In this document: piece by piece, positions 1-32,000 of the stretch | Numbering within the stretch: position 1 is the stretch's first letter | Layout of the letters: each line of letters begins with the position of its first letter | Assembly (NCBI GenBank): GCA_018985225.1 | Contig: JADGIF010000028.1 | Coordinates: 1,184 to 33,183 of the forward strand | Direction of reading: 5' to 3' | Source: Amoeboradix gromovi X-113 | Taxonomy: Eukaryota; Fungi; Sanchytriomycota | Length of the DNA stretch: 32,000 nt | Notes under the pieces: model-generated | The model's database searches: none | What the model was told of the DNA's origin: nothing | What the model saw: the letters and a program-made list of their open reading frames with translations, nothing else | Made by a program: the position numbers and the translations under genes

Positions 1-1
1 A

Positions 2-229
2 ATTGAACAGAATAGTGCAGATATAAGTTTAAGTGGAGACGTGAAGTTATGGTTCTGGTGTATGGTTATCGTTTTAGTATCACTGGTATGTACGTTTATA
101 GATGTATTAGATATTCCTGTGTATTGGCAGTTATTACTGGTTTATTTCTTATTGCTTTTTACTATAACAATGAGAGAACCGCTATGGATAATGATAACGA
201 AAAACTACACACCAATGAATCATCAATAA
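2..229 (+). CDS. 3' end of a probable membrane protein, 5' part outside the window
   Basis: Frame is open from position 2 to TAA at 227-229, with two hydrophobic segments (LWFWCMVIVLVSLVCTFI, VYWQLLLVYFLLLFTI). Confidence 0.5.
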   Translation: MEQNSADISLSGDVKLWFWCMVIVLVSLVCTFIDVLDIPVYWQLLLVYFLLLFTITMREPLWIMITKNYTPMNHQ

Positions 230-324
230 ATATTTCAATTTGAAAATAACTGACATTGCGTCATGTGGTACTTTGCGATCGATTACGATGGCTAAAAATC
301 GAAATGTTTCGGATTTGCAAAACA

Positions 325-807
325 ATGGCTTCTTCAACTTCAGTGCATGAGTTTTCAGTAAAAGCAATTGATGGGTCTATGCATTCACTGGAAGAATATA
401 AAGGTAAAGCATTGTTATTAGTAAATGTAGCCTCAAACTGCGGATTTACAAAGCAATACACTGGATTGCAAGCTATTCATGAGAAATACAAAGACAAGTT
501 GGAAGTATTAGGATTCCCATGTAACCAATTTGGTGGCCAGGAGCCCGGAACTAACGAAGAAATTCAAGACTTTTGTACTAAATCATTTAATGTTACTTTC
601 CCATTGTTTGATAAGGTTGATGTAAATGGAGCAAATGCAGATCCACTGTTCACTTACCTTAAGACGGAGCAGACTGGATTTATTACCAATGACATCAAGT
701 GGAACTTTACTAAGTTTTTAGTCGACAAAAATGGGATTCCAGTTAAAAGATATGGCTCAAATGTGGATCCAAAGGATATTCACAAGGATATAGATGAGTT
801 AAAATAA
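325..807 (+). CDS. GPX: Glutathione/thioredoxin peroxidase, Cys-type GPX (Hyr1/Gpx3-like)
   Basis: Motifs NVASNCG, GFPCNQFGGQEP and IKWNFTKFLVD. Start placed at ATG 325 (MASSTSV); the peroxidatic residue is Cys (TGC), not Sec. Confidence 0.95.
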   Translation: MASSTSVHEFSVKAIDGSMHSLEEYKGKALLLVNVASNCGFTKQYTGLQAIHEKYKDKLEVLGFPCNQFGGQEPGTNEEIQDFCTKSFNVTFPLFDKVDVNGANADPLFTYLKTEQTGFITNDIKWNFTKFLVDKNGIPVKRYGSNVDPKDIHKDIDELK

Positions 808-953
808 ATCCCTTGTTTAACAATTCAAGTCTATGGGGCCACTAATTAGACTTGCGAGGCGTTTTAGGTTTCGCAGCAACCCATATTTAATAAGGATTCT
901 CAAACGAGCTACCGGTAACATTCTTTATAAAAATTTGAGTATTATTTATTGCC

Positions 954-1298
954 TTACAACTCACCTAGAAGGTATTCCCAATATTGTGTGGGTCTAAATT
1001 GGCTAAGTTTGCATGCTTCAACAAAATGGGAATAACAGTCTTCAGAAGTCGTAATTTGATGCATGTCATTAATGCATGTCATATAGCAATCTATGAATTT
1101 CTTTTCATGGTCTGTGAATCTTGCAATCCCTATAACCTTTAGGATATGCCCCCAATATTCTGCCACGGATTGTTGGTGTTCACAATTCGATAATATTTGT
1201 AAGATTCCGTCCAGCATGGCCCCTAGTCTGAATCCGTGTATTATTAGATACAGATATACATATGGAGGTTCAAGGGCATATGTCATATTTGCATCCAC
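954..1298 (-). CDS. Hypothetical protein
   Basis: 114-aa ORF with no recognised motif; start uncertain (GTG, first ATG four codons in). Confidence 0.4.
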   Translation of the reverse strand: MDANMTYALEPPYVYLYLIIHGFRLGAMLDGILQILSNCEHQQSVAEYWGHILKVIGIARFTDHEKKFIDCYMTCINDMHQITTSEDCYSHFVEACKLSQFRPTQYWEYLLGEL

Positions 1299-1754
1299 AC
1301 TCCTTTGAAAGTGTTATACCCCTAAAGGGCTCAAATTTGGGTTTCATCTTTCAATAGTCCTCATACTCGGATTTTGGCATAATGTTTGTGCTCTGGAACT
1401 CGGAAAATTAACGATCTGTGACCACTAACTCCGGTATTAACCGGTTTAATTTTGAATTCTATTGCACAGGATGCAATTTTTGAGAGACTTTAATTAAATT
1501 GATTTGCAGATCCAACTTATTACGTTCTACCATCTTAAGATTTAAAAACGTGTCTATTTGCCTTGTGTGGTATCAGGCATGTCTACTTACGATTTATTTA
1601 CTTTGTGCAATTATCTGCAGCTAGCGTTGGTCTTGATTTCATTCCAAATAAAACTCGAATCCAAACCAGCGTTCAACCAGTTTAGTACTAAGGGTAAAAT
1701 TGAAGCAAGACTTGCACCGCTATCTCATGAAAGGCTTTGCTCATGTCCCTCGAT

Positions 1755-2525
1755 TTATTTTCCAACTGTGATTTCCAAAGGTCTTTCGGTATCTCGAAAC
1801 TCGATAATTTGCAAGCTAATTCCCGAATCATTTTCTTGGATCATTTCTAGTATAACATGACGGAAATAGTCTAGTACGAACACTACCTTTATGGATATCA
1901 AAAAGTATGTCAGAGTAATGCCAAGCAAAGGATCAATAAAAGTTATCACAATAGCGCTAAGATCTCCAATGACTGTTACAATATATGCTACTCTAACCTG
2001 TTTAATCAATGCGGTCTTTAGCGTATGCCTCAGTTCTAACATAAGTAGCATCTTACTCCTTAGAATGAAAAAGCAGTAGGTTTCTGCAAGCAGCAACAAG
2101 AACGAAACAATAGTTGTTACGAATCCGAATTTGCCCCACCTGAATATCCCATCAGATGATAACATAAAATCGGCAGCTGGCGCAACTTGAAGAAGTACTA
2201 CTATAATAGGCATGAACTTGATTAGCCTATCGTATCGAACTCGGATATGCTTACCGAGAGAATTGAGTCTCTCAACGTAAAGCGAATAAAGAAGAAACAA
2301 CGTCAGCTTGGATATGAGAGCTGCAGTGAGTGTTGCTACTTCGTTATCGAGAATAAACTTAACTGTGCTGTGTATACTGCAGCATAAAAGACAGAATATA
2401 CTGAACCAAAATATCGCGCCTCTTTTCTTGATGGTATAAACAGCAAATAGAGCCCCTGATATCAACTGGAGATAAGATATGCATAGAAATATAGCAACAA
2501 TCTGAAAGTGCTCTGATATAGCCAT
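1755..2525 (-). CDS. Multi-pass (about 7 TM) membrane protein, orphan receptor-like
   Basis: 256-aa ORF from ATG 2525 with about seven hydrophobic stretches, a basic loop between TM5 and TM6, and a short polar C-tail. Confidence 0.7.
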   Translation of the reverse strand: MAISEHFQIVAIFLCISYLQLISGALFAVYTIKKRGAIFWFSIFCLLCCSIHSTVKFILDNEVATLTAALISKLTLFLLYSLYVERLNSLGKHIRVRYDRLIKFMPIIVVLLQVAPAADFMLSSDGIFRWGKFGFVTTIVSFLLLLAETYCFFILRSKMLLMLELRHTLKTALIKQVRVAYIVTVIGDLSAIVITFIDPLLGITLTYFLISIKVVFVLDYFRHVILEMIQENDSGISLQIIEFRDTERPLEITVGK

Positions 2526-2705
2526 CAATGCTTGTTTATTTCAAGGGAAACACGTCACATCTTATGACATGCAGCAAGCAAGATTTCAAAACAAGAAATA
2601 TGAAGGTCCTTTGTTTTGGAGTACTCTGAAAAAATACTTGGTAATCTATAATCCAATATGCGAGTTACCTGAGAAAAACTAGAAAAACTTCTAAAACAAA
2701 TGTGT

Positions 2706-3248
2706 CATCAAATATAAAAACTGGACTAACTTTCAGTAGCAACTTGGAACATTATTTCAGCTTTATTAATTTTATGGATTCAAGAGGCGAGTAGACATTC
2801 AGCTAGTTGCGGAGTTGACGAGTACAAAAGGAAAATAAATATTCTGTACAGCTATTCTCTTACTCTGTCATCCAATCTTTATCATAATACTAATTCATAA
2901 TAGGGTATATTTTCATTTAATCTTGCACATAAATAGAGACCTTTCCTAATAAAGTTATGGCCAAGAGAAAGCAAAAGCTTTCATACACCAGTTAATCAAA
3001 GAAATGTAGTGTCTGTGAGAATGAAACGAAGAAAGAGTACCGTCTAAGAAAATGCACCTTTTGCTTAGATGCTCAGAGACCTCATATATTTGAAAGAGAT
3101 GCAGGGTCTTCTAGTTTTATTTTAAAAAGAGGGACACAATCAATGAAAGAAAATTGTTATAATAGAAGATCTTTTATTAATGATAGCATTTCCTCTGTAT
3201 GGTGCACCTTTAAAAACGAGTTAGTCTAGTTTTTATATTTGGTGTCCC
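2706..3248. mobile_element. Non-autonomous TIR element (MITE), copy 1, both ends present
   Basis: Left end CATCAAATATAAAAACTGGACTAACT (2706-2731) is the inverted repeat of right end AGTTAGTCTAGTTTTTATATTTGGTGTCCC (3219-3248). AAATGTGT flanks both sides (2698-2705, 3249-3256). The left part recurs at 12634 and the right part at 31810. Confidence 0.9.
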
Positions 3249-3299
3249 AAATGTGTCATAAAGTAGAAGGACCCACACTTTATCGCATATGCTTAAGGC

Positions 3300-3800
3300 G
3301 GATACTCGTTGCAAATACCTCATCTCTCACTTTTACATCCCAGGCGGACGCTACTGCTGAATGGAATACATTACCTGAAGACGGTTGTAGCTTGCATTCA
3401 CATCTGTATCCGCGACTACACCTCACTAAGTATATGGCATTATCTTGGATCTCTATAGGATAGTAAGTCTCTTATAACTGCTATGGTTGTTGCATGATTT
3501 TGAAGTACAAAATTTTAAAGTAATTAGTGTTAGCGCTTTCCTTCCAAGAAAGTAGATCAGTTTCTTGTTTGACATACTTATGATCTCACCTACATTATAT
3601 TTTTATCTGGTTTCCCATGGTAAGCAACTTTCTTACGAAAACCCTGAGTAATAATCAAGATTATGGTCTAATTGGTACTTAAGCGTAATAAAAATATTTT
3701 GGTAGGATTTGTAAAACAGTACCTTTGTTTCTTTTTTGCTAGAAGTATATAGTTAGTATCACATCTGATGGCTTCTCTCTTTCATGAAATTGTTATAGTA
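3300..3800 (-). pseudogene. Degraded TnpB/Fanzor-family nuclease (Fanzor1-like), C-terminal part, locus A
   Basis: Manual minus-strand translation across stops and frameshifts: KKVAYHG...SNKKLIYFLGRKALTLITLKFCTSKSCNN ... T**GVVADTDVNASYN. This resembles the E-x-x-TSK-x-C, Zn-ribbon and D-R-D-x-N-A regions and is colinear with 30500-30960. Boundaries approximate. Confidence 0.65.
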
Positions 3801-4134
3801 GTCAATCCAATAATTTATTGAAACTGCCTCACAAGTTTGCAAAACCAAATATGCTCATAATTTTGAAGATAGATCGGAAATGAACCGACCAAAAAGCCCA
3901 ATACTATCCCGCGTACGTATTAAATTATATTAAATTATTTGTTACTTAAGTTACGCAACTTGTTATTATAAATTCCTTGTCTGATTTTTTATCACCATAA
4001 TTGGTTTCAGAATTTGTAATCAGTTCTTTAAATAAACGATTTTAATTTAGCCACACGCATTACCGCGTTTTGATGTATTCAATTTATATATATATACGAC
4101 ACATACTTCTAGGGAAACAGATTGTATTCAAGTA

Positions 4135-5072
4135 TTGACATCAGACACCTGTTTGGACAAAAGCATAAGGAAAGGAAGTCATCAGTATATTGCAGAGTCC
4201 GCTTCCAACGCCAGAAGGAAATATATTACCGGAAGAGGAAAGGAAGGACATCCACCAAGCCCCTTTCTACGGAAATCGGGTAAGAGTACATTGGTGTCGA
4301 ATGAACTTCAAGTTTACGAGGATGCATCCACACGCATCGTGTACAAGCTGGGACTAAGTAAGTGCTACTCTACAACAACGAGGAACGCACAGTGCGAATA
4401 CCAAGCACTCGTTCCAGCAAACGTTGTAGCGTCGGGTCCAGGCGTATGTATTTTCCAAGCGACATTATGACATAGACGGTTCAGTCACAATGTATGGACA
4501 CGAATGTCGGAGAGTGCTTAATGCACTTCATTTACGTATAGCCCATATGAATAGCGACATTGCAAATATTAGGAAACGTGGTAGATATACATCCAAAAAG
4601 AAACTACAAAAGATCAATAATAGAACAAAGAAGAAAACGCGGCTGTACCAAAGAATAGAAGATCCTACTACGACAATGCATTATGAGGTGAAGGATTCTC
4701 TGTGCAAGTATCTAGTGATCTTGCTTCCTGAGTTCGCGACGCAAGGAATGTCTCAAAAGTTACCAAATAATCACAAGAGAGATGCAGTCCTTAGACACTA
4801 AACATTAAAGTAGAGGCTGCCGCATAAATGTAAGTTTTACAATCAGAAATTGTTTATTATAAACGAGGTAAACTCTACTATTAAATGTTTTAGACGCAGT
4901 CACCAGTCGAGAGAAAGCATACATTCAAGACGATTCTAATGCATTAAATGAGGTCATGAACACCATAGAGATAATCAATCCAGTCAAAAATATGCTTAAA
5001 TGGTATCTACTCAAGTTGTCTACACTTAAGGAATGTGAACTCATTTATTTTAGATTTTCATATCTAGCGTAG
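4135..5072 (+). pseudogene. Degraded Fanzor/IS607-TnpB-like nuclease (Fanzor2-like), locus A
   Basis: Joined frames read DASTRIVYKLGLSKCY...NVVASGPGVCIFQAT/YDIDGSVTMYGHE (RuvC-I, Asp position now GGT at 4435), MHYEVKDSLCKYLVILLPEF, LFIINEVNSTIKC, CIK*GHEHHRDN (4940-4975), KNMLKWYL. Contains frameshifts and stops. Confidence 0.85.
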
Positions 5073-5209
5073 GCATCTAATTCCTTGCCTAGTTTTTACA
5101 GAACATGTCTGTTGTGTTTCAATAGGATTTAAAGGAAACAAGATCACATGCAAGAAGATAAGGACTGATAGATCAAGAAGAAGTCGAATGTATGTGTTTA
5201 ATTAAGCTT

Positions 5210-5446
5210 TTATTTGTTCAAAACGATACCCAAGTCAAATATTTCGGGATCAGTGTATGGCAAGTTCGGGTATTCAAATTTCTTTTGAATAGCAGATATA
5301 GAGTTTAAGTTTACTTCAGAGTCCGCGCTTACGGACTCTTTTAAATGCACAACGTTGGTAATTCTTCTTGCTGTACTATGCATAGTGCTTGTTTGAATCG
5401 GGTCAAACTCTTTTAAATTATTCACAATGGTGCCATATTGCGACAT
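5210..5446 (-). CDS. Small hypothetical protein
   Basis: 78-aa ATG-initiated ORF (context AAAATG) with plausible composition and no motif. Confidence 0.45.
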   Translation of the reverse strand: MSQYGTIVNNLKEFDPIQTSTMHSTARRITNVVHLKESVSADSEVNLNSISAIQKKFEYPNLPYTDPEIFDLGIVLNK

Positions 5447-6190
5447 TTTCGAAATTGGAATTCCCCTTTTAATTTCAAGTCACCCTTTCAGTAGTATGAT
5501 CGGTTTTCACGTGAGCAGTTTATCTATCACCTTTAACTGCTTTTATTGCTTTAATTCATAATTTAAATGTCACGAGGTTCCAATTTATTATGAATTAAAT
5601 TCCAATATTTGATTTGAGTAGAATCGGTCACTGATTCTTGTAACATTAAAGACATGCTTTGAAAATTAGGAGGAAATGGAACACTATAAAACTAGACAAA
5701 CTTTTAAACAATTCTGTACAAGTACAACATCTTTTATTTATCACACGTGCTCTAGGTAAAGGCTCGCTGCTATTTCATCTCTCCTGTCATTCCAGTCTTT
5801 CGTTTTACTCATTAGGCATTGTATAACTTCAAGGATATTTAAAAATAAACCTTAATCTTCAAGTATTTTGCAATGGGGACACCAGCACAAGCTTGGACTT
5901 ATCTGAAAAAGTAGCACGTAAGATCAGCCTAGTTCATTACAATTTGATATGAATATTAAGAATCGCTTAATTTAGTCAATAGTGAAATTCAAACAGCTAT
6001 TGATATCAAGTTTTCATTCTACAGTGTTCCACGTAAAGCAGCAGTCATTTATTTTGAAGCCAAAAAGTGATTTTTTGCTAAAAATTCCGCAAACTAATTT
6101 TACGACCACGAATTTAAGAATAAATTTTTACTAACTCCTTTTTTAATTCAGATGGGCAATAGAAGTGTAGTCAACACAGTAAATGCGATT

Positions 6191-6496
6191 TTATACGAAA
6201 TAGGAATTCGCTACACGTTTTGCAAATTGAAGAATTTTAGTGGTTTTAGGATTGCAGGTCAGAGTGAAAACACCTTGGAATCTAGGACATCCACTAGTTA
6301 GATGTCTCACTTTCATATCTTTCCTCTGACCTGACTTCAGTGTCCTCTTACACAGCACACAACTTTTTGACGATCCATGTGTAGTCAATAGATGCCTTTT
6401 TAAGTCATACTTCCTGTCAAATTGCCTTTTACATAGCATGCAGTTATACATTTTGTTTACTAGAAACGCCAAGTCCATCTTAGAATGAGATGCCAT
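6191..6496 (-). CDS. Small C2H2 zinc-finger protein
   Basis: YNCMLCKRQFDRKYDLKRHLLTTH plus a second CVLC...RHLTSGC finger; short N-terminal MDLAFLVN motif. Confidence 0.8.
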   Translation of the reverse strand: MASHSKMDLAFLVNKMYNCMLCKRQFDRKYDLKRHLLTTHGSSKSCVLCKRTLKSGQRKDMKVRHLTSGCPRFQGVFTLTCNPKTTKILQFAKRVANSYFV

Positions 6497-6660
6497 GTTT
6501 TAAAAATCAGCCTCAAAATAACTCCTGCAGCACGCGGATAGATTGTTTGGCTAACAGCGACATGTTTTGAGTAAAATAGAAATAGCGGAGACCGTAATGG
6601 ACTGCATTAAATCGCAAAAGTTGGGGTTTATAAAGTTGTGTTCATGTTTAAAAATATAGT

Positions 6661-7203
6661 TTACTTGATCGTATTGTTATATTTTATCATGACAGCTATG
6701 TTACTTTTCAACTGTTTGTTTTCATCTACTAACAAGCTGGCGATGTTCAGCTTCTTTTTTTCTGGGATCAAAACTTTTATAAGTTGTACTTTCTGCAAAG
6801 CATCTAAATTAAATTTGATTTTCGATAACTGCGCAACAAAGCTTTCAACCTCCAAAAGTTGGGCAAGAAAATGTGAGTTGTCGAAATTAAATGTCCCAAA
6901 ATCTAAAACTGCAAACTCTTTACTTGACACTATTAGCCTTGCTTCAGTGTTTAGTTTTTCCCTTACATCGTTAAGCTGTGAAAATAGCTTAGAATTTTGG
7001 TCCGTCTTTTTTTCAAGTGATTCGCTGAGATTTCGCTTTATATCATCTAAATTTTTAAGCATTAATTCTAGCTCTTTTTTTTGGGAAATAAGAAGCAGAC
7101 GAGCTTTTTCTTTTTGGTTAATACTTAAAAGTCTATCAGATGGTCTTTTGAGATTAGCTTGAAATCCACTAGTGTCCCGTGTTATTGGACTTTTTAGATC
7201 CAT
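6661..7203 (-). CDS. Coiled-coil hypothetical protein
   Basis: Heptad-rich L/K/E ORF. ATG at 7203 (MDLKSP) avoids overlap with DYS1. Confidence 0.65.
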
Positions 7204-7229
7204 ATGAATCTGATTCAAGGTCAACACAA

Positions 7230-8210
7230 ATGGAGAATCAAGACGGAAACTCATCTCATGATAATGTTTTTAAACCATCTGTTCAAATGGATTCGCAGGT
7301 GGTCAAGGGACCTGATTTTGAAGATGACAGTTTTGATCTATTAAACTGCTTTAAATCTATAGGATTTCAGGCTACAAATTTAGGGTTAGCGATGGATATA
7401 ATAGACACAATGCAAATGGAAGATGCCACTATATTTTTGGGATATACCAGCAACATGGTAACATCTGGATTGCGAGATGTGTTTAAATTCTTGGTAAAGA
7501 ATAAAAAAGTAAAATGTATTGTTACAACTGCGGGTGGAATCGAAGAAGACTTAATTAAATGCCTAGCTCCTACGTACATTGGTGACTTCAATCTTCCAGG
7601 AAAACAGCTAAGGAATCAAGGTCTGAACAGAGCGGGAAACTTAGTAATTCCAAACAACAACTACTGTTTATTTGAGAAATGGTTATATCCAATATTGGAC
7701 GAGATGATTATATCTCAAAAAGAGGGTAAGATATGGTCCCCAAGTTCAGTTATAAATCATCTGGGCAAACTAATCAACAATGAAGACAGTATTTATTATT
7801 GGGCATACAAAAATAATATTCCAGTTTATTGCCCAGCTTTAACAGACGGAAGTTTAGGGGATATGATTTACTTTCACTCTTTTAGAAATGAAGGATTAAT
7901 TATCGATATTGTTCAGGACATTCGTTCTTTAAACACAATTGCTGTAAAAGCGGAAAAGACAGGTATGATCATTCTAGGCGGTGGAGTCATCAAACATCAT
8001 ATTTGTAACGCAAATTTAATGAGGAATGGTGCAGATTATGCAGTCTACTTAAACACTTCAAACGAATATGATGGCAGCGATAGCGGGGCATCTACAGAGG
8101 AAGCCATATCATGGGGTAAAATATCATCCAATGCGCAGCACGTTAAAGTGGTAGGCGATGCCACCATACTATTTCCTATTGTTGTAGCTAAATGCTTTGT
8201 TAATAAATAG
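7230..8210 (+). CDS. DYS1: Deoxyhypusine synthase
   Basis: [32 protein letters not shown] and GSDSGA...EAISWGK (active-site Lys). Start at ATG 7230. Confidence 0.97.
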
Positions 8211-8414
8211 TCTAAGCGTGAAAATTTCAAAATAAAGCGAGTTAGAGGCCGTGATATATAGTATATATATCTTGATCTGCAAGCGACAAAATCTTGCACG
8301 CGGCTTCTTAATTTGCGAGTAATAAAAGCTGATTGCGCAATTTAACGGTTGATGCACAAATGAGGTTGATTTAATAAACCGTTTATTTTTTAAATTCCGT
8401 TTCCCTGACAAATT

Positions 8415-8723
8415 TCATGCTTTTATCACTGTCAATTGCATACCATTCAAAATCTTTTTTTGCTGTATAGTGAATGTTCTGATTTCACAGGATACTCTAG
8501 TAGTTAAATTGGGGACTTCTATAGGTAAATACAACTGCCTTTCGATTTCCATTTTTATCGCACACAGTGTGTTAATTGCTGCACCACTGGCAAATAATTC
8601 CACTTTTTCAAAAGTTTTAAGCAACTGGACTACTTTAGTGCAATACCGCTGCGGATTTTTCCTAGTGACATAGATTTGGTTCTTGCTGGGAATGGAATGG
8701 AAAAGTGAATCTTTTCGCTTCAT
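8415..8723 (-). CDS. POP7: RNase P/MRP subunit Pop7/Rpp20-like (Alba fold)
   Basis: NQIYVTRK...QLLK...VELFASGAAIN resembles the Rpp20/Pop7 pattern IYV..K / V.I.G.GAAI; ATG at 8723. Confidence 0.65.
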   Translation of the reverse strand: MKRKDSLFHSIPSKNQIYVTRKNPQRYCTKVVQLLKTFEKVELFASGAAINTLCAIKMEIERQLYLPIEVPNLTTRVSCEIRTFTIQQKKILNGMQLTVIKA

Positions 8724-8750
8724 TCCTTGAGACAAAGGGTAACTTCACTA

Positions 8751-9914
8751 ATGCGACATGGACATGGTTTTCGAAAGTTGAATGTGGGCTCTGAGCATAG
8801 AAAGGCATTGATGAGGAACCTCTCCACTCAGCTAATCCTTAGAGACAGAATCATAACGACAACTGCAAAGGCAAAAGAATTAAGAAAATACATCGAACCA
8901 ATTATTACCAAAGCCAAGAAAGGCACTCCGCATTCTTACAATCTAGTAAAAGGTCAGATATTCCTTCACAACTTAGTGTTGCCTCAATTATTTGGCGTGC
9001 TAGGTCAAAGATACAAAAATCGATCAGGTGGCTACTGTCGATTATCTAGAATTGGATTAAACGACAAAAGTGAAGACGAGTGTTTGGTCGAGCTAGTAGA
9101 TAGTCCTATGGAGTTCACAAAGTCGTATAGACTGAAGTTGTTGGAGAAATATAAAGATCAGATTTATAGAATAAAAAATATGGGACAAAAAAAGAAACTC
9201 GCAAACGGTGATTTACTCGATGTACAGAAACCTTATTCGTATGTGTATCCCTCCCAAAAGAGAATACAAATGCTTAATGATCAGGATAACCATCCCAGTC
9301 TTAAAGATGAAGTCGTGAAGAAACTGACAGAAATCATAGAAAAATATCAACGTTTGTTAAAATCTCGAAAGATTGAATACCATTCTAGTGTGACTTTAAC
9401 AGAAAAAGGCCCCATATATGAAGGTGAATTGTTGAAAGTCTCTCCTCCAGCATTAATGGATGGGAATTTACTTAAGAAGCAAAAGATTGTATTTCATGAA
9501 AAGATAATTCCCTCAGAGTCCTTGAGATTGAGAAAGCATTTATTCAGGAGAGGTATTAGTGAGAATGGTAAACCGTCTCTGAAGGATTTAATGAACCAAA
9601 GCATCAAAAAGGAAGCCTTGGAAAATTGCGAAAGGTATCTCAAGGGAAATGATACTGTTGACGAACAGACCCTGATTCAAGAAACAAAGCGATTGCAAGA
9701 ATTGAAAGGGTTCAAGAACTATAATGTGAAGATATCAACCGTGGAACGGGTAGTTTTGGAAGCTAAACCGTCAAACTCAAAATATTCGGAAAAATTAATT
9801 GACATGACAGAAGAGGCCGAAGAATTGCTTGAGAAAGAGAAAAAAGAAAAGGAAGATAAAGCCAGTAGAAAAACGATTATTGGTAAGCATGGCAGAAATA
9901 AACATTTGAGATAA
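8751..9914 (+). CDS. MRPL8: Mitochondrial ribosomal protein bL17m with long C-terminal extension
   Basis: MRHGHGFRKLN..SEHRKALMRNL, ITTTAKAKE, RYKNRSGGY. Confidence 0.9.
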   Translation: MRHGHGFRKLNVGSEHRKALMRNLSTQLILRDRIITTTAKAKELRKYIEPIITKAKKGTPHSYNLVKGQIFLHNLVLPQLFGVLGQRYKNRSGGYCRLSRIGLNDKSEDECLVELVDSPMEFTKSYRLKLLEKYKDQIYRIKNMGQKKKLANGDLLDVQKPYSYVYPSQKRIQMLNDQDNHPSLKDEVVKKLTEIIEKYQRLLKSRKIEYHSSVTLTEKGPIYEGELLKVSPPALMDGNLLKKQKIVFHEKIIPSESLRLRKHLFRRGISENGKPSLKDLMNQSIKKEALENCERYLKGNDTVDEQTLIQETKRLQELKGFKNYNVKISTVERVVLEAKPSNSKYSEKLIDMTEEAEELLEKEKKEKEDKASRKTIIGKHGRNKHLR

Positions 9915-10030
9915 TTAGTCAGGCTTTAACTTTCAATGGTTTTTGCGGTCTCAGAGCTCGCAGTATCTGCTTCTTTATGCATTGCGTTGCTAAGGTGGTC
10001 TTATCTAAAAACTTGAACTAATCTCCTTGA

Positions 10031-10672
10031 ATGACCGTTGTCGGCATAGTTTTACAAATGGAATCCGTCACAGAAGAGTACTACAGTTGCGATTTTAATA
10101 TTTGCGCTGACGGTTCAGGGCAGAATAAAGAATTGAGTCCTAATGTCGTCATAGGTGATATGGACTCGTTTAAAGAATTTGGAAATTTGGAATTAGTGGA
10201 AAAATGCAACAAGTATGGTGGGTCAACTAGAAAAATGGGAGATACGCTTGTTATCCAAGATCCTAATCAGGACACAACTGATTTTCAGAAATGCTTAAGC
10301 TATGTTAAAACGATTTCTGATGCTACCAAAATATCAATATTTGGAGGACTAGGGGGCAGGTTTGATCATACAATTAGTGTACTGCACGTTTTAGAGCAGC
10401 TTGATATGAGTATCCCAGTTGTTGTCAATGACAAGAACAACACTCTTTATGTTTTAAATCAAGGCACTCATAATTTTACATCATCTGATTTTTCTGGTAG
10501 TTCCGCAGGATTATTTGCCATATCTTCAGTTCATGTCAAGACTTTTGGCTTTAAGTGGAACATTGATAGTTATGTAGAACTTGGAAAATTCATTAGTACT
10601 AGCAATGCCGTAACAGACGACCTTGTGATTGAGTGTACTGGAAGATGCTTCTTAATAAAATCAGATTTATGA
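10031..10672 (+). CDS. THI80: Thiamine pyrophosphokinase
   Basis: CADG, IGDMDS, QDTTDFQK, GGLGGRFDH, KWN and ISTSN. Confidence 0.93.
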   Translation: MTVVGIVLQMESVTEEYYSCDFNICADGSGQNKELSPNVVIGDMDSFKEFGNLELVEKCNKYGGSTRKMGDTLVIQDPNQDTTDFQKCLSYVKTISDATKISIFGGLGGRFDHTISVLHVLEQLDMSIPVVVNDKNNTLYVLNQGTHNFTSSDFSGSSAGLFAISSVHVKTFGFKWNIDSYVELGKFISTSNAVTDDLVIECTGRCFLIKSDL

Positions 10673-10906
10673 ATGAAAAAACAAGACATAAATTCAAGCT
10701 TATTCTTCTATAGCTCTTGGCCCAAATGAATACACCTCTTTACCTGATAATATTTATTCAAATTCACTTCTTCATCTTTTGAGTGATATTTAGCATCATT
10801 TTAAGGGCTACTGAGCTGTTTGAAACTAGGTAATTACCTCTCTATTCATCATCCTACTTGCGGCTTTGCTTAGATGGTATTATTATAATCAATCCCTTGG
10901 AACAAG

Positions 10907-12226
10907 ATGTCAATTCAACAAATCTTAATTAATTTTTCAAAATTAAAATTACCGGATAAATTGAAAACACTGGAATTACTCGAGAAATCACTAAAATTAG
11001 ATCCTATACAAATCTTGCCAAACGAGATAATCCTACATATACTTCAATTCATGGATTATCATGACTTACTTAACATAAAGTTGCTCAATAAAACATATTT
11101 TAATTTAATAAAAGATGAGCATTTGTGGTACAAGCTATACCTTAAAGAATACCCAGTATATAATAATATGGACTACAACAAATTTGAGTATTATTATGCT
11201 CAGCAGAAACATCTGGACAGCAATTGGAGTGATTTAAACTACAACGGCTATGCAACGAAAATACATTCTCGCGGTATCTATTGTGTTGATTTATCGTCTG
11301 ATATCATTGTCTGTGGTGGAAGAGATCATTTAGTTAAAGTTTTCGATTTAAGTGGCACTTTGATATCCAAGCTATCTGGGCATACTGCTAGCGTTCTGTG
11401 CATTGAGCTAGCGACCGATGAGTCTAACAATTACTCACATATTCCGTTACATCTACTTCCGGTTACTACCAAAAATAGAATAGTTTCCGGTAGTTCAGAT
11501 GCCACTGTAGCTATTTGGGATAGCAACTGCGGTACTCTAATAAATCGGTTTAATGCCCATCTAGAAGCCGTGCTAAATCTGAGCGTTTTTAAGAATTTCC
11601 ACACATTTGCCACTTGCTCAAAAGACCGTCATGTTGCATTGTGGGATGTGAACAACTGCAGCTCGCCACTGCTAAACATGGATGGCCATCAAGCAGCCGT
11701 TAATAGTGTTGTAGCCTTGCAGGATGTTGTTGTAAGTGCAGGTGGGGACAGAGTAATCAAAGTGTGGGACAAAAGAACTGGAACGAGTGTACTTAATTTA
11801 GTAGGACATGACAGAGGCATAGCTTGTTTGGATGTTGATTTGAATTATGTAGCCAGCGGTAGTAGTGATAAGACAATACGAATTCATGATTTAAGAATGG
11901 GAAGTTGCTGCAACGTCATTCGAGTACACGATGAGCTGGTAAGAACAGTAAGCATTAACGCAAGAAGGCAGACAGTGGTTAGTGGTAGCTATGATTCCAA
12001 AGTGATTCTTACGAATTTCATGCACGCTACGTATACAAATAAGACACTGCAGCCAACAAAACAACCATATAACGTCATAGAATATACTGATGACCATAGC
12101 TCCTATATAAGAACCACAGAGAGAGGGCCTGGTCATTCAAGTAGAGTATTTAATGTTGCAATGAGCAATGACAGGATTATAAGTGTTTCTGAAGATAACA
12201 GAATGATTATATGGGACTTCAATTAG
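10907..12226 (+). CDS. F-box/WD40-repeat protein (beta-TrCP/Fwd1-like SCF substrate adaptor)
   Basis: F-box LPNEIILHILQFMD followed by about seven GH...WD repeats. Confidence 0.93.
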   Translation: MSIQQILINFSKLKLPDKLKTLELLEKSLKLDPIQILPNEIILHILQFMDYHDLLNIKLLNKTYFNLIKDEHLWYKLYLKEYPVYNNMDYNKFEYYYAQQKHLDSNWSDLNYNGYATKIHSRGIYCVDLSSDIIVCGGRDHLVKVFDLSGTLISKLSGHTASVLCIELATDESNNYSHIPLHLLPVTTKNRIVSGSSDATVAIWDSNCGTLINRFNAHLEAVLNLSVFKNFHTFATCSKDRHVALWDVNNCSSPLLNMDGHQAAVNSVVALQDVVVSAGGDRVIKVWDKRTGTSVLNLVGHDRGIACLDVDLNYVASGSSDKTIRIHDLRMGSCCNVIRVHDELVRTVSINARRQTVVSGSYDSKVILTNFMHATYTNKTLQPTKQPYNVIEYTDDHSSYIRTTERGPGHSSRVFNVAMSNDRIISVSEDNRMIIWDFN

Positions 12227-12268
12227 TAAAGTTATGTGCGCTCATCTATATACTTATTTATTAAAATA

Positions 12269-12633
12269 TTACTTTTCGTCAGGCTTGATTTCCTTAAACA
12301 CCCTGCAATGCCTTTCAAAGTTAAATATTACATCTTTGACTGGATCTACGAATGTTTTGTTGTCAGACCTTAAGGGTATCCTACCGCCATAAGTGCAAGG
12401 CTTTGGGTCATATTTGCATTTGTTCATGTGAACCAGTAAATCATGTTTTCTCTTAAATCCTTTATTACAAGGACAAGTAAATGGCCTGACATCAAAATGA
12501 ACTTTGAGATGGGATACCATACCAAATCTGTTACTTCTTTCTACACTGCAAACCTCCCACTGACAACTACCGATGAAATTGCATTTTCTTCGATGGCCAA
12601 TATGATTAGCAAAATGGTTCAGAACATCCAAAT
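12269..12633 (-). pseudogene. PacC/Rim101-like zinc-finger gene, 5'-truncated at a MITE junction
   Basis: HIG...CQW..C...R..MVSHLKVHFDVRPFTCPCNKGFKRKHDL. The Cys pair of finger 1 is absent, and the first codons of the called ORF come from the TIR at 12634-12643. Confidence 0.75.
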
Positions 12634-12902
12634 GGGACATCAAATATAAAAACTGGACTAACTTTCTGTAACAACTTGGAACATTATTTCAGCTTTATTA
12701 ATTTTATGGATTCAAGAGGCGAGTGGACATTCAGTTACTTGCGGAGTTGACGAGTATAAAAGGAAAATAAATAACTTTTTGTATCGAAATTTCAAAAATA
12801 AATATTCTGTACAGCTATTCTCTTACTCTTTCATCCAGTCTTTATTTCAAATAGACCTCTGATTCATAGTACTAATTCATAACAGGGTATATTTTCATTT
12901 AA
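12634..12902 (+). mobile_element. MITE family copy 2, left end only
   Basis: Starts GGGACATCAAATATAAAAACTGGACTAACT and aligns with 2706-2920 apart from two internal indels; no right TIR seen nearby. Confidence 0.9.
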
Positions 12903-13279
12903 GAACTATCCAGAAAGAACTGGCAAGACAAGAGTCAGGGAGACTGTCCAGTTGGTCTTCAAAAGTTTTCTAATACAATTTCCGGGGCTTGAGGATTGGT
13001 GTAATAGGCATTGACATCTCGATTCAAATCCCCATTATAAATCACTTATTTTCATGCTGATTTACCTCCATTTATTATCTTTTTATAGTCTTTTATAATT
13101 GTATTTTATACAAATATCGTTCACAGTGCTATTATCTATGCAGATCCATTAAGCTTGTTAAAGCAGAAAATTACTGATTCTTGGTCTGACTATGGTGTCC
13201 ATTTGTACAAAAAATGCAGATTTAAAGCAAATCAAAAAATTTATTTGTTTTAATTATGCTTGGGTAGTACAATCTCTGC

Positions 13280-13771
13280 TTACCTTGGGCATTTGTATTT
13301 AGAGTTCAGACCTTGGAGAGAAAATTTGCTTTCAGCTCCAGGCAGCCGTCTAGATATAGCATATAGTTTACTAGCTGCAAGTAGGCCTTCCTTTGAGTAT
13401 CGCTTCCCGTCCTTGGATATTAGTAGTGCTTTCCTTCCAAGCTCCACTTGAGATATTATCTCTTTTAAAGGGTCTTTAAATTCTACCACCTTAATCTTTT
13501 CATCGTTACATTTTCTTTGATGAACTATTCTATCGTATTTTCTTTTAAAAGATTTTCCACACTTGCATGGAAAAGGTCTCACATCAATATGTACAGCTAT
13601 GTGGCTCACCATCGCCCCTCTTGTATTTTTGCGAACATTACATCCAGCCCATTTGCAGTGTGGTTTAAACGTATTCCTCTTTGGATACCCAACATGTCCC
13701 TCTACGTGTCCCAGTATCTCATCTTGCTCTTTGAAAGTCTTGTAGCAGTCCTCCCACTTACATATCATCAT
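13280..13771 (-). CDS. Short PacC/Rim101-like zinc-finger protein
   Basis: CKWEDC...H...HVG...CKWAGC....R..MVSHIAVHIDVRPFPCKCGKSFKRKYD matches the PacC three-finger layout, including the Trp in fingers 1 and 2. Confidence 0.85.
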   Translation of the reverse strand: MMICKWEDCYKTFKEQDEILGHVEGHVGYPKRNTFKPHCKWAGCNVRKNTRGAMVSHIAVHIDVRPFPCKCGKSFKRKYDRIVHQRKCNDEKIKVVEFKDPLKEIISQVELGRKALLISKDGKRYSKEGLLAASKLYAISRRLPGAESKFSLQGLNSKYKCPR

Positions 13772-14459
13772 TTCTCGCTATTCCTGTTTAACTTGGGGTA
13801 ATTACTTGGGACAGTCCTGTGAAAAGTAGATCAGAGGGGCAAAAGGGATAACAAAAGGAAAAGAGATAACAAGTTATAAGATATCAAAAAAGGTAACAGA
13901 AAGTATAGCACATAGGACTAGTTAGATTATTGCAATAGTCCTGTAACCCGTCACTAGCACTAGTAAGCCATAGGATGACGTGGCATTCAGAAAGCTTGTA
14001 GCTAGAAAAACATTTACTAAGACAAACAATGACGATAGTTGTGAAAATGTGGTTAGTACGGTAATGACGATTACGAACAGAGCATAAAGAACCATAGCAG
14101 TCCAAGGGGTGATCGGATATTAATTTGTGTGGCAGTAACATTCAAGTCAAAAAGACCTACTGAGGACATTGAAAGAGCACTAGTTGGTAACTAAAGCTTG
14201 TTATCTAACGCATCGGAAACAGAACATTGGTCATTTCTGTTTGACTAGATTTAATTGAAGAAACCTGGAACACTCTACATTGTCTGGAGGATCTCAATCT
14301 TTCAAATAGTCACGAATTCTAGCGTTTGCAGGTCAATGATATGGTTTTGATGTACCAGAGTGAGCTTAATTTTTATAGCGGGCTTACCAACTAGGCGAGA
14401 TTATAGGACCATCCAGTAGTAAATCCTTGCAAATACCTTAAAATTAGAACTAGTTTTAT

Positions 14460-16160
14460 TTATTTCCTTTTGATGTAACCAGGGCATAACCTAGTTAAAT
14501 CCTTTCTGTAAATATCTGGATAGAGTATGTACTGCCTCATATTCTTGTATATGGTAGGACACGAGTATAATGTGGGTGTCTTTATTATGCATTGAGCAGG
14601 TATTCTTTTATCTTTTGGAATGTATAATTCACCACTGCATACATCCCCATTAAATACCTGATCTGGCTCCATCACTGATCGTAACGCTGTGCTATCAATA
14701 TTCGCCAGCTGCTGCCCCAAGACCCTTACATCGTTTATGTCTGAATTGTTCAAAAATGAGTTGAACTTAACTACCACCTGCCTAACCTGGAGGACATTTA
14801 ATTCCAACTGTTTCATTTGTCCACTTACTGCAGTTGACAGCATAGTGCTGCATTCGCTCACAGTACAAGTACCATTAACCTTAACTAGATCAACCTGAGT
14901 GTATTCGCACTCTTTGGCATTCTTGTAGCATTGTTTCTTTGTCATTCCAAATGGTAGAAATATGAAAGATAGAAACCGACGAGTTTTAGAGCATGGCTGC
15001 TTGCAATCTTTCTTGTAGATTCGCTCAAATTGACAAACTTCCTTGGCATCATCTGTCAAAAGTCGGACAAACTTGCAAGTAGGATCCCTACATTCCTTGT
15101 TGACTATACGAGGGACTGCTACTTGCGACTGGGCTATGAATTGGTACTTAGGTTCTGCAGTAGTTTCATTGATATAGCCTTGATTAATCGGCTGATTAGG
15201 TACCTTGAATGTTAGCAAACATGAAGATGAGTCACTTTTTTTGATATTCGATGATAAAATGTACTTTTTCCACGAATTGTACCATAAATTGACCATGTTG
15301 GAGTAATGAACTTGGAAAGAATTGGCAAACTGGTAATACTTATTCGCAATGTCCTCAGTCGGCAAATTCAATCGTTTAGATAGTAAGTACCACTCTTTAA
15401 CTGCCATAAGCAAAATGGAAATAAATTGTGGGTATACTGCCACGGCGACGCTTACCTCATAGTATTCGAAATCTAGTTGATCAGTAACGCTTATAGGTAA
15501 CTTGTTTGCCAGCATTTCATTTGAGGTTTCAATGATCATACTTTCATAATTAGACACAATTTTAGTTGAAGACTGGTTAGACTGGAATTGATTTAGATAG
15601 CCAGTGATTATCCTAAGACTACGCTGTTGTTGTCCTTGGTATTGCTCTAGAAATCTGATATCCATTTTGTTGTCCATTAGCTCATTTAGAAAAGGCTTCA
15701 TGCTCATGAATGACTGATCTGGAGTAGGCAAGATCATGTTGACGAATTCCACAACTTGTTTAAATAGCTCAACGGGATCTAATTGAGGTGGGGGTTTATC
15801 ATCAAATAGCGTTTTGGAAAGCGTCATTACGGAACCCAGAACCATCCCTGGCATAGAACCGCTAAACATCAATAAAGTACTGGCTAGATCAAATGCACCA
15901 CCAAATAAGGCATTTGATCTGTCTTGTGACGATGCACTTTTATCGGATACACCTTGAATAGCAGTAGCAAGGCTAGGCGCCGAGAATGCTAATCCCATAG
16001 CCATTCCACTCATGTCTCTCCTACTTAATCGTCTGTCACGATTTTTTCGACATGATTTAGCTAAAATCGATCTTAACGGTGAATGCTGCCATCTTTTATT
16101 TGCGATCGCATTCTTCTGGTTTTCTGTTAATTGAGAATAGGACAGCATAAGTAGCAACAT
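14460..16160 (-). CDS. Secreted protein with putative delta-endotoxin (Cry domain I)-like helical region and Cys-rich C-terminus
   Basis: Short hydrophobic N-terminus, polybasic RDRRLSRR, a Gly-rich hydrophobic hairpin, and YYEVSVAVAVYPQ...IANKYYQ...HYSNMVNLWYN. The CDS is secure; the domain call is by eye. Confidence 0.6.
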   Translation of the reverse strand: MLLLMLSYSQLTENQKNAIANKRWQHSPLRSILAKSCRKNRDRRLSRRDMSGMAMGLAFSAPSLATAIQGVSDKSASSQDRSNALFGGAFDLASTLLMFSGSMPGMVLGSVMTLSKTLFDDKPPPQLDPVELFKQVVEFVNMILPTPDQSFMSMKPFLNELMDNKMDIRFLEQYQGQQQRSLRIITGYLNQFQSNQSSTKIVSNYESMIIETSNEMLANKLPISVTDQLDFEYYEVSVAVAVYPQFISILLMAVKEWYLLSKRLNLPTEDIANKYYQFANSFQVHYSNMVNLWYNSWKKYILSSNIKKSDSSSCLLTFKVPNQPINQGYINETTAEPKYQFIAQSQVAVPRIVNKECRDPTCKFVRLLTDDAKEVCQFERIYKKDCKQPCSKTRRFLSFIFLPFGMTKKQCYKNAKECEYTQVDLVKVNGTCTVSECSTMLSTAVSGQMKQLELNVLQVRQVVVKFNSFLNNSDINDVRVLGQQLANIDSTALRSVMEPDQVFNGDVCSGELYIPKDKRIPAQCIIKTPTLYSCPTIYKNMRQYILYPDIYRKDLTRLCPGYIKRK

Positions 16161-16208
16161 GGATAATTCAAATAAGAAACATTTCTAAGTTATTTATTTC
16201 GTGTTTCA

Positions 16209-17960
16209 CTAAATTCCTTTATTTCTCACAAATTCCTGGTTGTGTAAAAAGGCTTCTTCTGGCAACTTCTTATCTATTTCGCATCTCAACCTGGTGTCAT
16301 CCAATTGTCTAAGTTCTCTTAGTTGCCTAGTGTTTAAATTACAATAGTTAATAAATGCAATTAAACATTCAACACTGGCGTTAACTAACTTTTCATTATT
16401 GTTATTGTTTAAATAGTAGAGTAATGGCTTCTTTATTTTAATATAAAATGTTTTGAATCTACTACTCATGAAATCAGTAGCATAAAGTACAATTTTTGTT
16501 ATGATTTTTAAAACAAAATAGACCACGTTTTCATCATCATGCAGTCTGCTTAACAGTTGCTCCCACACAAGATGTATGCAGTTCAGGTAAAGTTTATGGT
16601 TTCTGAACAATTCCAAGCAGTTGTAGATAATCGACATGTAAATGGCTCTAATATTGATTTTTGAGTAACTTATAAACTGCATAGCTATTTTGAATATTGC
16701 AACTACGTGTAGACTATCGTCTTCGTCTTTCAGTGTCTCTTGAGTTTCTTGCTTTTTTGGGATACGGTTTAATCTCATGTCCAACCAGTGTTCCAAATGA
16801 GGCATTACTTTCTTTTCTTCTATCAGTTCCATTTGCTGAGTGTTCTTCTTTAATAAAAGGGTGTATCTGTAGAGAAGCACACCTATTTCTTCTATTATTG
16901 TCATTCTTGGTAAACTTTCCAAGACATCAAAACAGATATCCAAACTGTCATCCATCAGCATGGCTATCGCTCCTGTGTCTATTTTATTCATCAATTTTAA
17001 TGAGTTGCTTAATACGTTCAATGCGTCCTTACTAGGTATCATTAACGCTGCCCTGTCTACTAGATAATCAAAATTCTCAAATACTATTAAATCAAGGGGA
17101 ATCTTGAGTGAGCTGGATATATTTTCAAGTGCTACCTGATGATCAGCATTCAAAGCATCCCAAAGAATTGGATTATCAATGAAATTACAGCTTTTCACAG
17201 CTAATGAGGTATATTTTAGATCATTTGAGTACTTGCTAAAATGTGGTAAATAAGGCATCAAATACTCTAAAACAGTCGAGTCCTGGGATATGTACATGTA
17301 GATATGGTCAATAGGTATTATATTGATTATATGGTGTACGTATTCACTACTTCTACAGCGAGACAATAGCAAATCGTAATTCTTATATATTTGTAAGTAA
17401 TGCATATTAATAAGGAGTACAATATCATCTTGGCTTAATTTTGGTAGTAGTAAAGGCAAAAGTAGGTCACATTTTACTTTAAAATTGTAAACGTTGTACA
17501 AAAAGGCATTTGCAATACTTTTAATCATAAACTCATTGTTACGCTTGAACACGCAAGAGAGCAAATCATTCATTTGCAATTTAAATGGCAAATACTGCAA
17601 GTATTCGGCTAACTTTGCCGCATCGACGTCATTGATTACTGAAATTATGACAAATTCTAAGCTTGGATAAACTATGGATTTGTCTTTAAACTTCATCAGC
17701 AATTTGGTCATTTTAGATATCAGTCCAGGCGCTAGATGTACTAGTTCCTCTCGAGGCAGCAAGCGGACAATTCTAAACAAGATTGACTTCAAATTACTTA
17801 AAATTGCATTGGTACAGTTTTTCGACAGTAAATCAAATAAAAGCATAAGTATATGGGAGAAATGAAAGGAGTTGGTATAATACAAAGTGCTGGGATTAAT
17901 CAAGCGGTATTCTAATGGGTTTTCAATGGCGTTTAACAAATTTGACTCAATCTCTAGCAT
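16209..17960 (-). CDS. TTI1: TTI1-like HEAT-repeat protein (TTT complex), shortened
   Basis: LAPGLISKM, ENFDYLVD, IHLVWEQLLSRLHD and DFMSSRF occur in TTI1 order. Confidence 0.7.
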   Translation of the reverse strand: MLEIESNLLNAIENPLEYRLINPSTLYYTNSFHFSHILMLLFDLLSKNCTNAILSNLKSILFRIVRLLPREELVHLAPGLISKMTKLLMKFKDKSIVYPSLEFVIISVINDVDAAKLAEYLQYLPFKLQMNDLLSCVFKRNNEFMIKSIANAFLYNVYNFKVKCDLLLPLLLPKLSQDDIVLLINMHYLQIYKNYDLLLSRCRSSEYVHHIINIIPIDHIYMYISQDSTVLEYLMPYLPHFSKYSNDLKYTSLAVKSCNFIDNPILWDALNADHQVALENISSSLKIPLDLIVFENFDYLVDRAALMIPSKDALNVLSNSLKLMNKIDTGAIAMLMDDSLDICFDVLESLPRMTIIEEIGVLLYRYTLLLKKNTQQMELIEEKKVMPHLEHWLDMRLNRIPKKQETQETLKDEDDSLHVVAIFKIAMQFISYSKINIRAIYMSIIYNCLELFRNHKLYLNCIHLVWEQLLSRLHDDENVVYFVLKIITKIVLYATDFMSSRFKTFYIKIKKPLLYYLNNNNNEKLVNASVECLIAFINYCNLNTRQLRELRQLDDTRLRCEIDKKLPEEAFLHNQEFVRNKGI

Positions 17961-18007
17961 TGAAAGTAGGAGGACACAATCTCGGAGTTGAAGTAGATGA
18001 AATAAAT

Positions 18008-18655
18008 TTATTGAAAGAAACTATCCCTTCTTAGTCTTCTTTTAGGAATCTTTGAGCTGTCGACAGTTTCTGACACACCACCAACACTATCGCATACAGT
18101 TTTGATGCTGTCACGTCTAGAGGTGGGGAATGCACACATAATAGCATCTTTGTTGCTGCACATGGGAGTTCTATAATGGAAATCGTCATCAACTCTATGC
18201 CAAGTATTTCTACGAGAAAAGTTGAAATTTTTGAATTTTATGGCATTGCTATGGAATATTCTGCTGAACTTGAGAATTGCGACAATGAATAAGAGTAAAA
18301 ACGTCAACATAATGTAACTATAGTGATTTTCATCATTTTCCAAACTAGAGTCCAGGTATGCATTACATTTCTTTTTGATTTTATATATAGTTCTAATAAT
18401 TAATAATCTGAGTTCTTCCGCAATGTTATTGGAATATTCATATTTGGAGTTTTCTTCACTCAAGATTGGATCCAGTTCTAATTTATTTGCATTCCTAGTC
18501 GACTTGCGTATATTAAGATTGAACTTCTCAAAGGCACAGCTTATAAATGATCCCATCTCACTATCCAAAGAGTATCCAATTATATCAGGATTAGTATGTA
18601 TGAATGTGATCGCTACAAATCCTAAAAGCGACAACATGGCATTGAGGAAATTCAT
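18008..18655 (-). CDS. Hypothetical membrane protein
   Basis: N-terminal hydrophobic segment, internal TM (YIMLTFLLLFIVAIL) and a basic tail with RRxS/T sites. Confidence 0.65.
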   Translation of the reverse strand: MNFLNAMLSLLGFVAITFIHTNPDIIGYSLDSEMGSFISCAFEKFNLNIRKSTRNANKLELDPILSEENSKYEYSNNIAEELRLLIIRTIYKIKKKCNAYLDSSLENDENHYSYIMLTFLLLFIVAILKFSRIFHSNAIKFKNFNFSRRNTWHRVDDDFHYRTPMCSNKDAIMCAFPTSRRDSIKTVCDSVGGVSETVDSSKIPKRRLRRDSFFQ

Positions 18656-19143
18656 AAGTCAAGTTTCACTTCGTTTTGGTTTAGGGGACTCCTCGTTAAA
18701 AGTCCTGATATACGAGAAAAACTGGAAATACTGGTAAATAGGTCATTCTGAGTGCTCAAGCTTCTGCTGCCCTGATGTGGGAATCACGGGGATGTATATA
18801 TCAAGGATATGGTCTCAGCTTCCATAGGATTTCTATCCACTTGTAAATGACCACTTGACATGCGTCTAATATTTCCGCACATGCGAAGTCCTTGAAATAT
18901 CCCGTTTGCTTGCGGAGACTTCGCATACAGGGCGGTGTCTTTTGAGGAAGACGAGAAGACCTGAGCAGCGATGCCGTAGACTGACTTGTTCTAGCTAAAA
19001 TGACTTTGACATATGCCGCAGATAGAGAGAAAGAACGAGAAGACTCTTCAGGTAGGAACTTCTAGAGAAAGGAGATACTGTGGTGATGTGTTGTGTGTCA
19101 TCGCAGTAAATGGTAAATTCAACTAAACTCCCAAACTGTAACG

Positions 19144-19869
19144 ATGGAGAAAGAGACTATTTCCATCTCAGGAATCGAAATCGATGTGTTCTGCAAATCG
19201 AAGACCCAAGAAGCTAGCATCGGAATGTTTCTATTACATGGTAGAACCAGAAACAAAAAGGACTTGGAGTTCTTAGCCAAGGGAATTGTAGAATGCAACA
19301 GCATTTTAGTGTTTTCATTCGATCTCAGGAATCATGGATCAAGATTGGTTAACACACTTCAGAACGAGGACTGGGTAGGAGGAAATCCGAACCATCATTT
19401 GGATATGTGGAGTATTCTTATGGGAACTGTAGAAGATTGCGTATTGCTAATGAATTTACTGCCAATCTATGGATACAAAATTGGCGCCTGGGGGATTTGC
19501 GGTGTCAGTCTTGGAGGACATGCGAGTTTAATACTCGCTGGTTGTGACAAAAGAGTTAAGTACGCTATATCTTTGATAGGATGCATAGACTTTTTAGGCC
19601 TTATGGAAGGTCGCAAGCCTAATGAAATAGAGTTTAGCAGTTCTTATATATCATTGACATCAAAACACAACGCTGTTAACAATTTGAGAGAAAACAAGGC
19701 CAATATTTTGATGTTGAACGGAGCGCAGGATGAGCTGGTCCCTGGATCCGTTAACAAAAACCACTTTACAATTCCGAATCTAACTTACAAGGAGTTCGAT
19801 GTTGGGCACAAAATCAACACAGAAATGCTTAATGAAGTCTATCAGTTTCTACGAGATGCACAATGTTAG
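19144..19869 (+). CDS. Alpha/beta hydrolase
   Basis: LLHG, DLRNHG, nucleophile elbow GVSLGG, GAQDELV and VGH (Ser-Asp-His triad). Confidence 0.9.
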   Translation: MEKETISISGIEIDVFCKSKTQEASIGMFLLHGRTRNKKDLEFLAKGIVECNSILVFSFDLRNHGSRLVNTLQNEDWVGGNPNHHLDMWSILMGTVEDCVLLMNLLPIYGYKIGAWGICGVSLGGHASLILAGCDKRVKYAISLIGCIDFLGLMEGRKPNEIEFSSSYISLTSKHNAVNNLRENKANILMLNGAQDELVPGSVNKNHFTIPNLTYKEFDVGHKINTEMLNEVYQFLRDAQC

Positions 19870-20115
19870 GCATGTGCAGCCCACCGGCTTAGAGCACCAG
19901 TTTATTATCTTCTTGATCGTTTCACTGCTATCCAAGGCTGCTCGTACTTTTACAACGGCGCATATGCTTATTCTAGACCGCGTTGTAATGAAGACTCCAT
20001 TTTCACGTGCAACTTATTTAGGCCAGCCCATGTGACATGAAAATGTTTTGATTGGACGCTGAGCGCTCAGAATTCTATTTTAAAACTTTCTATTTCTCTA
20101 AGCCACTATAAAGAA

Positions 20116-20430
20116 ATGGTAGTAGTTGAATCTTCAGCATCATGGGTAGCTACTTCATCGTCAAAAGGTTACCACGAGGGTAATGGGAATGGAAACTGGA
20201 ACGAAGAAGAATCCAGTTCAACTACCCAAGCATCATCTACCTGGATCTCATCAGCATCTGTTGCTACAACTGATGCATCTGTAGACTCTGCAGCTATTTA
20301 CAGTCAACTATTGGCGTCATATAGCTCAGGGCTAATTGCTCTACCAACAACAACAACGACTACTACAAATGGATCAAGTCAGTTAGGAAACGTGTGTTTA
20401 TTAGCTGTTATCTTATTTTACCTGTTTTAA
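20116..20430 (+). CDS. Small Ser/Thr-rich protein with GPI-anchor-like C-terminus
   Basis: S/T-rich body and poly-Thr, then NGSS followed by hydrophobic tail VCLLAVILFYLF. Confidence 0.6.
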   Translation: MVVVESSASWVATSSSKGYHEGNGNGNWNEEESSSTTQASSTWISSASVATTDASVDSAAIYSQLLASYSSGLIALPTTTTTTTNGSSQLGNVCLLAVILFYLF

Positions 20431-20448
20431 GAAAAGTAAATTTATGAG

Positions 20449-21459
20449 TTAATATCTTCTTCGTTTGTTATCCTCGCGGTCCGGGAGTGCACGCCTGAGC
20501 TCATGATGGCTATCCGTAGGCGCTGCTCTCCTTCTGTCGTCGTTCCTCGGCTCATATCTTGGTCTATCGTTATATCTCTGCCCATCTCTTCTTTCGTATC
20601 TGTCGTTTGTTCCTCCATTCTGAGGCCTGTCATACCAGCCATCCTGTCTACCGCCCTGTCTGTTGTCGTATCTACCATGGTTTCTGTCCACGTCTCTTCT
20701 CATGTACCCACGCTCTGCTCCATGCTCATTTCTGTTGTGATCGTTTCTGTGCTCTGGCCTACTTCTATCGTTCCTGTACTGCTGTCTGGGTCTTTCATCT
20801 CTGTCTCTATAGTACCCTCTATCGTTTCTGCCTCTATCGTCCACCCCCATCGCTTTATTCCCAAAGTTCATCTCGTTTATGTCCCTGCCTTTGATTTCCA
20901 GTCGCCTGCCCATTTCGTGGTACATAATTACTTGAGCATCCTTCAGCTCTTTCAGAAGCTGCAGCGTGGGTCTCTTCAGGTGCATAAAGTTGCACATCTT
21001 GCCTCGAGCACACAGGCCATCGTCGTGCTGTTTGCACAAAGCATCCCTGAATGACACAACAGGAGACAGCTCGGCATATATCGGACGGGCAGCATAGTAC
21101 CTGTTGTCTAGCGCTTGCTGTGCCTTCTTCGCGTCCTCGTCAAAGCGATATTTGCAAAAGACATTGCCGATCAAATGGTCGCAAATATTGTCGCATATCA
21201 CAAGCTCGTCAATGTATCCATACTTGGACATCTCTATGAACATGTCCGTGTAGAACATGTCAAAGTGCTGTTGCAGCTGCTCGTTCTTTAGCTTTAGCGC
21301 ATCGTTCTTTGGATTGGCATATATGTTATAGAGCACTACCGTGGGTGAGAAGTTCGGTCGAGTGTGCTTACGAGAGCATCGATCTCCATGCCTACATGCT
21401 CCTATCTTGTAGTAAAATGAGCAGTTTACCTTATCTGCTTCTGTTCCATAAGTGTTCAT
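20449..21459 (-). CDS. U2AF1: Splicing factor U2AF small subunit
   Basis: GTEADKVNCSFYYKIGACRHGDRCSRKH, a UHM domain, second CCCH (CARGKMCNFMH) and an Arg-rich tail. Confidence 0.96.
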   Translation of the reverse strand: MNTYGTEADKVNCSFYYKIGACRHGDRCSRKHTRPNFSPTVVLYNIYANPKNDALKLKNEQLQQHFDMFYTDMFIEMSKYGYIDELVICDNICDHLIGNVFCKYRFDEDAKKAQQALDNRYYAARPIYAELSPVVSFRDALCKQHDDGLCARGKMCNFMHLKRPTLQLLKELKDAQVIMYHEMGRRLEIKGRDINEMNFGNKAMGVDDRGRNDRGYYRDRDERPRQQYRNDRSRPEHRNDHNRNEHGAERGYMRRDVDRNHGRYDNRQGGRQDGWYDRPQNGGTNDRYERRDGQRYNDRPRYEPRNDDRRRAAPTDSHHELRRALPDREDNKRRRY

Positions 21460-22788
21460 GTTTTAACAAGACTCCTATTATAATTTATTTATTCTTTTAT
21501 TATATTGAATATGTGTCCCACAAATCGTCCAAGTCCATCTTGTTTTTTATCGCGTTCTCAATGTTAAGTGTCCAATCTTCGGTGTCCATGGTTTTACGGA
21601 ATCTCCTTTGCCCTAAACTGGACACACTCTAAAAACTAGACAAATATTTAAATACAGCACCGATAAATCTGGACCCTAAATGCACGTATAGCAGGGTACC
21701 AGATGTAAAAGCAAGAGCATTCTGAGAGTTCCATATGTCAAAAACACCATTTTCAGAAGCTGACTAGACTCCGTGCATCATTCAGAGTATGGCAACAGGT
21801 AGAACACACACCATAGTGTAGTGCTTTTATAGGCACCTTCATTTCCACTTGTTTCGCCATGATTTCATTCTGTCAATTTTATGACGCTGAGAGGACGACT
21901 GGGCGGTAGAAGCGACACACAAGAAAGTCCCTCTGCAGTATAGTGTTAAAGATGTCTTCGAGCAAGTCGTGCTATTTTAAGTATTCTAGTTTCATGCCTA
22001 ATCTCAATTTCACTTCTTGCCAACGGCTCACAAACTACTTTGTGCCATCGAGCTCAAGGTAATTATTTGAGTTGGAATAGTGTCATTCACATTGATATTG
22101 GCAACTGCGTTGATTTGCAATATTTTAAAACACATGCACTAGGCGACAATTCATTGATACAACTTCTACACCCTGGTGTGACTCAGTAAGGAATAGAACA
22201 TTGTGTTTCTACCTAGATCGCCCGTTAATTACTTTTTTGGAGTTCTGCCAAGGCCCTTTTATTGCTCTTTGAATTTCAATAAACTTATTAAATACATTTT
22301 TTACGTTCTTTTGCTACCATTGTGCTTCGTATTTTATGTCTTTCGCAATAAAGGCTCGAAAATAATTGATCTCGCATTCTTGAGCCTGATGGTCTCGAAA
22401 CGTTATACCTCAATATTTCTTCGATTTTTATTTGCAATTATCCCAGTGCTACCCACTTTTAATAAAAAACTCACTGAAGAATTCTAATCTCAAGTGTGAA
22501 TTATAAATTGAGGTGCAAATAAAAGACTTACAAGTCCCAACCTCAATAATTTTTAAGCGTGTTATGTTAGGATTGTTAAACATACTAGACATCAGATTCA
22601 AGTATTTGCATAACGAGATTCATAAGATTAGAACATCAAGTTTACGCGATGCTATTTATTACACAAATAAGATGCTTATAAGATTTATTGAGGTTGAAAT
22701 TCCCTTAAAAGGAGGAGAGATAAATGCAGAAGCATTGCTATCAGATTTAATGCTGCTGCTCATTTAAAGGGTGTTTCACGAATGATAT

Positions 22789-23748
22789 TTAAATTGTAAC
22801 TGTTTCAATGAAATTAGCAGCAACTGGTGCGCAGAGATTGATTGTATTTATGGTTGTTACACACGTTAACTCTGAGTTTCTAAAATTCTTTCTGAAATAT
22901 TCGATTCTTTGAACCTGTCCCGGTGTGAATGAGGAGCGGCAGTTAGTGTAATCCATAAAATTCCCAATTAGATCATTTCCGGGTGTATTGGGACAAGTTT
23001 TAATAGCGGGCGCCACGCTATTACTGACACTGCATTGCCATCCCCATGAAGCTGCCTGCATTCCACTCGCTGCAGTTCTAGCAGCTTCGCTGACCACTGG
23101 CGTATCTAGCACATAATCACCATTTGGATCTTCACATCCCCCCTTAAATACATGTAGCAGTCCAAAGAAATGACCGATTTCATGAATCAGCGTCGTTGGG
23201 AGAACACTTGGTTTGTAGCTTAATCTTTCTGTGCTTATAACCACACCATCTAAGTCTAATGGTGAATCTGGGAAAGTAGACCAACTTACCGATGACTTCT
23301 TGCCTTTCCAAGTGTTCCAGGACCACTTGTGATACCCAGAATCTGCACTGTATATATTCAGCGTTTCCTTGCCCCCTTCCCTATGTCTTTTTTTAAATTC
23401 CTTTTCTGTGTTGGTTTCACAGCATTCAATATGCACCATACGCGGTTCGTTTATATAATCTATCTTTTTTAGTTGAAAATATATTGTAGTTTCCAAATAA
23501 GCCTTATTTAACATCATAATTTGGTGAACAACTGTTGCTTTATCCAACTTATGGTATTCTTTATCATGGATCACATGCCAAACGACAGGAATTATGTATT
23601 TTGGTGGGACTGTTACAGCCGGTGTTGTAGAAATAATCTTAGATCTCTTCTGCAGATTAAAGTTTGAAGGAACTTGAAATAGTATTGACTTGGAGGGAGT
23701 TCCTGTCATGCATACCGAGTGAGCGCTAACGAAATAGATCCACAGCAT
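22789..23748 (-). CDS. Secreted M43 (pappalysin/ulilysin-like) zinc metalloprotease
   Basis: IPVVWHVI, LNIY, DGVVI, HEIGHFFGLLH, DYVLDTP and Met-turn NFMDY; ATG at 23748. Confidence 0.92.
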   Translation of the reverse strand: MLWIYFVSAHSVCMTGTPSKSILFQVPSNFNLQKRSKIISTTPAVTVPPKYIIPVVWHVIHDKEYHKLDKATVVHQIMMLNKAYLETTIYFQLKKIDYINEPRMVHIECCETNTEKEFKKRHREGGKETLNIYSADSGYHKWSWNTWKGKKSSVSWSTFPDSPLDLDGVVISTERLSYKPSVLPTTLIHEIGHFFGLLHVFKGGCEDPNGDYVLDTPVVSEAARTAASGMQAASWGWQCSVSNSVAPAIKTCPNTPGNDLIGNFMDYTNCRSSFTPGQVQRIEYFRKNFRNSELTCVTTINTINLCAPVAANFIETVTI

Positions 23749-24241
23749 TTTTGAGAAAGGCAAAAGCTTGTTCTAATACTCCTTTGTAATAGTTGTGCAA
23801 TATGTGATACCCTAAAAATTCCTGCGGATCCTAATACGCTATTATCGTTTATGCTGGATTGAAGAATACATTCCGACTATGTTAAATGCGAAGATCTGAA
23901 ATAATCCAGAGTTTACATTTCTCAACTTTAAGACCTTGGTTTTCGCAAATGAAATATCAGCAACAGTTTCATCATTTAATTTTAAGTAAGTGCTCTAAAT
24001 TGGATGTAGTTATTCTTTACGTGATCTGTGTTAGATGTATTCCTTGATACCAAGTTATCTGATTTCCGAAATTCGATCCGTTACAAAGTGTACATAAAAA
24101 TAGCACAACCATCACACGATTACTTAAAGAACTGTTTGTTTGTGAAATCCCTGACTAGAGTTCATTGATCCAAACAAAGAATTCACAAATGAGAAAATGC
24201 TTATAAATCAAGGAGAATGGGTGAAATATCAAATTCAGAAA

Positions 24242-24616
24242 ATGTCATTCACTCTAAATGAAGAGTTACAGTCAATAGCACAGAATACTGGCATGATATT
24301 TTGTCCTAGATGTGAAAATTTGCTAGATATGCCAAGGTCAGATCACTTTGTTTGTAGAAGCTGTGATTATAAATTTAAAGCTGATTTGTTGAGAGATTTA
24401 GTTGTAGTTTCTCAATCCAGATCTAATTCTTTTGTGAATCCAGATCTAAATCTAACTCAAAGGGACGAAAAATTAGCAACTATAGATGAAAAATGTCCTA
24501 AATGTAACAATCCGGAAATGACATTTTTTACAATGCAGCTACGGGGTGCCGATGAAGGTGCAACCGTATTTTATTCATGTCCTAATTGTATGCACAAATT
24601 CAGCGTGAACAACTAG
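24242..24616 (+). CDS. RPA12: RNA polymerase I subunit A12
   Basis: FCPRCENLL zinc ribbon; ATIDEKCPKC...MQLRGADEGATVFYSC. Start uncertain (24197, 24242 or 24293). Confidence 0.92.
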   Translation: MSFTLNEELQSIAQNTGMIFCPRCENLLDMPRSDHFVCRSCDYKFKADLLRDLVVVSQSRSNSFVNPDLNLTQRDEKLATIDEKCPKCNNPEMTFFTMQLRGADEGATVFYSCPNCMHKFSVNN

Positions 24617-25068
24617 TTTTTTAGTAAATCGTTGATCCACGGATAAATAGAAGCTTTTGGGGTACTACAACTAGACAGACGGTTCACTCTTTACTGCTGT
24701 TGCTCACAGCTGTATGCCGTACAGTCTCTTCTTGCTTTCAAGTTATCACTTCCAACGTCACCAATGCTTCTGGCGCCCAAGAGTCCTTGTACAAAGTATT
24801 GATTTGTAGTTCAGGGGCCTCTTTTTACTTTATAGATGAGACTCTATCAAACAGAATGTTCTCTTTCGAGGAAAATTTGGAGATACTAAATGGCTCTTTT
24901 ATATCTTGTAAATGGTACAGACACCCTGCTAGTTTGATAGACACCCAATATTTACTTTAAAAGAGTATATTATGTATCCCATATGTAGTCAATGCGATGA
25001 CAACAAATGATTGTTGAGTCGAAATCGATGCTATTATCGTTGGATTTAGAAGTTAATGATTGAATTTA

Positions 25069-25332
25069 TTATTTAGACCATGCTCTTCCACGATTAAGTC
25101 CATTTTTTACTGGATCTATAGAAACTGGTGATAAAGAGAGCGGGTTAACCTTTGATGATACTGGTGGCTCAAAGACAGCATTTACCGGAATCATCTTACT
25201 CCATTCAAATACTTGATTCTTTTCTCTCTTAGTCATATTCTCAGGATCACCTGATAGCTCAATCAAATCATGATAAGCTGTTTGACGAACCATGGCTTGT
25301 ATGACATAGATAGTAAAGATAGTCGATTTCAT
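25069..25332 (-). CDS. Small possibly secreted hypothetical protein
   Basis: 87-aa ORF with signal-like MKSTIFTIYVIQA; CCC motif just upstream of the ATG. Confidence 0.45.
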   Translation of the reverse strand: MKSTIFTIYVIQAMVRQTAYHDLIELSGDPENMTKREKNQVFEWSKMIPVNAVFEPPVSSKVNPLSLSPVSIDPVKNGLNRGRAWSK

Positions 25333-25768
25333 TCAAATAGGGAGACTTAGACTTGTTATATATCACTCCTAGACCTGTCTCTTGTTAATTAATAGGTTTT
25401 ATTGCACAGCAGGCGTAATGACAGGTTGTTATCCTTTTAATTTAAATAACAGGTGGTCTCAGAACTCCTGCCTGGCGTGAAGTTTTTGATAGAACAGGAC
25501 ACTTGAAAGTTTCTTAACTAACATGTTTTTAAAACCGTTAACTTTCTTATGTAAAACCTTGAAAATGTTCAGCAACTCAAAGATAAGCTAAGCTCCGCAA
25601 TTCAGGTGAATTTCCTGTGTCTTCACTTGGCACAGATATAGCAGGTAGACAGCTGCGTCAGGTCTTCTTTTTATGGAAATGCAAGTCATTATCAAACGCT
25701 TAAAATGTACTCAATTAATTTAGAGCATCAGGAGCGAAACAGGTTAAATGAACTTGAGCATTACGAAA

Positions 25769-26545
25769 ATGCAATTAAAATCTTTAGTAGTTGTTGGTGG
25801 AACAGGGTTCTTGGGGAAAGATTTGTTAAAATACGGTTTGAATCATTATAAATCAGTAACTGCAATATCCAGAAATAGGCCAAAATGGGACTCATGGTGG
25901 CAATCCAAGATTCATTTCCCGTTAATTCCGCTTCAAGATCTGTTTTCTACAATAGATAATGCAGTAGAGCCTAATTCTCGTAAAAATAAAGATTATTTAA
26001 ATGCGGATACTGTAATTTACAGTGTAGGCACTTTATTTGCTTCCTCTCTATACAAAGATATAATAAACAATCAGGACATGACTTTAGTACCCAAGTGGAT
26101 TCGCCAGGAAATTCAATTTCAATCCAATGGTGCACCGCTTTATGACACTTTACACTATCAATACCCAATCCAAGTCTTCAATACTTTCAAGCAGGAGTGC
26201 AAAAGCGAAGATCCCTACTTTGTCTACATTTCTGCTCATTCTTCTTTCGAGGATTTGCCGTATATCAAAACTAAAAGATTAGCAGAAGACTTTTTACTCA
26301 ATCAGTCCCATAAAACTGCTAAAAATCATGACATCAAGGTTTTGGTAGTTAGACCTGGCTTGCTTTACAATGAAGACCGCCCTATTTCTATGCTTATGGC
26401 TGCTGGTAATCAGCTACTAAGTTGTCCTTTGGGTATTTCGGCACCTTTAAGAACTTCCCAGGTGGCAGAGGGCATTTATACTGCCATCAATCAAAATCAG
26501 TCAGGGATATTAGAAATTGGGCATTTACAGGAATTGTCAAAGTAA
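25769..26545 (+). CDS. COQ11: Atypical SDR / NAD(P)-binding protein, Coq11-like
   Basis: VVVGGTGFLG, VIYSVGTL, FVYISA, YIKTKRLAE and RPGLLY. Confidence 0.75.
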   Translation: MQLKSLVVVGGTGFLGKDLLKYGLNHYKSVTAISRNRPKWDSWWQSKIHFPLIPLQDLFSTIDNAVEPNSRKNKDYLNADTVIYSVGTLFASSLYKDIINNQDMTLVPKWIRQEIQFQSNGAPLYDTLHYQYPIQVFNTFKQECKSEDPYFVYISAHSSFEDLPYIKTKRLAEDFLLNQSHKTAKNHDIKVLVVRPGLLYNEDRPISMLMAAGNQLLSCPLGISAPLRTSQVAEGIYTAINQNQSGILEIGHLQELSK

Positions 26546-26563
26546 ATCATTTAAATTTATTTT

Positions 26564-27314
<751 letters not shown>

Positions 27315-28055
27315 TCATAAAGATTCAAAGAAAGACCATGCCACTACCGCCTGAACAACTCTTCTTAAAGAGCGAGGAAGAAAGCCACTATATAAAAGTC
27401 TAAGCGACAGTCCTTGGTATGTTTGCCTCATTGATTTGTATCTTTTTGGATCAATTTGCATTTTGGTTTTAATGGTGTCTAAGTGATGAGTAAGAGCAAG
27501 AGCAGCAAGAGCAGAGATCGTGGCACTAACTGGAACGGAATACTCCTTTTTAGCTTTTTGATATAGTGCAAAATATAGTCCTGAATAAAGAACGTCTCTT
27601 GAAAGAGTTGCTGAGAGTGCTGAATAAAAAGTTTTAACTCCTTCCCTTGTGTATATCTCAGTAACAGCGCCTCTAATTGATTTGTAATTGAAATTGGTGC
27701 TTTCAAATCTGGTTTTAAGAAATGTCAATGGAGCCAATAGCAAACCAACAGATCCACGAGAAGTACAACCGATGGCCATGTTGTTAACAAAAGTACCGCT
27801 AAATACCTTCTGATACTCTTTAATGAAATTGAAATACAGAGCGTATCCAATAGAATTTCTATACAGAGTAGAGACTGTGCCTCGGTAAAATCCAAGAATA
27901 TTAGAGTTACACTGCATTTTTATAGTTTCTAGAAACTTTGTATGTGACTGCTGCTGTAGCGTCCTAAGCACGTCGAATGGCTGCAGTAATAACGTATTAA
28001 TTACACCAGCATAAAGACCCTGAACGCCATTTTCTCGCATGGTGGAAGATCCCAT
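27315..28055 (-). CDS. HEM25: Mitochondrial carrier, Hem25/SLC25A38 glycine-transporter-like
   Basis: LLQPFDVLRTLQQQ, PLTFLKTRFES, ATLSRDVLYSGLY and LDTIKTKMQ. Confidence 0.8.
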   Translation of the reverse strand: MGSSTMRENGVQGLYAGVINTLLLQPFDVLRTLQQQSHTKFLETIKMQCNSNILGFYRGTVSTLYRNSIGYALYFNFIKEYQKVFSGTFVNNMAIGCTSRGSVGLLLAPLTFLKTRFESTNFNYKSIRGAVTEIYTREGVKTFYSALSATLSRDVLYSGLYFALYQKAKKEYSVPVSATISALAALALTHHLDTIKTKMQIDPKRYKSMRQTYQGLSLRLLYSGFLPRSLRRVVQAVVAWSFFESL

Positions 28056-28109
28056 TAATGTTTTGAGGGAAAGCTTTAAAACTGTATTCTAATTTACTGA
28101 AGAACTATT

Positions 28110-28325
28110 CTATTGTCTATTCAAATAAAGAACATTGTTTCCTCTTAGAAATATAAATGATGGGTAGAAAGTTGTCTTGTCCTTTGCAATTTCCGTCACT
28201 TCGCTGAGTGCAACATTCATGAATCCATCCAAGCATGCAAGCGTTCCTTTGTACTCAATGCCGTCATTTAATTTAACGAGCACAGGTTGTCCAATTAATT
28301 TTTTCAAGAAATCGCTAACAGCCAT
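28110..28325 (-). CDS. LSM6: U6 snRNA-associated Sm-like protein Lsm6
   Basis: SDFLK.LIG.PV.VKLN.G.EYKG.LACLDGFMNVAL...FLRGNNVLY. Confidence 0.9.
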   Translation of the reverse strand: MAVSDFLKKLIGQPVLVKLNDGIEYKGTLACLDGFMNVALSEVTEIAKDKTTFYPSFIFLRGNNVLYLNRQ

Positions 28326-28343
28326 TTCCCCAATTGTAACACG

Positions 28344-28883
28344 ATGAAAAACTATTTAGATGAATTAGTGAAAGTGGAAATGGATCTACTGAAGGATCCT
28401 ACTAACCAAGACCTTTTAGATTTAAAACAGGACCTGAAAGAAATTATAGAACTGGAAGGCGAAAGTAAGAGTGAAGAAGTGCAGACAGTAGGTATACCTC
28501 AGATATCAGTGAAGTTTCAAGTGGGACTAGTAGTTGGGGCGAAGTACACTGACGGTAGATTTTATAAAGCTACAATAACTAATATTCAGGACAACATATA
28601 CACAATTCAGTTTTTAGGATTTTCGGAATTATACAACTTAAAAGAAATGGACATCTGTGAACACTCTAAGGATATAAAATTAAGAGGCGCAAAGAACAGC
28701 GAGTATTTGAAAAAGAGAAAGGAAAAAAAGAAGTTGAGACTTCAAGAGAGAATCAAAGAGGAAACAAAAGAGCATGTCAAGTCTCAAGAGAAATGGCAAA
28801 AGTTTAAAAAGAAAACAGTAGGTAGAATCAGTCTGAAAAACGACACTATTGGAAGCGGTACACTGAGCCGGATTCATAAATAA
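28344..28883 (+). CDS. SPF30: Tudor-domain splicing factor SPF30/SMNDC1-like
   Basis: L..DPTNQDLLDLKQDLKEIIEL N-terminus, Tudor AKYTDGRFYKATI...IQFLGF and KWQKF. Confidence 0.85.
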   Translation: MKNYLDELVKVEMDLLKDPTNQDLLDLKQDLKEIIELEGESKSEEVQTVGIPQISVKFQVGLVVGAKYTDGRFYKATITNIQDNIYTIQFLGFSELYNLKEMDICEHSKDIKLRGAKNSEYLKKRKEKKKLRLQERIKEETKEHVKSQEKWQKFKKKTVGRISLKNDTIGSGTLSRIHK

Positions 28884-28913
28884 TTACAGTTATAATTTTT
28901 TGAAACTCATAGA

Positions 28914-29162
28914 ATGGTTTTACCTTGTTCACTGGACAGCTGCATATTATGCCCAGAATCAGAATCGAATGAGGAATATTGTCTTTCTACAGGTTTCCGT
29001 CAATTTAAGAGGTGTGGTACCACCGACGAAAGCCTGGTTGGCTGTCTTCCTGAATCTTCTGCACTAGCATTTGTATGCTTCATATGTCTTAATTTCATAG
29101 TGTTCAGCATAAGCTTTTATGGGCTACTTAAGAAATTAAGCTCCTATCAGCCATTGGAGTAA
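28914..29162 (+). CDS. JTB-like small Cys-rich membrane protein
   Basis: C....C..C.......YCLSTGF....C........C followed by one TM segment. Confidence 0.6.
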   Translation: MVLPCSLDSCILCPESESNEEYCLSTGFRQFKRCGTTDESLVGCLPESSALAFVCFICLNFIVFSISFYGLLKKLSSYQPLE

Positions 29163-29285
29163 CATGTAATTTATGCCACATAATAAAAGTTTATATGCAA
29201 ACAGAACGGTTTCCATTTCCCTTGTATTTTGTTTTTTTGCAGTTTGTCATTTAGTCATGAAATTTGTCCTCAAACTTGAAATCCC

Positions 29286-30389
29286 ATGTCAGACGATCAG
29301 CTCAAAAATTTCAGATCGCAGTGGGTGGAAGAGATAAATAGCAAAAGTGAAAGTAAGACAAACTCATCCAGTAAGAACTCGACCGCAAACAAAATCATAC
29401 TGCCTGCTAACTCTGCTTCCCTGCCGAGCTCTCTGCCAAGTGATAACCCAAATGTCAGTGCAACTACTGCAGATTCTTTGCAGCAAGTTTTAAAAAGTAT
29501 TTCGGGTATGTCGCTAGATGATAGGCTAACTGAAGCTATGAAGATATACGAAAAAGGGCTTCAATTAGAGCAAAATGAAAGATTGCAAGACAGCATCAAA
29601 CATTATAGGATAGCTCACAAACTAGATAACACAGTAGATAAAAGATACAGGGAAAAGTATAACAATAGGATGAAGCTCATTCAAATCCAGAAAGAGCAAG
29701 AATTATTTGAAACTGAAAAATCTAATGTTTTAGAAACCTTTAAAGAGTCGTATTTGTTAAAATTACCCGACGAGCTACTACTTTACATCATGAGATTTCT
29801 AGTGCCCTACGAATTGCATTTCTTGTTCAATCTTTCTCTGAGCTGTAAAACCTTTTCTCAACTATTTAATCATTCCTCAATATGGGCCAAGGCATATCGC
29901 AGCATATCATCTGATGCTTGTAATAATGTGGACTATATGAAATTCTTCCAAACTACTCCTCATATAAGATTCGAGGGTATATACATATCCGTCAATCGCT
30001 ATATCCGAGTAGGTGCAGCAGTTGATTCTTTGAATTCACCAACCTTCTTAGTGGAATATTATAGATATATAAGACTCTTGCAAAACAACACCTGCCTTGT
30101 AAGGCTTAGTAACGATCCGCCAGGAAAGATAGTGCCATATATGTGCAATAAAGACGTGGTTACTAATGGCTCTTGGGAACTTACAAATGATGTGTTGTCC
30201 ATTTCTGTGCAAGACGTTGAGATTTATACCATGAGACTGCAGTTAAAGAGAGTCAAAAAGAGGTTTAACAAATTAGAATGGATTGAGTATATTTGCCATT
30301 CTTCAAGCGAAGATTTTAGCATTCCTCTCTTAAACGAGAGATCATTCAAATTCTCAAGAGCAACATCTATTGTGAATACTCTTCTTTAA
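29286..30389 (+). CDS. HRT3: F-box protein Hrt3/FBXO9-like
   Basis: QLKNFRSQWVEE, TPR/MIT-like AMKIYEKG...HYRIAHKLD, F-box LPDELL, RFEGIYIS..YIR.G and VEYYRYIR. Confidence 0.88.
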   Translation: MSDDQLKNFRSQWVEEINSKSESKTNSSSKNSTANKIILPANSASLPSSLPSDNPNVSATTADSLQQVLKSISGMSLDDRLTEAMKIYEKGLQLEQNERLQDSIKHYRIAHKLDNTVDKRYREKYNNRMKLIQIQKEQELFETEKSNVLETFKESYLLKLPDELLLYIMRFLVPYELHFLFNLSLSCKTFSQLFNHSSIWAKAYRSISSDACNNVDYMKFFQTTPHIRFEGIYISVNRYIRVGAAVDSLNSPTFLVEYYRYIRLLQNNTCLVRLSNDPPGKIVPYMCNKDVVTNGSWELTNDVLSISVQDVEIYTMRLQLKRVKKRFNKLEWIEYICHSSSEDFSIPLLNERSFKFSRATSIVNTLL

Positions 30390-30499
30390 GCACTTACCTC
30401 AATAAAGTAAAAACTAAAAAGTTCAGTTATTCAGGCAGATATGTCCATACTTTATCGCCTACGCTTTAAGATAACCCATTGCTTCCGATTACTCTTCGT

Positions 30500-30960
30500 T
30501 GCGAGTCTAATCCTTCACAATTGCGCAGTAGATAGTGAATAGCCGTTGCTTACACATTCGGATCTTAATCTACGACTACACCGCATTTCGTGCACTGGCG
30601 TACCTCGGACCTCTGCTTATACTCTTATATTGCCATCGTTCCAAATGACAGCTGGCGCAATCTTGGGTTGTTTTAAACAGGACCAAGTAAGACTGATGAT
30701 CTTCTGCCAAATCAGTACACTGGTTTCTTGTTTAGGTTATTGCAACGCCCATTCAAGTTATTCTTGTAACTGCCGTCACGATAGTAAATCACTTTATTGT
30801 AAGGTTCTTTCGCTTTTTAATCTTGCTTAGCCGATTTCTTACGTTTTAATTGTTTTGGTAATTGATTTGAAATTGGCTTTGCTTGCGCTTAATATAGGTT
30901 TTAGTGTTAGTGCAAAATATTACATGCCTTAGATATTCAGGTAGAAATTAAAAATGAAGC
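30500..30960 (-). pseudogene. Degraded TnpB/Fanzor-family nuclease (Fanzor1-like), C-terminal part, locus B
   Basis: Minus-strand translation: IFNFY...TYIKRKQ...NKVIYYRDGSYKNNLNG...NKKPVY*FGRRSSVLLGP/FKTTQDCASCH...VRQCTKCGVVVD*DPN. Both CxxC pairs are retained; boundaries approximate. Confidence 0.75.
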
Positions 30961-31003
30961 ACACACCACTTTCAAACGGCTTTGGAATTCAAGTTGAAAA
31001 AGA

Positions 31004-31809
31004 ATGATTAATGAGTGCCATAGATTTGAGTTCGAGTTCAAAGGTGAAATATTTCATTTCGAACGAGAGTTAATGTTGGCAACGGAAAAAAAAATTTCAT
31101 CTGGATTTTTTCAAGAAAATAGGGCAATGAGATATCGGTGTCTAAAGAACCTTTGGTTTATCACGATGCATCAACAAGGATCATTTGTAAATCGTGATTA
31201 AACAAGTATTACTCTACAATAACAAGGAACATAACCTATGAAAATCAAGTAGAATCTCCAATAAATATTGTGGCACTAGACCTAGGCGTATGTAATCTTC
31301 AAGCTACATATTGGTATATACAGATCAATCACTTTTTATGGACGGGAACCAAAAAATACTTAATATTTTACGTTTGTGTTGATTATATTAATAGAAATAT
31401 TGCGGACACCAAGAAAATGCAAAGTATAAATCCAAACATAAATTGCAGAATATCAAAAATAGACAGCGAAGAAAGCATGTTAATACCTAGTAATTAAAGA
31501 TATCACTAAACAATGCATTGTGGTAAAAGTTTTTGCATAACTATTCAGTGATCCTATTGCCAAAATTCCAGGTCAAGAAACAAAAAAGTAACATACTAAT
31601 CACTAGAAACGTTATCATTTCAACATAACAAACTAAATCAGAGATTCTTGCAAAATGTAATTTTGATTGACAAGAATTTTTTATTATAACGAGGCCTAAT
31701 CCACTATTGAGTGTTAAAACACAATCGGCAACCGGAAAATGCTTAAATTCTAGGCTGTTGATTTTGGAGATCAGGACCATGGAGAAACATCCAGCGAGCA
31801 TTAGCATCT
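31004..31809 (+). pseudogene. Degraded Fanzor/IS607-TnpB-like nuclease (Fanzor2-like), locus B
   Basis: SKEPLVYHDASTRIICKS*LNKYYSTITRNITYENQVESPINIVALDLGVCNLQATY (RuvC-I Asp at 31279), YKSKHKLQNIKNR, YSVILLPKF and NEA*STIEC. Colinear with 4135-4990. Confidence 0.85.
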
Positions 31810-32000
31810 GGGACACCAAATATAAAAACTAGACTAACTCGTTTTTAAAGGTGCTCCATGGTATCATTAATAAAAGATCTTCTATTATACCAATTTTCTT
31901 TCATTGATTGTATTCCTCTTTTCAAAATAAAACTAGAAGACCCTGCATCTCGTTCAAATATATGAGATCTCTGAGCATCTAAGCAAAAGGTGCATTTTCT
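31810..32000 (-). mobile_element. MITE family copy 3, right end, inverted, runs off the window
   Basis: Starts GGGACACCAAATATAAAAACTAGACTAACTCG and is the near-identical reverse complement of about 3047-3248. Confidence 0.92.

Follow-up and report, generated by a model that had tools for sequence, protein, structure and literature searches.

Two decayed genes for Fanzor nucleases lie head to head in a 32,000-nucleotide stretch of the genome of the sanchytrid fungus Amoeboradix gromovi X-113 (assembly GCA_018985225.1, contig JADGIF010000028.1, positions 1,184 to 33,183 of the forward strand; hereafter, the window), and a second such pair lies near its other end. A sequence-only reading of this DNA proposed that both pairs are dead copies of a single mobile element that carried two RNA-guided nucleases of different subtypes. 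We asked whether the two genes were copied as a unit or whether separate transposons met at each place. We call the first pair locus A and the second locus B, the family of the minus-strand gene M, and the family of the plus-strand gene P. The assembly comprises 10.55 Mb in 1,319 contigs with about 36% GC and is gene dense, with fungal genes; labels consisting of C and a number denote contigs.

Extent of locus A and the reality of its junction

Locus A is a pile of transposon remnants that spans about positions 2660 to 5111, beyond both limits of the interval first proposed for it (3260 to 5072). That interval does contain the two coding remnants, but it cuts through the pile, and the sequence-only reading missed both a mini-element, T, and a fragment of a tnpA gene. 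We annotated the following features, in which TIR stands for terminal inverted repeat.

2660 to 2697, minus strand: decayed right TIR of M_A, severed from the rest of M_A by T; TIR profile match at 2659
2702 to 3248, plus strand: mini-element of family T, 547 bp, nonautonomous and Fanzor derived, with GGG..CCC-type TIRs and an AAAT duplication on both sides; many copies
3253 to 3332, minus strand: inner part of the M_A right end, the site of the would-be Fanzor1 omegaRNA scaffold; alignable to 12 further right ends of M
3290 to 3870, minus strand: Fanzor1 (M_A) coding remnant with helical region, RuvC-II, zinc finger, and RuvC-III; tblastn and profile matches for 3348 to 3602
3918 to 4015, minus strand: probable left subterminal region of M_A, so assigned from a match to L076 (67% over 115 nt, E = 3e-6)
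4016 to 4093, plus strand: left noncoding end of the IS607 element P_A, 70% identical over 80 nt to the left end of L002 and 71% to that of L013; first 25 to 30 nt or so beyond recognition
4113 to 4220, plus strand: IS607 tnpA serine recombinase fragment of 36 codons, 67% identical to the L002 TnpA (E = 4e-14)
4213 to 5042, plus strand: Fanzor2 (P_A) coding remnant, from WED/RuvC-I to the C terminus; 65 to 83% amino acid identity to L002
4960 to 5074, plus strand: P_A right end and candidate omegaRNA scaffold; 15 copies are conserved as far as GTAGGC (5074), where conservation breaks off sharply
5075 to 5111, minus strand: M-type TIR facing inward, directly outside P_A; found in TIR scans

The genome looks single-cell amplified (SPAdes names; PMC8371127), and the M/P junction might on that account be a whole-genome-amplification chimera or a misassembly. 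However, a single unitig of 1,279 nt, from a public run that is probably the source sample, covers positions 3232 to 4510, including the junction, with zero differences and at a depth of 23, similar to that of the unique flanks (26 to 33). Because one unitig without differences spans it at background depth, we conclude that the junction is real and single copy, and we consider an artifact scarcely credible. Joints that skip from T to the right end of P were considered as a possible empty allele and rejected; they derive from other loci where T lies beside P.

The termini of M and T are alike, with GGGACA-type ends and 4-bp duplications, and T itself carries a zinc-finger/RuvC-III remnant at 2996 to 3148 (Fanzor1 profile, E = 2e-4). 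With T removed, positions 2655 to 2701 joined to 3254 to 3340 align continuously to intact M right ends, with scores of 58 for L082, 45 for L033, and 51 for L027 against shuffle maxima of 32, 28, and 35, respectively. Since the flanks become continuous with intact M right ends once T is taken out, T was inserted within the right end of M_A.

M_A and P_A are adjacent on opposite strands. The inward-facing TIR at 5075 to 5111 is possibly the left TIR of M_A, in which case P_A would lie within M_A. The probable left subterminal region contains a TIR-like motif, at about 3968 to 3997, that is a near-direct copy of this TIR. We found no target site duplication (TSD) pairing this TIR with the right TIR at 2660 or flanking 2660 to 5111, and when P was removed in silico, the left end of M gave an alignment no better than the control. 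Since a TSD pair is missing and the test of continuity did not rise above the control, we infer the insertion of P_A inside M_A rather than observe it, and on balance we favor it somewhat. With the inward TIR outside P_A, locus A could be bounded by M TIRs and so, in principle, be mobile as a whole, which counts against a reading as independent insertions.

Identity and decay of the two coding remnants

The peptides quoted in the sequence-only reading are present in the DNA, and its assignment of the minus-strand remnant to Fanzor1 and of the plus-strand remnant to IS607-type Fanzor2 held. Fanzors have a C-terminal motif of the form D..[TS][TS]xx-C4 zinc finger..RD, corresponding to PF07282 (PMC3627910), and two fingerprints, a RuvC-I DPG and, in RuvC-II, a glutamate that precedes the zinc finger by six residues (PMC10711439). 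Both fingerprints are present in open members of M and of P. The open M members L074, L078, and L080 clear the PF07282 cutoff; family P matches the same domain, and its copy L002 also clears the cutoff.

The M_A remnant at 3348 to 3602 matched open Fanzor1-type frames of this genome by tblastn (41% over 85 amino acids to L074, E = 5e-11; 39% to the complete 734-amino-acid protein P0001, E = 1e-4) and by profile (E = 6e-12). The upstream part of M_A aligned to L076 and L055 at the DNA level, more weakly than the matches to 3348 to 3602. A DNA search with M_A as the query returned only M_A itself, and its relatives came from protein searches. P0001 has the motifs VDPG (RuvC-I) and EFRTSKLC (RuvC-II). 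A profile made from P0001 together with its relatives matched three Fanzor1 proteins of solved structure along the entire RuvC half (SpuFz1, E = 6e-35; GtFz1, 2e-28; PpFz1, 2e-24), whereas it matched mimivirus Fanzor2 and TnpB in the zinc finger only, at E values of 4e-10 or higher. By these profile scores, family M belongs to the Fanzor1 clade. Searches of the PDB with phmmer, using single M proteins or truncated P proteins, gave no matches.

M elements have TIRs of about 30 bp. In the solo M mini-elements L078 and L079, both TIRs are present along with 4-bp TSDs, and a 4-bp TSD was found in 6 of 11 two-ended M or T copies; AAAT is common, AAGT, GAGT, and ACTA also occur, and the M consensus is nearer ANNT than AWWT. 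The M subfamilies are strongly diverged, at about 50% DNA identity. Two complete open Fanzor1 genes with catalytic motifs, P0001 (734 amino acids; L080, on C1184) and P0002 (685 amino acids; on C363), belong to a divergent subfamily for which no more than about ten close relatives turned up in public metagenomes, among 1.8 billion representatives.

The P_A remnant at 4213 to 5042 matched the Fanzor2 of L002 by tblastn (E = 9e-62 and 5e-34). In L002, the Fanzor2 has the motifs LDPG (RuvC-I) and EAYSTIEC (RuvC-II), and upstream of it lies a TnpA that matches the Pfam Resolvase domain (E = 6e-17) and, weakly, MerR. The open homologue P0006 has mimivirus Fanzor2 (9B0L) as its best PDB match (E = 4.5e-15). 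IS607 elements lack TIRs and TSDs and have a dinucleotide crossover at their ends. Among P copies, the right end stops sharply at GTAGGC, and the left ends of three copies begin at GC. L002 (C459:9960-11975) is a near-complete IS607 element whose TnpA is open and whose Fanzor2 carries a single premature stop. L045 (C542) is another, with a tnpA upstream of a 672-codon open Fanzor2 frame that belongs to a second Fanzor2 family, Q. In L013 and L021, which form part of a P subfamily, the RuvC-III region of Fanzor2 contains a 19-nt insertion that starts with GT, ends with AG, and resembles a very short spliceosomal intron. At L004, four direct copies of an M-type TIR motif lie upstream of the P element within a span of 400 bp (L004:587-980), an arrangement that suggests subterminal repeats or stacked ends.

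Both genes at locus A are dead, as had been recognized. M_A lacks RuvC-I and the N-terminal half, has a lysine in place of the RuvC-II glutamate, and carries several stops and frameshifts. In P_A, a deletion of about 740 bp joins the tnpA fragment to Fanzor2 codon 324, the RuvC-I aspartate is gone (SGPG for LDPG), the RuvC-II glutamate is kept, and there are two frameshifts and four stops. Neither locus A nor locus B is now capable of Fanzor function.

Relationship between locus A and locus B

The same gene order and orientation do recur at 30410 to 31800, where P_B is fused mid-gene to M_B. The right TIR is absent at locus B, which runs into a T element at the contig end.

30410 to 30912, minus strand: Fanzor1 remnant M_B, of another M subfamily; right end without its last 35 nt or so
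30913 to 31800, plus strand: Fanzor2 remnant P_B, starting mid-gene and without tnpA; 3' end cut by T at 31810

On these shared features, one could propose that a composite dual-Fanzor element, with a divergent Fanzor1 and IS607-Fanzor2 and a guide at each end, once moved as a unit and that loci A and B are its decayed copies. The M-type TIR outside P_A would fit such an element, and a third head-to-head pair with similar spacing, on C421, might be a further copy. The halves of the two loci, however, have discordant nearest relatives. Over 699 columns, the identity between P_A and P_B is 63%, while P_A reaches 80% with L002, L003, and L004, three copies that have no neighboring M gene; P_B is 65 to 67% identical to its nearest copies. 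The identity between M_A and M_B is about 49%, close to the alignment floor, while M_B is 95 to 96% identical to L033, a solo copy without P that has the same stop codons as M_B. Loci A and B did not group in either the M tree or the P tree.

The deletions also differ, with tnpA codons 41 to 81 and Fanzor2 from residue 324 at A, Fanzor2 from about residue 270 and no tnpA at B, and tnpA codons 1 to 23 joined to a Fanzor2 tail at C421, a deletion unlike that of A. No DNA match was found between C421 and locus A or M_B. T sits in the right end of M at A and in the 3' end of P at B. Among the junctions of A, B, L010, L027, and L004, none aligned above shuffles except through the left end of P. An apparent similarity between the A and B junctions scored below shuffles, and L010, tried as a repeat of locus A, was ruled out by a host gene between its M and its P. 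The single-copy depth at the locus A junction also speaks against a composite element, as does the absence of M matches from the contigs of all 11 near-complete IS607 copies that carry tnpA. Moreover, the families differ in ends and in machinery, since P has a sharp right end and a TnpA that belongs to it, and solo M elements are flanked by TIRs and 4-bp TSDs.

These comparisons indicate that the M/P pair was not copied as a unit and that loci A and B arose independently; they are not even the products of one nesting followed by segmental duplication. We reject the dual-nuclease unit because both genes occur mostly solo elsewhere in the genome, because each half has closer solo relatives, and because there is no common junction; the first of these findings is an outcome that the sequence-only reading had itself named as a refutation. 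We regard an ancestral composite element as very improbable.

Candidate guide RNAs

Intact M right ends are predicted to fold, TIR included, into one long hairpin (z = -3.0, -3.4, and -1.7), and a structured right end is what is expected of a Fanzor1 scaffold (PMC10432273). An RNAalifold search for a consensus fold among diverged M right ends found none. The right end of M_A has no such predicted hairpin (z = +0.5). The right end of P has a conserved predicted terminal stem (z = -0.8 for the P_A copy), for which we found no covariation support. The proposal of a candidate guide RNA at each end of the pair was not confirmed, with the M right end split by the 547-bp insertion at A and lacking its last 35 nt or so at B. 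The would-be guide of P_A is an M-type TIR sequence. The 18-nt flank of P_A matched a single further site when two mismatches were allowed, and its reversed control gave no fewer matches.

Genome-wide frequency of M/P neighbors

The genome contains 145 M-type matches and about 135 M-type relics, along with 55 tnpA matches; P-type matches with an identity of at least 40% number about 80. PF07282 matches number at least 150 (150 scored among 560 candidates), mostly of family Q, and all these match lists are lower bounds. A genome of about 10.5 Mb thus accommodates no fewer than four families that carry Fanzors, two of them Fanzor1-derived TIR families and two of them IS607-Fanzor2 families.

Counting by hand from coordinate lists, we found five M/P pairs within 2.5 kb, namely, A, B, and C421 (head to head) and C644 and C1129 (tail to tail), versus 5.1 expected under uniform scatter; the fragmented assembly limits this survey, and for the pairs on C421, C644, and C1129 it rests on coordinates. 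Three head-to-head pairs compare with 1.3 expected (P of about 0.14). The uniform-scatter expectation is on the low side, since real elements crowd into spacers. Beside 27 other P loci, with flanks of up to 1.5 kb, we found T at 13, Q at 11, and a clear M right end at 1 (L027). M elements, too, host or adjoin T and Q at many loci.

When weak matches were included, about ten M/P neighbors were found, nearly all of them on opposite strands; most are head to head (A, B, C421, and L027) or tail to tail (C644, C1129, and L052), and one weak case is tandem. M/Q neighbors, unlike M/P neighbors, are often tandem. Points against independent nesting are the third head-to-head pair on C421, a fourth in miniature at L027, and the tandem share of M/P neighbors, which is below half of the roughly ten cases. 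The insertions could be independent and still not random, if IS607-Fanzor2 and Fanzor1 TIR elements preferentially enter each other on opposite strands through a target site bias or an RNA-guided conflict, with the flank of a nested element turned into a guide against the other family; the prevalence of opposite-strand neighbors and the M-type TIR sequence in the would-be P_A guide position both fit such a preference. Yet the neighbor total equals the uniform-chance expectation, P adjoins T and Q far more often than M, the P_A flank finds matches no more commonly than its reversed control, and a guide derived from the flank follows automatically from any nesting. The opposite-strand excess itself consists of small numbers, with A and B picked for their orientation and several matches weak. 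Because the cases are few, two of them were chosen by orientation, and several matches are weak, we hold this bias or conflict to be quite improbable, while a small surplus of opposite-strand M/P neighbors remains unexplained.

Other features of the window

Further transposon traces lie in other parts of the window. There is a short remnant of family Q at 18670 to 18857 in another spacer, a short remnant of a family P right end at 23877 to 23930 in another spacer, and decayed TIR-like motifs near 5678, 14389, and 21616. The left part of another T (12633 to 12923), 94% identical to the copy at 2702, overlaps the start of a zinc-finger open reading frame (ORF) at 12269 to 12643. This ORF is one of three short C2H2 zinc-finger ORFs on the minus strand (6191 to 6496, 12269 to 12643, and 13280 to 13771), two of which are paralogous. 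A 566-amino-acid ORF (14460 to 16160, minus strand) has a hydrophobic N terminus, a helical middle, and a Cys-rich tail; by eye, it recalls domain I of Cry toxins, and it had no Pfam match. A gene for a Peptidase M43 (pappalysin-type) metalloprotease lies at 22789 to 23763 on the minus strand.

Discussion

We conclude, with a probability of roughly 0.88, that three dead transposons inserted independently at locus A and now form a nested pile, all within a single spacer between genes of a compact genome saturated with Fanzors. One of them is M, a Fanzor1 TIR element with an internal deletion, which would have depended on a cut-and-paste transposase acting in trans and leaving duplications of 4 bp; judged by the element ends, this transposase may be Sola2-like. 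The T mini-element entered the right end of M. On the opposite strand, an IS607 element with tnpA and Fanzor2 abuts M or was inserted close to the left end of M, and later deletions would have fused tnpA to the 3' half of Fanzor2. Locus B would represent a second independent meeting, between members of other M and P subfamilies, that was fused mid-gene by deletion. In their active state, by analogy with known Fanzor systems, the right end of such elements would encode the omegaRNA scaffold and the flank would supply the guide, and an active nuclease would cut empty donor sites and so favor retention of its own element.

A more elaborate version would make locus A a TIR-bounded two-Fanzor unit of 2.45 kb, with IS607-Fanzor2 inside an opposite-strand Fanzor1 TIR element; either such nesting would be enriched genome-wide through a guide against the other family, or the unit would occasionally be mobilized whole. 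We think this unlikely. The evidence here does not call for a dual-Fanzor element, and M and P fit known kinds. In the collection of papers that we searched, we found no description of a dual-Fanzor element or of Fanzors in sanchytrids.

Fanzor1 genes occur in the Sola2-type elements DFa-1, DFa-2, and DFa-3 of Dictyostelium fasciculatum, which make 4-bp duplications (PMC3627910), and in Spu-1 of Spizellomyces punctatus, which has ghost loci and other transposable elements inside Spu-1 loci (PMC10432273). Sola2 elements are characterized by short TIRs, an AT-rich TSD of 4 bp, and, in autonomous members, a DDD transposase. Like DFa-1 to DFa-3 and Spu-1, M has a Fanzor1-type RuvC half, TIRs, a 4-bp TSD, many deleted nonautonomous copies, and a structured right end. 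It differs from them in its TIRs of about 30 bp, in its TSD consensus, in having no linked transposase here, in the strong divergence of its subfamilies, and in that the copy at locus A is dead and split. IS607-type Fanzor2 is represented by mimivirus ApmFz2 (PDB 9B0L; PMC10530073, PMC10711439). Family P resembles the mimivirus elements in its tnpA serine recombinase followed by Fanzor2, its DPG motif, its alternative RuvC-II glutamate, and its sharp right end. Unlike them, it resides in a fungal nuclear genome in dozens of copies, mostly deleted, and P_A retains only a fragment of tnpA and neither the REC part nor the RuvC-I aspartate.

Nested transposon clusters occur in gene-dense genomes, where insertions pile into older elements in scarce neutral space. 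Locus A departs from ordinary clusters of this sort in that all three participants derive from Fanzor-carrying elements. As a nested pile, it is ordinary nonetheless: a genome with hundreds of Fanzor relics easily yields apparent gene pairs. Some value lies beside the locus, in the coexisting Fanzor families of the genome and in its open frames for a divergent Fanzor1 subfamily (P0001 and P0002) and for Fanzor2 (L045 and P0006). If opposite-strand nesting were truly enriched, a guide-based conflict between transposon families would become testable.
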